A stretch of 64,000 nucleotides of DNA, from positions 1 to 64,000 of IMG/VR virus record IMGVR_UViG_3300050821_001858; one strand, 5' to 3'. Below, piece by piece: positions 1 through 64,000 of the stretch. The notes beneath the pieces are model-generated. The model made no database searches and had not been told where the DNA came from. It saw nothing but the letters and a program-made list of their open reading frames with translations. This DNA comes from a virus. Numbering within the stretch: position 1 is the stretch's first letter; the number at the start of each line of letters is the position of its first letter. The translations under genes were made by a program, and so were the position numbers.

Positions 1-1482
1 GATACAGTTTTGGATGGACTTCAAAGCTGTTTTGAAGAAATCCTCAAACTCCTAAACTTCCAAAATTTCGCCTATGAAATCTTCCGTCGTTGGTATATTG
101 ATGGTCGTTTGTATTTCCATTGTATCATCGACCCGGCTAACACAACCGATGGTCTTCAAGAAATTCGCTATATCGACCCCCGTAAGATTAGAAAAATCCG
201 TGAAGTTATTAAAGTGAGAGTTGCAGGAGGCGATGGCAATCTAGCGTCTGGCGCAGCGGTAGTAACTCAGCCCAAGAACGAGTACTATGTGTATAACGAT
301 AAAGGGTTTAACATAGGGAACCGTGTTGTTGGTGGTTCATCTGCCGCTCAAGGATTAAAGATTGCCAAGGATGCTATTGTATATGTTACATCGGGTATTA
401 CCGATACAGCCGGAACTATGTGTCTTGGTTACCTACACAAGGCTATCAAACCCTTAAACCAGCTTCGAACACTTGAAGATGCGGTCGTTATCTATCGACT
501 TGCCCGAGCACCGGAACGTCGTCTTTGGTATATTGACGTTGGTAACCTACCGAAACTTAAAGCTGAGCAATACGTTAGAGATATTATGGTTAAACACAAG
601 AACCGTGTTAACTATGATGCTTCTACCGGTAATATTCGTGATGATCGTAAGTTCATGACCATGTTGGAAGATTATTGGCTTCCACGCCGAGAAGGTGGTC
701 GAGGAACCGAAGTTTCAACTCTTCCGGCTGGTCAAAACCTAGGAGAAATGGAAGATGTCCTATATTTTCAGAAAAGGTTATATAACTCTCTGCACGTGCC
801 TATCAATCGACTTAATCCCGATAATCAATATGACCTTGGCATTGCTACTCAGATTACCCGTGATGAATTGAAATTTGGTAAATTCATCTCCCGTATGCGT
901 CTTCGTTTCTCCCAGATATTCATTAAGCTTTTAGAGAAACAAATTGTCCTTAAAGGTATAATGACAATCGAAGACTACCAGAAACTTATACCATATCTGG
1001 TATTCGATTTTGCTCGTGATAACTATTTCACCGAGCAAAAGAACCAATTCCTTTTGGAGGGTCGAATGAACCTTCTTATGCTTATGCAGCCGTTTGTTGG
1101 AAAATACTACTCCAATGCATGGGTTCGTAAGAATATCCTTACTCAGTCTATCCAAGATCAAGAGCAAATGGATAAGGAAATTGTAGAAGAATTGAATAAT
1201 CCATTGTACCACCAGATGCCTGCTGGTCCTCCTGAAGAGGATGATCAACAAGATGATGGGCAAGAGATGGGACCGCCGGGAGCAATAGTTGACCCTCGTT
1301 TGGCACCACCTAATGCCGGTGCTCCAAAGCCGGGCGGTGATACTCCGGGAATATCAACACCAAAAGGAAACGAAGCTAATCCCGATAATGCTCAAAACCG
1401 TAAAAATAAAAGGCACCCCAAAGAAGCAGGGGGAGGGGGAGATTTCAAAGCTTTGGCGTCCTTAATTAGCAAAACGACTTAA
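1..1482 (+). CDS. 20: Portal vertex protein gp20 (5'-truncated by window)
   Basis: T4-type portal motifs: RWYIDGRLY, YLHKAIKPLNQLRTLEDAVVIYRLARAPERR, EDYWLPRREGGRGTEV, ITRDELKF. Confidence 0.97.
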   Translation, partial: DTVLDGLQSCFEEILKLLNFQNFAYEIFRRWYIDGRLYFHCIIDPANTTDGLQEIRYIDPRKIRKIREVIKVRVAGGDGNLASGAAVVTQPKNEYYVYNDKGFNIGNRVVGGSSAAQGLKIAKDAIVYVTSGITDTAGTMCLGYLHKAIKPLNQLRTLEDAVVIYRLARAPERRLWYIDVGNLPKLKAEQYVRDIMVKHKNRVNYDASTGNIRDDRKFMTMLEDYWLPRREGGRGTEVSTLPAGQNLGEMEDVLYFQKRLYNSLHVPINRLNPDNQYDLGIATQITRDELKFGKFISRMRLRFSQIFIKLLEKQIVLKGIMTIEDYQKLIPYLVFDFARDNYFTEQKNQFLLEGRMNLLMLMQPFVGKYYSNAWVRKNILTQSIQDQEQMDKEIVEELNNPLYHQMPAGPPEEDDQQDDGQEMGPPGAIVDPRLAPPNAGAPKPGGDTPGISTPKGNEANPDNAQNRKNKRHPKEAGGGGDFKALASLISKTT

Positions 1483-1515
1483 TACCTAAATATTATAAAC
1501 CAAAAAGGAAAAAAT

Positions 1516-1743
1516 ATGCCTATTACATCCATGGATTTAGTTGCAAATATTTTAGATAACAAACCTGCTGAAGTTTCGGCTGGTTTTCATCAGGTTATGA
1601 TGGACAAAATTCACGCCCTAGTCAATGACCACAAAAAAGTCGTGGCAGCTAATCTATTTGGTGGGGGAGAAACTCCCTCTGTAACCCCTGAACCGGAGAC
1701 GAAAGATAATGAAAAAGTTGTCGCAGATAGTAAAGCTGAATGA
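1516..1743 (+). CDS. Small prohead core protein (gp67-like by position)
   Basis: 75 aa directly after portal, late promoter CTAAATA and RBS upstream. Confidence 0.5.
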   Translation: MPITSMDLVANILDNKPAEVSAGFHQVMMDKIHALVNDHKKVVAANLFGGGETPSVTPEPETKDNEKVVADSKAE

Positions 1744-2545
1744 AGCCCTAGATGATGGTTCCTACCTTCAGAATTATTCTCAAAAGACTGAAGTAGGAAA
1801 GTCATTCGTCGCCATTCACCGTGAAATGAATGCAACTCGTAAAGAGTTGGAAAAGGACCGTCTGAATAGCAATACTACGAATGTTGCTACCAAGACCTAT
1901 GATCGTTCCAAGGATCATATGGGCTACAATGCTAGCCCAAACAATATGGGCGATGACCTTACCAAGGCATTCCCGGCTATGAATAAGTTCAACGACTATC
2001 GCCTTCAGGATACTCCAAAGCCTGCCGATGCCTATCGTCTTCAAGATGAAGAAACTCAAATCAATGAAAATACATTCTCGTCACAAAGTGCTAGAGAATG
2101 TTACTATCACCATCATGGCATGTGCTTAAAGCACGATGATGCTATGAAAGCTGCACCTGATGAAAAAACCAAAGAATTTCATTGGGAAGCAATGAAACAT
2201 CATGCAAGACTACAACATATGTATGATCAGTTAAGTAATCATCTTTCAACTGCCCCCCATGTTAAAGAAAATACTGTTCTAGGGGTAGAAGGTACTACAT
2301 CAGAATCATCCGTTGAAGCCGGTCATACTGAGGAAACTATGAAGCCATTTAAATCGTTTCTAGAAGAAGCATCAGTCACTCGTAAGCATTTCCGTGAAGT
2401 CGCTAATACTGTTCGTGCTGTCGAAGACCCGGCGAAGCGTCAAGAACTAGCCGATCATCATGCAGCTATTTTCAAGCGAGCAAATCCGAATTTCTCTCAT
2501 GAGAAATTCCACGAAGCTTGTGGCACCCATTATCGTTGCGCATAA
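1709..2545 (+). CDS. Hypothetical head-module protein (possible internal protein)
   Basis: Long ORF between gp20 and gp21; several (L/I/V)xE motifs, His-rich segments. Confidence 0.5.
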   Translation: MKKLSQIVKLNEALDDGSYLQNYSQKTEVGKSFVAIHREMNATRKELEKDRLNSNTTNVATKTYDRSKDHMGYNASPNNMGDDLTKAFPAMNKFNDYRLQDTPKPADAYRLQDEETQINENTFSSQSARECYYHHHGMCLKHDDAMKAAPDEKTKEFHWEAMKHHARLQHMYDQLSNHLSTAPHVKENTVLGVEGTTSESSVEAGHTEETMKPFKSFLEEASVTRKHFREVANTVRAVEDPAKRQELADHHAAIFKRANPNFSHEKFHEACGTHYRCA

Positions 2546-2554
2546 GGATTTAAC

Positions 2555-3187
2555 ATGACCCAAATTAACGAAGTCACCCCTCCGGGGATACCTGATAAAG
2601 ATGTGAAGGACATGAAGCCTTCATTCAAGAAGCAATATGGTGATCGCTGGAAGAGCGTGATGTACGCTACCCTATGGAAGCGTCATAACAAAAACGAAGA
2701 TACTCGTATTGAAATGATCAACTATATTTGGGAACACGTTCATCCATCACGTAAGGTCGAAGAAAACCAAGCTATTCTAGTTATGCATCCCGAGCAAGGT
2801 CGTCAAGCACGCCCCCTTGTGGAAATGTCGGATAATGAAATTGAACATCATTATATGAATATCAAAAAGATCAAAGAAGATGCTATTGACGACCAACTAG
2901 CACGCCATGGTCTATCTCGTCAATCTGTAAATAATCTTAATAAGTCTAAAGGTCTTGTTGATTTGAGTAAGTTTAAACGACCAAAACCACAGGCTGCTAA
3001 AGCTGTTGTTGATGAAGCTTGGGCTGGTGATAAGACAGGTGAAAATGCCACTAACCCTAAGAAAAAGGGAATGTGGGCTGGCTACAGTTTAGAGGATTTA
3101 CACAAGGCTCGAAAGACTGCATCTGGTACAAGATTGAAAGAAATTGATTTTGCAATTCGCGCGAAAACAGGATGGGGTAAGGTTTAA
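2555..3187 (+). CDS. Hypothetical head-module protein
   Basis: ORF with RBS, Lys-rich, INE/IKE/VDE motifs. Confidence 0.5.
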   Translation: MTQINEVTPPGIPDKDVKDMKPSFKKQYGDRWKSVMYATLWKRHNKNEDTRIEMINYIWEHVHPSRKVEENQAILVMHPEQGRQARPLVEMSDNEIEHHYMNIKKIKEDAIDDQLARHGLSRQSVNNLNKSKGLVDLSKFKRPKPQAAKAVVDEAWAGDKTGENATNPKKKGMWAGYSLEDLHKARKTASGTRLKEIDFAIRAKTGWGKV

Positions 3188-3603
3188 TGTCAGTCGTATT
3201 AAATAAATTCAATATATTCGTTGCTGACCTAGCAGCTAAAGTTCATAACCTCGACAACGACGTTTTGAAAGTTGCTTTATGTAATGCTGCTCCAAATTCG
3301 AATAACACAGTTTTAGCTAACTGTACTCAAATTTCACAAGCAGGTGGTTATCTAACTGGTGGTCTACAAGCTACCCAAAATTCAGGGGGACAAGCTAACG
3401 GATTATATACTTTGATCCTGAATAGTATTGTTTTTACTGCTAATGCTTCGATGGGTCCGTTCCGTTGGGCAGTTTTATACAATTCAACCGCTACTTCCAA
3501 TAATCTTATCGGATGGTATGATTATGGTTCTAATGTAACCTTGTCAGCAAATGAAACGTTCTCAGTTCAATTCACCGCAAATGGTGTATTAACACTACAA
3601 TAA
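3187..3603 (+). CDS. Putative virion structural protein
   Basis: Asn/Thr/Gly/Ala-rich beta-type composition, in head cluster. Confidence 0.55.
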   Translation: MSVVLNKFNIFVADLAAKVHNLDNDVLKVALCNAAPNSNNTVLANCTQISQAGGYLTGGLQATQNSGGQANGLYTLILNSIVFTANASMGPFRWAVLYNSTATSNNLIGWYDYGSNVTLSANETFSVQFTANGVLTLQ

Positions 3604-3618
3604 AAGGTAAATAATACT

Positions 3619-3867
3619 ATGAGTTTAGATGCAGTATTAAAACTTAGAGGGCTTGAACTTTCTTGCAATACCGCTAACAACGTTGCAAACGCTACGTATG
3701 TACGTGTCTATGTACCTGCTGCTGCACTTATCACTGTAGCATATGCCAATGGTGTAAATTATGGATCGTTTACTGCACTTGGTAATAACGAATATATTCT
3801 TGTTAAGAAACCAACTGATACCGTTCAAGGCACCAGTTGCAACGCAGTATCAATAGGATTTAATTAA
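3619..3867 (+). CDS. Hypothetical small structural protein
   Basis: ORF with RBS abutting gp21. Confidence 0.5.
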   Translation: MSLDAVLKLRGLELSCNTANNVANATYVRVYVPAAALITVAYANGVNYGSFTALGNNEYILVKKPTDTVQGTSCNAVSIGFN

Positions 3868-4536
3868 ATGAAGCTACTTACGGAACTTTACGAAACAGTC
3901 GAATATATTACTGAAGAAGTAAATGGCGGAAAACGTACCTTTATTAAGGGTATTTTTGCCGAAGCCGAAGTATTGAATCGCAATAAGCGCATGTATCCAA
4001 TGCCTATTCTTGAACGTGAGATTACCCGGTACACGAAGGAGAATATCTCCACAAACTCAGCATACGGAGAGTTAAATCATCCCGATGGACCGGGTATTAA
4101 CCTTGATCGAGCATGTATCCTTATCAAGGAAATGAACAAGGATGGTAATGCTTTTATTGGTAAGGCTCTGGTTACTTCCACCCCTATGGGGAAGATTGTA
4201 GAAGGTCTAATTGCTGACGGTGCTAGATTGGGAGTTAGCACCCGAGCATTAGGCTCTCTACAGCCTATTAAGGAAGGTGTAAATGAAGGGTCGTTTCTGG
4301 TACGTCCCGATCTACGATTGCTCGCCGTGGACGTAGTTGCTGACCCTTCAGCCCCTAATGCTTTTGTAAACGGTATTCTTGAAGACCGTGAGTACATTTA
4401 CGATGCTTCCAAAAATATTTTTGTCGAAGAATTCCTTGATGAAACCAAGAAAGTCCTTAAAAATATGGATCAAAAGCGTGTTGATGAAGCTAAATTGGCT
4501 ATGTTCCAAGAATTTTTGGATAAACTGGCTTCATAA
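3868..4536 (+). CDS. 21: Prohead core protease gp21
   Basis: NRNKRMYP, GELNHPDGP, TPMGKIV, LGVSTRALGSL, DVVADPSAPNAFV. Confidence 0.97.
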   Translation: MKLLTELYETVEYITEEVNGGKRTFIKGIFAEAEVLNRNKRMYPMPILEREITRYTKENISTNSAYGELNHPDGPGINLDRACILIKEMNKDGNAFIGKALVTSTPMGKIVEGLIADGARLGVSTRALGSLQPIKEGVNEGSFLVRPDLRLLAVDVVADPSAPNAFVNGILEDREYIYDASKNIFVEEFLDETKKVLKNMDQKRVDEAKLAMFQEFLDKLAS

Positions 4537-4584
4537 AGAAAAGAATATTCTAAATAATATTGAGCATTTATAGGAGAAATAATA

Positions 4585-5595
4585 ATGGTAAAGAAAGACA
4601 ATAAGAAGGTGAATGAAGATTCTGTTGCTGCTGAAACAGTGCATCCAGACACTCGCCCTGCAAATCTTCCTCGCACCAAATTTGACACCATTAAGGCAGT
4701 TATTGGTAAGTTTGCCGAAATGACTGACGAAGATTTGAATAACTTCGAAAAGATTTTCACCAGTGTCCAGTTCAAAGGTGATCTTCCTTCTCGTGTATCT
4801 TCAGAACATAACAAGGCAACTATTGAAGCGCATCCTTCCCATGCGGTTGGTAAAGCAGTCAAGGAAGACATTGAAGCCCTTTTAGCTGGCGGCGAAGGTC
4901 TATCCGAAGAATTTAAGACCCAGGCTGCTGTGCTTTTTGAAACAGCCCTTAACGCTCAACTTCAGCTTAAGGAACTAGAACTTCAGGAACAATTCGACAA
5001 GGAACTTGACGAAAAGGTTCGAGAAATCCTCGAAAACACTTCCGATTCAGTTGACACTTTCTTGAATTATACCGCTCAGAACTGGCTTAAGGAAAACAAG
5101 GTCGCTGTTGAGCATGCTCTTAAGATTGCCGTCTATGAAGATTTCATTGCTGGCATGAAGAAGGTATTTGAGGAAACTCATATCAATATTCCTGAAAACA
5201 AAGTTGATGTTGTTGAAACCCTTGCTTCAGAGGTTTCGGAACTTCAGGATGCTCTTTCTGAAGCAATCAAGGAAAACGCTGATCTACGTCAGCAAGTTAA
5301 CGAAGCTGCACGTACTAAGGTAGTTGCCAAGCTTTCTGAGGGGCTAACTACTCTTGATATTGAGAAGTTCAAGAAGTTTTCTGAAAGCGTTGAAGCCGAA
5401 GATATCGAAGAGTTTTCTTCGAAGCTTAAGGTTATTCGTGAAAGCAACTTCCTTAAGGACCTAAAGAAGCCTTCGCTTCTAGCGGAACAAATGGAAGAGG
5501 TTGATGAGACAAAGCAGAACAATGAGGAACCTAAGGAAGTTTCTCCAGCTATGAAGTCTTACGTTGATACAATTCGTCGTACTAACCGTTTCTAA
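4585..5595 (+). CDS. 22: Prohead core scaffold gp22
   Basis: LSEEFKTQAAVLFE, WLKENKVAVE, acidic coiled coil between gp21 and gp23. Confidence 0.93.
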   Translation: MVKKDNKKVNEDSVAAETVHPDTRPANLPRTKFDTIKAVIGKFAEMTDEDLNNFEKIFTSVQFKGDLPSRVSSEHNKATIEAHPSHAVGKAVKEDIEALLAGGEGLSEEFKTQAAVLFETALNAQLQLKELELQEQFDKELDEKVREILENTSDSVDTFLNYTAQNWLKENKVAVEHALKIAVYEDFIAGMKKVFEETHINIPENKVDVVETLASEVSELQDALSEAIKENADLRQQVNEAARTKVVAKLSEGLTTLDIEKFKKFSESVEAEDIEEFSSKLKVIRESNFLKDLKKPSLLAEQMEEVDETKQNNEEPKEVSPAMKSYVDTIRRTNRF

Positions 5596-5652
5596 TAAGT
5601 GAAGAACAGAATTATATAAATAAAAATAACTAATAATAAAGGAGTTTTGAAA

Positions 5653-7071
5653 ATGAATCAGCAATATCCAGTTGATGAAATGCAAAAGAAGTGGAAGGAC
5701 GTTCTCGACGTAGACGTTTATCCGGCTATTGGCGATTCTCATCGACGCCGTGTTACCGCACAGCTTTTGGAAAACACCGAGCGTGAGTTAGGTCAGTATC
5801 GTGATCGTTCACAGTTTCTTTTGGAAACTTCACCAACCAACTCGATGGGTCTTTCTTCATCGACCGCTGGCGCTGGTGCAATTGACACCTTCGACCCGAT
5901 CTTGATCTCCCTTATTCGTCGTGCAATGCCTAATCTTATTGCATACGAACTTTGTGGTGTTCAGCCGATGACTGGTCCGACTGGTTTGATCTTCGCAATG
6001 CGTTCACGCTATGCTAACCAAGCTGGTAACGAAGCATTCTTCTACGAAGCTAACACTGGTTTCTCTGCTCGTGGTGGTGCTAACGCAACTTCCAACACAC
6101 AGGCTGGTTCTGCTGGTCCGTGGGCAAATGATACTGCTCCGGGTGGTGCCGCAAACAACGTAGGTTCTAACTCAACCTATACTATCCCGTCAGTTTCAAA
6201 CAACGCTGGTAACTCCACCTATAACTATGCTGGTGGTTTGTTTACCGGTCTTGCTGAAGGTTTGGGTTCTAACACAACCGCAATCTTCCCTGAAATGGCG
6301 TTCTCTATCGAGCGTGTTACGGTCACTGCACTTAGCCGTGGTCTTAAGGCTGAATACTCGATGGAACTTGCACAGGACTTGAAGGCAATTCATGGTCTTG
6401 ACGCAGAAACCGAGCTATCGAATATTCTTTCGACTGAAATTCTTGCTGAAATCAATCGTGAAGTTATTCGTACTCTTAACGTAACCGCTGTTTCCGGCGC
6501 ACAGGACAATACTACCACTGCTGGTATCTTTGACCTTGACGTTGACTCTAACGGTCGTTGGATGGTTGAAAAGTTCAAGGGTCTTCACTTCCAGATTGAA
6601 CGTGAAGCTAACCAGATTGCTAAGCAGACCCGACGTGGTAAGGGTAACCTAATGCTTTGTTCTTCTGACGTTGCATCAGCACTTCAGATGACTGGCATGC
6701 TATCCAACACCCCTGGTCTTAACGGCAACAAGCTTGAAGTTGACGACATGGGCAACACCTTCGCAGGTGTTCTTAACGGACGCATTAAGGTCTATATTGA
6801 CCCGTATGCTCTTGGTGGTCAGTACATGACAGTCGGTTATAAGGGTAACAACCCGTTTGACGCTGGCTTCTTCTATTGCCCGTATGTTCCTCTACAGATG
6901 GTTCGTGCTGTCGATCAGAGCACCTTCCAGCCTAAGATCGGATTTAAGACCCGATATGGTATGGTCGCTAACCCGTTCGCAGTCGGTATGCCAGTTGGTC
7001 ACGTCTCCGGTACTCTTACCCAAGACTCCAACCAATACTACCGCCGTGTAATCATAAATAATCTCCAATAA
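5653..7071 (+). CDS. 23: Major capsid protein gp23
   Basis: DPILISLIRRAMPNLIAYELCGVQPMTGPTGLIFAMR, LKAEYSMELAQDLKAIHGLDAE, FQPKIGFKTRYG. Confidence 0.98.
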   Translation: MNQQYPVDEMQKKWKDVLDVDVYPAIGDSHRRRVTAQLLENTERELGQYRDRSQFLLETSPTNSMGLSSSTAGAGAIDTFDPILISLIRRAMPNLIAYELCGVQPMTGPTGLIFAMRSRYANQAGNEAFFYEANTGFSARGGANATSNTQAGSAGPWANDTAPGGAANNVGSNSTYTIPSVSNNAGNSTYNYAGGLFTGLAEGLGSNTTAIFPEMAFSIERVTVTALSRGLKAEYSMELAQDLKAIHGLDAETELSNILSTEILAEINREVIRTLNVTAVSGAQDNTTTAGIFDLDVDSNGRWMVEKFKGLHFQIEREANQIAKQTRRGKGNLMLCSSDVASALQMTGMLSNTPGLNGNKLEVDDMGNTFAGVLNGRIKVYIDPYALGGQYMTVGYKGNNPFDAGFFYCPYVPLQMVRAVDQSTFQPKIGFKTRYGMVANPFAVGMPVGHVSGTLTQDSNQYYRRVIINNLQ

Positions 7072-7097
7072 ATTTACATACTTTTGTAAATTTCAAG

Positions 7098-7134
7098 ATA
7101 AATACTCCCATTGGAAACTTTGGGAGTATTTTTT
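7098..7134 (+). promoter_or_regulatory. Late promoter overlapping an RBS-sequestering hairpin (also gp23 terminator-like)
   Basis: ATAAATA at 7098; AATACTCCCA/TGGGAGTATT 10-bp stem covers the GGGAG RBS and is followed by a T-run. Confidence 0.7.
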
Positions 7135-7725
7135 ATGAGAGAACGATATACATCTGGATTTGTTTATATTTGGCGTGATAAAAAACACAAACGTTATTAT
7201 ATTGGATCACATTGGGGACCTGAAGATGATGGATATATATGTTCATCAAACTGGATGAAACAAGCTTATAAAATTCGCCCCCAAGATTTTAAAAGACGAA
7301 TAATCAAACGTATCTACACATCACGGGCTGACTTATTAGCTGAAGAAAACAGATATCTTCAAATGATCAAATCTGAAGAAATCAAACATCGATATTACAA
7401 TCTATCAAAATCAAATGCTCTTAATCATTGGACAGGAAATAAAGACAAATATGATAAGATATCTGAAAACATGAAAGGAAATAAACACGGGGCTGTTCCT
7501 TGTTCCCCCGAGAAAGCCAAGAAAATATCAGAAGCTAAAAAAGGAATAAAATTTTCCCTTGAACACATTCAAAAACTGTCTGAAGCTAAAAAAGGTACTA
7601 AACATACCGAAGAACGGAAAGAGGCTGCTCGTATTCGGATGAAAAAACAATGGGAAACCGGTGCACGGAAAGGTAAGCCGAGAATAAATAAACCACATGC
7701 TTTAGAATTAAAACTGAAGCGTTAG
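7135..7725 (+). mobile_element. Free-standing GIY-YIG (Seg-like) homing endonuclease with NUMOD3-like repeats
   Basis: GFVY..WRD...YYIGSH, KKISEAKKG / KLSEAKKG repeats; AT-rich insertion after gp23. Confidence 0.85.
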
Positions 7726-7985
7726 GAAGGCAAAAGGGGGCTCACACTTGCCCCCTTTTTTATTTTATTAAATGGCTCTTCGCCAATTATTTGAAAATCA
7801 GTCATACGAATATGCCCCGGTGTATCAGTCCAACTTATGGAAACTGGCCAACGAAAGCTGTGCGTTTTAACAAGTTCAAAAAAATAATCCCTTGTCCTAG
7901 GAAAAAATCTATCGTGAAGTCTTTCTCTTTCCTGTCTCTCAAGCATCCTCAGCATATCATTCTCCAAATAGAGATTCAAGAACAA
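7722..7985 (-). CDS. Hypothetical protein
   Basis: Last of a chain of overlapping minus-strand ORFs. Confidence 0.4.
   Translation of the reverse strand: MFLNLYLENDMLRMLERQERERLHDRFFPRTRDYFFELVKTHSFRWPVSISWTDTPGHIRMTDFQIIGEEPFNKIKKGASVSPLLPS
7732..7765. terminator. Bidirectional intrinsic terminator
   Basis: AAAAGGGGGC...GCCCCCTTTTT between convergent genes. Confidence 0.8.
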
Positions 7986-8169
7986 AACGTAAAGTACTAA
8001 TCGGTAATGAATGTGTAGCAGGAGTTAAGTTAATATTATATCCCCAAATGTTCAAGCTTGTATAAACAAAAGCCTTTGTTTGTGCTTTCGTATCAGCAAA
8101 AAATTTTCGTTCCATAATAGACTGAATATGAAGCATGTCAGTCTTATTATATCCTGCCCTATTCATCAA
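7957..8169 (-). CDS. Hypothetical small protein
   Basis: Chain of overlapping minus ORFs. Confidence 0.45.
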   Translation of the reverse strand: MMNRAGYNKTDMLHIQSIMERKFFADTKAQTKAFVYTSLNIWGYNINLTPATHSLPISTLRFVLESLFGE

Positions 8170-8356
8170 ATATCCCCTTTATAATTTCTGACCATCTAGA
8201 CTTAGTAGAAAACGAATACATAGAGGATATAATAATTGAACTCCGAATTGTAAGGTTATTTGTAACTATCATCCACTCACGATGAGCCTCACTTATTCTA
8301 CAATACAATCGTTCTCCTTGCTCTGCTATATTAAGCATTCTAATCTCTCCGATCAA
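8159..8356 (-). CDS. Hypothetical small protein
   Basis: Chain of overlapping minus ORFs. Confidence 0.45.
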   Translation of the reverse strand: MIGEIRMLNIAEQGERLYCRISEAHREWMIVTNNLTIRSSIIISSMYSFSTKSRWSEIIKGIFDE

Positions 8357-8633
8357 ATACTCTATTATGTACCATTAAATGGTTCCATAATCTAGCTTGT
8401 AAGAATTGTGCTTGAAATGTATCCCTTGTTATGGAATATTGATCATATACTGTCATTTCATTAGGCATCTTATCTCTTATGTCTTGGGTAAACCTCCACA
8501 TATAAAAATGTTTATCACAAAAATCTTTAGGGGTAAGTTTCTTAACATAGACTTCGTAATTATTCAAACCTAACGCTCCATCCTTTTTAGTATAATCAAT
8601 AATAACCTCTTTTGGATCAATACGTGTAATCAT
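8340..8633 (-). CDS. Hypothetical protein
   Basis: First ORF of minus-strand chain, divergent from gp3. Confidence 0.5.
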   Translation of the reverse strand: MITRIDPKEVIIDYTKKDGALGLNNYEVYVKKLTPKDFCDKHFYMWRFTQDIRDKMPNEMTVYDQYSITRDTFQAQFLQARLWNHLMVHNRVFDRRD

Positions 8634-8646
8634 CCTAAATATTCCT

Positions 8647-9213
8647 ATGGTTACAGCTAATGGAATTCCTCATGGCGTTCTTCTACAGAACCCTGAAAAT
8701 AACAATCTTTTAAGCCCGTTAAACTTCGTAATGAGGATTCAACGAGCCCCTTCGACCAACTGGTTCATCCAGAAGTTGAACATGCCGGGGGTCCAGTTAC
8801 GACCTGTCATACAGAATACACCATTTGCTGACATTTGGCAACCCGGTGATCATTTAACCTATTCCCCCTTCAAGATTCAATTCAGGGTTGATGAAAGCTT
8901 GCAAAATTACTTCGAATTGCTCAATTGGATCACGGCTTTAGGTCTACCCAAGGACTTTGATGGATATGCTGCACTTGCGAAGGAACCGGAGTGGACTGGC
9001 TTGGGGGTAAAATCTGATATCACCTTAACGATTCTTGACTCAGCACGCAATGCATTGTATACTGTCTACTTTCACGATTCATTCCCCATCGATCTATCGG
9101 ATATGAATTTTGATTTGACTCCCCAAGGTATCAACTATCAATTCGCATCAGCAACATTCCGTTATACAACTTATACGTTTGAAAAAGTCTATCGTCCTGA
9201 TGCTAACCCCTAA
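8647..9213 (+). CDS. 3: Tail tube terminator / tail completion gp3-like
   Basis: NLLSPLNF, QKLNMPG, PGDHLTY, FRVDESLQNY, SDITLTILDS, FPIDLS; late promoter. Confidence 0.8.
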   Translation: MVTANGIPHGVLLQNPENNNLLSPLNFVMRIQRAPSTNWFIQKLNMPGVQLRPVIQNTPFADIWQPGDHLTYSPFKIQFRVDESLQNYFELLNWITALGLPKDFDGYAALAKEPEWTGLGVKSDITLTILDSARNALYTVYFHDSFPIDLSDMNFDLTPQGINYQFASATFRYTTYTFEKVYRPDANP

Positions 9214-9222
9214 GGATAAATT

Positions 9223-9405
9223 ATGAAGTATTTTTGGAAACGTCTCTATGAAGTTGGTATCTTCTGGGGAGCAATGTTCACATTACTGATATTCATGCTT
9301 TTATTGCTCGTATCAACATCAATTGAAATTTTTCATTTCACTATCTTATTCGTGGTTGTAATGTTAATTGGTTTACTTGTCATCAAGTGTGGACATTGGG
9401 CGTGA
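9223..9405 (+). CDS. Small membrane protein
   Basis: Two hydrophobic segments, RBS. Confidence 0.5.
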   Translation: MKYFWKRLYEVGIFWGAMFTLLIFMLLLLVSTSIEIFHFTILFVVVMLIGLLVIKCGHWA

Positions 9406-9590
9406 AGGGCACCATCCAAGTTGATTCAACATTATCCAACGATATAGATATCTATATAGATATAATTCTTCATATCCGCCCTACATGGACATTATAGCGT
9501 CGTCCCCGGTAAAAGTCAAGCACTTTTTTATCACTTTTTCGTGATCGAAATTCTCTTGACATTTCAGCGATTTAGCGTATGATCCCTTCT

Positions 9591-10310
9591 ATGAGAATTG
9601 TTTTCTTTTCCGACCTACATCTTACCCATTGGGAACGCATCATTGGCAATGAACGGCTTAATGAAAATCTTGAGCGTATTGTTGAGGAATGTACTGATGC
9701 TAACCCTGATTTGATCGTAAATCTTGGCGATACAGTCGAGGCTCCTGATTGGGAAGCTAATCCTAATTTTATGAAGGAGATGTTCGAAGGACTTCCCTAC
9801 TTTGAGATTATGGGCAATCATGATTTTTATCATGGTTCGTTTGGTTCAACTTGTGAAGTTCATAATATTGGAGATGATAAGCTTTTTCTTGGTACCTTAT
9901 GGACTAATTTTAGAAACAATCCTCTTGCTGCCATGGTCGCTCAGCGATCAATCAATGATTTCAGGCTCATTCGCGAATGCACGTCTGATGTAGCTATTAA
10001 TGCCTATCTTAGTGCGGTTGAGAAGATTAATGCGGAAAAACCAACGATTGTCTGTACTCATTTCCCGCCAGTAAAGGTTTGCGTCGATAATGTTCGTCAT
10101 CCGCCTGATATGTTGACTAATTACTTCGTTAATGACATGGCGGATTTGTTCGGACGTTCTCCACAAATCAAGATTTGGCTGGCTGGTCATACTCATGCTG
10201 ACTTCGATGTCACTGTTAGAGGAATTAGAGTTGTTTCTAATCAACTTGGTTATCCTTCGGAAAATTTTAATGATATTGAAGATTATCATCCTAAAGTCGT
10301 CTACACATGA
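9591..10310 (+). CDS. Calcineurin-like metallophosphoesterase
   Basis: SDLH, GD, GNHDFY, TH, GHTH motifs; start moved to ATG after TTGACA/TATGAT promoter. Confidence 0.9.
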   Translation: MRIVFFSDLHLTHWERIIGNERLNENLERIVEECTDANPDLIVNLGDTVEAPDWEANPNFMKEMFEGLPYFEIMGNHDFYHGSFGSTCEVHNIGDDKLFLGTLWTNFRNNPLAAMVAQRSINDFRLIRECTSDVAINAYLSAVEKINAEKPTIVCTHFPPVKVCVDNVRHPPDMLTNYFVNDMADLFGRSPQIKIWLAGHTHADFDVTVRGIRVVSNQLGYPSENFNDIEDYHPKVVYT

Positions 10311-10762
10311 ACTTAGAAGAACTTGGAAATAAATGGGAACAAGATGGAAGGTTAAATCGTACTCAGCCTGCTTATGAAGCTGAACGAACACCCCATCTTC
10401 ATTCCGAATACCTGAAACTCTTAATGAAGGCTAGAGAGGCTTTTTCTAGGAGTGATGTTGTTTACAAAAAGCTTTATTCGGAAAAGTGGTATTACTATTC
10501 TATGGGTCCTCGAAATGATGAAGATGCTAAGCTTCGTGCCAAGACATGGAAAAGCATGCCTGTTCGGGGACAGAAGTACATCAAGCAAGATTTGCCGATG
10601 ACGCTTGACGGAGACGAAGATATCATCAACGCCAAGTTGGTTCGGGACTTTGACCAGAATTTTGTACAGGCTCTTGAAGAGATTGTCAAGCAGATAAACA
10701 ACCGGGGTTTCTATATCACGGGAATGATCGAGTGGGCGAAATTCCAGGCTGGTGTGAAATGA
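10307..10762 (+). CDS. uvsY: Recombination mediator UvsY
   Basis: WEQD, P.LHSEYL, KWYYY, IVKQINNRGF..I.W.KF..G; precedes uvsW. Confidence 0.85.
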   Translation: MNLEELGNKWEQDGRLNRTQPAYEAERTPHLHSEYLKLLMKAREAFSRSDVVYKKLYSEKWYYYSMGPRNDEDAKLRAKTWKSMPVRGQKYIKQDLPMTLDGDEDIINAKLVRDFDQNFVQALEEIVKQINNRGFYITGMIEWAKFQAGVK

Positions 10763-10977
10763 GTGATATTACGTTTTTTAAGTTAAGAGAAAAAGATTGT
10801 GAGTTTTCATATTTAATTGATTTTTATATGATAAAACAGATTGCTTTTAGTATAGATTTACAACCATATTATAATTATGCAACTGATGCTTTTGATTTGT
10901 TTCCTCAATATATTTCCCCACATATAAATGGATTAATTTCTGCTCTTTGGTCGCATGGATATTTCGATAAAGAATAA
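10759..10977 (+). CDS. Hypothetical small protein
   Basis: Fills gap between uvsY and uvsW with overlapping starts/stops. Confidence 0.45.
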   Translation: MSDITFFKLREKDCEFSYLIDFYMIKQIAFSIDLQPYYNYATDAFDLFPQYISPHINGLISALWSHGYFDKE

Positions 10978-12487
10978 CAATGCCGTCTATAGTGTTGTTG
11001 AATGTGATGATGGTATAGCACAAGATTTGACAGATTATTTCACTTTCGAGGCACCGGGTGCCAGATATATCATAGCACGAGCCAAGAAATACGAAAGAGA
11101 AACCGGCAAAAAGAACAAGTTCTACAAGTGGGACGGTAAAATTCATCTCTTCTCTAAGAAGACTAATCGTATCTATGCTGGTCTAGACGAGCGAATTAGA
11201 CAGTTTGCTGAAGAACGAGATTTGTCATTCCAGGCTCCCCTCAAGACTAAGAACCCTTTCACCAAAGAAGAAGCACGTCGCTTTATTGAAAGCTTGGATA
11301 TTCCCGAGAAGTTCAAGGAGCGTTATTACCAAATCGACACTTTCATTGAAGCTGTACAGAATAGGCGAATGCTTATTCTGTCGCCTACGTCTAGCGGTAA
11401 GTCGATGATGATCTATTTCTTGACCCGTTGGTACCTTCAGGATGCAACCAAGCGTGTTTTGATCATTGTACCGTCGATTGGTCTGGTTAACCAGATGCAT
11501 ACCGACTTTGTAGACTATGGTTATGAAGAGAGCCTTGTCTATCGGATTATGGGGGGAATGCCTAAGGATGCCACCCCCCGAGTATATATTTCGACTTGGC
11601 AGTCGATCTACGACCTCCCTTCCGATTATTTCCTCCAATTCGGGACGGTTATCTGCGACGAGGTTCATGGAGCAGAAGCCAAGTCGATTAAGGGTATCAT
11701 GGAAAAGCTTACCGATTGTCATCACCGGTTTGGCTTTACTGGTACCCTGAAGGATACCTTGTGCCATCGATTAGTTCTGGAAGGGTTATTTGGCTCTGTC
11801 TATCAGGCAATCACCACCAAGGAACTAATCGAGCAGGGGTATGCATCTGATTTAAAAATAAAGTGCCTGTTATTAAAACACAGCGCCGAAAACGCCAAGA
11901 AGGTGTCTAGAGCCACCTACGCCGAAGAATTAAAGTACATCGTTGATAATAACCCTAGGAATGAATTCATAAAAAACTTGACATTGAGTTTAAAGGGGAA
12001 TATAATGGTATTATTCAGATTAGTTGAGGAACATGGAAGGGTCCTTTATAGTTTGATTAAGAACCAGACGAATCAACCAGTTTACTTTATATCGGGGGCA
12101 ACTCCGGGAGAAGAAAGGGAGCAAATTCGTAAGATCGTTAACAGCGAACAAAACGCTATATTGATTGGAAGTGTTGGATGTATTTCTACAGGTATTAACA
12201 TACCTAACATCCATAATATTGTATTTGCAAGTCCGTATAAAAGCCGAATTAGAGTGTTACAGTCCATAGGTAGAGGATTACGCCTTTCTGACCGTGATTT
12301 AACGGTCTATGACATAGCTGATGATTTGTCCTACAAACGCCACCAAAATTTTTCTTTATTGCATTTTGTCGAACGTGTCAAAATCTATAATGAGGAAAAA
12401 TTCGATTACAAAGTTTATAGGATCGATTTAAAAAATGCCGAATTATCTAGACAAGGAAAAATTCTTTCAGGAGGTAGTGAAGTTTAA
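10955..12487 (+). CDS. uvsW: DNA helicase UvsW
   Basis: WDGKIHLF, SPTSSGKS, STWQSI, DEVH, GFTGTL, QSIGRGLR. Confidence 0.96.
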   Translation: MDISIKNNNAVYSVVECDDGIAQDLTDYFTFEAPGARYIIARAKKYERETGKKNKFYKWDGKIHLFSKKTNRIYAGLDERIRQFAEERDLSFQAPLKTKNPFTKEEARRFIESLDIPEKFKERYYQIDTFIEAVQNRRMLILSPTSSGKSMMIYFLTRWYLQDATKRVLIIVPSIGLVNQMHTDFVDYGYEESLVYRIMGGMPKDATPRVYISTWQSIYDLPSDYFLQFGTVICDEVHGAEAKSIKGIMEKLTDCHHRFGFTGTLKDTLCHRLVLEGLFGSVYQAITTKELIEQGYASDLKIKCLLLKHSAENAKKVSRATYAEELKYIVDNNPRNEFIKNLTLSLKGNIMVLFRLVEEHGRVLYSLIKNQTNQPVYFISGATPGEEREQIRKIVNSEQNAILIGSVGCISTGINIPNIHNIVFASPYKSRIRVLQSIGRGLRLSDRDLTVYDIADDLSYKRHQNFSLLHFVERVKIYNEEKFDYKVYRIDLKNAELSRQGKILSGGSEV

Positions 12488-13070
12488 TGAAGCTAGGAAG
12501 CTAAACCCCGATGCTCAGATGAGCAACTATATTGGGGAATGTATTATGAGGATTTGTAATGGATTGGCTCAACGACCTAATTTTCATTCCTATACGTACA
12601 TAGGGGAAATGGTGGAGGATGCTATCGAAGACTGTATAGCTGCAATCAAAAACTTTGATCCAGCTAAGTCTAGCAATCCTTATGGTTATTGTACACAAGT
12701 AGCGTGGTTTGCTTTTGTTCAAAGAATTCATTTGGAGAAGAAACAACAATACTTGAAACATAAGAATTATCAAAATCAGTTCATTATAAATGACCTTATG
12801 AATTCCGAAACTCCGACGACCGAAAGGTTGAAGTGGGCTGAGACTTCGAACCAGATAATCACCGATTTTGAGCGCACGATGAAAAAATCCTTGACAAAAA
12901 CCAAAAACAAGAATAAGATCAAGGAGATAGAAGTGGAGACTACCGATGACAGACATGAAAAACAACCTGATGATCCCCGAGATCGTAAAAAACCACGGCG
13001 AGGTCCTGCAAAGGGAAGCAAGAAACCACGTGCAGCAAAACGAGCAGGAAAACCGGGCAAAAACGCTTGA
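12435..13070 (+). CDS. 55: Late-transcription sigma factor gp55
   Basis: NYLDKEKF, YIGECIM.I.NGLA.RPNF.SYTY..EM..DAIE, NFDP.KS.NPY.Y.TQ. Confidence 0.92.
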   Translation: MPNYLDKEKFFQEVVKFNEARKLNPDAQMSNYIGECIMRICNGLAQRPNFHSYTYIGEMVEDAIEDCIAAIKNFDPAKSSNPYGYCTQVAWFAFVQRIHLEKKQQYLKHKNYQNQFIINDLMNSETPTTERLKWAETSNQIITDFERTMKKSLTKTKNKNKIKEIEVETTDDRHEKQPDDPRDRKKPRRGPAKGSKKPRAAKRAGKPGKNA

Positions 13071-13149
13071 GCAGATTCGAGACTATTGTATCGATGTTTT
13101 GAACAAGTATTACGCTCGGACTAATTCCAAGCGTAAGAAGGTAGCTTAA
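12946..13149 (+). CDS. Hypothetical small protein following gp55
   Basis: IPEIV...RAKTLEQIRDYC pattern, internal promoter and RBS. Confidence 0.55.
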   Translation: MTDMKNNLMIPEIVKNHGEVLQREARNHVQQNEQENRAKTLEQIRDYCIDVLNKYYARTNSKRKKVA

Positions 13150-13391
13150 TGTTTGAAATAGGAGCAATAATGGAAATTGGAGATGGTGTTTGGGTAACTT
13201 TACCCGAGGGTACGACGTTAGTGTGTCCTAACCCTTATTGGAATGGAGACTGGCCAGAAACACAATTCAATTATCGAGTGAAGCTTAAGAAGGCAATGAG
13301 TGTACAATTAGGTGGTCATAAGGAATGGGTCCAGGCTGAAGTTCTGGAAGTCCTTCCTAAGGAAACTAAGCTAAAGAAGAGAGGAAAATGA
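13149..13391 (+). CDS. Hypothetical protein
   Basis: Coupled ORF. Confidence 0.5.
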   Translation: MFEIGAIMEIGDGVWVTLPEGTTLVCPNPYWNGDWPETQFNYRVKLKKAMSVQLGGHKEWVQAEVLEVLPKETKLKKRGK

Positions 13392-13392
13392 A

Positions 13393-13797
13393 ATGGCACA
13401 GATGATTAATGTATTTCATGATGTGAAAGCACGATACCAAACTGATGTTTTGGTTCGGGCGTTGACACATTATAAGGAAGAGCATGTTAAGGAATATAAG
13501 CTTGCTCTTGATGCCTATCGACTTGCAATTCGTAAGAAGATCAAGGAATTGAATAAGCAGTTCAAGAACAAGTTTACCAATATTCAAGACTTTAAGCTTG
13601 AGTGGAATCTTTTTGCTCCGGTCAATGTCGAAAGTGCATATGATAAGTTGATTGTCAACTTCAAGAATATGAATTCGGATGCTGTTGATTTGGATATGAC
13701 GCAAGCCAATTGTATTTTGAATAACGATTGGGATTGGGCTCATGCAGCTAAGACTTCGAATTCGTTTTATATGATGGAAGCGGGTTCGGCACGATGA
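13393..13797 (+). CDS. Hypothetical protein
   Basis: ORF with RBS. Confidence 0.6.
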   Translation: MAQMINVFHDVKARYQTDVLVRALTHYKEEHVKEYKLALDAYRLAIRKKIKELNKQFKNKFTNIQDFKLEWNLFAPVNVESAYDKLIVNFKNMNSDAVDLDMTQANCILNNDWDWAHAAKTSNSFYMMEAGSAR

Positions 13798-13887
13798 CAG
13801 CATTTTTCACCTTGATTGGATTGGTAGTATTCTTTTTGTTACTACCATGTAAGTATGATCCAGCAATCCGGTTAAAGGAATGGACAA

Positions 13888-14919
13888 GTGGGAAGAATCG
13901 CTCTAATAACTGACAGTCACTTTGGTAACCGGGGAGACGATCCTCGCTTACTTGAAAACCTTAGACGCTTTAGTGAAGAATTGTTTTTTCCTACTCTGGA
14001 ACGAGAAGGCATCAAAACAGTTATTCATTTAGGGGATATGTTTGATCGTCGTAAATACTTAAATACTCAGGTTGCTAAGGTTGCGAGGGAATGTTTTATC
14101 GATCCTGTTCGTAAAGGTTATGATTTTCATTGGATAATTGGTAATCATGACACTTTTTATCACGATAGTAACGATACTAACGCTGCCCGCGAGTTTTACC
14201 CTTATCTTAACTATTATGAAGATGCTACTGACGTAGTTATTGAGGGATTACCAATTTTATTTGTTCCTTGGATTACACATGAGAACAAAGAGAGAACGCA
14301 TCAAGCTATACGTGAGACTAAAGCAAAGTTTGTTATGGGGCATTTGGAGTTACGAAACTTTGAAATGCATGCAAAAGGACAGGTAAACGAAAATGGCGAC
14401 GATCCTGAACGTTACTACAAGTTTGAACGTGTTTTCACCGGGCATTTTCATCACAAATCTAACAATGATAATATATATTACTTGGGAGCTAGCGCGGAAT
14501 ATACTTGGAATGATTATGACGATCCAAGGGGATTTCATCTATTTGACACCGATACTAAAGAATTGGAGTTTATTCAAAACCCGTATCACATGTTTAGTCG
14601 TATTTATTACTATTCGGGAATGGATGTCCCGAATGTTTCGGATAAGTACGTTCAGCTTTACGTCAAAGTCGGTTACTCCCCGAAGGAACTAGAATTATTT
14701 ATAAGTAACTTACATAATCAGAAGCCGATTAATGTTGAGATTGCTTATGAGACTGATGGTTATATTGCTGATATAGAACTGGCTAATATTGATGGAAAGA
14801 ACGCCCTTGATTTGCTTTTATTTGAGATCGAGGATACAGAACTTCCAATTAACAAAGAAAAGACAATAGAAATCGCAACAGATTTATATAAAAGGGCATA
14901 TGAGATTACTGTTTCATAA
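13888..14919 (+). CDS. 47: Recombination nuclease gp47 (Mre11/SbcD-like)
   Basis: ITDSHFG, HLGDMFDRRK, GNHD, GHLEL, GHFH, DDPRGFH. Confidence 0.95.
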   Translation: MGRIALITDSHFGNRGDDPRLLENLRRFSEELFFPTLEREGIKTVIHLGDMFDRRKYLNTQVAKVARECFIDPVRKGYDFHWIIGNHDTFYHDSNDTNAAREFYPYLNYYEDATDVVIEGLPILFVPWITHENKERTHQAIRETKAKFVMGHLELRNFEMHAKGQVNENGDDPERYYKFERVFTGHFHHKSNNDNIYYLGASAEYTWNDYDDPRGFHLFDTDTKELEFIQNPYHMFSRIYYYSGMDVPNVSDKYVQLYVKVGYSPKELELFISNLHNQKPINVEIAYETDGYIADIELANIDGKNALDLLLFEIEDTELPINKEKTIEIATDLYKRAYEITVS

Positions 14920-16648
14920 AATGGAGATGTCAAATTTTATGTCGTTTGGGGCAGTACCTCAACCGATTATTCTTGATAGTTATCCTTTAACTATGGTATC
15001 GGGACCAAATGGTGTTGGAAAAACATCAGCGTTTCTTGATGGTATTTGTTATGCTTTGTATGGTAAGAATTTTCGTCAGGTTAATGTTGACAATCTTACC
15101 AATATTCATAATAATGCAGGTCAGGTTGTGAAGTTGTGGTTTTCGATTAATGGGGTGGAGTATATTGTTGAACGTAGTGACAAGGGTTTAAAGTTATGGA
15201 AAGAAGGCGAGCCTATTCGATTGGACGTTGGTAAGCTTGAAGCCCAAGCTATGTTTCAGTCAATTATTCAAATTGATAAAGCAACATTTATCCAAATGGT
15301 GCTTATGGGCGTTAAATTTACTTCCTTTATGGATATGAAAGCTGACGCTCGCCGTAAGATTGTTGAAGAGTTATTAGACCTTACTGTTTTCACTGTAATG
15401 AATGAAGATTTGAATGAACAAATTAAAGTTAATAAAGCTTCAATTGATGTTGTTGGACATGAGATTGATAAGATCAATGATCGTATTCGTTTGATGGATA
15501 ACTTTTATAATAGTACAAAGACCGATGCTGATAAAGAACGAGATCGTAAAGAAGAACAAATCGATAATTGGAATGACGAACTCGTTATTCAGTTGGGAAA
15601 AAAAGAAGATTTGTTCAAAAAATATGATGAACTTCGGTTGTCTTTATTTGTCAAAGTTGAAGGTAAAAAGCGCGCCCAGAGCAAGGTAGATATTGTTCAA
15701 GGTAAAATTCAAGATGCTCGTTCGATCCTATATAAGTTTGAGCATGTGGTGAATGTTGTCAATAACGAGAATGAGTTTCTGAATGACAATACTGTTTGCC
15801 CGACTTGTACTCAGCCTATTGATGAAGGATTTCGAGCGACGAAGATTGAAACCAATGATGTTCGTAAGCAAGAGCAAATTGATAGAATTGAAAGTCTTAA
15901 GAACCTTATTGAAAAGTTTAGTGTCGAATTGATTGAATATGAGAATATTAGTGATCAAGTTGATGAGATAGCTGATCAAATTAGAAAGGTAGGTAATGAT
16001 ATTTCTCTTATTAATGAGAATATTAAGAATGCTCGGCTTGATATTGAAGCGATGAAACAGAAAAAAAGTATTACTGATCGCTCGGAATATAATGCTTTAA
16101 TTAAGTTGCGTAATGATACTGAAGAAAAGCTGACGGATGAGAAAGATACGAAACGTTCCCTTGAATTTCTCAAGGTTATGCTTAAGGATACTGGTATTAA
16201 GACACAGATTATTAAGTCTTATCTTCCAAGATTGAATGGTTATATCAGTGATTACCTTGAAAACGTAATGCAGGTAAGTCTTCAGTATGAGTTGGATGAA
16301 AATTTCAATGGTAAGGCTACGTTGCCAAACCGAGAAAACTTTGAGTTTAATTCATTCTCGGAAGGTGAAAAAGCCCGTATCTCTCTTGCTATCATGTTTG
16401 CTTGGCGAAAGATTGCCAAGGATCGAGGGGCAATTGATACCAATCTTTTGATTATGGATGAAATCCTTGATGGAAGTTTGGATGATCAGGGTATTGATGC
16501 TGTGTTACAAATTCTTAATGCAGTGAATAAAGATGAGAACTATATCGTGATTTCGCCGCGTCAGCGTGAGTTTGCGAACGTCAATATTCGGGAGTTGCGT
16601 TTCAGTAAACCTAACGCTTTCACGGAAATTGACGAAATTCTCCCGTAA
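14900..16648 (+). CDS. 46: Recombination ATPase gp46 (Rad50/SbcC-like)
   Basis: GPNGVGKT, CPTC hook, FSEGEKARI, LIMDEILDGSLD. Confidence 0.95.
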   Translation: MRLLFHKMEMSNFMSFGAVPQPIILDSYPLTMVSGPNGVGKTSAFLDGICYALYGKNFRQVNVDNLTNIHNNAGQVVKLWFSINGVEYIVERSDKGLKLWKEGEPIRLDVGKLEAQAMFQSIIQIDKATFIQMVLMGVKFTSFMDMKADARRKIVEELLDLTVFTVMNEDLNEQIKVNKASIDVVGHEIDKINDRIRLMDNFYNSTKTDADKERDRKEEQIDNWNDELVIQLGKKEDLFKKYDELRLSLFVKVEGKKRAQSKVDIVQGKIQDARSILYKFEHVVNVVNNENEFLNDNTVCPTCTQPIDEGFRATKIETNDVRKQEQIDRIESLKNLIEKFSVELIEYENISDQVDEIADQIRKVGNDISLINENIKNARLDIEAMKQKKSITDRSEYNALIKLRNDTEEKLTDEKDTKRSLEFLKVMLKDTGIKTQIIKSYLPRLNGYISDYLENVMQVSLQYELDENFNGKATLPNRENFEFNSFSEGEKARISLAIMFAWRKIAKDRGAIDTNLLIMDEILDGSLDDQGIDAVLQILNAVNKDENYIVISPRQREFANVNIRELRFSKPNAFTEIDEILP

Positions 16649-16681
16649 CCCCTTGACAACATTCAGATTTTGGTGTAAGGT

Positions 16682-17095
16682 ATGCGTTGTGTAATTGCAG
16701 GAAGTCGTTCAATCACGAGCTATGATGCAGTCTGTGAAGCGATTAAGGAATCGCGATACGATATTACCGTGGTAGTCTCCGGTGGAGCGAGGGGTGTCGA
16801 TCTCTTGGGGGAGCGGTGGGCTAAGGAGCGCGGCATTCCTATCGAGACGCATAACGCCATATGGCGTCGAGAGGATGGAAGTTATAATCCGGGAGCCGGT
16901 TTGATACGCAATACTGAGATGGCGCGAGTAGCCGATGCCGGAATTATTGTTTGGGATGGTCATAGTAATGGTTCTCGTGATATGTCGGAGAAGTTGATTA
17001 AGGCTCGTAAACCTTGTTTTATTTATATGTATACAGCAGAAGAGCCTGAAAGTCAAGAAGAAAAGCTTTGGGATATGATATATGAAGAAAATTGA
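16682..17095 (+). CDS. SLOG-superfamily (YspA/DUF2493-like) protein
   Basis: IAGSRSI, VVSGGARGVD, AG.IRN.EMA, WDG.S.GS. Confidence 0.85.
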   Translation: MRCVIAGSRSITSYDAVCEAIKESRYDITVVVSGGARGVDLLGERWAKERGIPIETHNAIWRREDGSYNPGAGLIRNTEMARVADAGIIVWDGHSNGSRDMSEKLIKARKPCFIYMYTAEEPESQEEKLWDMIYEEN

Positions 17096-17402
17096 AAGAA
17101 CTGATAGTACGACAATTGTGTTTGAATATCTTTTTCATGTTATCAAAGATGAAAAAGAAGCTGATAATGTTTTGAAGGACGTTACTAGTGAGCGGTTTTT
17201 TGAATTTCAACGGTTTGTAGATGAGAAAACATTTGCTCCTTGGGTAGCATTCGGTATTCCAAACAATAAGCGAACGACGATAAATGAGTTATTGAAGTAT
17301 TGTTGTCCTATTGAAATGTTAGCGAAATATCCAAAGTTAGGGTATGTAAAAGTACCTACAGCAGCGGATAAGTTTTTTGGAATGGTGAAAAATGAAGTAT
17401 GA
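17082..17402 (+). CDS. Hypothetical protein
   Basis: Coupled ORF. Confidence 0.5.
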   Translation: MKKIERTDSTTIVFEYLFHVIKDEKEADNVLKDVTSERFFEFQRFVDEKTFAPWVAFGIPNNKRTTINELLKYCCPIEMLAKYPKLGYVKVPTAADKFFGMVKNEV

Positions 17403-17919
17403 TATAGTCAAAGGGGATTTGGAAGCATTGACGCAGCCGTGTGCGCCATTTGATTTTTCTAATCCCCCTTATAACCCTCAGGAACTAGCTGAAAGTCTAG
17501 TTGAAACTATGTACGCCAACAATGGAATTGGATTGGCAGCGATACAATGTGGAATTCCCCTAAAAGTCTTTGCAATGCGTGGGAATGAACACAACTTCGT
17601 TTGTTTTAATCCACGGGTCGTGATGCCTTCTACAGAAACCATCAAACTTGAGGAAGCGTGTTTATCATGGCCCGGTCTAAATTTTAATATAAATCGACCT
17701 CAACATGTAAGGGTGAGGTTTGCTGGTCCGAATGGAGAAGTAAGTACTCATACCTTTATTGGACTTACTGCAAGAGTGTTTCAACATGAAATGACTCATG
17801 TCAATAGTACAGTTTTTTGGGAAGGTTTGAAGCGATATAAGATTGAGAAAGCCATTAATAAAGCAAAGAAACGTGGCTTTGATTATGAAGGAAAGGGACT
17901 GCTTCGTTATGCTGACTAA
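17392..17919 (+). CDS. def: Peptide deformylase
   Basis: GIGLAAIQCG, EACLSWPG, QHEMTH. Confidence 0.92.
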   Translation: MKYDIVKGDLEALTQPCAPFDFSNPPYNPQELAESLVETMYANNGIGLAAIQCGIPLKVFAMRGNEHNFVCFNPRVVMPSTETIKLEEACLSWPGLNFNINRPQHVRVRFAGPNGEVSTHTFIGLTARVFQHEMTHVNSTVFWEGLKRYKIEKAINKAKKRGFDYEGKGLLRYAD

Positions 17920-18346
17920 TTTTGAAAAGGTTAAAGAGTTTCATCAACGGTTTAATGTTCCAATTCGGGAGACACCTAGTTTTCCATCAGTGGAAATTAT
18001 GTCTGATCGATCAAGAAAGATCGAAGAAGAACTTGATGAATTTCGAGAAGAGATGGCAAAGATTATCTTTGAAGGAATTCCTGAGGATGAAGAAGAACAA
18101 CGAAAGCTTTTGGCTTTCATAATTGGGGAAGCTATTGACGTTATCTATACGTTTTATGGCTTAGGGGTTTCGTGTGGTGTGAATATGGATGATGTTTTTG
18201 CGGCTATCCATCGTGCAAATATGACAAAGACACTGGAAGGCGACAAAATCAAAAAGGGAGCCAAATTCACACCAGCGAATATTCAAAGAGTTATTTTTGA
18301 TAAAATAGTTCAATCAAAAAGTCCATGGGCTAAGGAAGTAGTATGA
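17909..18346 (+). CDS. MazG-like / all-alpha NTP pyrophosphohydrolase
   Basis: VKEFHQRF, EELDEF, EAIDVIY, IHRANMTK. Confidence 0.8.
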   Translation: MLTNFEKVKEFHQRFNVPIRETPSFPSVEIMSDRSRKIEEELDEFREEMAKIIFEGIPEDEEEQRKLLAFIIGEAIDVIYTFYGLGVSCGVNMDDVFAAIHRANMTKTLEGDKIKKGAKFTPANIQRVIFDKIVQSKSPWAKEVV

Positions 18347-18750
18347 ATAAGAAAATTCTAGTGCTAGATTTTGATGGTGTTATTCATTCTTATTCGTCAG
18401 GATGGAAGGGTATTGATGTAATTCCTGATCTACCTGTGGATGGTGCTATTGGTTTTATTGTAAGAGCAGTTGAACATTTTGATGTACAGATTTTTTCTTC
18501 TCGTTCATCTGAATATAAAGGGCGGGACGCTATGAAGAATTATCTAGTTACTCATCTTTATAATTATTTCGATGGTGAAATGTTATCAGTTAATGATGTA
18601 ATGAGTAAGATTTGGTTTCCAGTAGAAAAGCCGCCGGCATTTGTTTCTATTGATGATAGAGCAATACAATTCGAGGGGGTTTTTCCTTCGATAGAGGATT
18701 TGAAGATGTTTAAACCATGGTATCAACGTGAAGGAGTATTTGCAATATGA
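18343..18750 (+). CDS. HAD-superfamily phosphatase
   Basis: LDFDGVIH, KP, IDDRA. Confidence 0.8.
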   Translation: MNKKILVLDFDGVIHSYSSGWKGIDVIPDLPVDGAIGFIVRAVEHFDVQIFSSRSSEYKGRDAMKNYLVTHLYNYFDGEMLSVNDVMSKIWFPVEKPPAFVSIDDRAIQFEGVFPSIEDLKMFKPWYQREGVFAI

Positions 18751-19313
18751 GTGACGAGTTTAAGTGGCAACGACATTTTTTAAAGATGGCTGAGCATGTG
18801 GCACAGCAATCAAAAGACCCATCAACCAAGGTAGGAGCGGTGATCGTTCATCCTGAAACAAAGCATGTGCTTTCGACCGGGTATAATGGTTTCCCTCAAG
18901 GCGTAAAAGACCTTCCAGAACGTTATAATGAACGTGCTCTAAAGTATGAATTGGTTGCTCACGCCGAAGTTAATGCGATTGTTCGGGCAGGACGACATGG
19001 TATATCAGTCGATGGTTGTCATCTTTATGTAGTGCCAACTCTTATGGTACCGTCTTGTTGTAATAACTGCGCCAAGTATGTTGTCCAGGCTGGTATTAAG
19101 AAGCTTTGGTATTGGGAACCTTTAAAGGTTGAAGATCGTTGGGAACAACTTGCCAAATTTACTCGTATTCTTTTTGATGAAGGTGGTGTTGAATATCAGG
19201 CAGTCCCGCGTGAAGTTTCTATTCCTGAGGTTCTGTCCAACCGTCAACAGGAATATACCAGAACAATCACTATTGATGAACGTGCTCACGGGCATGAAAA
19301 TGGACACCACTAA
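18747..19313 (+). CDS. cd: dCMP deaminase
   Basis: SKDPSTKVGAVIV, TGYNGFP, HAEVNAI, CNNC. Confidence 0.92.
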   Translation: MSDEFKWQRHFLKMAEHVAQQSKDPSTKVGAVIVHPETKHVLSTGYNGFPQGVKDLPERYNERALKYELVAHAEVNAIVRAGRHGISVDGCHLYVVPTLMVPSCCNNCAKYVVQAGIKKLWYWEPLKVEDRWEQLAKFTRILFDEGGVEYQAVPREVSIPEVLSNRQQEYTRTITIDERAHGHENGHH

Positions 19314-19915
19314 TGAGACAGAAATATACTGAATATACGGGTAAACTGCCCACTGATAAAGAGTTGCGTAAGAAGATGCCGATTGGTACGGGTGTTTTGG
19401 ATTATTTTCCAGATGCCTTGGCAGCGGTTGCTTATGTGTCTTATGTAGGTAATCAGCAACATAATCCGGGGGAACCTTTACATTGGGCACGGGGAAAGAG
19501 TACTGATCAAGAGGATTGTGTTGTACGACATTTCATGGAAAGGGAAACCTTTGATGATGATAAGTGCCGTCACTCGGCTAAGTTGGTATGGCGTGCTCTT
19601 GCAAATCTTCAATTAGAAATTGAAGAAGCACGTGCCAAAGGTCAACCGGGTATTTGTGCGGAGGATGCTTCTTATAAAGAAGCAGAGAAGGGTGTTACAG
19701 GAGCTAGAGGTAATGAGTTTGCTCACCTTCCTCCGGGTTATCCATCATCTTTTACTGCCCCCCAAAGAGAAATTACATTAGCCGATATTGGTCATAATAC
19801 ACCACAACAAGCTGTTCCGATAAATCGTCCTGAAATGTCCGAAGAAGATAAGAAGTTTGTAAAAGCCGTTTCTTCACATTATACTCCAACTGATAAATCA
19901 ATCCATAGTATATAA
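19313..19915 (+). CDS. dATP/dGTP diphosphohydrolase-domain (DUF5664-like) protein
   Basis: YFPDALAAVA.VS..GN..HNPGEPLHW..GKS....D...RH, WRAL..LQ. Confidence 0.7.
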   Translation: MRQKYTEYTGKLPTDKELRKKMPIGTGVLDYFPDALAAVAYVSYVGNQQHNPGEPLHWARGKSTDQEDCVVRHFMERETFDDDKCRHSAKLVWRALANLQLEIEEARAKGQPGICAEDASYKEAEKGVTGARGNEFAHLPPGYPSSFTAPQREITLADIGHNTPQQAVPINRPEMSEEDKKFVKAVSSHYTPTDKSIHSI

Positions 19916-19928
19916 AAAGGGAAATATA

Positions 19929-20813
19929 ATGCCTGAACTTCAAGTAAAAGTAGAAGACCTACAAAAGAATAGAATTTTTCTAGCGACACCATGTTATGGC
20001 GGCATGTGTGGAGGAATGTTTGCGAGATCGGTAGCTGACTTGTCGGCTCTCTGTACTCACTATCGTATTCCTTTACAGATTTACTTCCTGTTTAACGAAA
20101 GCTTGATTACTCGTGCTCGAAACTATGCGTGTGATGAATTCATGCGTTCGGGGGCAAGTCATCTTCTTTTCATTGACGCTGACATTGGTTTCTCGGCACA
20201 GGATGTGCTTGGAATGTTGGCTCTTCAACGTGATGAAAGTCCTTTTGATATTATCGGGGCACCTTATCCGAAGAAGACCATTTCATGGGAAAAGATCGTG
20301 GTTGCAGTAAACAAGGGAATGGCAGACGAAAATCCCAACAATCTTGAAAAGTATGTTGGAGATTATGTTTTCAATCCGAAAGCTAATACTACTTCAATTC
20401 CGTTGAATGAACCGGTTGAGGTTTTGGAAATTGGGACTGGTTTTATGATGGTTAAGCGTCAATCGATGCAGCATTTTTATGATAACTATCCTCAGTATCT
20501 TTATAAGCCTGATCATGTTAGGACTGAGCATTTTGATGGCTCGCGTGAAATCCTACAGTTTTTCCAGGCAGAAATTGATCCAGTATCGAAGCGATATTTG
20601 TCAGAAGATTATTGGTTCTGTCAGAAAGCCCAGGCTATCAATTTGAAGACTTGGTTCTGCCCGTGGGTCAAATTGACACATACTGGTACGTATGTATTTG
20701 GAGGAAGTCTTCAGGATTTGGCTTCTATTCAGGTTCATGCGACCGCTGATGGTGATCTTTTGAAGAAGGCTAGAGAAAACCAGAAGAAATCTGAAGAAGC
20801 AAAGGTTGCTTAA
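19929..20813 (+). CDS. Glycosyltransferase-like conserved phage protein
   Basis: ATPCYGG, ESLITRARN, LFIDADI, GTGFMM, YLSEDYWFC. Confidence 0.7.
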   Translation: MPELQVKVEDLQKNRIFLATPCYGGMCGGMFARSVADLSALCTHYRIPLQIYFLFNESLITRARNYACDEFMRSGASHLLFIDADIGFSAQDVLGMLALQRDESPFDIIGAPYPKKTISWEKIVVAVNKGMADENPNNLEKYVGDYVFNPKANTTSIPLNEPVEVLEIGTGFMMVKRQSMQHFYDNYPQYLYKPDHVRTEHFDGSREILQFFQAEIDPVSKRYLSEDYWFCQKAQAINLKTWFCPWVKLTHTGTYVFGGSLQDLASIQVHATADGDLLKKARENQKKSEEAKVA

Positions 20814-21010
20814 TGATTAAGGATGAACTTCGAAATATAGCTCAGTTTTTATCAGGACTGGCGAATGATTTAGAGATTGATGCCTCTACCATTCAAGAGT
20901 TTGATAGACCTTATATCAAGCGAAAAGCTGCTAAGGTTCGAAGTAAGGCAGCAAATATTATGGATATTGTGAAAAGGCTGGACAATGAAACTATCAAGCT
21001 TAACTATTGA
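20813..21010 (+). CDS. Hypothetical protein
   Basis: Coupled ORF. Confidence 0.45.
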   Translation: MIKDELRNIAQFLSGLANDLEIDASTIQEFDRPYIKRKAAKVRSKAANIMDIVKRLDNETIKLNY

Positions 21011-30511: not shown

Positions 30512-30877
30512 ATGAGTGAAGAACAAAACGTTGAAGTTGTAAAACTAAAGCACGAGGGGCTTGTTGTCCCTCGTGATCCTCATGCCGAAGTAGCTAAGCT
30601 TAAGCCAGAATTAAACGAAAGTCCTGAAGGCTTTGCTAGACGACGTTATGAAAGGTTTAATGAGGTTATTGGAGACAATAACAAGGATATTCGAGGAACG
30701 CCTAGATTTGGAATTCCTTGGAATTCGTTACCGGGTAAAATCCAAAAGGAATGGATTGAGGGAGCGCGTAAGTTTCTTGAACGCACGAACCCTGGAAATA
30801 GTCGTTATGCTCGTAAGTTTAAGACAAAGGCAGAAGCCCTGCTAGAAAAACGAGGGATTAAACGAGTTCCCTCATAA
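30512..30877 (+). CDS. Hypothetical late protein
   Basis: TATAAATA directly upstream. Confidence 0.6.
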   Translation: MSEEQNVEVVKLKHEGLVVPRDPHAEVAKLKPELNESPEGFARRRYERFNEVIGDNNKDIRGTPRFGIPWNSLPGKIQKEWIEGARKFLERTNPGNSRYARKFKTKAEALLEKRGIKRVPS

Positions 30878-30891
30878 AGAGAGGTACACCA

Positions 30892-31281
30892 ATGTATCTA
30901 CGCTTATTGGGACTACAAGTTTCACTGATGAAGGTATTATGGGCTTATGGTTTTCGTTTAATGCTTAGTCTTTCATATGTGTTGGGGATTGAAATTCGTC
31001 CTCAGGTGGCGCAACCCGCTGACACGTTTAAAACGATTGTTGAGCCTTATCGTATAAAAAAAGAAGACATAGAAAAAATCAACATCGAAGTCCCTGAGGA
31101 ATTAATTAAGCGAGCAGCGGCTCATATCGGGGGAGATAATAATCAGTATCATATCCTTTTGAAGGTAGCTGATCAATATCGAGAGGCTAATCTTAATCCG
31201 GTTATTCTAACTGACACTGACCATGATGTATGGCGTGTTACATCTCGTGAGTTTATCGACAACCCCAAAATGATTAATTGA
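30892..31281 (+). CDS. Hypothetical protein
   Basis: GAGG RBS. Confidence 0.55.
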   Translation: MYLRLLGLQVSLMKVLWAYGFRLMLSLSYVLGIEIRPQVAQPADTFKTIVEPYRIKKEDIEKINIEVPEELIKRAAAHIGGDNNQYHILLKVADQYREANLNPVILTDTDHDVWRVTSREFIDNPKMIN

Positions 31282-31462
31282 ACATGAATGATATTATTGT
31301 AAGATTTGGACAGAGTATTTTTGTACAGGCGAGAACAACTACCATATGTGCTCTTCCCCAATATAGAGGTAATAGAGAATTAGTTGATCGTGTTATGAAT
31401 GCCTATTCTAATCGTAGAGAATATTATAGTGATATATGTCCCAATGTTTATGAGAAAGACTA

Positions 31463-31636
31463 ATGGATTTTAGAGATAAAACACGTGAAGTTTATATAAC
31501 AGTTAAAGATTATACATTAGATAGGATAGGATTGTCACTTCAAAAGAAAATTGAAGAAACAATGCCTTTTGGTTTTAATCAATTTGAATTATATTCATTT
31601 CAAGTTGATATGAATGAATCTATTTTTGGAGAGTAA
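31463..31636 (+). CDS. Hypothetical 57-aa protein (not in ORF track)
   Basis: TAATG-coupled on both sides, MDFRDK...SIFGE. Confidence 0.45.
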   Translation: MDFRDKTREVYITVKDYTLDRIGLSLQKKIEETMPFGFNQFELYSFQVDMNESIFGE

Positions 31637-34173
31637 TGAATAAGAAATTTGAGTATTTTTATACAAATGTGTATATGCGTGGTGATTTCCTTTATGTAGT
31701 TGGTTATGCCAATGGAAAAAGGTTTGAAGACAAATTAGAATACAAACCTTATTTGTTTGTTCCGACCTCTGAAGAGAGCGAATATCATACTGTCTTCGGT
31801 AGACCTGTCAAGCGTATGGAATTCAACACCATGCGCGACGCGCGTGAGTTTTTGAAGCAACAAAAGGACGTTGATAATTCCGAGGTCTTCGGTCTTAATA
31901 ATTTCCCGTATGTGTACATCAACGACGAATTTCCCGGTCAAGAAGTCGATTATAATCCCAACCTTATTTCGATTGTATCGTTGGATATCGAAGTCGCGGC
32001 AACTAATGGGATGCCTGATGTAGAGGTAGCTGTCGAGGAAGTAACAGCTATCACCATGGTTAAGCGTGGGCAGGTTATTACTTTCGGTTGTAAGTATTAC
32101 AAACCGGAACAAGATCATATCCAGTATATTTTGTGTGATGATGAAATAGACCTTCTTAAAAAATTCGTAGCTGTCTGGACTTCCGATGAATGGAAACCTG
32201 ATATTATTACGGGCTGGTCTTCGGACATGTTTGATATTCCGTATCTAGTGCGGAGAATTGAGCGTGTTTTAGGACAGAAATGGGTCAAATACCTTTCCCC
32301 GTGGGGATTTGTTGAAGAGCGCGAGATTGTTCGTGCTAAAGGTTCGGCTGCGTCGTTTGGTGACCGAGTTGAAAAGGTCTATGAGATCGCTGGTATTACA
32401 CAACTTGATTATCTTCAATTGTATAAGAAGTATACCTTTACGAATCATGAGTCCTATGCCCTTAATAACATTGCTCATTATGAATTGAAAGAGAAGAAGG
32501 TTGATTACTCGGAATATCGAAATCTAGATGAGTTGTACGAGAAGAATTATACCAAGTTCATTGATTATAACATTCATGATGCCGTGCTGGTCGAGCGTCT
32601 AGACAAAAAGATGGGCTTCATTAATCTTGTTCTAGCTTTGACGTATAAAGCTAAGGTAAACATGATTGATACTATGACGACCATTCGTTCATGGGACGTT
32701 ATCATTCATAACTACCTTATGGAACGCAAGATTGTCGTCCCCCAATATAAAAAGAAGAATTTCCGTCCGTTTGTAGGTGCATATGTGAAGGATGTACATA
32801 TTGGATTACATAAGTGGATTGTCTCGTTTGACGCCACGTCTCTGTATCCATCCGTGATTTCTCAGGTCAATATTTCACCTGAAACATACGTCAAGACGGT
32901 ACCGATTGCTTCGGTGGAACATATCATTGAGCGTAAGCTAGTTTCTGAATATGAAGGAGACTTCTCTCTGGCAGCTAATGGTGCTCTATATCGTAAAGAC
33001 GTTCAAGGTTTTCTGGGAGTTCTAGTTGATAAGTTTATAGCTGATCGAAAGATTATCAAAAATAAACAGCTTGCTTTGGAAGTCGAGAAAGAGGAACAAA
33101 AAGTTGAAGGGTTGGATGATGATATCTTAAAGTTATACAACTATCAGTGGGCATTGAAGATTTTGACTAATGGTTTATATGGTGCGCTTGGTAATCAGTA
33201 TTTTCGTTGGTTTGAAGTTATATTTGCTGAGTCAATCACTAAAACTGGTCAGTTGGTTTTGCAATGGGCAGAAACTCATATGAATGCCTATTTGAATAAA
33301 ACGATGAAGACAGAAGGAGTGGACTATATTGTTGCGGGAGATACTGATTCGATCTACGTTAATCTTGGACCGTTGGTGGATAAGTGCGGCATGTCGGGCG
33401 AACGACACGACAAGGTTGTCGAATTCTTGGACAAAGTTTGTAAGACTAAAATTCGACCTTATCTTGACGGACGTATGTTGGAACTTAGCGAGATGCTTAA
33501 ATCGTATCATCACAAGTTTGATATGAAGCAAGAAGCTATTTGTTCGAAGGCTATCTTCCGAGGTAAGAAGATGTACATCTTGAATGTGCATTCTTCGGAA
33601 GGTGTGACTTTTGATGAACCTAAGATTAAGATGAAAGGTATTGAGGCTGTTCGATCCTCGACTCCTATGTCTTGTCGGAATGCGATTAAGGATGCGTTGA
33701 AAATCATTATGAACAAAGAAGAGCCTGCTCTTCATGATTTCATTCGAGACTTTGAAAAGAAGTTTTATGAGATGCCTTTTGTTGATATTGCATTCCCTCG
33801 CACATGTAATAATTTGATGGAGTATTATGATAAAGATAAGTTGATCAAACCAAAGTGTCCTATTGCTGTTCATGGTGCTCATGTTCATAATATGATGCTT
33901 CAGAAACTAGATTTGATAAAGAAATACCCTCTTGTTCGAAATAAGGACAAGATTAAGTTTGCCTATCTCAAAGCTGATAATCCAACTGGTCATAATGTAA
34001 TTGCAATGGGTAATGAGATGCCTGAAGAGTTCAAAATTGAAGAGTATGTTGATCGGGCTCTCCAGTTTGAGAAAGCTTTCTTGTCACCAATTAGGTCTAT
34101 TACTGATGTTATTGGATGGCATGTTAAACCACAAGCAGATGAAAACTTATTTTACGAGGATGCATGGACATGA
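31636..34173 (+). CDS. 43: Family B DNA polymerase gp43
   Basis: LDIEV exonuclease, SFDATSLYPS, KILTNGLYGALGN, GDTDSIY, KGIEAVRSSTP. Confidence 0.98.
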   Translation: MNKKFEYFYTNVYMRGDFLYVVGYANGKRFEDKLEYKPYLFVPTSEESEYHTVFGRPVKRMEFNTMRDAREFLKQQKDVDNSEVFGLNNFPYVYINDEFPGQEVDYNPNLISIVSLDIEVAATNGMPDVEVAVEEVTAITMVKRGQVITFGCKYYKPEQDHIQYILCDDEIDLLKKFVAVWTSDEWKPDIITGWSSDMFDIPYLVRRIERVLGQKWVKYLSPWGFVEEREIVRAKGSAASFGDRVEKVYEIAGITQLDYLQLYKKYTFTNHESYALNNIAHYELKEKKVDYSEYRNLDELYEKNYTKFIDYNIHDAVLVERLDKKMGFINLVLALTYKAKVNMIDTMTTIRSWDVIIHNYLMERKIVVPQYKKKNFRPFVGAYVKDVHIGLHKWIVSFDATSLYPSVISQVNISPETYVKTVPIASVEHIIERKLVSEYEGDFSLAANGALYRKDVQGFLGVLVDKFIADRKIIKNKQLALEVEKEEQKVEGLDDDILKLYNYQWALKILTNGLYGALGNQYFRWFEVIFAESITKTGQLVLQWAETHMNAYLNKTMKTEGVDYIVAGDTDSIYVNLGPLVDKCGMSGERHDKVVEFLDKVCKTKIRPYLDGRMLELSEMLKSYHHKFDMKQEAICSKAIFRGKKMYILNVHSSEGVTFDEPKIKMKGIEAVRSSTPMSCRNAIKDALKIIMNKEEPALHDFIRDFEKKFYEMPFVDIAFPRTCNNLMEYYDKDKLIKPKCPIAVHGAHVHNMMLQKLDLIKKYPLVRNKDKIKFAYLKADNPTGHNVIAMGNEMPEEFKIEEYVDRALQFEKAFLSPIRSITDVIGWHVKPQADENLFYEDAWT

Positions 34174-34421
34174 ATATATTATATGGTAATACAGTAACTT
34201 TTGCAGATATGGGGATCAAATATGATGGTCCGAAACATTTTTATATATACCATTCGACTAGCTGGAATAATTCTGATTTAATGGTAGATATTAATCTTGA
34301 AGATGGAACAATTCACTTTGGAGCGAGATATACTCCTACTTTAGCTGCTGAAACATTTTGGGAAAGTATTTCTGGTGAATATAAAGATTATTTGAAATGG
34401 AAAAGGGATAGAACAAAATGA
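34164..34421 (+). CDS. Hypothetical protein
   Basis: Coupled ORF. Confidence 0.5.
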   Translation: MDMNILYGNTVTFADMGIKYDGPKHFYIYHSTSWNNSDLMVDINLEDGTIHFGARYTPTLAAETFWESISGEYKDYLKWKRDRTK

Positions 34422-34645
34422 ACACAAAGATAGATGAAACAAATGATTTTGATTTTGGTATAACTTATGAAGATAGGTCTGGTAAGACACCTGATGCTGA
34501 GAAAATTCAACAGTTACTAGCTCTCATTGAGCCTTTGTTGGATAATCTTGCTAAGGACCCTCAAAAGACGACCATCACCTGGGCGAAACGAGGGGAAGTC
34601 ATCACCAAAATCAAGGCGCGAATAAATCAAATCGTGGCGAGCTAA
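34418..34645 (+). CDS. Hypothetical protein conserved near gp43 in T4-like phages
   Basis: FDFG, PLLDNL.KDP.K..I.W..R. Confidence 0.6.
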   Translation: MNTKIDETNDFDFGITYEDRSGKTPDAEKIQQLLALIEPLLDNLAKDPQKTTITWAKRGEVITKIKARINQIVAS

Positions 34646-34813
34646 CCCCTTGACTCCCCTACCAAATTGTGCTATCATCTGGCTTCGTAATAGACTTTAT
34701 CCGTCATATGAATGTGAGGATTGTATTGGCATGCGTGAGCATGGTTGCTACTGTGAGTATTATGGAGCTATAGCACCGGGGGTACCACCGGGGAGAATAA
34801 GAAAGGGATTAAG

Positions 34814-35899
34814 ATGGCTACTGGCGAAATGGCTGCGCTGCTAAAGAAGATACAAAGCGTTAATAAGCTTGTTGGAACTGAAATGTTAGAAGATAGTATT
34901 ATCTTCGAAAACGTTGATCCAATTGTAACACCTGTACCGTTGATCAACGTGGCTTTGTCGGGTAGGTTGGATGGGGGACTTTTTCCAGGCACACTCATGA
35001 TTGCTGCTGAATCTAAGCGGTTCAAGAGTGTGTTTGGTCTTATGCTTGCGTCGGCTTATCTTCAGCAAGTTCCAGGGAGTTATTTGGTATTTTATGATAC
35101 TGAGCGAGGCACCCCCAAGGATTATTGGCAATCTGTTGGTATTGATCCTAAGCGTGTTGTTTATAAACAGCCGGATAATATTGAAAGATTGAATGCTGAT
35201 ATGATGCATTTGATCAATAGTCTTGAACCTGAACATGATGGTAAACTCTTCATTTTGATTGATTCGCTTGGTAATCTTCCAAGTATGCATGAGACGGAAG
35301 TTGCTGCTGAGGGTAAAGGTAAAGTTGATATGGCACGTTCAAAGGTGCTTAAGTCACTTTTTCGAACAACTACGTTGCCAATTGTTCAAAAGCGTTGTTA
35401 TTGTGTAGTCATCAATCATGTCTATTCCCAAATGTCAATGTATGCTCCTGTGAAAGTATCCGGGGGTGGTGGTCCAACATATAATTCAAATGATATTTGG
35501 ATTATCGGCAAGCGTGTTGACAGCGAAGGTAAGGGTGAAGAGAAGGTTGTACACGGAAATGAATTCATTATTAATATAGAGAAGTCCCGTATTGTTCGGG
35601 AGCGTTCTCAGTTTCCAATCAATGTAAGTTATACTGAAGGTATTCAGCGTTGGTCGGGTTTGTTTGATATCGCAATGTATGGAGAATTTATTAATGCCGC
35701 GACGACAAAAGGTTGGTACACAACAGATAAAATTGCCTCCCGTGATGGCAAAAAATTTCATCGCGCTGATGTTGAATATGATGACGCTTTCTGGAAAGAA
35801 ATGGTTAACCGAGAAGATTTCAAAGCGTTCATGACAGATTTGTTTACTCTTGGAAATAAACCATTGATTTCATACGATAACGTGTTTAATGAGAACTGA
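34814..35899 (+). CDS. uvsX: RecA-like recombinase UvsX
   Basis: INVALSG.LDGG, FYDTE.G, IDSLGNL, DMARSK..KSLFR, INHVY, VSGG.G. Confidence 0.93.
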   Translation: MATGEMAALLKKIQSVNKLVGTEMLEDSIIFENVDPIVTPVPLINVALSGRLDGGLFPGTLMIAAESKRFKSVFGLMLASAYLQQVPGSYLVFYDTERGTPKDYWQSVGIDPKRVVYKQPDNIERLNADMMHLINSLEPEHDGKLFILIDSLGNLPSMHETEVAAEGKGKVDMARSKVLKSLFRTTTLPIVQKRCYCVVINHVYSQMSMYAPVKVSGGGGPTYNSNDIWIIGKRVDSEGKGEEKVVHGNEFIINIEKSRIVRERSQFPINVSYTEGIQRWSGLFDIAMYGEFINAATTKGWYTTDKIASRDGKKFHRADVEYDDAFWKEMVNREDFKAFMTDLFTLGNKPLISYDNVFNEN

Positions 35900-37298
35900 A
35901 ACATCGATATTATCAAACCTTATTACCAACGAAGAATACATCCGAAAAGTCTTTCCTTATCTCAAAAAAGAGTACTTCATGGACGGTGCTGAAGCTACCG
36001 TTTTCCATGTGATCAAAGAATACTTTGACAAGTACAATAAACGCCCCCTTATTCAGGTAATGCAATCTGAATTGGCGGAATATAACCTGAGTACTAAGGA
36101 ATTTGATCAGGTAAAATCTGTCGTTGAAAGTATTAAGTCTCTTGATAGCGTAAAACCAGATTTGGAGTGGCTTGTTGACACCACAGAACAGTGGTGTCAA
36201 ACGCAAGCTATTCATGGTGCCATCCTTCAGTCGATGGATATCATTTCGGATGACAAAAAACCCCGGAACGCAATTCCGGGGTTGTTGCAAGATGCTTTAG
36301 CGGTTTCATTTAATAGCGACGTTGGACTTGATTTTTATGATCATGCTGATTATTGGTATGATTTAACTCATAGTCGTTTACCGCGTATACCTTTTGATAT
36401 TGATTATCTGAATAAAATCACCAAAGGTGGTTTACTCCCCAAGACGTTGAACATCATTATTGGTGGTGTTGGTTTTGGTAAATCGCTTTGGATGTGTCAT
36501 ATGGCAGGCGCTAACCTGCTACAAGGTAAAAAAGTCTTGTATATTACCATGGAGTTGTCGAAAGAACAAACCATGGAACGTATCTATGCAAATATGTTGA
36601 ATATTTCATTGGATATGATGCCTGATATCCCTAAAGAAATCTTCTTGAAAAAAGTTGAGAAGATGAAGGAAAAGACGGCTGGTCGTCTAAAAGTGGCAGA
36701 GTATCCTACTGGTTCCGCTGGTGCTGCTAACTTTCGACATCTTTTGAATGAACTGAAAGTCAAGCAGAATTTCGTTCCTGATATTGTTTATATCGATTAT
36801 TTGAATATTTGTTGTTCAAGTCGAGTAAAACTTTCGGGGAATCTAGGGATGTATAATTATGTCAAGTCAATTGCTGAAGAAATTCGTGCTCTCGCAGTTG
36901 AACAAAATATCCCTATTATCTCGGCTTCGCAGGTTAACCGTGAAGGGTTTAGATCGTCTGATCCGGGTATGGATGATATTTCGGAATCCTTTGGACTAGC
37001 AGCAACAGCCGATCTGATTATTATCATCATTCTGTCCGAAGAGTTAATAGCTCTAAACCAATATATGGTCAAGCAAGGAAAGAACCGGTACGCTGACGTT
37101 AATCGGTTCAATAAGTTCGTAGTTGGGGTAGATAAACCAAAGATGCGTCTTTATAATGTGGAAGCGCATGCTCAATCGAGAACTATAGAGGAACCAACCG
37201 TTGTTCAATTAGAAGCCCCCGTTGATTATGAGAAGTCTCTTATCGATGCTTTAGGATCGCTGGTTGAACCGGAACCTGAATGGAGTCAATATGGATAA
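35889..37298 (+). CDS. 41: Replicative helicase gp41
   Basis: GGVGFGKSL, YITMELS, IDYLNIC, SESFGLAATAD, KMRLY. Confidence 0.96.
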   Translation: MRTETSILSNLITNEEYIRKVFPYLKKEYFMDGAEATVFHVIKEYFDKYNKRPLIQVMQSELAEYNLSTKEFDQVKSVVESIKSLDSVKPDLEWLVDTTEQWCQTQAIHGAILQSMDIISDDKKPRNAIPGLLQDALAVSFNSDVGLDFYDHADYWYDLTHSRLPRIPFDIDYLNKITKGGLLPKTLNIIIGGVGFGKSLWMCHMAGANLLQGKKVLYITMELSKEQTMERIYANMLNISLDMMPDIPKEIFLKKVEKMKEKTAGRLKVAEYPTGSAGAANFRHLLNELKVKQNFVPDIVYIDYLNICCSSRVKLSGNLGMYNYVKSIAEEIRALAVEQNIPIISASQVNREGFRSSDPGMDDISESFGLAATADLIIIIILSEELIALNQYMVKQGKNRYADVNRFNKFVVGVDKPKMRLYNVEAHAQSRTIEEPTVVQLEAPVDYEKSLIDALGSLVEPEPEWSQYG

Positions 37299-37454
37299 AT
37301 CATCAACAACGTTAGAAGCGCTTTTTTGGGATATGGAACGCGCAATGGTAAAATGTATGAGTTATCATACTTTTTGGAATTATAAAGCTTTGATACCTGA
37401 GGTTAGTAATGGGAGTAATATTACTTCTTTACAATGGGACATGTTGTATAATGT

Positions 37455-38015
37455 TTACTTTAATGAATGAAGACGGAAAGCAACTTGTTCATGTCCTGAT
37501 TTTGATATACAAGTGTATGTGTATAGTCCTAAATTAAGGAATTCTTGAAAAGCTTTATATTCCCCTTCCTCAAAACCAGTATATCCACAAAATTCATCGA
37601 ATAGAATAATAGTACCATCTCGTAATTGATCTTTAATTGTATTAAGAACATATGAAGTTGAAGAATATAGATCAGCATCCATATGTAAAAAGGCAACTGA
37701 ATCAGTTTGTTCTTTGAGGAAGGTTTCAAGAGTATCTTGAAATAGACCTATCACAAGATGAACGTTGGAGGGTAAGTCTTTCGGAGGATCACATTTAAAA
37801 TGCCCTTTGTCATAGCCGTTACGCCAATTTTCGGGTAATCCTTCGAATGAATCAAAACCATAAACAGTACGATTGGGTAAATGGTTGGCTATTCTTCGGA
37901 TTGAGCCTCCTGTTCCTACTCCAAATTCCATGATCATTCCATCCTCGGAGGATTGAGATAGAATTTCTTCAAGGGTTTTGCCTTCAGTTCCTTCAATTTT
38001 ATCTATGAGTGACAT
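37455..38015 (-). CDS. Class I SAM-dependent methyltransferase (TylF/MycF-like)
   Basis: EFGVGTGGS, YGFDSFEGLPE, GLFQDTL, HMDADLYSST, FDE; start moved to ATG after minus-strand CTAAATA. Confidence 0.85.
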   Translation of the reverse strand: MSLIDKIEGTEGKTLEEILSQSSEDGMIMEFGVGTGGSIRRIANHLPNRTVYGFDSFEGLPENWRNGYDKGHFKCDPPKDLPSNVHLVIGLFQDTLETFLKEQTDSVAFLHMDADLYSSTSYVLNTIKDQLRDGTIILFDEFCGYTGFEEGEYKAFQEFLNLGLYTYTCISKSGHEQVAFRLHSLK

Positions 38016-38039
38016 AGGATTATTTAGTCTAAATAATGA

Positions 38040-40112
38040 ATGTTCCTGATAGATGAAGAAGTCATTTTTGAAGCTGAAGAGCCTAAAGAACAAGAAAAGC
38101 CCCAAAAGCTGACTAAACAGGGTTATTTTGACCATGTAGAGGACTTGATTTTTCGTCATGGAGAAAAAGGTTATAAGGACGCTCTAAAAGTATTGGATAA
38201 AACATATGGGTTTGTTAAGGGAAGAAATAAAGGAATTAACGTCTCTACTAAATTTGACGGTAGTCCGGGAATACTTTGGGGACATGCAAACGGTAAATTC
38301 TTCGTATCCACGAAATCTTTTTTTAATCAATCCCCAAAACTCAATTTTACTACAAACGATATCCAATCCAATCATGGAAAGTCTAAGGGACTTACAACGC
38401 GCCTTCAACAAGCACTGAAATATCTCCCGGAAGTTACTCCTAAGAAGGGTATATTCCGAGGGGATTTGATGTTCACTAAGGATGATATAGAGCACGCCAA
38501 TGGAAATATCAAATTCACTCCAAACACTCTATCATACAATGTACCCGATGCCTCCGAAGAAGGTCAAAAGATTCTTAAGGCTAAGATCGGCATTGTCCCT
38601 CATATGGAATATGAGGAACAGCCTAATGGGTCATTAAAGGCTCGTTTCGATCTTTCCCCTTCTCGGTTTAAGAAGTCTGATAATGTGCATATGATCGATC
38701 CTCAATTGAAGGGTCCTCAGGAAATGCATCCTGAACGAGAAAAAGACTATATTGATAATATTAATCAGGCACAGAAATTAAAATCCGAGTTGGACAGTAA
38801 TCACTCCTTTATGGCGATTGAAGGTCATCAGGATTTATTACTCGGCTATATCAATAATTGCGTCAAGGAAGGCAAGCCCAAGTCAGTTGGGGGCTATATC
38901 TCGTTCTTGACCAAGAAAGCCGGGGAACATATTGGTAGTGTCAAGCAGGACAAAACTAAGAGTAAAGTTCAAAAGGAACTTGATGATGAAATCTTCAAGG
39001 TAAATCAGAATAAAAAGGGTCTTGATACCCTATTCAAGGTACATGGGCATCTTGCGAAGGCAAAGAAAGCCCTTACTGATACCTTAGGCAAGAATTCCCC
39101 CTATAAAGAAACAGTGTTGGATAAACCGGCAAAGCCTGAGGGTTTTGTTGCATCTGTCGATGGTCAACCGGTGAAGCTGGTAGACCGGTCGAAATTCTCT
39201 GCGCAAAATTTCGAATGGAACAATAAGGTTAATCCCGAAGATAATCCTCTTGTTTTGACATTTGGACGTATGAATCCAGCAACAAAGGGTCATGGTAAGC
39301 TTCTCGATAAAGCTGATGACGTTGCTCGTCGTATTGGAGCAAAGGCGAAGACAGTCCTAACCAATACTCAGGATAAGAAGAACAATCCTCTTACTCCCGC
39401 TGAAAAGCTTAAATGGGCAAAGACCCTATTCCCCGGAAAAGATATCGCCTTGGCGTCACCTGATAAAGGGACGATCATTGCTCAGTTGCAACATGCTCAT
39501 CATTCAGGTGTGCAGGATATGACGATTGTTACTGGTTCTGATAAGGCTAAGATGTATCAGGATTTGATCAACAAGTATAATGGTCCAAGTAAAAACCATC
39601 TATTCAACTTCAAGAGAGCCCGGATCGTGGTTGCTAACCGTAATAAGGGTGGTAAACCCGGTAGTGAGGACCCGGAGGATGCATCAGCTACAAGAGCACG
39701 TGATGCAGCTATGAAGGATGATTTCAACGAATTCAAGAAAGTGATGCCTAAGGGAGTGTCGGATGACGCTACCAAGGAAGTATATCATACGGTAAGAGCA
39801 AATGCCGGTGTTGTCAAAATTGACGACAAAACAGATGCTCATGCTTTGGTTATTCTCTCAAAGCGACACGATGATATCGGTAAACAGGCTAAGAAAGAGG
39901 TAGAACGACGTAAAACTCATGGTATCTGGACAGGTCATATTCATGAAGATGGTAATAAAGTAAATGATCCTAATAAGAGATTGTTTGCTACCAAGTCAGC
40001 GTTTGATGCATATGCATCAGATACCCCTGATCAATCAACGAAAATACCTAATTATCAAGCGAACCTTGAAACAATTAGAAAAGTAATGAAAAAGAAAGCC
40101 CTTAAATCCTAA
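38040..40112 (+). CDS. Fusion: conserved T4-like (DUF6267-like) domain + cytidyltransferase-like domain
   Basis: H.EDL, KFDGSP, FFVSTKS.FN, F.PNT..Y, EGFV, KLVDR..FS..NF; then FGRMNPATKGH, NPL...EK, SAT.AR. Confidence 0.7.
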   Translation: MFLIDEEVIFEAEEPKEQEKPQKLTKQGYFDHVEDLIFRHGEKGYKDALKVLDKTYGFVKGRNKGINVSTKFDGSPGILWGHANGKFFVSTKSFFNQSPKLNFTTNDIQSNHGKSKGLTTRLQQALKYLPEVTPKKGIFRGDLMFTKDDIEHANGNIKFTPNTLSYNVPDASEEGQKILKAKIGIVPHMEYEEQPNGSLKARFDLSPSRFKKSDNVHMIDPQLKGPQEMHPEREKDYIDNINQAQKLKSELDSNHSFMAIEGHQDLLLGYINNCVKEGKPKSVGGYISFLTKKAGEHIGSVKQDKTKSKVQKELDDEIFKVNQNKKGLDTLFKVHGHLAKAKKALTDTLGKNSPYKETVLDKPAKPEGFVASVDGQPVKLVDRSKFSAQNFEWNNKVNPEDNPLVLTFGRMNPATKGHGKLLDKADDVARRIGAKAKTVLTNTQDKKNNPLTPAEKLKWAKTLFPGKDIALASPDKGTIIAQLQHAHHSGVQDMTIVTGSDKAKMYQDLINKYNGPSKNHLFNFKRARIVVANRNKGGKPGSEDPEDASATRARDAAMKDDFNEFKKVMPKGVSDDATKEVYHTVRANAGVVKIDDKTDAHALVILSKRHDDIGKQAKKEVERRKTHGIWTGHIHEDGNKVNDPNKRLFATKSAFDAYASDTPDQSTKIPNYQANLETIRKVMKKKALKS

Positions 40113-40142
40113 ATACTTTATCTAATTTAAGGGGTGTTTCGA

Positions 40143-41612
40143 ATGAAAAGTTTTAAGAATTTAATCAAAGGATTGAAAGAAGATGAAAACACGACCAGCC
40201 CGCAACCCTATCCGTTTGCCCCTGAAGCCGCTAAGCCAGAAGCCCAAACGAGTAGTCGTAAAAAGGTTCAAGCCAACACGTCCCCATGGTCAAACCAAGA
40301 CGATCCAAACACTATAAAAATCGGCGAGGTAACACCCGTTGATACTGACCCTCAATTGGACACCAAGAATCCAAAGCCGTCAAATGTACCGGTGGGTCAG
40401 AACACTACTGTTGAATCAACAGTTAATGAGGCTGAATATAATCTTTCAACACAAAAGTCTACTCTTGAAAAGGATATGGCATTTGCGAAGTATCATCGTG
40501 ATATAGCTGAAAGGGTCATGGAAATCGTAAAGCGTCGTCAAAAGCACGCTGATCTTCATGGTATTCGTCCATTCGGTAATATGGCTCCGATGCAAACAGA
40601 ATCATCTTCAGGGACTATTGTTCGACACCCTGTAGAAGTCGTCGGACATATTATTGATGCTGCAATGAAGGGTTTAGGTACTGATGCTAGATTGAATATT
40701 CATGTTCCACGTACTGGTGAATTATCTCATGCTCAATCTCGACTAGGTGCTGAAACTAATAAGAATGCTAAGAAGGCTAAGCCAGAAGAAAAGCCTGTTG
40801 CAAAGGAACCAGAAAGGGAGAAGACCGTGAATGATAAGCTGATGGCTGCTGTTGGTAAGATGGGAGAGAATGTCAACGAAGGCTTCATGAAGCGTCGTTA
40901 TAATATCTCGGATATTCATTCGGAAGTAGACAAATTCCATCCTTCTGTCCCCCATGAGAATGTTTTGCAACATATCGATAATAAGACCGCTCATTGGGCT
41001 GATCCTGTACAAAAGTCACAGGCTGCGTCTGATGCAAGCATGTACCATGAGCGTCGTCAGAAAGATTTCCGTAAGTCTCAGTCGTCCCAGAAGCTTACTT
41101 TAGCTTCTCAGGCAACAGATGGTGGTTCGGGTATATCTGAGAACCTGGGAGCTACTAATGATAGTTCGGGTGGTGCTGATGGTGTTGGTACCATTGATAA
41201 GGCAAATGTCAAGAAGAACAAAATTCGTCAAGGTATCGGTAAAGATAGCAAGAGTTCCTTCAATAACAAGAATTGGAATTCCCCCGGTGTTGTTGAAAAC
41301 TTCGGACCTGTTAAGTGGTCAGATTTGAAGGCTTTGAATGAGATAATGGGCTTAATTGACAATCGTAAGCCCGAAGATTTCCCAAAGACTAAAGAAGATT
41401 ACCTTAAGCATGCTATTAAGGCAGACAAGAGTGCCCAAGATGCTGATAAACGAGGTAAGGGATGGCATGCGATGATGTTCCGTCGAATTAGGGATCGTCA
41501 TCTAGTTCATTATATCAATCGAGCAGAACCCGATGAACTTCACAAGCTTCATAAAGCTATGACAACTGAAGAATTTGAAGCTATGATGAAGGATAAATAT
41601 CCAACAAAATAA
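40143..41612 (+). CDS. Hypothetical late protein (possible internal head protein)
   Basis: Late promoter, charged low-complexity sequence, repeated (V/L/I)xE motifs. Confidence 0.6.
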   Translation: MKSFKNLIKGLKEDENTTSPQPYPFAPEAAKPEAQTSSRKKVQANTSPWSNQDDPNTIKIGEVTPVDTDPQLDTKNPKPSNVPVGQNTTVESTVNEAEYNLSTQKSTLEKDMAFAKYHRDIAERVMEIVKRRQKHADLHGIRPFGNMAPMQTESSSGTIVRHPVEVVGHIIDAAMKGLGTDARLNIHVPRTGELSHAQSRLGAETNKNAKKAKPEEKPVAKEPEREKTVNDKLMAAVGKMGENVNEGFMKRRYNISDIHSEVDKFHPSVPHENVLQHIDNKTAHWADPVQKSQAASDASMYHERRQKDFRKSQSSQKLTLASQATDGGSGISENLGATNDSSGGADGVGTIDKANVKKNKIRQGIGKDSKSSFNNKNWNSPGVVENFGPVKWSDLKALNEIMGLIDNRKPEDFPKTKEDYLKHAIKADKSAQDADKRGKGWHAMMFRRIRDRHLVHYINRAEPDELHKLHKAMTTEEFEAMMKDKYPTK

Positions 41613-41629
41613 TAATAAGGAGAAATATA

Positions 41630-42532
41630 ATGACACTTTGGGGAGCAAATGGAGCAGCATCTAGTAATTCAGTCAAATGGGCGGCTGAATCGATTGATGT
41701 TGCATCTGGACACGCTAATATAGTTAGCAACAACACGGCTTTGTATCAGAATACTACCCCTGGTGGATTTCCGTCTGGTCGTAATGCTGGTGCACCGACT
41801 ATTGGACAGTTTGGGGCATCAAAGACCCAGATTAATGCCAAGACAACCAATACCTCTTCGGAAGGTGGTAAAATCACTATTCCAGGCTGGCATTTACGTC
41901 GAGCCGGTGAAGGTGGTATTCAAACTGCACCGACCGGAGCAAATGGTGTATTCACAAATGGTGAATTTATTATCGTTTCGGGTGGTACTGCAAACGGTCG
42001 TTTGTCAGTAACTACAAACTCTCAGGGTAATCTAGTTTCGACTAGCCTTGTAACTCCGGGTTTGTTCGCAAACACTTCGTCCATGGTATTCACTTTTGAG
42101 CGTGATCAACACTTGGGTTCTCCGGGTGTTGCTGTTACTGCACCGGGTGGTGCTTATACCAACGGTGATGTTCTTACTGTAGCAAACGGTTTTGTTAACG
42201 CAGTATATGTTCTTACAACTAATGCTGCTGGTAACATTGCATCTTTAGCTGTTAATGCTGCTGCATCGGGTCCGGGTGGGGCTGGTCTATGGGGTAATGC
42301 GGGTTCCTTTGGTGGAACTGGTAACCTTGTATTCAGTATTGCCAACTCGACTGGTGGAGCATCGCTTGGTACGGGTGCAACATTTACTGGTAATCTTCAG
42401 ACTTCGACTGGTGGAGCGATTAATGCATCGTCTACCGTTCTAGGTGGTCGTGCTGGTCGTGTTCATTATGAAGCTTTGGCAGTTGTGAAGGGTCTAGCAA
42501 ACGGAACTTCTGCACAATTACCTAACACATAA
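41630..42532 (+). CDS. Gly/Ala/Thr/Asn-rich virion protein
   Basis: MTLWG start, GW..R..G, GRAGRV.YE.L end. Confidence 0.65.
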   Translation: MTLWGANGAASSNSVKWAAESIDVASGHANIVSNNTALYQNTTPGGFPSGRNAGAPTIGQFGASKTQINAKTTNTSSEGGKITIPGWHLRRAGEGGIQTAPTGANGVFTNGEFIIVSGGTANGRLSVTTNSQGNLVSTSLVTPGLFANTSSMVFTFERDQHLGSPGVAVTAPGGAYTNGDVLTVANGFVNAVYVLTTNAAGNIASLAVNAAASGPGGAGLWGNAGSFGGTGNLVFSIANSTGGASLGTGATFTGNLQTSTGGAINASSTVLGGRAGRVHYEALAVVKGLANGTSAQLPNT

Positions 42533-42562
42533 TTGTAAATATACAACGGAAAGTGATTGTAA

Positions 42563-42850
42563 ATGGTAGCAGAAGCCAAAGCAGTTCCAGATTTGCCTGC
42601 TAAGAGTACAGCGGCAAATACTGATAGAATAGTGTTTCTTTCTAATGCCGCTTCTAATGGGGGTAATGTATCGACCATTACCCTTTCCTTTTTGACTGGT
42701 AATTCATCATTATTCAATGTGGGTGTAACCGATCCAGCTAATTCAGCTTCTTGGTCCGGTCCTCCGGGGGTTTTGTTTTTCAGTAACACTTACGGCTATG
42801 TGTCCATTGCAAACAATTATCTTTTGAGGTTCCCCATCTCGACGTTTTAA
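42563..42850 (+). CDS. Hypothetical structural protein
   Basis: ORF in late cluster. Confidence 0.5.
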   Translation: MVAEAKAVPDLPAKSTAANTDRIVFLSNAASNGGNVSTITLSFLTGNSSLFNVGVTDPANSASWSGPPGVLFFSNTYGYVSIANNYLLRFPISTF

Positions 42851-42859
42851 GGGGATTAG

Positions 42860-43246
42860 ATGGAAGTTCTTACTGAAAAAAATTTGATCCTTTATGCTGC
42901 CAAGAACTACCGAAATCCCTCGTGTCGCGATACTGAAGAATTCTACGAGGATATACGGCGAATCAAGTACATTAAGAAGCTGATTACACGTTATGTGGAG
43001 TCGGGTATTCTGAAAGAACGTCTAATACTCAATCATCTTATAGTTCTTTCAAACGTCTTCCCCCCCGAGGTATTATGTCGTATTTTATACCTCAAAATGA
43101 AACCTCAAATCAAATATTTGAAACCTTTCTTGTTATTTCTTAATGTTTTAACTGATAGGATTAAAAACATTGAAGAAGTAAATAGTACTGACACATCACT
43201 ATTTCCTATGGATGAAACGATACTAGAAAAGTTGAGGCAAATATGA
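42860..43246 (+). CDS. Conserved T4-like hypothetical protein
   Basis: YAAKNY.NP.C...EEFYED..RIKYIK.L, L.ERLILNHLIVL.NVF. Confidence 0.75.
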   Translation: MEVLTEKNLILYAAKNYRNPSCRDTEEFYEDIRRIKYIKKLITRYVESGILKERLILNHLIVLSNVFPPEVLCRILYLKMKPQIKYLKPFLLFLNVLTDRIKNIEEVNSTDTSLFPMDETILEKLRQI

Positions 43247-43422
43247 GCAAAAAGGAACTTAAAGAAGACGCCCCAACGAATGCCCTTGGCGCATCATCTT
43301 CGACGCCTGGAACTGGCGCAATCGATACCTACGATCCGATTTTATTTCAACATAAGAAAATAGTGCGTAGAATTGTTGGCGTTTGGAAGGGTAAAAAAGA
43401 TGATCGAGGAATTCGAAGATAA
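43243..43422 (+). CDS. 59-aa protein resembling the mature gp23 N-terminus (not in ORF track)
   Basis: ATGA-coupled, GAGG RBS; LKEDAPTNALGASSSTPGTGAIDTYDPIL is 20/29 identical to gp23. Confidence 0.8.
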   Translation: MSKKELKEDAPTNALGASSSTPGTGAIDTYDPILFQHKKIVRRIVGVWKGKKDDRGIRR

Positions 43423-43762
43423 AACCTCCTTGGTCAAGGTTGAGAGCCCTTATATCTCCTTAGCCAGAATCGAGGAACGAATTAAAAATTTACAGCTTCT
43501 TGTTGAAAGGGATCGCCTTGAATCGACTAGGCACAATGCTGAGTTGAAAGATGACATCATTAAGATTGTAGAAGATTTCAAAAAGGATATGGTTTCTCGG
43601 GCAGATGATAATAAAAAGGAGATGGTTACTCGGGCTGAATTTGAACCAGTCAAAAAGATTGTTTATGGGATTGCTGGTTTTTTGATGTTAGGTATTGGTG
43701 GTTTGATAATGTCATTCGTTACAAAAGGATTATTATTGGCTCCCATAATTGGGGGGCATTAA
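43400..43762 (+). CDS. Coiled-coil protein with C-terminal TM (holin-like?)
   Basis: Coiled coil then single hydrophobic helix. Confidence 0.5.
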   Translation: MIEEFEDKTSLVKVESPYISLARIEERIKNLQLLVERDRLESTRHNAELKDDIIKIVEDFKKDMVSRADDNKKEMVTRAEFEPVKKIVYGIAGFLMLGIGGLIMSFVTKGLLLAPIIGGH

Positions 43763-44221
43763 ATGAGAAGGTTCTTTGCGAATTTAATTCTAATACCGTT
43801 GTATATTTTTCTCGCTGTTCTCTTTTATTGGATGGCTGAATCACGATTTACATTTCCGACGCGCGTAGAATCACATAGTATTTTAACACCTGAAGTAGCG
43901 GCTGGTCAGAACCTTCATTTTGAAACAAAATTTTTTCGTTTGGCATCTTGTCGAGTTAGTCGTTCTCAGTTTTTATTGAATGGAGACAGACAAATTCGAT
44001 TGCATAACGAGGAATATTATATTGAAGCAGACGTTTCAATATTAGATGTTCAAAATCTTGTACATATACCTAAAGATGTTGAACCCGGGTTGTATGAATT
44101 TTATGTGCAAACAACATATTTCTGTAATCCAACTGATTATATTATGACGAGAACTCGTACCATTGATTATGGACGGGTTACTGTATTACCTTATAACGCA
44201 GACCACAAAAGACCTGAGTAG
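43763..44221 (+). CDS. Membrane-anchored protein, paralog A
   Basis: N-terminal TM; shares PLY.FL...FYW..ES...FP, GQNL, QTTYFCNP.DY with next ORF. Confidence 0.7.
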   Translation: MRRFFANLILIPLYIFLAVLFYWMAESRFTFPTRVESHSILTPEVAAGQNLHFETKFFRLASCRVSRSQFLLNGDRQIRLHNEEYYIEADVSILDVQNLVHIPKDVEPGLYEFYVQTTYFCNPTDYIMTRTRTIDYGRVTVLPYNADHKRPE

Positions 44222-44230
44222 TTCTAAATA

Positions 44231-44770
44231 ATGGAACCAGATATGAATAAGAACCTGATACAGAGATTATATCCATGGTTGCTTTTAGCCCCTCTATATT
44301 TGTTTTTGGGGTTGATGTTTTATTGGTTAGTTGAATCCAAAACTACTTTTCCTTCTTCGGTTATATCCAAAAGGGTGTTAAACCCAGAACTTCATTCAGG
44401 ACAGAACCTTTTTACGGAAGGTGTGTTCAAGAGAGATACACAATGTCGAATTAATCGTATTCATACCTTAGTCAATGATTTTCGACAAATTCGAGTTGGA
44501 AATGATGATTATTATATCTATCCTGATAATCTTCCAATTGCTATACAAAATGTTATTAACATTCCTATTGACGTACAACCGGGAGAGTATCAATATATAA
44601 TTCAGACGACTTATTTCTGTAATCCAATGGATTATTTGATAGGTAGACATCGTGATGTGCCTTATGGTAAAGTTACGATCCTTCCTCCGGTGACAACAAC
44701 ACCACAACCTGTGGTACCCGCTCCGGTGAATCCACCCGTAAAGGGAACGAACACTCAACAGCGAAAATGA
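44231..44770 (+). CDS. Membrane-anchored protein, paralog B
   Basis: Tandem paralog of 43763..44221. Confidence 0.7.
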   Translation: MEPDMNKNLIQRLYPWLLLAPLYLFLGLMFYWLVESKTTFPSSVISKRVLNPELHSGQNLFTEGVFKRDTQCRINRIHTLVNDFRQIRVGNDDYYIYPDNLPIAIQNVINIPIDVQPGEYQYIIQTTYFCNPMDYLIGRHRDVPYGKVTILPPVTTTPQPVVPAPVNPPVKGTNTQQRK

Positions 44771-44807
44771 TGTTGACAGGTCGAAGGTTTTAGGGCATAA
44801 TTACCGA

Positions 44808-45839
44808 ATGGGTTGGCTTGAGACAAAATATGCCTTGATGTTGTCGTCAAGGCTTAGAAATTTCAAACAAAAATCCGGTGCTCTTCTTGAATTTTCGTGT
44901 CCTTTCTGTGGGGATTCGCAAACCAACAAGCGCCGTACCCGCGGTTATCTCTATGAAAAAGATGGAGAAATGCACTTCTACTGTCACAATGCTTGTGGTG
45001 GCATGGGTTTTACTAACTTCTTGAATCGAATGGATGTTCAACTTTGCATTGAGTACAAATTGGAACGTTTGAAAGAAGAAGGTAGACCGGCTCCTGATTA
45101 TAAGAAGTTTATTGCTAAACCTACGTTTGATGTACATCAAGCTACTAAGGATTTTGAGAAGCTTCCAACGATTTCCTCTTTGCCTTGGAATCATCCTGCT
45201 AAGGTTTACATACAGGATCGAAAGATTCCAAATTATTGGCACTCTCAAATTCGATGGGCTAAACTATTTCAGACATGGGTAAACGAGTATATGCTTCCGG
45301 GAAAGTATGAAGATGTGAGCATGGATGAAGGTCGATTGGTCATCCCTTTCATGAATGAAAAGAACAAAGTCTTTGCTTATCTTGGACGTGCTATCTCGAA
45401 TAATTCTGTACGTTATATGTTGAATGTTTTAGAGCACTCAGAACCTCTAATCTGGGGGCGAAATTATGTGAAGCTTCATAAGCGTAAGTATAAGGTACCA
45501 GTGACCGAGGGTCCAATCGATGCTATGTTTCTTTATGGTATGGCGATGAATGGAGGTAATTTCGCCCCCCTTCTTGATTTAGCTGAGCGGGACAAGTTTG
45601 TTCTTGTCTATGATAACGAACCTCGTTCCAAAGACACTCGTAAGAAAATGCTTCATGCTATAGAGAATAATTTTCCTATTTGTATTTGGCCAGATAATAT
45701 TGAATATAAAGACATTAACAAGATGGTTCTTGAAGGGTATTCGGTAGATCACATTTGGTCTATTATTGAAAAGAATACTTTCCAAGGTACGGTCGCAAAA
45801 TTAAAATTGCAACATTTCAGCAAAGTGGGATTGACATGA
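44808..45839 (+). CDS. 61: DNA primase gp61
   Basis: CPFCGDS, CHN.C, RLVIPF, TEGPIDAMF, VYDNEPR, KDIN.M. Confidence 0.95.
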   Translation: MGWLETKYALMLSSRLRNFKQKSGALLEFSCPFCGDSQTNKRRTRGYLYEKDGEMHFYCHNACGGMGFTNFLNRMDVQLCIEYKLERLKEEGRPAPDYKKFIAKPTFDVHQATKDFEKLPTISSLPWNHPAKVYIQDRKIPNYWHSQIRWAKLFQTWVNEYMLPGKYEDVSMDEGRLVIPFMNEKNKVFAYLGRAISNNSVRYMLNVLEHSEPLIWGRNYVKLHKRKYKVPVTEGPIDAMFLYGMAMNGGNFAPLLDLAERDKFVLVYDNEPRSKDTRKKMLHAIENNFPICIWPDNIEYKDINKMVLEGYSVDHIWSIIEKNTFQGTVAKLKLQHFSKVGLT

Positions 45840-46114
45840 TCGGAATTTTAGTATATTGTGCGTTCTTCGTTGTCACCGGGTTTGTTTTGACCCTGTGGTT
45901 TGAAAAGAGTTCTACGGATAAAAGAGCGTGGCTTAAAGAGGAAGGTGATACAGCTTTTTGGTTGTTCACCGTTGTCTTTATAGCATGTGTTTTTATCGAT
46001 CCTTGGGTATCACAAGCACTGGTAAGTCTTTTCGTCGGTTATATGACAAGGCTGTATTGGGTTTTGGTTCAACTAGATAATGGAGAAAATGATGACTTTG
46101 AAGCAGAAGAGTGA
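45836..46114 (+). CDS. Membrane protein
   Basis: Three hydrophobic segments. Confidence 0.5.
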   Translation: MIGILVYCAFFVVTGFVLTLWFEKSSTDKRAWLKEEGDTAFWLFTVVFIACVFIDPWVSQALVSLFVGYMTRLYWVLVQLDNGENDDFEAEE

Positions 46115-46745
46115 ATATAATATTGGTGAAAAGGTTGTTATCTTTTGTAACAACGTGGAAACCGATGGCATCGTTGCTGACGTGAAATATGATCTTGGAA
46201 GTGAGGTTCAATATATCATTCACATTGCAATAGACTGTTATGAGTGCCGTCCGGGTGAGTATGTTTGGATGGATGAGGAAAAGGAAACAAACGACAAGGA
46301 TGCCAAGATCGAAGCCCTTCTTGCTGATCTTGACGATATTTTTGATGAGTTGACCGATTTGTCAACTCCCGGTCATCCGGTTATTCCGTTCATGTTTTTG
46401 GGTATCATCAACGGTGATCGCTTGGATTTCCACACCCTCACTCCCGACGAAGGTGAATCCTTTGAAATTGGGGACGAAAACGAGGTTGATTTCTCGGCAG
46501 CGAAGGGTCTTCCGGTTTTGAGTGATATTGGACTGTATCACCCCGATGACCAGCCTGTGACTGACGAGGATGATCTTCCTCCTACGTGCGCTGATTATCC
46601 TGATTGCGTATGTGGACAGATGGATATTGCTCTTTATGGGGCACCACTCGAAGTGAAGTCTACGGAACGTGCTGACGATAAGCCTGAGGCTGAAAGTTCG
46701 ACACTCGGTGATATTCTTGACGCTGTGTTGAAGAACAAGAAGTAA
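46080..46745 (+). CDS. Acidic hypothetical protein
   Basis: Open frame, terminator downstream. Confidence 0.55.
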   Translation: MEKMMTLKQKSEYNIGEKVVIFCNNVETDGIVADVKYDLGSEVQYIIHIAIDCYECRPGEYVWMDEEKETNDKDAKIEALLADLDDIFDELTDLSTPGHPVIPFMFLGIINGDRLDFHTLTPDEGESFEIGDENEVDFSAAKGLPVLSDIGLYHPDDQPVTDEDDLPPTCADYPDCVCGQMDIALYGAPLEVKSTERADDKPEAESSTLGDILDAVLKNKK

Positions 46746-46891
46746 GGTGCGGTCCAGACACCATGCCCGACACCTTTCGGGGTGTCGGGTTTTTCCTTTG
46801 GAACGTTAGGGAATATCTCCGATAAGTTGGCGCGTCCATCATGACTTGCCTGAGGCTAACGGTAGGGCATTTAAGAACAAAGGATGAACAT

Positions 46892-47119
46892 ATGTCGCAT
46901 CATGTACAATGTCATTTAACAGACGAAAAGAAAGAAGTTCATTATCATTGTTGGCTTCCCGAAGATTATGCAATACCGGGAAAATCAATAGAAGTTAAAA
47001 TGGATGACGGGGAATGGCACCCATTTATTGTAGAGAATGCTTGGACACGTCTCCCCACTCCTGTTGTACGAGAGCGATCTCAGGATTATAAGAAAACAAG
47101 GAAAGCTAGTGACATATAA
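46892..47119 (+). CDS. Hypothetical protein
   Basis: QC.L, WLP..YA..G, ERS.DYK..RKASDI. Confidence 0.55.
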   Translation: MSHHVQCHLTDEKKEVHYHCWLPEDYAIPGKSIEVKMDDGEWHPFIVENAWTRLPTPVVRERSQDYKKTRKASDI

Positions 47120-47319
47120 TATATACATACAAACAAATGATGATGCTTTTTTCTGTGTTAAGAAGGATGGAGAGATATTAGATTATTCAGATTATCACGA
47201 GGCTGTTGAATATGCTAAGAACATATTCGAAATGTATTTTGGTACTGGTTGGCAACCTCGAAAAGTAACAATTACAATCGAAAAAAAAGATTGGAAAGAA
47301 ACTAGAAAAAGAGGGTGGA

Positions 47320-48153
47320 ATGACAATAGAAATAAAAGGAATCAAGGATAGTATAAGTCCTGATGAAGTTAGAATAACAACGTTTCAATTGAGGTATCCT
47401 CGATTTATTCACGCTGAGTTTATGACGCATCGTGTGTTTTCACGTAATGCGTCTTCTTCGCGTGCGATCCCAATCAAGAAACAGATTGAAGCCATTATTA
47501 AAGACCCGGCTATTCCTATGCATTGGGGTAAAAACCAAAAGGGAATGCAAGCTGAGTTTGAATGTAATGAAGCTGTGAGGATTGCCGGATTGGATTTTAC
47601 CAATCGTGATGCGTGGCTCTATGCCATGGAAAAAGCAATCGAAATTGCTGAAGCATTTGACAGAGCCGGTTATCACAAACAGATTGTGAACCGACTCCTT
47701 GAACCATTTTCCCATATTAATGTGCTGTGCACTTCGACTACTTATTCGAATTTTATTGCTTTGCGTAATCACAAAGATGCAATGCATGAAATGCAGGTAA
47801 TTGGAGCGACGTTCGCCGAATATCTCAAAGAACCCCCACAGCAAGTTTTGGCACAAGGGAAGTGGCATTTACCATATGTTGATACGACGGATGGGGAGTT
47901 TGTTAAACAGTCGGTAGCTAGATCGGCTCGCCTTTCATATCTTACATTTGATATGAAGGAATCGACCCTGGATGATGATTTGCTTCTTTATGACAAACTG
48001 GTAGGTTCACATCCTATTCATGCATCACCGGCTGAGCATCAAGCAACACCCGACTATAAGTTGCAAAATGGTAATTGGCTCAACCCTAGCAAGCATGGTA
48101 ACCTTACGGGTTATATCCAGTATCGTAAGTTATTGGTCGGAGAATCTTTATGA
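47320..48153 (+). CDS. thyX: Flavin-dependent thymidylate synthase ThyX-like
   Basis: YPRFIHAEFMTHRVFSRNASSSRAIP, HKQIVNRLLEPF, SVARSAR.SY, HASP.EH. Confidence 0.85.
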   Translation: MTIEIKGIKDSISPDEVRITTFQLRYPRFIHAEFMTHRVFSRNASSSRAIPIKKQIEAIIKDPAIPMHWGKNQKGMQAEFECNEAVRIAGLDFTNRDAWLYAMEKAIEIAEAFDRAGYHKQIVNRLLEPFSHINVLCTSTTYSNFIALRNHKDAMHEMQVIGATFAEYLKEPPQQVLAQGKWHLPYVDTTDGEFVKQSVARSARLSYLTFDMKESTLDDDLLLYDKLVGSHPIHASPAEHQATPDYKLQNGNWLNPSKHGNLTGYIQYRKLLVGESL

Positions 48154-48447
48154 AAAAATTTGAATATCTATTACGTTATGTTGAATTGCGTCAACCTGTA
48201 ACTTCAGTCAAAACTTTGAATGGGTTGGGTCAAGAAGGATGGGAATTAATTGCGATCCTTCACGATATCGGCTATTTTAAAAGGGAACTTGTAGAAAGTT
48301 ATGAACCTCTTGCGGTTCTGAACGAAGACTACTAACGATAAATAAATTCAATAACTAGTTCTCCCAATATCCTAAGCTAACGTGTAGCGCACGGAGCAAT
48401 TTTGTGCGTGCATGGTCTATTATTGTCTAAAAAGGAAGAAGAAGAAA

Positions 48448-50481
48448 ATGCTCGTAAAAACTAAAGAGGCTTTATTAAATGATGTTTCTACCGGAACCGT
48501 GCCGCAGGCTTTTATCAATTCAGGAAGATATTTTGAAACACTTTTTCAAGAATACGTTTATGTATCCCGGTATTCGAGATTTGTACACGAGTTGGGACGA
48601 CGAGAATCGTGGAGTGAGACAGTTACAAGGTATTTTGACTTCTATACCACTCATCTTCGCGAAAGATGTGGATATGAATTATCCGCCGTTCTGAGAAATG
48701 AATTGGAACAGGCTGTTTTGAACCTTGAGGTTATGCCTTCAATGCGTTGTCTTATGAGTGCAGGACCAGCACTTGTACGTGACGAAATGGCTGGTTTTAA
48801 TTGTTCCTATGCTACTGTTGATAATCCTAAGGTATTTGCCGACATTCTATATATTTTGATGGTTGGAACTGGTGTCGGTTTTTCGGTTGAGCGTCAATAT
48901 GTAAATAAGTTACCGGAAGTTCCCGAAGAGTTGTATCCAACTGATACAACCATTGTAATTGCTGATTCCAAGATCGGATGGGCAAAGGGATTAAATGAGT
49001 TAATTTCTATTCTGTATACCGGTTGTATCCCCAAGGTGGATTATTCCAGGGTGCGCCCGGCTGGCTCGGTATTAAAGACCTTCGGAGGGCGCGCTTCTGG
49101 TCCTGAGCCTCTTAAGCGTTGTTTTGATTATATCGTTTCGACGTTTAAAGAGGCAAAGGGTCGTAAGCTTACGTCTCTTGAATGTCATGATATGGTTTGT
49201 ATGATAGGAGAATGTGTTGTATCTGGTGGTGTTAGGCGTTCTGCTACTATTTCTTTGTCTAATTTGTCTGATGATCGTATGCGTACAGCTAAGTCGGGTC
49301 AATGGTGGAATACAACGCCTTGGCGATCACTTGCAAACAATTCGGCAGTATATAATGATCGAAGACCCTCCATGGACGTGTTCATGTCGGAATGGTTTTC
49401 CCTGCATGCCTCCAAGTCAGGAGAAAGAGGCATCTTCTCAAGGTTCGCAGCTAAAAATGTCATCGAACGATCAAACGCTTTTAGAAAAGAATTCTGTGGT
49501 GATATCGAAGGTATCCGATATCGAGATGTTGACTTCGAATGGGGGTGCAATCCGTGTTCGGAAATAATTCTTAGACCAAACGAAGTCTGTAATCTAACAG
49601 AAATCGTTGTACGTGAAAATGATACTTTAGAGACGTTGCTTCGTAAGGCTCGAATTGCATCGATCCTTGGGACGTTTCAGGCAACTCTAACTCATTATCG
49701 TTTTCTTTCCAAGAAATGGCAACATAATGCTGAAGAGGAAAGATTGCTTGGTGTATCTTTGACAGGTATTATGGATAATCCAGTATTGGCGGGTGAAAAT
49801 GTCGATAAACTTAAGGATTGGCTTACTCAGATGCGAAGGGAAGTTATTAAAACTAATGTTGAGATCGCTAGCGACCTTAATATACCTTCTAGTACTGCAA
49901 GTACATGTATCAAACCTAGCGGAACCGTGTCTTCGCTTGTCGATTCTGCTGCTGGAATACACGGTCGTCATTCCCCTTATTATCTTAGGACAATTAGGTC
50001 TGATAAGAAAGACCCATGTGCACAAGTCATGATCGATGCTGGTGTTCCTTATGAGGATGATATTATGCGTCCTGATCATAATATGGTATTCACCTTCCCT
50101 ATGAAGAGCCCCCTAAGTTCTAAGAAGAGAGAGAATGCAACAGCTATTGATCAATTGAACTTCTGGCTTCTATATCAGATGTATTGGTGTGATCATAAGC
50201 CTTCTGTTACTATTTCAGTAAGGGATGATGAATGGATGGATGTAGGAGCATGGGTATACGCTCACTTTGAATATATGTCAGGTGTTTCGTTCCTTCCTTA
50301 TGCTGATCATGTTTATTCCCAGGCTCCTTATCAAGAGATAACGGAGAAGGAATATCATGAGTGGCAAGCAAAGATGCCTCAAAATATTGACTGGTCCACT
50401 CTGACTAAATATGAGAGTAACGATTTAACAATTGGGTCACAAAACTTCGCTTGTGTTTCAAAAGAAGGATGTGACCTTTAA
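48448..50481 (+). CDS. nrdJ: Class II (B12-dependent) ribonucleotide reductase
   Basis: MPSMR, FNCSY, GTGVGFSVE, GGRASGPEPL, GGVRRSA, NPCSEI, KPSGTVS, C-terminal Cys pair; no beta subunit adjacent. Confidence 0.9.
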   Translation: MLVKTKEALLNDVSTGTVPQAFINSGRYFETLFQEYVYVSRYSRFVHELGRRESWSETVTRYFDFYTTHLRERCGYELSAVLRNELEQAVLNLEVMPSMRCLMSAGPALVRDEMAGFNCSYATVDNPKVFADILYILMVGTGVGFSVERQYVNKLPEVPEELYPTDTTIVIADSKIGWAKGLNELISILYTGCIPKVDYSRVRPAGSVLKTFGGRASGPEPLKRCFDYIVSTFKEAKGRKLTSLECHDMVCMIGECVVSGGVRRSATISLSNLSDDRMRTAKSGQWWNTTPWRSLANNSAVYNDRRPSMDVFMSEWFSLHASKSGERGIFSRFAAKNVIERSNAFRKEFCGDIEGIRYRDVDFEWGCNPCSEIILRPNEVCNLTEIVVRENDTLETLLRKARIASILGTFQATLTHYRFLSKKWQHNAEEERLLGVSLTGIMDNPVLAGENVDKLKDWLTQMRREVIKTNVEIASDLNIPSSTASTCIKPSGTVSSLVDSAAGIHGRHSPYYLRTIRSDKKDPCAQVMIDAGVPYEDDIMRPDHNMVFTFPMKSPLSSKKRENATAIDQLNFWLLYQMYWCDHKPSVTISVRDDEWMDVGAWVYAHFEYMSGVSFLPYADHVYSQAPYQEITEKEYHEWQAKMPQNIDWSTLTKYESNDLTIGSQNFACVSKEGCDL

Positions 50482-50497
50482 TTATAGGGGTCACATT

Positions 50498-51160
50498 ATG
50501 TCTAAAATAGCTTGGCCACACGATGATAATGAAACGTTGATCAAGTTTTATGGAACGCCAGGAATGGTCAAACTAAGAGACTTTGTTCCTCCGTTCCAAA
50601 TGATCGATGCTGACACCAAAAAGCCAGTAAAATCGTTTGAAGTGCACCCCAAGTGTTTTAATGCTTTTGCCCAAGTGTTCCAAGAAATATGGGATAAGTG
50701 TAATCATGATCAGTCAGTTATTGAAAAGTATCATCTTCATCTTTTTGGTGGTTCTTACAATAAACGTCTTGTTCGTGGTTCCACCTCTCATTGGTCTGTT
50801 CATGCTTTTGGTGCTGCCATCGATATTAATCCTGCTGGTGCTCCCATGGCAGTCGATGAGCGACCTACGCAAGAAAATATGCCTGACTTTGCGGTTGAAG
50901 CCTTCAAACGAGCGGGAGCAACCTGGGGTGGAGACTTTCAACATCGCAAGGACTGGATGCACTTCCAATTCGTCTATGAAGGGAAACAGACGTTCTTTGA
51001 ACCTGTAGTAATGCCTGTAAGTAATGTTGTAATTCAATCGAATACTTCAGTATTTTCTAATACTACCAAACATCCTGTAGTTATTAATACTACTCCTATT
51101 CCTATAGAATCCCCTAGTATCTTTGACAACCTTCTCGATAAACTTAAGCACATATTGTGA
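50498..51160 (+). CDS. M15-family peptidoglycan peptidase (endolysin)
   Basis: R..RG....S.HAFGAAIDIN, WGGDF, D.MHFQ. Confidence 0.88.
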   Translation: MSKIAWPHDDNETLIKFYGTPGMVKLRDFVPPFQMIDADTKKPVKSFEVHPKCFNAFAQVFQEIWDKCNHDQSVIEKYHLHLFGGSYNKRLVRGSTSHWSVHAFGAAIDINPAGAPMAVDERPTQENMPDFAVEAFKRAGATWGGDFQHRKDWMHFQFVYEGKQTFFEPVVMPVSNVVIQSNTSVFSNTTKHPVVINTTPIPIESPSIFDNLLDKLKHIL

Positions 51161-51167
51161 GGCTTGT

Positions 51168-51578
51168 ATGACCATAACCTTTACTGGAAAACACATCACT
51201 TGGTTCCTTCCGAAGCCTTATAAGTGGGTTGACAGTAAGGGCTATCAATGGTATGATCGGGGGGCGTTTAATAATGGGGAAGGTCCCAACGCTTCGGGAC
51301 TGCCTTTCGAGACACCGGGTTTTGCGTTCCATAATGAGAACCATACGCTTGGGGGTTGGTGGCAAATTGATATTCCTGATATTAAAAAAAGGATTATAAC
51401 CCGACAGACTGACATTGGTCCTCGTAAGCCTGTTATTGATTTAAATGCGATGCTTGCATTTGAATTATTTGGGACTGAAATGAAGGCTGATGCTAATGAT
51501 AACCATCAATGGACTATAACCTATCTTGGAAAGCAATTGCCTAATAATGTAAAAGAAGGAATAACTGATCTTGATTAA
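51168..51578 (+). CDS. RlpA-like double-psi beta-barrel protein
   Basis: NASG, TDIGP, VIDL...A..LF. Confidence 0.5.
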   Translation: MTITFTGKHITWFLPKPYKWVDSKGYQWYDRGAFNNGEGPNASGLPFETPGFAFHNENHTLGGWWQIDIPDIKKRIITRQTDIGPRKPVIDLNAMLAFELFGTEMKADANDNHQWTITYLGKQLPNNVKEGITDLD

Positions 51579-51801
51579 TTATCTTCGTAATTCAAATGTG
51601 AAAATATCTATTGATCTAAATCCGTTCTATTGGAGATTTCATTTTGATAGGATACTTCCTTCTCAATATGATCCATATTTACGTGTTTGGTGGTGTCAAC
51701 TTTTGTTCTTAAACTTGTGGATGGTAATAGATAATGGCAAGATCGTTTTGGACCCCCTTGAACAGATTGAAGTCAAAGAGGAAGAGGAAGATCATCCATA
51801 A
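51571..51801 (+). CDS. Hypothetical protein
   Basis: LNPFYW, IDNG. Confidence 0.5.
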   Translation: MINYLRNSNVKISIDLNPFYWRFHFDRILPSQYDPYLRVWWCQLLFLNLWMVIDNGKIVLDPLEQIEVKEEEEDHP

Positions 51802-51808
51802 ATACTGG

Positions 51809-52246
51809 ATGTGTGATTGGACATTCGAAGGTAAACCAGTAGATTTTGAATCCACAGCCGAGTATTTTGGATTTGTCTACTCGATAACAAACAGACTTAC
51901 CGGTAAGAAATACATCGGTAAGAAAAAGCTTAAATTTACAAGATCAAGAAAAGTCAAAGATTCTAAGCGTCGGGTTCGTGTTGTAAAGGAATCTGATTGG
52001 AAGGAATACTATGGCTCTTCTAAGGAACTTGCCAAAGATATTCATAAGCACGGCAAGGAATGCTTTGATCGGGAAATTCTTCGTTGGTGCAACAGCGCCG
52101 GGGAGTGTTCCTATTGGGAACTTTGGTACCAGATGACGAACCATGTCCTTCTGAATCCAGCAAATTTTTACAACAATTACGTCGGCGCTCGGATACATCG
52201 CAAGCACCTGATGAAAAAATATCTTGACGAGATTGAAGAGACGTGA
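51809..52246 (+). CDS. GIY-YIG nuclease
   Basis: GFVYSITN..TGKKYIGKK, SDWKEYYGSS, F.REIL, YN. Confidence 0.85.
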   Translation: MCDWTFEGKPVDFESTAEYFGFVYSITNRLTGKKYIGKKKLKFTRSRKVKDSKRRVRVVKESDWKEYYGSSKELAKDIHKHGKECFDREILRWCNSAGECSYWELWYQMTNHVLLNPANFYNNYVGARIHRKHLMKKYLDEIEET

Positions 52247-52415
52247 TATAAGCTTCCTATGGTTGATGAAATTCAAATTTCTACGTGGGTTAAACGTGAA
52301 AATGAAAGGAATTCTAGATAATGCCACACCCTCATAAAAATCGCCCTCGAACGGGGCGTCGTAAGATTGGTTCAAAGAAGCGTCGAAAGAAACAGCAACA
52401 GAAGAGTATGAAGAG

Positions 52416-52598
52416 ATGATCCCCGGATTGTTCTTTTTTGTCGTGATGGCAGTTATCTTCGGATGGTTTGTTCTTCAAGCCCTCCGAAGTAATATTGTGG
52501 TAATTCTAATTGCCTTTGTCGTTGTTTGTTATATGATCAAGGATAATCAGAATTTTGAACCTGTTAACTTTTATTTACGTCAGTTATATAGTCAATAA
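52416..52598 (+). CDS. Small membrane protein
   Basis: Two hydrophobic segments. Confidence 0.45.
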   Translation: MIPGLFFFVVMAVIFGWFVLQALRSNIVVILIAFVVVCYMIKDNQNFEPVNFYLRQLYSQ

Positions 52599-52779
52599 TA
52601 ATCCTTTTGGTTGTCGATTTACCATGTAAAGTATTCAAAATGTTCTTTGCTGCATAGAGGTAAAGGGTTCCTAATAGATGGAGATCATTTGTATCGTCAG
52701 TCATTTGAATCTGAGACTCAATATTGGAGTACAAGTTCTTTAGTTTCTTAAGTTTTTTGGTGTCTTCCACGGCTCCCAA
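52564..52779 (-). CDS. Hypothetical protein
   Basis: GAGG RBS, IQMTDD.NDL..L pattern. Confidence 0.5.
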   Translation of the reverse strand: MGAVEDTKKLKKLKNLYSNIESQIQMTDDTNDLHLLGTLYLYAAKNILNTLHGKSTTKRIIIDYITDVNKS

Positions 52780-52834
52780 TGTATCCTCTCCCTAAATATG
52801 AGTAACACTTCATTACTTATCTTAGGGAGAGATT

Positions 52835-53602
52835 ATGACTACATTTACCCCCAGAGTGTGCGACATTTCCCACTATGAATGGATTGATAATGACAATGGA
52901 TTTGGGAAGGCGCAAGCTGCTGGTCTATGGGGTATTATATCAAAAGCCACTCAGGGAACATCATCAAAAGATCAATATTACTTGTCACGTCGAGTAGCTG
53001 CTAAGAAAGCCGGATTGCTTTATGGTTCTTATCACTTCAATGACGGGGAAAATGTACAGAAACAGGTTGATTATTATCTAGCCTATGCTGATCCTCAACC
53101 CGATGAATTAGTATGTCTAGACTATGAGGCAAATCCTGCTTCTGATATGTCTATTAATCAAGCAGTAGAATTTCTTCATCGAATAGAAGAAAAGTTAGGT
53201 CGTAAAGCAGTTATCTATTCTGGTAACAAACTTAAGGAAACGATTAGTCGCCTTTCTGCTACTGATCAAGCTTATGTTGCTTCGCATCGTCTTTGGCTTG
53301 CTCAGTATTCGTATACAGCAACATTGCCTCATGGGTTTAAAAACTGGTGGCTTTGGCAATATACTGGCGATGGTGCTGGTCCGACCCCTCATTGGGTGAA
53401 CGGAATTACCGCTCCCGGCAACAAAGGACTTGACTTGAACATATTTTCTGGTACACTGGATGAACTGAAAGCAACATGGTCGGGACTACCCACTCAGGTA
53501 GCAAATGTACAACCAACGGTAGTGGCACCATCAATTGTTCCTTCAGTACCGGTAGCTAACGTTGTACCAACACCAACAAAGCATTGGTGGGATGTATTCT
53601 AA
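52835..53602 (+). CDS. GH25 muramidase (lysozyme)
   Basis: DISHY, KATQG, G.YHF, LDYE, LWLAQY, WQYTG, DLN; late promoter. Confidence 0.93.
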   Translation: MTTFTPRVCDISHYEWIDNDNGFGKAQAAGLWGIISKATQGTSSKDQYYLSRRVAAKKAGLLYGSYHFNDGENVQKQVDYYLAYADPQPDELVCLDYEANPASDMSINQAVEFLHRIEEKLGRKAVIYSGNKLKETISRLSATDQAYVASHRLWLAQYSYTATLPHGFKNWWLWQYTGDGAGPTPHWVNGITAPGNKGLDLNIFSGTLDELKATWSGLPTQVANVQPTVVAPSIVPSVPVANVVPTPTKHWWDVF

Positions 53603-53659
53603 GAGATCGGGGCTAAGCCCGATTGGTGGAGCGCGCTTAGGCTGAGCCTACGCCCCTAG

Positions 53660-53686
53660 ACCCCTCAGAGAAATCTGGGGGGTTTT
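53660..53686 (+). terminator. Intrinsic terminator
   Basis: CCCCTCAGA-GAAA-TCTGGGGGG-TTTT. Confidence 0.8.
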
Positions 53687-53938
53687 GACGAACAGAGGGT
53701 TGACAACATGAATGTAGCAGTGTATGATGAAGCTTACGAATGCAAGATAGCGTGTATCCCCCTTGTTAAGGTGGTACCTGATCGAATTGAAGAAGCCCAA
53801 ATGTTCATTAAGGAATTTGGTCGTTTCTGGTTCAAACGTGATGGAAAGAGGATGTACCTTACCTATGTGCCAGGGTGAAAATTTTTTTCACTGAAATACG
53901 ATTTTTGAAAAAATCGACATAAATAGGCTTAAGAGGGG

Positions 53939-54127
53939 TTGACAACGCCGTGCAGGTCGTATAGTATATGAACCCTCGAAATTAGGAGTTAACAGTTCAA
54001 ATGAATTCGGATCGTACATATAGTATTAAATCGTGGTGGCTGAATAGCCCCGTGAATTCATTCGAATTAGATATTTAACTCGACAAGGCGCTTCGGCATC
54101 TTGTCTGGTTAAAGGGACAAGATGCCG
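53939..54127 (+). promoter_or_regulatory. Sigma70 promoter + Trp-Trp leader peptide + alternative hairpins at head of tRNA island
   Basis: TTGACA-17-TAGTAT, AGGAG, ORF 54001..54078 MNSDRTYSIKSWWLNSPVNSFELDI, overlapping hairpins. Confidence 0.55.
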
Positions 54128-54367
54128 GGACCAAAAAATCCCCAAATCTTATCCCACCAGTCTCCGAAAGTTTTTTCGGGTCGGACTAAAAAAAGTCTTG
54201 ACTTTCGTAAAAAAGTTCGATAGGCTGTTGTGATGTTGGGGTGGTCCCGCTCTTTAGGCTTCGTTGCCGGGGGACGAATTGTCTAGTAGGTCGTCTAAAA
54301 CGCTCTGGTTTCTAGCAGTTCTTTATTATGTTTTTCCGAGAGCTATACGTAGCTTTTCGAAAAGCAT

Positions 54368-54443
54368 GCCTTCTAAAGCATTTCTGGTGATGCACTAGTT
54401 TCGTAAGCTAGGGAAAAGGGTCCGAATCCCTTTGGAGGCTCCA
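54368..54443 (+). tRNA. tRNA-Thr(CGT)
   Basis: Cloverleaf, loop TT-CGT-AA, CCA. Confidence 0.85.
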
Positions 54444-54445
54444 AT

Positions 54446-54540
54446 TTCCAAGGGTTATCCATTAAATCGCTCCTATGAGCCTTAGGGCACTTGACATAGG
54501 GTAGCTGTTTGTGGCAAGATAATCTCTTCGTCCCTTGGAA
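54446..54540 (+). ncRNA. Unknown rod-like structured RNA
   Basis: TTCCAAGGG/CCCTTGGAA closing stem, inner TTATC/GATAA and CCTATG/CATAGG. Confidence 0.45.
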
Positions 54541-54666
54541 TCTTTTAACGTGAGGTATGTATTATGATAGAGTTTAGTTTTGTTTCTTTATACATACTTG
54601 CCGTTGGTATATGTCTCATGTCTTTTGTTCTAGGTATTGCAGTTGGTATAAAAATAGGATGGAACA

Positions 54667-54975
54667 ATGCCCGTAAGAATGACTGATTTGTTTAATGAAG
54701 ATGGTAAGCCACGTCGGCTCATTGAAATTGAACGTGAACAGTTAAAATTCTTAGTGAAACGATGTAATGGAAACGTTGCTCAGATTGCTAAGATCATGGG
54801 TGTTACTCGTAAACAAGCTTATCGACGTTTGTTTAAGACTGGTTTATATACACCTGAGAAACATCGGGTGCATGATAAAGAAACTGGTCAATGGAAAGCA
54901 CCTGTTTTATCAGCTAAACAAGTTGGTAAGGTAAATAAGGTTACACCTAAGGTCAAAGAATATCATTGGACCTAA
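54667..54975 (+). CDS. Fis-type HTH protein
   Basis: EIEREQL...V.RCNGNVAQIAKIMGVTRKQAYRRL. Confidence 0.75.
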   Translation: MPVRMTDLFNEDGKPRRLIEIEREQLKFLVKRCNGNVAQIAKIMGVTRKQAYRRLFKTGLYTPEKHRVHDKETGQWKAPVLSAKQVGKVNKVTPKVKEYHWT

Positions 54976-54976
54976 T

Positions 54977-55051
54977 GGGGGATTAGTGCTAACGGGAACA
55001 CGACGCACTTGCAATGCGTAATCAAGGGTTCGACTCCCTTATCCTCCACCA
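54977..55051 (+). tRNA. tRNA-Ala(TGC)
   Basis: Cloverleaf with G3:U70, CCA. Confidence 0.92.
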
Positions 55052-55072
55052 TGATTTTAACATGAAGGTTAT

Positions 55073-55495
55073 ATGTTTGGTAAAAATAGTAAAAAACAAG
55101 GTGATAAAGGTTTAGGAGCAGCAATAGCGTATTTTACTGAATGTGAATATACAGTTTGTGTTCCTTTGACTGATAGTCAAGATTATGATTTACTTGTTGA
55201 TACTGGTGAATTCATAAAACGAGTTCAGGTAAGAACAACTTCATATAAAAAACGATCTTTTTATCGTGTTAATCTTCGTGTTATGGGTGGTAATTCAAAA
55301 AAGAATTATATTCATAAAACTGGTGATCAATTGATGTATGATTGGTTATTTGTTTTAATTGAAGATGGTACACAATATCTAATACCTAAAGATGAATTAG
55401 TTGCTAAAAGTTATCTTACTTTAGGTGCAGATAAAAGTAAATATAAAATACGGGAAGGTTTGATAAGGACAGAGGGTTCTGTCGATGCGCTGTAA
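55073..55495 (+). mobile_element. PD-(D/E)XK homing endonuclease-like protein (I-Ssp6803I/group-I-intron-associated type)
   Basis: K.QGD.G, Y.V..P..D...YDLLVD, RVQVRT, YLIP; inserted between tRNA genes. Confidence 0.75.
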
Positions 55496-55542
55496 ACGCA
55501 TTCCCTAAGGGCGTGGCGTTCAACTCGACCACCTTCCCACCA
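55452..55542 (+). tRNA. tRNA-Tyr(GTA), atypical
   Basis: GGGAAGG/CCTTCCC, loop CT-GTA-AA, long variable arm, CCA; extra linker before D arm. Confidence 0.7.
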
Positions 55543-55563
55543 TTTTTCGCTTGACAAAAGTTT

Positions 55564-55638
55564 GCCTCTATCGTATAGTGACTATTACACCACCTTTGTA
55601 ACGTGGATACTTCAGTTTGATTCTGAATAGGGGCTCCA
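55564..55638 (+). tRNA. tRNA-Thr(TGT)
   Basis: Cloverleaf, CCA. Confidence 0.8.
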
Positions 55639-55660
55639 CTCTAAATTAGGAGAATATATC

Positions 55661-55978
55661 ATGACATTTAGAACGAATATTGTTTTGACGAAAGATACAA
55701 AATCTGAAGATATTGAAAATCAAATGAAAAAAGACTATATTGCTCGACCTCTTAGAGAGGTCGGAGAAGAAGTTCGTCCATTAACAAATTCTAAAACTGA
55801 TGTAATTTATCAAACATTCAAATGTTCAAATTGTGGTTATATTCAAATAGTTGATGTACCAAACACATTTTTTGGTACTGGTGAATGTGAAAAATGTAAT
55901 CATGTAACAAATATGAATGTAGAGGGATGTAATTGTGTCCTTATTCGTGGACCTAAACCTCTTGTATTAACAGAATAA
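55661..55978 (+). CDS. Zn-ribbon protein
   Basis: CxxC...CxxC, AGGAG RBS. Confidence 0.6.
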   Translation: MTFRTNIVLTKDTKSEDIENQMKKDYIARPLREVGEEVRPLTNSKTDVIYQTFKCSNCGYIQIVDVPNTFFGTGECEKCNHVTNMNVEGCNCVLIRGPKPLVLTE

Positions 55979-56019
55979 TGACTGGACGTGGCGGTCCTAA
56001 AAACGCTACGATATATAAT

Positions 56020-56094
56020 GCCCATGTAGCTCAGTGATAGAGCGTCCGCCTGAAGAGCGGAGCGTCGGTGGTTTGATTCCATCCTAGGGCACCA
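56020..56094 (+). tRNA. tRNA-Phe(GAA)
   Basis: Cloverleaf, CCA. Confidence 0.88.
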
Positions 56095-56098
56095 ATAT

Positions 56099-56182
56099 GC
56101 GGGTATGATGTAATGGTAGCCTTGTCGGTTTCAAAAACCGATGTCGAAAGACGTGGGGGTTCGAGTCCCTCTACCCGTACCA
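56099..56182 (+). tRNA. tRNA-Leu(CAA)
   Basis: Cloverleaf with long variable arm, CCA. Confidence 0.9.
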
Positions 56183-56187
56183 TTTAT

Positions 56188-56237
56188 GCGGTTCTCTAAG
56201 TACGAGATTGAATTAGGGTGATCCCTTTGCCGCGCCA
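56188..56237 (+). ncRNA. Miniature tRNA-like element / tRNA remnant
   Basis: GCGGT/GCCGC + GCCA end, two small hairpins, 50 nt. Confidence 0.4.
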
Positions 56238-56779
56238 GTTTATGGGAAGTACTTTCTTCGTGTGGTCGATCCATCACGCAATGTATCAACCTATTTCGCA
56301 TGTCATCATATCCTTGATTGACTTTGTGACACGCTTCCCATACCTTTTAGGAGAGAGTGATGTTACCAGATGGTTTAATGAATATAGATACTTCAGAGTA
56401 TAATGGTAATATTGTCATAGAAATGATGATGAGTTTTTATTGGGGAGAAAATTTTCGAAATACACATACTAATTTAAATCGAATTGGTTGGACAGAAATT
56501 CCGCTGAATATAATGTTTCCTCAAACATATAATGTTCGGGATTATCGACATTACGTTAATCGGTTTTTTTATAAGGATGTGTGATGTTTAGTAATGAAGA
56601 TAGAGACTATAAAAATCCTCAGATGTTGACTTCTACTCCACATACAGTTGGAGCGAAATGTTTAGAAATTGATGTGATGAAGTCGTATAATATAAGTTTT
56701 CCTCCTATACAAAATATATGGGGAGGATTTTATCAAACTGTGTCTGTGATAAGATATCTTCGTCAGTTTTTTGATGAAT

Positions 56780-56853
56780 AGGTGTGAGCCGGTGGCGGTG
56801 CAGGAAACTCCAAATCTCCATTGCCGAGGGTTCGACTCCCTACACACCTGCCA
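56780..56853 (+). tRNA. tRNA-Trp(CCA)
   Basis: AGGTGTG/CACACCT, loop CT-CCA-AA, atypical D arm. Confidence 0.8.
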
Positions 56854-56859
56854 GTTTAT

Positions 56860-56935
56860 TCCCCCGTAGCTCAGTTGGTAGAGCGAAATGCTGTTAACAT
56901 TAGGGTCGGACGTTCGAGTCGTTCCGGGGGAGCCA
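56860..56935 (+). tRNA. tRNA-Asn(GTT)
   Basis: Canonical cloverleaf. Confidence 0.93.
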
Positions 56936-57157
56936 TTTTTATAGGACATTTTATGGAGTATATACCTTATGTGGTTAGAATTATGATCAAACAATTTTGG
57001 CATGATCGATGGAAATTGCTCACTAAAGAATATGATTGGGACTACGAATATCTCTTTGGAGAGGGATTAGATTTTCCGGCAATGCCATGGGATCAATTTG
57101 GTCAAGTTCATAATGTAATGATGAAAACAATTTCAGATAGTATATTTTCTTAGTTAT

Positions 57158-57232
57158 GGGACCTTCCTCTATCGGCTAGGAGAATCGCCTTTCAAGCGAT
57201 CAAGACGGGTTCGATTCCCGTAGGTCCTACCA
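57158..57232 (+). tRNA. tRNA-Glu(TTC)
   Basis: Cloverleaf, CCA. Confidence 0.9.
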
Positions 57233-57303
57233 AAACATATGCAGTTCGCGGGAACCTGCATTCATTGGCGTCGCCGTGAAAAAATAAAATCCCGCTGAGT
57301 TAA

Positions 57304-57378
57304 GCCTCTTTAGTACTAGTGATAGAACAATCCCTTGGTACGGGATAAGCCTGAGTTTGATTCTCAGAAGAGGCACCA
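57304..57378 (+). tRNA. tRNA-Thr(GGT)
   Basis: Cloverleaf, CCA. Confidence 0.85.
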
Positions 57379-57385
57379 GATTTAT

Positions 57386-57463
57386 GCAGCATTGACGGGA
57401 ATTGGTATACCTACTCCGCTTAAAACGGATTGTTTCTCGGTTCGAGTCCGAGATGCTGCACCA
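57386..57463 (+). tRNA. tRNA-Leu(TAA), short variable arm
   Basis: Cloverleaf, CCA. Confidence 0.85.
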
Positions 57464-57469
57464 ATTAAT

Positions 57470-57554
57470 GCGAGAGTGATGGAACTGGTAGACTTGCCGG
57501 TCTAAGAAGCCGGTGCCTTCGGGCGTGGGAGTTCGAGTCTCCCTTTTCGCACCA
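57470..57554 (+). tRNA. tRNA-Leu(AAG), copy 1
   Basis: Loop CT-AAG-AA, long variable arm, CCA. Confidence 0.88.
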
Positions 57555-57584
57555 AACTTAACCTCAAACAGTGGAGTATATATT

Positions 57585-57797
57585 ATGACTACGAAGAACG
57601 TTAAAGGAATTAAGTTTCATTTGTTCGGTTGTCATGATTTTGATAGACTCGAAGGCGCGGAATATATTGGTGAATTTTCAACTTTAAATGCAGCAAAGAA
57701 ATATGCTGAAGAGGAAATGATTGGAACTGATTATATCTATTTCTTTGTTGTAGAAGTCAAAGCCCAAGGTCCATATGGTGGAGTTGCTTGGAAATAA
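57585..57797 (+). CDS. Hypothetical protein between the duplicated tRNA-Leu(AAG) genes
   Basis: GGAG RBS, MTTKNVKG... Confidence 0.6.
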   Translation: MTTKNVKGIKFHLFGCHDFDRLEGAEYIGEFSTLNAAKKYAEEEMIGTDYIYFFVVEVKAQGPYGGVAWK

Positions 57798-57802
57798 GTT
57801 AA

Positions 57803-57887
57803 GCGAGAGTGATGGAACTGGTAGACTTGCCGGTCTAAGAAGCCGGTGCCTTCGGGCGTGGGAGTTCGAGTCTCCCCTTTCGCACCA
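57803..57887 (+). tRNA. tRNA-Leu(AAG), copy 2
   Basis: 84/85 identical to copy 1. Confidence 0.88.
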
Positions 57888-57899
57888 ATTTAGGATAAT

Positions 57900-57976
57900 G
57901 CGCTAATAGCCCAACGGCAGGAGGCAACGGTCTTAGAAGCCGTACAGTGTCAGTTCGAATCTGACTTGGCGCACCA
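57900..57976 (+). tRNA. tRNA-Leu(TAG), short variable arm
   Basis: Cloverleaf, CCA. Confidence 0.88.
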
Positions 57977-58064
57977 TTTTATGATTGGAAAAAATATTGG
58001 AAAGTATTATTTATGGAACAAATATGACTTTCAAACGTTATCTCCTATAGAAGGGAGGTAACTT

Positions 58065-58286
58065 ATGATAGCAATGGCAATTTCTATCTTATGGTTGCTG
58101 ATTGGTTTGATTGTTATATTAGGTGTAGTATGGCTTGCACTTTATGTTGTTAAGCTATTTACTCCTGTGCCAGATGCAGTTGAAAAAGCTGTTTGGGCAA
58201 TTGTTTTGATATTATGTTTGATTTCAGCCCTAGGCTTACTAGGGGGTGGATCAGTAGGAATACCACATCCACCTTGGATGCATTAA
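58065..58286 (+). CDS. Small two-TM membrane protein
   Basis: GGAGG RBS, hydrophobic, terminator downstream. Confidence 0.65.
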   Translation: MIAMAISILWLLIGLIVILGVVWLALYVVKLFTPVPDAVEKAVWAIVLILCLISALGLLGGGSVGIPHPPWMH

Positions 58287-58457
58287 CTAGGGGGCTTCTT
58301 TGCCCCCTTCCTTTTATTTAAATAAAACGAAGAAATGGGTTCGATTCCCATACTTTTATAGGTCGCGGAAAGCCCGTTCGAAAGGGTAGACACAGACACC
58401 GAAAGTAGAGAGTAATTAACTCGAAATCACTATTAAAGTGAGCCATATGGATACGGC

Positions 58458-58558
58458 ATTCGTTGCTATAAGAGCGGAAACGGAGATTGTTCGAATCCTC
58501 CCTGCGCCGACAGGCGTTGTAGTTTAATGGGCAAAACACCGCTCGCCTATAGCAGAAT
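58458..58558 (+). ncRNA. Circularly permuted tRNA-like RNA (Y RNA/YrlA-like topology)
   Basis: T arm precedes D arm; acceptor stem capped by GACA; ends pair as a long stem. Confidence 0.7.
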
Positions 58559-58563
58559 TTTAT

Positions 58564-58639
58564 GGGTCATTCGCCAAGTGGAAAGGCACGGGTTTTACAC
58601 GCCCTGATTGCGAAGGTTCGATTCCTTCATGACCTACCA
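58564..58639 (+). tRNA. tRNA-Val(TAC)
   Basis: Cloverleaf, CCA. Confidence 0.85.
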
Positions 58640-58831
58640 GATGTCTCGGGAGTGAGAGGGCGACAGTCGAAAATTTTTTGAAAAAATTCTTGACTGTCCC
58701 TTCGACTTGCTGTAGAGTACTGAAACTGAGAACAGAGTTGAGAGAAATCGAAACACAACATAGGAGGCAATCATGTGACCGCAAGGTCATAAACAGCCAA
58801 CAACTTTAATTGTTTTTGTGTGTAAAAGTGT

Positions 58832-58930
58832 GTAGAGAGTTTAAAGGTTAGGGAGAAATCACGGTTCGAGTCCGTGCGTTGTGGGGAAACCTGCTTTGTC
58901 GTCTAATGGTTAGGACGCTCCCGTTTCTAT
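58832..58930 (+). ncRNA. Second circularly permuted tRNA-like RNA
   Basis: GGGAG-T arm-GAAA-capped stem-D arm-CTCCC. Confidence 0.7.
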
Positions 58931-59958
58931 TCGTCTTTGGACGGATTAGGGCAAGCCCCCCTGAATGTGTGGGTATTAATATCAGAAAGTGTGTTATCAC
59001 AAGGTAGTGTACACTACCTACCTACCGGGAGATAGGTACGCAAGCCTATCTCCCATTTAAAATTATCAGATGTATTACAGATTGGGGGCATAGCCTCGTC
59101 AGGATAAGCCAGGGTGACTTGGTAAAAGCGGTAAGTCTTCCTACAGACCCGCACTATTAGCAATAATAGCCCATCTATGCAGGTCCGGTCTTCCCCGTGA
59201 GGGGCAATCGATGGCATCGGTTGTAAAGCAGGACGGTTAGGTAAGGTCGAAAGATAGGTTCGAGGGTAACACTGTAGAGCCAAGTCCCGAAAGGACACCT
59301 TACGTTCAAACTAACTTACTGTGTATAGATAACGGATAGTGGGATACAGAGCATGAGACTTGCAATCTAATGCGACCCGCAAAATGGAGGATAATGGCTG
59401 ACGTTAACACAGTCGGACAGCATCCAAGAATTTGGTTTAGTAGCTCGCAAGGCGAAGGACAGTTGCCGTGTTGTATTTGGTACCTCAAAAGGGTATTGAG
59501 CAACAGTCGCAGCACGTCAAGTAGGTTTCCGATAATTGAAACTAGGTGTTTCAATCTCACTGTGAATGAGATGTCGGTTGGTTCAAATCCAACTTATCAT
59601 GCAGAAAAAGCAAAGTCTGCGACTGTGTTGAATGAAAGTGGTTTAATCCTATGAGTCCTTTGGACTAACATAGGGGATTTGTTACTCGCAAGGTGACAGT
59701 CTTTGATAGCGTGATTTGTCATAGAGGGTTAGCCCCCTCGAATAGCTCGCAAGGCTAGTGGTGAAAAGCATGTCGAATAGTTCAACATGAAAGAGGTACC
59801 GCCCCCTCTATAATCAAGGCAACCATGTGACGATACTGGATAGTTGTCCAGTGGAAATCGGGGAACCTTTCTTAAATGTGCGCTCCGTCGCCGCATCCCT
59901 CGCAGGATGGAGGATAATCCCGTAAGTTGTCATGTAGAACCCGTATTCTCAGGGTTTT
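58930..59958 (+). ncRNA. GOLLD-like giant structured ncRNA
   Basis: About 1 kb without a credible ORF, many GCAA/GAAA hairpins, segments I recall as GOLLD-like (GTTGTATT..CTCAAAAGG..GCAAC; GCTCGCAAGG; terminal CCCGTATTCTCAGGG), within a tRNA cluster; boundaries approximate. Confidence 0.75.
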
Positions 59959-59959
59959 A

Positions 59960-60088
59960 TCTTTTTATCGCGTGGGTGTCCAATGTTCCGATGTGCAGGA
60001 CACATCTGGCTTGACCATTGCGCGGAGTAATCCCAGGTCAAGGAATAACTGATTACCAGTCGGAACAACCTTCCACGCGATAAGAGGA
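59960..60088 (+). ncRNA. Unknown multi-stem RNA
   Basis: TATCGCGTGG/CCACGCGATA, TGTTCCGA/TCGGAACA, CTTGACC/GGTCAAG nested stems. Confidence 0.6.
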
Positions 60089-60262
60089 TAATGAAATGTA
60101 TTTTCAAACAACATCAAAAGCTATTAAGCAATGGTTACTTGATAGTAGAATATCTCTTATCTATGAAAGATATGATAACCCATTTAATGATTTTTTTCTC
60201 CGGTTATATCAAACACAGATTAATAATAATGTACATTTTGTAATTCGACAACATTTATTTAC

Positions 60263-60337
60263 GCGCGATTAACTCATTGGTAGAGTGCAACTTTGACATA
60301 GTTGAAGTAAAAGGTCCGATTCCTTTATCGCGCACCA
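60263..60337 (+). tRNA. tRNA-Val(GAC)
   Basis: Cloverleaf, CCA. Confidence 0.88.
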
Positions 60338-60341
60338 TTAT

Positions 60342-60420
60342 GGTCGGGTAGCTTAAAATATAAAGTAGCTGAAGCCTTGAAACTTCGGCAATGTAGGTGA
60401 AATCCCTACCCTGATCGCCA
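60342..60420 (+). ncRNA. tRNA-like RNA with 7-bp anticodon stem, 8-nt loop, TGAAATC T-loop
   Basis: Cloverleaf with GCCA end but non-canonical D/T loops. Confidence 0.7.
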
Positions 60421-60495
60421 ATTAAATCCTAGAGTAAGTCCCCTTTGTTTTTCGACAAGGTGAGATATAACCATTGTAGCATCTAGGATTATTAT

Positions 60496-60594
60496 GCCTC
60501 GGTAGCTTAGAAAATAGAGCGCATCCCGTTTAATATTCATATGGTGGATATTGGGAGGGGTGAGACGTAGGTGAAATACCTACCAGAGGCACCA
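60496..60594 (+). ncRNA. tRNA-like RNA with greatly extended anticodon arm
   Basis: GCCTC/GAGGC-ACCA acceptor, T-loop TGAAATA, about 40-nt anticodon arm. Confidence 0.7.
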
Positions 60595-60609
60595 ACGATA
60601 GAGGATATT

Positions 60610-60795
60610 ATGGCACGCAAATCTTTTTTGGATTGTAAACATGAGAATGTTCAAGAGTTTACGGAATGTTGTCTTGATTGTGGATATAATATTTGGACAA
60701 CAAAAAAAGAATATCTGAAAGACCTTCAGCGACAAGCTGGTGGGAAAAACGTTGAAGAAATTCGAAAGCTTGAAAAACAGCTTGGAATAGGTTAA
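60610..60795 (+). CDS. Small Cys-containing hypothetical protein
   Basis: GAGG RBS; C.H...CLDCG. Confidence 0.55.
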   Translation: MARKSFLDCKHENVQEFTECCLDCGYNIWTTKKEYLKDLQRQAGGKNVEEIRKLEKQLGIG

Positions 60796-60796
60796 T

Positions 60797-60869
60797 GCGA
60801 GGTTAGTTTAGTGGCAGAATAGGCGCTTGATAGGCGTTTGGCTCGGGTTCGATTCCCGTACTCGCACCA
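60797..60869 (+). tRNA. tRNA-Ile(GAT)
   Basis: Cloverleaf, slightly irregular acceptor, CCA. Confidence 0.8.
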
Positions 60870-60875
60870 TTTCAT

Positions 60876-60950
60876 GGACCAGTGGCTTGACGGGGAAGCA
60901 GTAGACTTTTAATCTTCGATATAGGGGTTCGAATCCCCTCTGGTCTTCCA
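60876..60950 (+). tRNA. tRNA-Lys(TTT)
   Basis: Cloverleaf, CCA. Confidence 0.85.
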
Positions 60951-61080
60951 ATAGAATGCATTAGTATATTCTACAGATATTAATGTGAAAAGTATACGGT
61001 TCCGGTTGCATGTTTTGTAGAGAGTATATTGTAAACGTAAAGGGGGACAGTCTTCAAAACGGGAACCCAATAAATATCGA

Positions 61081-61320
61081 ATGCTAAGCGGATATGGGTT
61101 GACAACGGCTCACATTTTGTATAGAATACCGGACTACCAGAACATCCTTCAAACGTTTGTCTGGCAAGAATTTGACTTTCATCCTGAGTATCCTCATTTG
61201 AGGAAGTTTCTTGTCTTCTGGCATAAGAAGATTGAAGGACCGATCTTTAAGGTCGAAGTTGCTCATGCTGGTTATGAAAACAAGATTGAACTTGCAAAGG
61301 ATATCTGGAAATTACAATGA
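61081..61320 (+). CDS. usg: Usg-family protein
   Basis: GYGLTTA.ILYR.PD....LQTFVWQ..D..P..P.L..FL.FW...IEGP...V.VAH. Confidence 0.85.
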   Translation: MLSGYGLTTAHILYRIPDYQNILQTFVWQEFDFHPEYPHLRKFLVFWHKKIEGPIFKVEVAHAGYENKIELAKDIWKLQ

Positions 61321-61536
61321 ATATGATTAAAGATATAATTGAAGAGTTGTATGGAAATATGTTCGATGCAACTAATACATCAACAATTTATGATTGGCGT
61401 AGTGCTTTTGAATATTATAAAGTAATAGGATATGATGAAATGAGATATCTGGATATACGACGATCAGAATTTTCCCAGATGCCCTTAGGGTATATGTGGA
61501 ATAATCACGATAAGATTTTTAGATCAGTGGAATAAT

Positions 61537-61613
61537 GGACCAATGGCTCGATTGGAATGGCACGCCGCTCTTAACGGTTGTTTATAAGGGTTCGATTCCC
61601 TTTTGGTCCTCCA
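61537..61613 (+). tRNA. tRNA-Lys(CTT)
   Basis: Cloverleaf, CCA. Confidence 0.85.
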
Positions 61614-61620
61614 TTTTAAT

Positions 61621-61695
61621 GCGTCTGGACGCTGCTAGTGTGGCGACTCCCCTGTCACGGGAGCGAGCGGGGAGCGTAACCCCGTAGACGCGCCA
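61621..61695 (+). tRNA. tRNA-Asp(GTC), atypical D and T loops
   Basis: Loop CT-GTC-AC, GCCA end, T-loop AGCGTAA. Confidence 0.8.
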
Positions 61696-62045
61696 ATTCC
61701 CCGTATCTCGCTAGTAGGTACAGCATTATATTGATTAGCTGGTACGTGGGATAAAACAGGTCACAAAGAGAGTTGAGAGCCTTTACATGTGACCCGTTGG
61801 ATAAAAATGCTGATAGTTTATCGCAATGAATTGTGGCTCATGGTTTTATAGGTGATCAATGATCCGTGATACGGAAGCTAGAGAAATTGAAAGATTGTAT
61901 GCTGTCTATGCAAAGACTGTAGGGTATTTTGGAGAAGCTTTGAAGACTATACCTGATCATCCTTTGACTTTTTTTCCTATTAAACCGTATCAACGTAGTA
62001 TTAGAAGATACATACAAGAGACAATAAGTTATTTTTTTAGTTAAA

Positions 62046-62122
62046 CAGGGCGTAGCTCAGTCTGGTAGAGTTCTCGTTTTGGAAACGAGCGGTCGCACGT
62101 TCGAGTCGTGCCGTCCTGACCA
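62046..62122 (+). tRNA. tRNA-Pro(TGG)
   Basis: Cloverleaf, C1:G72, CCA. Confidence 0.92.
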
Positions 62123-62142
62123 ATTATTCACCATAAAAATCT

Positions 62143-62216
62143 CAGGGAGTAGCTTAGTGGTAAAGTTCTCGCTTCGGAAGCGAGCGACAAAGGTTCGATT
62201 CCTTTTTCCCTGACCA
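62143..62216 (+). tRNA. tRNA-Pro(CGG)
   Basis: Cloverleaf, C1:G72, CCA. Confidence 0.9.
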
Positions 62217-62323
62217 TTTCATAAAAAGTTCCTCTAAATAAAAATCTTTTTTACTCGATTATTGCGATTGCTAAGAGTTTTCTCCCCTAAATACTACGTC
62301 GAACACAAAGACGCGGAGGGAAA

Positions 62324-62683
62324 ATGAATTTAGATCAATATCAGCGCCTCTTTGTGATGTTAGAACTAGTCTTACACGAACAAAGGGAGTTAAAGAAGAT
62401 GGTAGTAGATTTTACAGCACTTATAAGCCAAGTTGCTAACACTGTTGGTGCAGAACAGTCAGCAATTGTTGCAATTCAGGGTATCGCAGCAGAAATTCAG
62501 GCAGCAGTAGCTTCCGAAGATTCAGCAGCAGCAACCGAGATTGCATCTCTTGCATCTCAGCTTTCGGCTTCAGCTAATGCTCTAGCAGCAGCAGTTGCAA
62601 CCACGGTTCCGGCTAACACTGTAAGTAACACTGTTGTTGCGAACACTGTTCCGGTTACCAATACCGCTCCGGTATCTAACTAA
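62324..62683 (+). CDS. Ala-rich hypothetical late protein
   Basis: CTAAATA, GGAGG RBS, NTV repeats, terminator downstream. Confidence 0.6.
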   Translation: MNLDQYQRLFVMLELVLHEQRELKKMVVDFTALISQVANTVGAEQSAIVAIQGIAAEIQAAVASEDSAAATEIASLASQLSASANALAAAVATTVPANTVSNTVVANTVPVTNTAPVSN

Positions 62684-62751
62684 TACGCCTTTCCAGGGCG
62701 TCGTGTTAGGGGGGCAGCAATGTCCCCCTTTCTTTTATAAGGGAGATCAAG

Positions 62752-62943
62752 ATGCGAGATTTTCGTAGAGGAAGAGAATATGGGCGTGTTGAGATTGTGC
62801 AGGTTTCTGTTGCTAACACAGCCAATACTGCTAATACGACAAGTAACACTAGTACAACCACCAATCCTTTAGCTAACGTTGTAAATCAAGTAGCTAATGT
62901 GGGTAGTATCTTTTCAAGTTTAGGTAATCTATTCAAACGTTAA
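62752..62943 (+). CDS. Asn/Thr-rich small protein
   Basis: GGGAG RBS, ANT repeats. Confidence 0.5.
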   Translation: MRDFRRGREYGRVEIVQVSVANTANTANTTSNTSTTTNPLANVVNQVANVGSIFSSLGNLFKR

Positions 62944-62944
62944 T

Positions 62945-63035
62945 GCGCTTCGGTGTTGGACATGAGATGGACTTATAAACCATTTTGCAGCGGACGGCTG
63001 TATCTAACTAGGTTCGAATCCTAGGAGGCGCACCA
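62945..63035 (+). tRNA. tRNA-Ile(TAT)-like, long variable arm, minimal D arm
   Basis: GCGCTTC/GAGGCGC-ACCA, loop CT-TAT-AA, T arm CTAGG-TTCGAAT-CCTAG. Confidence 0.75.
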
Positions 63036-63077
63036 TTTTTCCTTGACTGGTAGGACTTAATCTGCTAGGATGGTATC

Positions 63078-63479
63078 ATGAAAGCTATGATGTCAATTGA
63101 CCAATATGCTGATCCATTGCCCTTGTTGACAATGTTCGTGCATGGTTGCCCCCACAAGAGGGTTTATCGTCCGTATCTTCAAAGGATGCGAGATGATTTC
63201 ACACATTCGGCTCAGAGGCAACTTAAGTTGCCGTTCATCAAGAACGAGTATAATTCAGGTTATATGATTGATTATCCTATCGATATTAACGTGGTCTATA
63301 CTAATCCCATGAGTGAGGATATGGATCACTTGATGGAAGCATTGTATATGATCATGGATGGTCCTTCAGGTTCTTTGAAGGGTCCTTCAGTTCTAAAGGA
63401 TGATCGATTGATCAAAGGTTTTTCTTGTCGGATATATTATCCCGAAGATAAAACCAAACGTGAAACGGAGAGATGGTAA
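63078..63479 (+). CDS. RusA-like fold protein (degenerate)
   Basis: DMDHL..AL...D...LKDD.LI pattern. Confidence 0.45.
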   Translation: MKAMMSIDQYADPLPLLTMFVHGCPHKRVYRPYLQRMRDDFTHSAQRQLKLPFIKNEYNSGYMIDYPIDINVVYTNPMSEDMDHLMEALYMIMDGPSGSLKGPSVLKDDRLIKGFSCRIYYPEDKTKRETERW

Positions 63480-63651
63480 TGGTAACATATGTTTATATTT
63501 TAGTATTCTGTGTTGCCACCAACTTTGCATCTTGTCAACCGATTAAAGTTTTTGCACATAGTTCGGGTTGTGTTGCAGAGATAAAATCTAATCCTATTTC
63601 AAGACACGGATACTATGATTGTTTTGAATTACAAGTACATGAGGATTAATT

Positions 63652-63843
63652 ATGGGTTCAACATCAGCAGCAAAAAAGCGTTCCGACGCTTATCAATTTG
63701 GAGAACAAGCACGACATTTTTTCAAGACGTTTAATGGTAACAGGTTAGCCCAAGATGGTAAGCCTGTTCCTCACCCTAATGATCTTGAACAACGTAAACG
63801 TTTTCCAGAACGTAAACCTAAGAAAGCAAAACAGGAAGGTTAA
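63652..63843 (+). CDS. Basic hypothetical protein
   Basis: GAGG RBS; end overlaps tRNA-Ser. Confidence 0.5.
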   Translation: MGSTSAAKKRSDAYQFGEQARHFFKTFNGNRLAQDGKPVPHPNDLEQRKRFPERKPKKAKQEG

Positions 63844-63920
63844 GTCGCCAGGGAGCGACCACGGCTTCGAACACCGTAGGTACCTAACGGTATAGGATTC
63901 GAGTTCCTCGCCTTCCACCA
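63834..63920 (+). tRNA. tRNA-Ser(CGA)
   Basis: GGAAGGT/GCCTTCC, long variable arm, CCA. Confidence 0.8.
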
Positions 63921-63963
63921 TTTTTTCCTTGACAATTCAAGGAAACTCTGATACATTCCATTA

Positions 63964-64000
63964 TGCTAGCGACCAAGGATTTGGGACCTCGGCTGTGAAC
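63964..64000 (+). tRNA. Probable tRNA-His(GTG), truncated by window end
   Basis: Loop CT-GTG-AA after a TTGACA promoter; 3' half missing. Confidence 0.5.

What the first reader, a model, noticed from the sequence alone, without database searches (positions are those of the whole stretch)
59531..59599. tRNA-His-like cloverleaf embedded inside the GOLLD-like RNA
GATAA, D arm GAAAC-TAGGT-GTTTC, ATCTCA-CT GTG AA-TGAGAT, T arm GTTGG-TTCAAAT-CCAAC, TTATC. It has only a 5-bp acceptor and no CCA, so it is probably not chargeable and is a displayed domain. A separate tRNA-His appears to start at about 63964. Its 5-bp D stem, 5-nt loop and 6-bp anticodon stem layout resembles the amber tRNA at 25187. 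Inference: tRNA cargo or decoy displayed on the large RNA, or a processing signal.
Basis: partly seen in the sequence, partly recalled or inferred. Interest (0 to 1): 0.7.

Follow-up and report, generated by a model that had tools for sequence, protein, structure and literature searches.

The report
tRNA-His look-alike inside phage GOLLD RNA
A tRNA-shaped piece with a histidine anticodon really does sit in the central linker of a giant cage-forming phage RNA (GOLLD), but it lacks the parts a working tRNA needs, and such inserts are already known for this RNA family.

Summary
Window 59531-59599 (+) folds as a cloverleaf with anticodon GTG. ARAGORN calls it tRNA-His and Rfam's tRNA model scores it 31.5 bits (cut-off 29). 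It lies inside a true GOLLD RNA (Rfam RF02032, 174.5 bits, 59461-59955). Homology to relatives extends the GOLLD back to about 59041.

The module fills the variable linker between the last 5' hairpin and the 3' domain. Published work already reports tRNAs or pseudo-tRNAs at this site, and cryo-EM places the linker inside the RNA cage.

I found 15 further distinct GOLLD loci in IMG/VR with a tRNA-shaped module at the same place. They carry at least ten different anticodons. Their D, anticodon and T stems covary. None has a complete 7-pair acceptor stem, and none has an encoded CCA, whereas 154 of 158 free tRNAs in the same loci encode CCA.

The window's copy is the least tRNA-like of these. It has a 5-bp acceptor, neither type of tRNA-His identity end, and C14/G21 in the D loop.

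Best reading (about 0.55): a tethered tRNA mimic that stays part of the GOLLD RNA and is not a working tRNA-His. The scan has noted GOLLD-embedded tRNAs before, in at least 44 other genomes. This is a new member of a known kind.

The parts
59041..59460 (+). GOLLD 5' domain. The start is approximate.
   Evidence: nhmmer alignments of window 58560-60100 to 20+ GOLLD loci begin at window 59041-59079 and run through the 3' domain. The best is L052, E = 2.9e-55. No Pfam hit for the overlapping ORFs.
59461..59522 (+). Last hairpin before the linker (Rfam GOLLD model positions 1-62, loop TCAAAAG)
   Evidence: cmscan alignment.
59523..59530 (+). Short 5' spacer. Together with the end of the hairpin it carries a motif, AGTAGGT, conserved among relatives.
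   Evidence: Alignment A1, columns 21-28.
59531..59599 (+). tRNA-His-like module. Acceptor 59531-35/59594-98 (5 bp). D arm 59538-59552. Anticodon arm 59554-59572 (GTG at 59562-64). Variable loop 59573-76. T arm 59577-59593. Unpaired A at 59599.
   Evidence: Homologous modules with covarying stems in relatives.
59600..59604 (+). Short 3' spacer (no CCA)
59605..59955 (+). GOLLD conserved 3' domain, starting with the A-rich conserved core motif
   Evidence: cmscan alignment, model positions about 116-416. The nhmmer profile of 3' domains also matches.
63965..64000 (+). 5' part of a free-standing, unusual tRNA-His-like gene that continues to contig position 64041. It has G1.U72, A73 and CCA, and anticodon GTG. 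It is not part of the GOLLD, but it bears on whether the embedded module is needed for decoding.
   Evidence: Acceptor-end features match the alpha-proteobacterial tRNA-His type that lacks G-1 (PMC3064791).

Best explanation
The segment is a tRNA-shaped domain built into the interdomain linker of a phage GOLLD RNA. It hangs from the linker by a 5-bp stem that stands in for the acceptor stem.

It keeps the tRNA features that make the L-shape and the anticodon arm:
- G18-G19 in the D loop
- a canonical T loop
- a 7-nt anticodon loop with U33, GUG and A37

It has lost what aminoacylation needs:
- a full 7-bp acceptor stem
- a tRNA-His identity end
- a CCA or a free 3' end

Most likely it is not released. 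It stays part of the roughly 0.9-kb RNA. When GOLLD protomers assemble into their 10-14-mer cage, one copy per protomer ends up in the lumen, where the linker lies in the solved env-38 structure.

Inferred mode of action: a multivalent, tethered tRNA mimic that engages some factor recognising the tRNA elbow or anticodon arm. Candidates are a host or phage tRNA enzyme, an anticodon nuclease, a synthetase or the ribosome.

Shown here: the anatomy, the position, the recurrence in relatives and selection on the stems. Inferred: non-release, luminal location in this particular RNA, and any binding partner.
For: 1. The host RNA is a real GOLLD and the module lies in the model's unstructured linker.

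2. [quoted passage not shown] A Mycolicibacterium GOLLD holds a tRNA-Phe in J13/15 (PMC12990946). In M. aubagnense the embedded 'pseudo tRNA' gave no separate northern signal (PMC6582537).

3. There are 15 further distinct IMG/VR GOLLD loci with a tRNA-shaped module ending 0-25 nt before the 3' core. 13 of the 16 loci scanned reach the Rfam GOLLD cut-off.

4. The stems covary. For the anticodon and T stems, 97.5% of cells are paired, 51 cells are changed on both sides, and 0 of 500 shuffles reach this. RNAalifold recovers the D, anticodon and T arms de novo, with 12 of 16 pairs showing compensatory changes.

5. Acceptor and 3' end: 0 of 14 ARAGORN-called linker modules have 7 paired acceptor positions (they have 5-6), and three more modules have only 3-4 bp. 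Among free tRNAs of the same loci, 135 of 158 have 7. CCA is encoded in 0 of 14 modules against 154 of 158 free tRNAs. In this phage 29 of 30 free tRNAs encode CCA.

6. Anticodons differ between otherwise near-identical GOLLDs. L050 and L055 differ at 5 of the 7 anticodon-loop positions, against about 12 differences in the other roughly 930 nt. Two modules carry a Ser anticodon (TGA) on a short-variable-loop body, which cannot be a bacterial tRNA-Ser (established knowledge: SerRS needs the long variable arm).

7. The window's module has neither G-1:C73 nor G1-U72/A73. A free tRNA-His-like gene with G1.U72-A73-CCA exists 4.4 kb downstream.

8. All four stems of the window's module are perfectly paired. 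They differ from the closest relative (L052) by compensatory changes, so it is not decaying.
Against:
- Several relatives' modules look like good tRNAs apart from one acceptor mismatch and the missing CCA. Rfam scores them 52-64 bits, similar to free tRNAs. Excision cannot be excluded for the family.
- Bacteria can add CCA after transcription.
- The phage encodes its own RNase P RNA, which would fit processing.
- The scan that found the relatives required a canonical T loop, so T-loop conservation is partly ascertainment.
- In the context of its flanks, the single-sequence minimum-energy fold is not the cloverleaf.
- No binding partner is known, and no site in the GOLLD covaries with the anticodon.
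Confidence: 0.55

Rival explanations
1. It is a genuine tRNA-His gene nested in the GOLLD precursor. RNase P (host or phage-encoded) and a 3' endonuclease excise it, the CCA-adding enzyme completes it, and it decodes CAY codons. The cage may store it until release ('inhibited storage').
For: - It has a canonical anticodon loop, T loop and G18-G19.
- It is the only tRNA-His that ARAGORN finds in the 113-kb contig.
- A phage RNase P RNA lies 8.6 kb downstream.
- Relatives' modules score 52-64 bits as tRNA.
- The storage idea is published (PMC12990946).
- Within the partial loci the linker anticodon is mostly not duplicated among free tRNAs: 8 of 11 loci have no duplicate. This is about what chance would give.
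Against: - The acceptor has 5 bp, then C.A and C.U.
- There is no G-1:C73 and no G1-U72/A73, the two known bacterial HisRS identity sets (PMC3064791).
- The D loop has C14/G21 instead of A14/A21.
- There is no CCA, while 29 of 30 free tRNAs of this phage encode it.
- Its Rfam score is the lowest of all tRNAs in the window (31.5 against 37-65 bits).
- A free tRNA-His-like gene with a proper end exists at 63965-64041.
- The anticodon is swapped on unchanged bodies in relatives.
- M. aubagnense showed no separate pseudo-tRNA signal.
Confidence: 0.15
2. It is a processing signal. The tRNA shape recruits RNase P and/or RNase Z to nick the GOLLD between its 5' and 3' domains, in the manner of tRNA punctuation or mascRNA. 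The by-product has no decoding role.
For: - The module sits exactly at the domain boundary, with only 3-8 nt of spacer on each side.
- The phage and its closest GOLLD relative's contig both encode RNase P RNA.
- The 3' domain alone can assemble (PMC12990946).
Against: - Four other contigs with linker modules, one of them 100% complete, have no RNase P RNA, although host RNase P would do.
- Many GOLLDs, including the solved env-38 type, have a plain AU-rich linker with no module. Cleavage is therefore not needed for assembly.
- Selection keeps a canonical anticodon loop and D arm, which RNase P and RNase Z do not need.
- The short acceptor and missing CCA make it a poorer RNase P substrate (established knowledge of bacterial RNase P substrate recognition).
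Confidence: 0.15
3. It is a decaying relic of a once-functional captured tRNA with no present role, or a chance cloverleaf.
For: The window's module is the most deviant of the 16 (lowest Rfam score, shortest regular acceptor). One megaphage GOLLD (L014) has an even more degenerate insert.
Against: - All four stems are perfectly paired, and they differ from the closest relative by compensatory changes.
- The loops keep the canonical residues.
- Chance is excluded by E = 2.8e-4 in the 1.4-kb search plus homologous modules at the same site in relatives.
Confidence: 0.08

Closest known systems
GOLLD RNA (Rfam RF02032) with a tRNA or pseudo-tRNA in its interdomain linker (J13/15). Reported in Weinberg et al. 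2009 as cited by PMC6582537, in Kretsch et al. 2025 (PMC12286853), and for the Mycolicibacterium tRNA-Phe case (PMC12990946).
   Same: Same RNA family (above the Rfam cut-off). Same insertion site between the 5' and 3' domains. Same setting in a phage tRNA island. Same covalent attachment through the acceptor stem. The M. aubagnense copy is likewise called a pseudo-tRNA.
   Different: The anticodon is His (GTG). The acceptor is reduced to 5 bp. The D arm is extended to 5-7 bp with a 5-nt loop, and the anticodon stem can have 6 bp. The phage also encodes RNase P RNA. I could not read the primary descriptions (Weinberg 2009, Morgado 2020), so I do not know how far the missing CCA and incomplete acceptor were already noted.
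Canonical bacterial or phage elongator tRNA-His
   Same: Cloverleaf, GUG anticodon with U33 and A37, T loop, G18-G19.
   Different: No 7-bp acceptor, no G-1:C73 or G1-U72/A73, no CCA, no free ends, and C14/G21 in the D loop.
Other tRNA-like domains inside larger RNAs: the tmRNA tRNA-like domain, plant-virus 3' tRNA-like structures, and MALAT1 mascRNA (recalled from general knowledge, not tested here)
   Same: A tRNA shape reused within a larger transcript.
   Different: Those either keep a chargeable 3' end (tmRNA, viral structures) or are excised by RNase P and RNase Z (mascRNA). This one is internal, keeps a full anticodon arm and lacks an acceptor end.

Membership tests
GOLLD RNA (RF02032) | Covariance-model score at or above the curated cut-off over the full model | tested here: met
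   174.5 bits against 150, model 1-416, window 59461-59955.
GOLLD RNA (RF02032) | Less conserved 5' domain upstream, joined by a variable linker to the conserved 3' domain | tested here: met
   Homology to relatives from about 59041. Linker at model positions about 63-115.
GOLLD RNA (RF02032) | Phage or prophage origin, near a tRNA island | tested here: met
   IMG/VR virus record. 31 ARAGORN tRNAs on the contig, with tRNAs flanking on both sides.
GOLLD RNA (RF02032) | Self-assembly into a 10-14-mer RNA cage | not testable with these tools
   Known only from cryo-EM of env-38 and S. agalactiae GOLLD.
GOLLD linker tRNA / pseudo-tRNA | tRNA-shaped element on the same strand, between the last 5' hairpin and the 3' core | tested here: met
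   Same place in 15 other distinct loci.
Functional elongator tRNA-His | tRNA covariance-model score above the cut-off | tested here: met
   31.5 against 29 bits. This is marginal and appeared only in the small-region scan. Free tRNAs of the window score 37-65 bits.
Functional elongator tRNA-His | 7-bp acceptor stem (8 bp with G-1) | tested here: not met
   5 bp, then C.A and C.U.
Functional elongator tRNA-His | HisRS identity end: G-1:C73, or G1-U72 with A73 in the alpha-proteobacterial type | tested here: not met
   Read as a 5-bp stem, the end is G-C followed by A. Read as a 7-position stem, it is C.U followed by G. Identity rules are from PMC3064791.
Functional elongator tRNA-His | Encoded CCA, which is the rule in this phage, or a free 3' end | tested here: not met
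   No CCA, whereas 29 of 30 free tRNAs of the contig encode it.
Functional elongator tRNA-His | Release as a roughly 75-nt RNA and aminoacylation | not testable with these tools
Functional elongator tRNA-His | Core tertiary nucleotides U8, A14, A21, G18-G19, T54-Psi55-C56 | tested here: inconclusive
   G18-G19 and the T loop are present. Positions 14 and 21 are C and G, and a T is available for position 8.

The most novel reading that the evidence does not exclude
The linker modules are anticodon-arm decoys. Each GOLLD cage would carry 10-14 tethered, non-chargeable tRNA bodies. Their anticodon loops are exchanged quickly between related phages (Lys, Asn, His, Gln, Glu, Met, Arg and others) to soak up or misdirect a host tRNA-targeting defence, such as an anticodon nuclease, or another anticodon-reading factor. 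That would give GOLLD its first concrete function.
Probability: 0.1. Interest if true: 0.8.

Novelty: new member of a known kind. Interest (0 to 1): 0.3.

Why it matters
GOLLD is one of the largest natural RNAs of unknown function, and it forms RNA-only cages. The tRNA-shaped insert in its linker is one of the few clues to what the cage does.

This window adds one more example, with a His anticodon. The comparison made here adds a small, testable generalisation for one clade of environmental phage GOLLDs:
- The inserts keep the tRNA body and a canonical anticodon loop under selection.
- They never have a complete acceptor stem or a CCA.
- They can swap anticodons on an unchanged body.

That argues against simple 'tRNA storage' and for a tethered mimic. 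It does not reveal a new kind of element.

Tried and rejected
- blastn of the GOLLD against deposited phages: only the 5' hairpin matched (Roseobacter/Ruegeria phages and Xanthomonas phage XacN1). There was no full-length relative.
- Metagenome scan for the exact anticodon-arm plus T-arm of this module: 0 hits. No close relative with the His module was found. The nearest GOLLD (L052) is only about 59% identical.
No named host was obtained.
- A site within the GOLLD that pairs with the module's anticodon (T-box-like specifier): no alignment column matched the anticodon complement in more than 4 of 16 sequences. The 5-mer complements were no more frequent than controls (1.38 against 1.21 per sequence). 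Rejected.
- Does the linker anticodon complement or duplicate the free tRNA set? 3 of 11 loci have a duplicate, about what chance gives. Inconclusive.
- Module identity against GOLLD-domain identity: positive but modest rank correlation (0.38-0.52, against 0.83 between the two domains; the pairs are not independent). This is compatible with mostly vertical descent plus some exchange, and is not decisive.
- Kinship with the amber tRNA at 25187: 55% identity, which is background. Rejected.
- Protein-coding reading of the overlapping ORFs 59370-59654 (+) and 59306-59560 (-): no Pfam match. Rejected in view of the RNA evidence.
- Rfam scan of 58300-59100 for a known family covering the 'permuted tRNA mimics' noted by other first readers: nothing beyond tRNA-Val.
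- Papers not held: PMC7549688 (Morgado 2020) and the identifier I tried from memory for Weinberg 2009.

Full report
**What is there**

The window is the first 64 kb of a 113,066-base IMG/VR virus record, estimated 63% complete. It carries a large tRNA island: 31 ARAGORN tRNAs and a tmRNA on the contig.

Rfam's GOLLD model (RF02032) matches 59461-59955 on the + strand over its whole length, at 174.5 bits against a cut-off of 150. nhmmer comparison with GOLLD loci fetched from IMG/VR shows that homology starts further upstream, at about 59041-59079. The RNA is therefore about 0.9 kb with a 5' domain, as expected for the family. A weak promoter-like site at 58690-58718 would allow a longer transcript, but that is only a consensus match.

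**The flagged segment**

- ARAGORN calls tRNA-His(gtg) at 59529-59602. It has to draw the two outer acceptor pairs as C.A and C.U mismatches.
- Rfam's tRNA model aligns exactly 59531-59599 at 31.5 bits (cut-off 29, E = 2.8e-4 in a 1.4-kb search), with a 5-pair acceptor. This is the lowest tRNA score in the window; the others score 37-65 bits.
- Alone, the 69 nt fold into the cloverleaf as the minimum-energy and centroid structure (z = -2.64). With flanks included, the single-sequence prediction prefers another fold. Thermodynamics alone is therefore not decisive.

The module keeps a canonical T loop, G18-G19, and a 7-nt anticodon loop with U33 and A37. It deviates in several ways:

- The acceptor has only 5 bp.
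- The D loop can close by a C-G pair, giving a 5-7-bp D helix with a 5-nt loop, in place of A14 and A21.
- The anticodon stem can have 6 pairs.
- There is no CCA.

**Where it sits in the GOLLD**

In the cmscan alignment the module fills the AU-rich, unpaired stretch of the model (positions about 63-115). This stretch lies between the first hairpin (59461-59522) and the conserved A-rich core that opens the 3' domain (59605 onward).

This is the 'variable linker' of Kretsch et al. In the env-38 cryo-EM structure it is disordered and faces the interior of the 14-mer cage. [quoted passage not shown] A 2026 review names a tRNA-Phe in J13/15 of a Mycolicibacterium GOLLD and proposes 'inhibited storage' (PMC12990946). 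Behra et al. found a predicted 'pseudo tRNA gene' inside the M. aubagnense GOLLD and saw no separate transcript on northern blots (PMC6582537).

The phenomenon is thus known. Earlier notes of this scan record it in at least 44 other genomes.

**Relatives**

Scan 1 of IMG/VR used a GOLLD 3'-end motif and returned 46 loci. The roughly two dozen with the GOLLD core are mostly env-38-like, with a plain linker of about 45-50 nt and no module. One, in a 607-kb contig (L014), has a degenerate tRNA-like insert.

Scan 2 looked for a tRNA T loop followed within 8-38 nt by the GOLLD core motif. It gave 21 loci that match a profile of GOLLD 3' domains. Of the 16 distinct loci later scanned with Rfam, 13 reach the GOLLD cut-off. 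The other three are cut short by the locus ends.

In all of them a tRNA-shaped module ends 0-25 nt before the core, as in the window. The anticodons are Gln CTG, Glu TTC, Lys CTT and TTT, Asn GTT, Met CAT, Arg TCT, Pro TGG and AGG, and TGA.

A third scan, for the core motif alone, added three GOLLDs with short linkers and no module. The linker therefore comes in two states, and the module state is recurrent.

**Selection on the module**

Across the 16 distinct modules:

- In the anticodon and T stems, 97.5% of cells are paired. 51 cells are changed on both sides. No shuffle out of 500 and no slid register comes close.
- RNAalifold predicts the D, anticodon and T arms de novo, with compensatory changes in 12 of 16 pairs.
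- The window's module differs from its nearest relative (L052, Glu anticodon) by compensatory changes in the acceptor, anticodon and T stems.

**What the modules lack**

| Feature | Linker modules | Free tRNAs in the same loci |
|---|---|---|
| All 7 acceptor positions paired | 0 of 14 called by ARAGORN (they have 5-6) | 135 of 158 |
| CCA after the discriminator | 0 of 14 | 154 of 158 |

Three more modules that ARAGORN misses have only 3-4 acceptor pairs. In this phage, 29 of 30 free tRNAs encode CCA.

I must qualify this. In several relatives (L066, L071, L081, L067, L100) the acceptor is short of complete by only one pair or mismatch. Rfam scores those modules at 52-64 bits, like ordinary tRNAs. 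'Never complete' holds, but 'always badly truncated' does not. The window's copy is the extreme case.

**Anticodon behaviour**

L050 and L055 are near-identical GOLLDs. They differ at about 17 positions in about 940 aligned nt, and 5 of those fall in the 7-nt anticodon loop, changing Lys CTT to TGA. L103 and L060 differ by six substitutions over about 1,135 aligned nt, one of which changes the anticodon.

A TGA (Ser) anticodon on a body with a 4-5-nt variable loop cannot be a bacterial tRNA-Ser. This follows from established knowledge of SerRS identity and was not tested here. The anticodon loop therefore seems free, or driven, to change without regard to aminoacylation identity.

**Histidine identity**

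Bacterial HisRS needs G-1:C73. The alpha-proteobacterial deltaG-1 type needs the anticodon plus U72 and A73 (PMC3064791). The embedded module has neither end.

By contrast, a free-standing cloverleaf at contig 63965-64041 has a 7-bp acceptor with G1.U72, A73, CCA and the same anticodon loop. Its D and T arms are odd, and neither ARAGORN nor Rfam detects it. If it is real, the phage does not need the embedded module for decoding, and its host may be an alpha-proteobacterium of the deltaG-1 group. The only blastn hits of the GOLLD hairpin include Roseobacter and Ruegeria phages, which is a weak hint in the same direction.

**Interpretation**

Selection keeps an L-shaped body and a canonical anticodon arm, but not a chargeable end. 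The site is the cage-interior linker.

I therefore favour a tethered tRNA mimic that remains part of the GOLLD RNA (0.55). The step from 'mimic' to 'binds a tRNA-recognising factor' is inference.

The rivals are:

- An excised, working tRNA-His (0.15). It is disfavoured by the acceptor, the identity end, the missing CCA and the free alternative gene.
- A cleavage signal for RNase P or RNase Z (0.15). It is attractive because the phage encodes a class-A RNase P RNA at contig 68571-68937 (167.8 bits), and the nearest relative's contig does too (146.8 bits). However, module-bearing GOLLDs occur in contigs without one. Many GOLLDs have no module. RNase P would not require the conserved anticodon arm.
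- A decaying relic or chance (0.08). It is disfavoured by the perfect stems and compensatory changes.

A test for a site inside the GOLLD that pairs with the anticodon was negative.

**Novelty and score**

This is a confirmed, cleanly delimited new member of a known kind: a GOLLD with a linker tRNA or pseudo-tRNA. The His anticodon and the strongly reduced acceptor are particular to this copy.

The comparative points may or may not be in the primary GOLLD papers, which I could not read. These points are no CCA, an incomplete acceptor and anticodon swaps. Interest is modest.

Noticed in passing
Contig G000 68571-68937 (+), outside the window (L002:5571-5937). Also G004:C1:31363-31691 (-), locus L265.: Phage-encoded bacterial class-A RNase P RNA inside the tRNA island (167.8 bits, cut-off 100). 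The contig of the closest GOLLD relative has one too (146.8 bits). Four other GOLLD contigs do not. Two text searches found no paper on phage-encoded RNase P RNA.
   Followed up: partly
window 63965-64000, continuing to contig 64041 (+): Free-standing tRNA-His-like cloverleaf with G1.U72, A73 and CCA. These are the acceptor features of the alpha-proteobacterial tRNA-His that lacks G-1. It has an unusual D arm (4 bp, 4-nt loop) and T arm (4 bp, non-TTC loop). Both ARAGORN and Rfam miss it. No close homologue was found in one IMG/VR scan.
   Followed up: partly
L050:767-875 and L055:243-351 (both on the - strand): Two near-identical GOLLDs whose linker modules differ at 5 of the 7 anticodon-loop positions (Lys CTT against TGA). 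The rest of about 930 nt differs at about 12 positions. This looks like a loop swap or strong diversifying change.
   Followed up: partly
window 60496-60591 (+): tRNA-like gene with a 24-nt insert in the anticodon loop region. Rfam tRNA scores it 32.2 bits. ARAGORN in intron mode calls Pro(ggg), with a CCA end.
   Followed up: no
window 55564-55635 (+): tRNA-Thr(tgt) found by Rfam (45.6 bits) but missed by default ARAGORN. It was recovered with a lowered threshold.
   Followed up: no
window 25187-25262 (+): Lone amber-reading tRNA (anticodon CTA, labelled 'Pyl' by ARAGORN only because of the anticodon), far from the tRNA island. It has an imperfect 6-position anticodon stem and an encoded CCA.
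   Followed up: no
window 58640-59040 (+): About 400 nt between tRNA-Val and the start of GOLLD homology, with only short ORFs. Other first-stage notes claim permuted tRNA mimics here and at 58458-58558. Rfam finds no family there, and the stretch is not homologous to the GOLLD relatives.
   Followed up: partly
L014 (IMG/VR contig of 607,744 b), about 100 nt upstream of its GOLLD core: A megaphage GOLLD whose linker holds a degenerate tRNA-like insert with a non-canonical T loop and anticodon loop.
   Followed up: no
Contig G000 91516-91878, outside the window: Phage-encoded tmRNA, permuted type by ARAGORN's mark, with a tag peptide ending in ALAA.
   Followed up: no

Follow-up and report, generated by a model that had tools for sequence, protein, structure and literature searches.

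Two CCA-ending tRNA-like RNAs with a rebuilt elbow and an apparently non-decoding anticodon end in the tRNA array of a T4-like soil phage

Two neighboring RNAs encoded in the tRNA array of an uncultured phage, hereafter E1 and E2, keep the body of a tRNA: the acceptor stem has 7 positions, U8-A9 is present, the D and T stems have 4 and 5 bp, and NCCA is encoded. On this body the elbow has been rebuilt, with no G18G19 and with a T loop that reads U54 G55 A56 A57 A58. Their decoding end, to judge from the predicted folds, looks unusable: in E2 a Lys-type loop appears to be split by a hairpin that would pair with its UUU triplet, and in E1 the corresponding arm has a 7-bp stem and an 8-nt loop. 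With moderate confidence, we regard E1 and E2 as selected, non-decoding tRNA mimics built on Lys-type scaffolds and belonging to a recurrent type of phage RNA.

At present, the tRNA genes of phages are mostly interpreted as substitutes for host tRNAs that defence nucleases have destroyed. The conservation of the body and the CCA end, together with the changes at the elbow and at the anticodon end, points to a second, off-ribosome use of the tRNA shape. Three features appear to be new here, namely the T-arm signature of the class, the UUUA loop of Lys type and the hairpin insertion at 37/38, and no paper on the UGAAAU T-arm class was found in the literature.

Genomic context

The window, i.e., the whole stretch of DNA that was analyzed, covers positions 1 to 64,000 of a viral contig from IMG/VR that is 113 kb long, with a G+C content of about 40% and a CheckV completeness estimate of 63%. 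The DNA comes from soil metagenomes and the phage is uncultured. It is placed among the T4-like myoviruses by its major head protein, a DnaB-like helicase, SbcCD, ribonucleotide reductase and a gp43-type DNA polymerase, the latter being 44% identical to cyanomyovirus polymerases. A DNA polymerase that is 95% identical is encoded on a 188-kb contig (P0001), relatives at 57% identity lie on contigs of 173 kb and 181 kb, and among the IMG/VR relatives polymerase identity reaches 48% at most.

A co-oriented array of about 30 tRNAs (ARAGORN) starts at 54.3 kb and leaves the window, ending near 72 kb. In addition, ARAGORN calls a tRNA(CUA) of the amber-suppressor type at 25187. The relevant segment is organized as follows:

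59461-59955: GOLLD RNA, within the array (Rfam, 174.5 bits)
60263..60337, + strand: canonical tRNA-Val(GAC) (ARAGORN; Rfam tRNA, 61.3 bits), 4 nt upstream of E1
60342..60420, + strand: E1, a 79-nt CCA-ending tRNA-like RNA (sequence, fold, Rfam tRNA alignment)
60426..60489, + strand: spacer hairpin closed by AUCCUAGA/UCUAGGAU (stem 60426-60433 / 60482-60489)
60496..60594, + strand: E2, a 99-nt CCA-ending tRNA-like RNA (sequence, fold, Rfam tRNA alignment)
60610-60795: 61-codon ORF downstream of E2, with its own Shine-Dalgarno sequence and ATG

Since the tRNA-Val(GAC) gene lies 4 nt 5′ of E1, both E1 and E2 are inside the co-oriented tRNA array. A check of transcription signals found no dedicated promoter or terminator for either of them, and the small ORFs that flank the pair gave no informative Pfam match.

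Structure of the two RNAs

The elements of E1, all on the + strand and read from the sequence, are the following:

60342-48 / 60410-16, + strand: acceptor stem GGUCGGG/CCUGAUC, 7 bp including two G.U
60351-66, + strand: D arm GCUU-AAAAUAUA-AAGU
60368-89, + strand: 7-bp stem GCUGAAG/CUUCGGC with the 8-nt loop CCUUGAAA
60393-60409, + strand: T arm GUAGG-UGAAAUC-CCUAC
60417-20, + strand: 3′ end GCCA

Those of E2 are:

60496-502 / 60584-90, + strand: acceptor stem GCCUCGG/CAGAGGC, six of seven positions paired, G6.A67 mismatch
60505-20, + strand: D arm GCUU-AGAAAAUA-GAGC
60522-60562, + strand: 41-nt arm (6 bp, a 1x1 internal loop, 12 bp, a 3-nt loop)
60522-26 / 60558-62, + strand: anticodon stem
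60527-32, + strand: C32 G33 UUU A37, with G38 at 60557
60533..60556, + strand: 24-nt hairpin insertion between A37 and G38, by comparison with the loop of L152, a relative presented below
60567-83, + strand: T arm GUAGG-UGAAAUA-CCUAC
60591-94, + strand: 3′ end ACCA

Both RNAs carry U8 A9, and the variable loop of E1 has 3 nt. In each case the minimum-free-energy fold is a cloverleaf, with z = -3.2 for E1 and z = -5.7 for E2, and none of 200 dinucleotide shuffles of either RNA was as good. Against the Rfam tRNA family (RF00005), both align from end to end, E1 with 28.2 bits, the gathering cut-off being 29, and E2 with 32.2 bits (cut-off 29) but with a 30-nt insertion in the anticodon loop. An Rfam scan of 60200-60800, with E up to 10, returned no family besides tRNA and no intron match, and ARAGORN called neither E1 nor E2 at its default or at a relaxed threshold.

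With canonical tRNAs (RF00005) the two molecules share the cloverleaf, the 7-bp acceptor stem, U8, A14, A21, the 5-bp T stem, the 7-nt T loop and NCCA; unlike them, they have no G18G19, no U55-C56 and no 7-nt anticodon loop with U33. A preliminary description of this DNA had listed acceptor stems, CCA ends, D loops without GG and a T arm common to the pair, as well as a 7-bp stem with an 8-nt loop in E1 and an arm of about 40 nt with an internal loop in E2. All these features are seen in the sequence.

Recurrence of the T arm in phages

A scan with the bare 17-mer T arm was dominated by an unrelated giant-virus repeat. The pattern GTAGGTGAAATNCCTAC followed by N8 and CCA matched 20 IMG/VR viral contigs, and in all 20 the acceptor complement was found at the expected upstream distance. 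Three RNA types are represented. One of them, L069c, sits in a tRNA array and is labeled tRNA-Lys(UUU) by ARAGORN; another, L122, is a 111-nt RNA lying between tRNA-Val and tRNA-Gln in a complete 306-kb phage; the remaining 18 contigs carry a compact 69-nt cloverleaf family, preceded in these 18 contigs by a TTGACA-17-TATAAT promoter, with compensatory changes in its middle hairpin and with a paralogue in the same 160-kb genome. Moreover, a metagenome scan added a fourth further type, L150/L152, a marine RNA that is 101 nt in length and whose variable arm is long.

The same pattern gave three matches in 185,579 prokaryote genomes (one per species), none of them in a tRNA-like setting; they look like coding sequence and, being about as many as estimated for chance, look like chance matches. 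A pattern combining D arm, T loop and CCA was discarded, its single match being a chance one. In turn, a covariance model, R1, run on eight records of IMG/VR relatives, picked up nothing but ordinary tRNAs (34-47 bits), and it found no additional copy over the 113 kb of the phage itself, and blastn of E1-E2 against 50,697 phage records gave no match.

The carriers tested for shared genes (G000, G002 and G005) have T4-like core genes in common, and the only genes found to co-occur among carriers were these core genes and a dCMP deaminase. The arm of E1 behaves differently from the T arm: a pattern describing it produced 82 matches, none of them tRNA-like, so that it has no counterpart in any other tRNA-like RNA, and its 16-mer is found in terminator-like hairpins of unrelated phages.

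The T arm GUAGG-UGAAAUN-CCUAC, the D loop without GG and the sealed R-UUU-A loop together constitute a searchable signature. This is of practical value, as standard tRNA finders miss or mislabel the class: ARAGORN skips E1 and E2, and gives L069c the name of a tRNA-Lys.

The decoding end

A canonical anticodon arm has a stem of 5 bp and a 7-nt loop in which position 33 is U and position 37 a purine, and neither RNA has such an arm: E1 has its 7-bp stem and 8-nt loop, and E2 has G33, a 24-nt insertion and a paired UUU. Furthermore, no seven-base anticodon loop with U33 is seen in any of the six RNA types that share the T arm. A sealed pentaloop R-UUU-A is present in two or three of the six. In L069c, the sequence U32 A33 UUU A37 A38 leads to the pentaloop AUUUA on a 6-bp stem; in L152, C32 G33 UUU A37 G38 gives a 6-bp stem with the loop GUUUA; L122 contains the hairpin ACCU-GUUUA-GGGU, but within the D-arm region.

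The intact L152 loop, CGUUUAG, equals that of E2 (C-GUUUA...G) once the insertion is left out, the E2 loop being split exactly between positions 37 and 38. The 3′ part of the insertion, AUAUUGGG, pairs with UUUAAUAU in E2, so that UUU ends up inside a helix about 19 bp long. A second strain, represented by a DNA contig from another soil sample (X2, depth 3.9x), is identical in E1, in the spacer and in the core of E2, and carries 18 extra bases at 60536-60547, inside the insertion, which is thereby 42 nt long. Upon refolding, the E2 of this strain keeps the basal helix and its tip becomes CUAC-GAAA-GUAG; the tip of the hairpin therefore varies between strains.

The elbow

The canonical elbow (G18 G19 with U54 U55 C56) is likewise absent from both RNAs, whose D loops are 8-nt, A/U-rich and devoid of GG, and whose T loops read UGAAAUC in E1 and UGAAAUA in E2. 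How such an elbow departs from the ordinary one is visible in the relative L069c, which is 72-78% identical to ordinary phage tRNAs, including 75% to a Gordonia phage tRNA-Lys. When it is compared with a Phapecoctavirus tRNA that has the same T stem, the differences concentrate at the D loop (AGUUGGUA to AGUUAUUA) and at the T loop (UUCGAGU to UGAAAUU), so that G19-C56 becomes U19-A56 and G18/U55 becomes A18/G55. This swap of G19-C56 for U19-A56 constitutes a natural experiment on which partners of tRNA need the universal elbow. The coordinated change of D and T loops that had been put forward for E1 and E2 is therefore seen in L069c, but it is not universal: the D loop of L152 is without any U, and a U20-A56 pairing as a general rule was ruled out on this account.

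A rebuilt elbow alone is no proof of lost decoding, because odd elbows also occur in decoding-type tRNAs of the same phage. This is exemplified by an Asp(GUC) at 61621-61695 and a Gln(UUG) at 71625-71695 (G000), both with a CCA end, a normal 7-nt loop and an odd elbow, and both missed by ARAGORN at its default setting. The UGAAAU class is set apart by having both the rebuilt elbow and a disabled anticodon end.

Duplication and constraint

By their sequences, E1 and E2 are old tandem duplicates. Both have the 5′ leader ATTAT (AUUAU) and GGTAGCTTA (GGUAGCUUA), repeated at a period of 154 nt. The divergence between them is very uneven. The acceptor strands are identical at 5 of 14 positions (36%) with pairing kept, the D arms at 12 of 16, the 5′ half being the part kept, and the T arms at 16 of 17 (94%). 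That nine of the 14 acceptor positions have changed, yet the 17-base T arm is nearly intact, argues against a neutral duplicate; either the T-arm sequence itself would be under constraint, or gene conversion would have acted on the T arm alone.

A similar picture emerges from the class as a whole. In an alignment of six members, six of the seven acceptor pairs differ on both sides and 97% of the cells pair, whereas none of 500 shuffles reaches the observed values and slid controls give 35-56%; the T stem is near-invariant across the six. These measures of conservation are drawn from paralogues, from class members found via the motif that they share and from one strain contig of 3.9x depth.

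Comparison with known systems

The closest published analogues of E1 and E2 appear to be RNAC (species 1) and RNAD (species 2) of phage T4, stable RNAs of the T4 tRNA cluster whose role is unknown (PMC3014915, PMC9697503). Like E1 and E2, they are small, non-decoding and located inside a T4-type tRNA cluster in the same orientation as the tRNAs, and RNAC combines a tRNA-type T arm with a long hairpin. Unlike E1 and E2, RNAC has the canonical GGGUUCGAAUCCC T arm, is 139 nt long, forms no cloverleaf and encodes no CCA, and the UGAAAU T loop, the D loop without GG and the sealed Lys-type loop are absent from it. Folding of the T4 sequences showed a different architecture, and nothing in them resembles E1 or E2 at the sequence level; the likeness lies in the genomic setting and in the non-decoding nature. 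The UGAAAU class provides comparative material for the 50-year-old question of what RNAs of the RNAC/RNAD type do.

A second parallel is offered by the non-proteogenic (NP) tRNAGly of Staphylococcus, in which the T loop carries U54-G55 (TGC or TGT in place of TTC) and lacks pseudouridine 55, a base other than G occupies position 19, and the T stem includes U50-A64 and A51-U63, both weak EF-Tu pairs; these features keep the molecules off EF-Tu and the ribosome (PMC7826273). E1 and E2 likewise have a UG-purine T loop, no G18G19, and both U50-A64 and A51-U63. The staphylococcal tRNAs differ from them in having a normal UCC anticodon loop, in being chromosomal and in being restricted to staphylococci; moreover, they are cell-wall glycine donors with a known synthetase and a known transferase.

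In turn, defence nucleases of the PARIS AriB type read the anticodon arm and the D loop of tRNAs, and phages counter them with variant tRNAs (PMC12409363). Nuclease-resistant phage tRNAs include tRNALys/Thr/Asn of T5, acting against PARIS AriB, and mycobacteriophage tRNAs acting against VapC/PrrC-type enzymes (PMC12409363, PMC10264068). They resemble E1 and E2 in being array genes and differ from the tRNAs of the host at the anticodon arm and the D loop. However, they are working decoders with 7-nt loops that substitute for the cleaved host tRNAs. E1 and E2, apparently unable to decode, could act only as decoys or inhibitors, and such action was not found in the literature as a published mechanism for phage tRNA genes. 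Finally, YrlA and the bacterial Y RNAs have a closed acceptor end whose termini form the Ro-binding stem; this is not found in E1 or E2, where the termini form the acceptor stem and NCCA is free.

Alternative explanations

One alternative, which seems unlikely, is that the pair are tRNA duplicates in decay or under no selection, with at most a role in punctuating the array transcript for processing by RNase P. E2 would then be a tRNA-Lys-like gene that acquired a hairpin insertion, and E1 a copy with a scrambled anticodon arm. In keeping with this, both would be redundant as decoders, as canonical tRNAs for Lys(UUU), Lys(CUU), Gln and Ser are called in the phage (ARAGORN), the E1 arm is unique to this phage, and hairpin insertions in loops are common in the tRNAs of these phages, as seen in the D loops of L152 (3156-3262) and of RNA d in the G001 array. 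Decay would nevertheless have to account for about nine of 14 acceptor positions that changed and still pair beside an almost unchanged T arm, for the same T arm joined to a disabled anticodon in four further RNA types, and for an E2 hairpin that differs at its tip between strains while its base stays paired. The initial view of a distinct RNA class rather than decay is sustained by the compensatory acceptor changes, by the T arm that was kept and by its recurrence in phages. It is, in our opinion, quite doubtful that the pair are non-ribosomal aminoacyl carriers, charged by a host synthetase and feeding a transferase as the staphylococcal NP tRNAGly do. A73 and the UUU anticodon are the main identity elements for LysRS, and A73 together with a displayed UUU occurs in E2 and L152. 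Moreover, CCA is encoded, the acceptor/T minihelix is intact, and the UG-purine T loop, the lack of G18G19 and the pairs U50-A64/A51-U63 are as in the staphylococcal NP tRNAs (PMC7826273). On the other hand, the UUU of E2 is base-paired, E1 has no recognizable identity set, the discriminator varies across the class (G, A, U), and no synthetase of the LysRS/AspRS/AsnRS class (class II) was found in the carriers G000, G001, G002 and G005.

An intron had also been considered for the long arm, and the insertion does lie exactly between A37 and G38 when set against the L152 loop CGUUUAG, i.e., at the 37/38 site that is canonical for tRNA introns. Like the introns of eukaryal and archaeal tRNAs, it forms pairs with the anticodon, and its tip is free to vary between strains. 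The E2 hairpin could then be a protein-dependent tRNA intron whose removal would yield an RNA of the L152 type. However, there is no bulge-helix-bulge, the 5′ junction lying within a continuous helix with one 1x1 loop, and the product of splicing would still have a sealed loop without U33. The catalytic core of a group I intron takes about 200 nt or more, for which 24 nt (42 nt in X2) is far too short. Neither a tRNA splicing endonuclease nor RtcB or Rnl1 was found in the 113 kb, and PF01974, PF01139 and PF09511 are absent from it, although the contig is 63% complete and gene absence is accordingly weak evidence. We thus hold this explanation to be improbable, and give the same low credence to its more general form, in which the hairpins of E2 (at 37/38) and of L152 and G001 (in the D loop) would be removed by protein-dependent, non-group-I splicing or by cutting and religation. 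If true, this would be a phage counterpart of archaeal and eukaryal tRNA splicing whose product is a sealed Lys-type mimic. Most improbable of all is the initial suggestion that E1 is a quadruplet or frameshift-reading tRNA; its anticodon would be UUGA, for example, or UGA plus an extra base. An 8-nt anticodon loop is a hallmark of frameshift-suppressor tRNAs, and the E1 loop has that length. But its stem has 7 bp instead of 5, which places the loop about two pairs too far from the elbow, no U33 is at the usual place, and G55/A56 and the weak EF-Tu pairs speak against use on the ribosome. Furthermore, no Pth2 gene and no gene dependent on such reading were found in the contig, and the ORF downstream (60610-60795) starts from a Shine-Dalgarno sequence and ATG of its own.

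Possible role

As selected, non-decoding mimics, E1 and E2 would be released in the same way as the neighboring tRNAs, through RNase P cleavage and 3′ trimming of the array transcript. They would adopt an L-shaped fold whose elbow is of an alternative kind and in which the U54-A58 core of the T loop is kept. Several features would keep them off the ribosome: the missing usable anticodon loop, G55/A56, and U50-A64 and A51-U63 as weak EF-Tu pairs. In view of the features by which the NP tRNAGly avoid the ribosome, and of the sites that defence nucleases read, we regard them as ribosome-excluded mimics. To tRNA-binding proteins they would present the top half of a tRNA and its CCA end, to which RNAs of the E2 type would add a Lys-like UUUA.

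Their role would most likely be to occupy a tRNA-binding factor. As to the identity of this partner, our tentative guess is a host tRNA-targeting defence enzyme, titrated or inhibited by the mimic; this enzyme might be an anticodon nuclease or one that targets the acceptor or CCA end. A stoichiometric decoy is nonetheless a weak strategy against a catalytic nuclease unless binding is very tight. Against the reading as selected mimics also stand the E1 arm, which is without counterpart, the odd-elbow decoding tRNAs of the same phage and the fact that no partner gene was found.

Neighboring elements and transcripts

The GOLLD RNA of the array is the part of this region for which transcripts were recovered: contigs from three soil metatranscriptome runs are identical to the window at 59400-59940 only, and they derive from standard libraries, whose capture structured RNAs of 80-100 nt would escape. 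A role of E1 and E2 as cargo of a GOLLD cage is unsupported speculation; the other carriers scanned are without GOLLD.

The stem-closed element that had been noted between E1 and E2 is present, though it begins at 60426 rather than 60427 and the significance of its fold is weak (z = -2.4, with 4 of 200 shuffles as good). It has neither a T arm nor a CCA end, and it is probably a processed spacer.

Non-standard tRNA genes escape annotation

The phage that encodes the two CCA-ending probable tRNA mimics E1 and E2 carries, in the same array, several further CCA-ending RNAs that depart from the tRNA consensus, some within the window and others farther along the whole 113-kb contig (G000):

Window 61621-61695, + strand: 75-nt CCA-ending cloverleaf, putative tRNA-Asp(GUC), anticodon loop CUGUCAC, G73
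Window 62945-63035, + strand: 91-nt CCA-ending non-standard tRNA, 9-nt loop around UAU, long variable arm
G000 69208-69288, 70121-70203 and 71625-71695: further CCA-ending non-standard tRNAs, past the window end

The first of these, called neither by ARAGORN nor by Rfam at the gathering threshold, combines a normal anticodon loop for Asp (GUC) with a D stem of 6 bp, a D loop of 4 nt and a non-canonical T loop (AGCGUAA), and it is probably the sole tRNA-Asp gene of the phage. Among the CCA-ending RNAs of the array are also two D-arm-less tRNAs, with anticodons UCG and UCU, which have in common a '...GUAAAU' segment 5' of the T arm, and a tRNA-Gln(UUG) at G000 71625-71695 with the T loop GGCAGUA. 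The tRNA array of this phage is under-counted by standard finders.

Unusual tRNA-like RNAs in other phages

Atypical molecules also lie beside two RNAs that bear the UGAAAU-class T arm of E1 and E2, L069c in another phage and the metagenomic L152, and a compact promoter-led tRNA-like RNA is found as well:

L140 1320-1720, - strand (G001 23716-24111): run of five tRNA-like RNAs in another phage
L152 2908-2978 and 3156-3262: two odd RNAs adjoining the L152 mimic
L131 4630-4725; G005 9505-9572 and 134824-134892: compact tRNA-like RNA, 68-69 nt, promoter-led

The run of five comprises (a) an RNA with the T loop UGCAACA and another loop of 9 nt; (b) a mini RNA, ~50 nt long, made of an acceptor, two hairpins and GCCA; (c) the UGAAAU-class RNA L069c; (d) an RNA with a canonical T arm, a 34-nt D-loop insertion and a CUUAG loop, without CCA; and (e) an RNA with the T loop UGAAACA and an arm capped by UAUC. 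As for the neighbours of the L152 mimic, one is UGA-suppressor-like, its loop CGUCAAG having G33 and being sealed to GUCAA, and the other is a tRNA harbouring a 37-nt hairpin within its D loop. The compact RNA, present in 18 contigs in total, conserves a UACCC pentaloop, and the 160-kb T4-like phage G005 encodes two paralogues of it, with T loops UGAAAUC and GGAAGUU.

Other RNAs of the carrier phages

A tmRNA is encoded by each of the four carriers that have a tRNA array, namely the contig of L152 and G000, G001 and G002; the G000 tmRNA is of the permuted type:

tmRNA genes: G000 91516-91878; L236 19048-19384; L261 5825-6172; L152 7804-8185

Contigs from three soil metatranscriptome studies match window 59400-59940, the GOLLD RNA of this phage, with 0 mismatches and at depths of up to 441, every one of them ending at 59917-59940.

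Similar sequences in other contexts

The T-arm 17-mer GTAGGTGAAATTCCTAC also occurs within a conserved ~90-nt giant-virus element (L002-L119, e.g., L006 3640-3720), which is laid out as a hairpin followed by gaaaaagtaagaccatc...tattgattttaca, is repeated over roughly 90 GVMAG contigs and has no relation to tRNA. The loop and inner stem of the E1 anticodon arm are the same as those of terminator-like hairpins (CCCCGAAG-CCUUGAAA-CUUCGGGG-UUUU) that adjoin tRNA genes in the unrelated phage contigs L290, L301, L303, L313 and L336, retrieved as matches to the E1-arm pattern.
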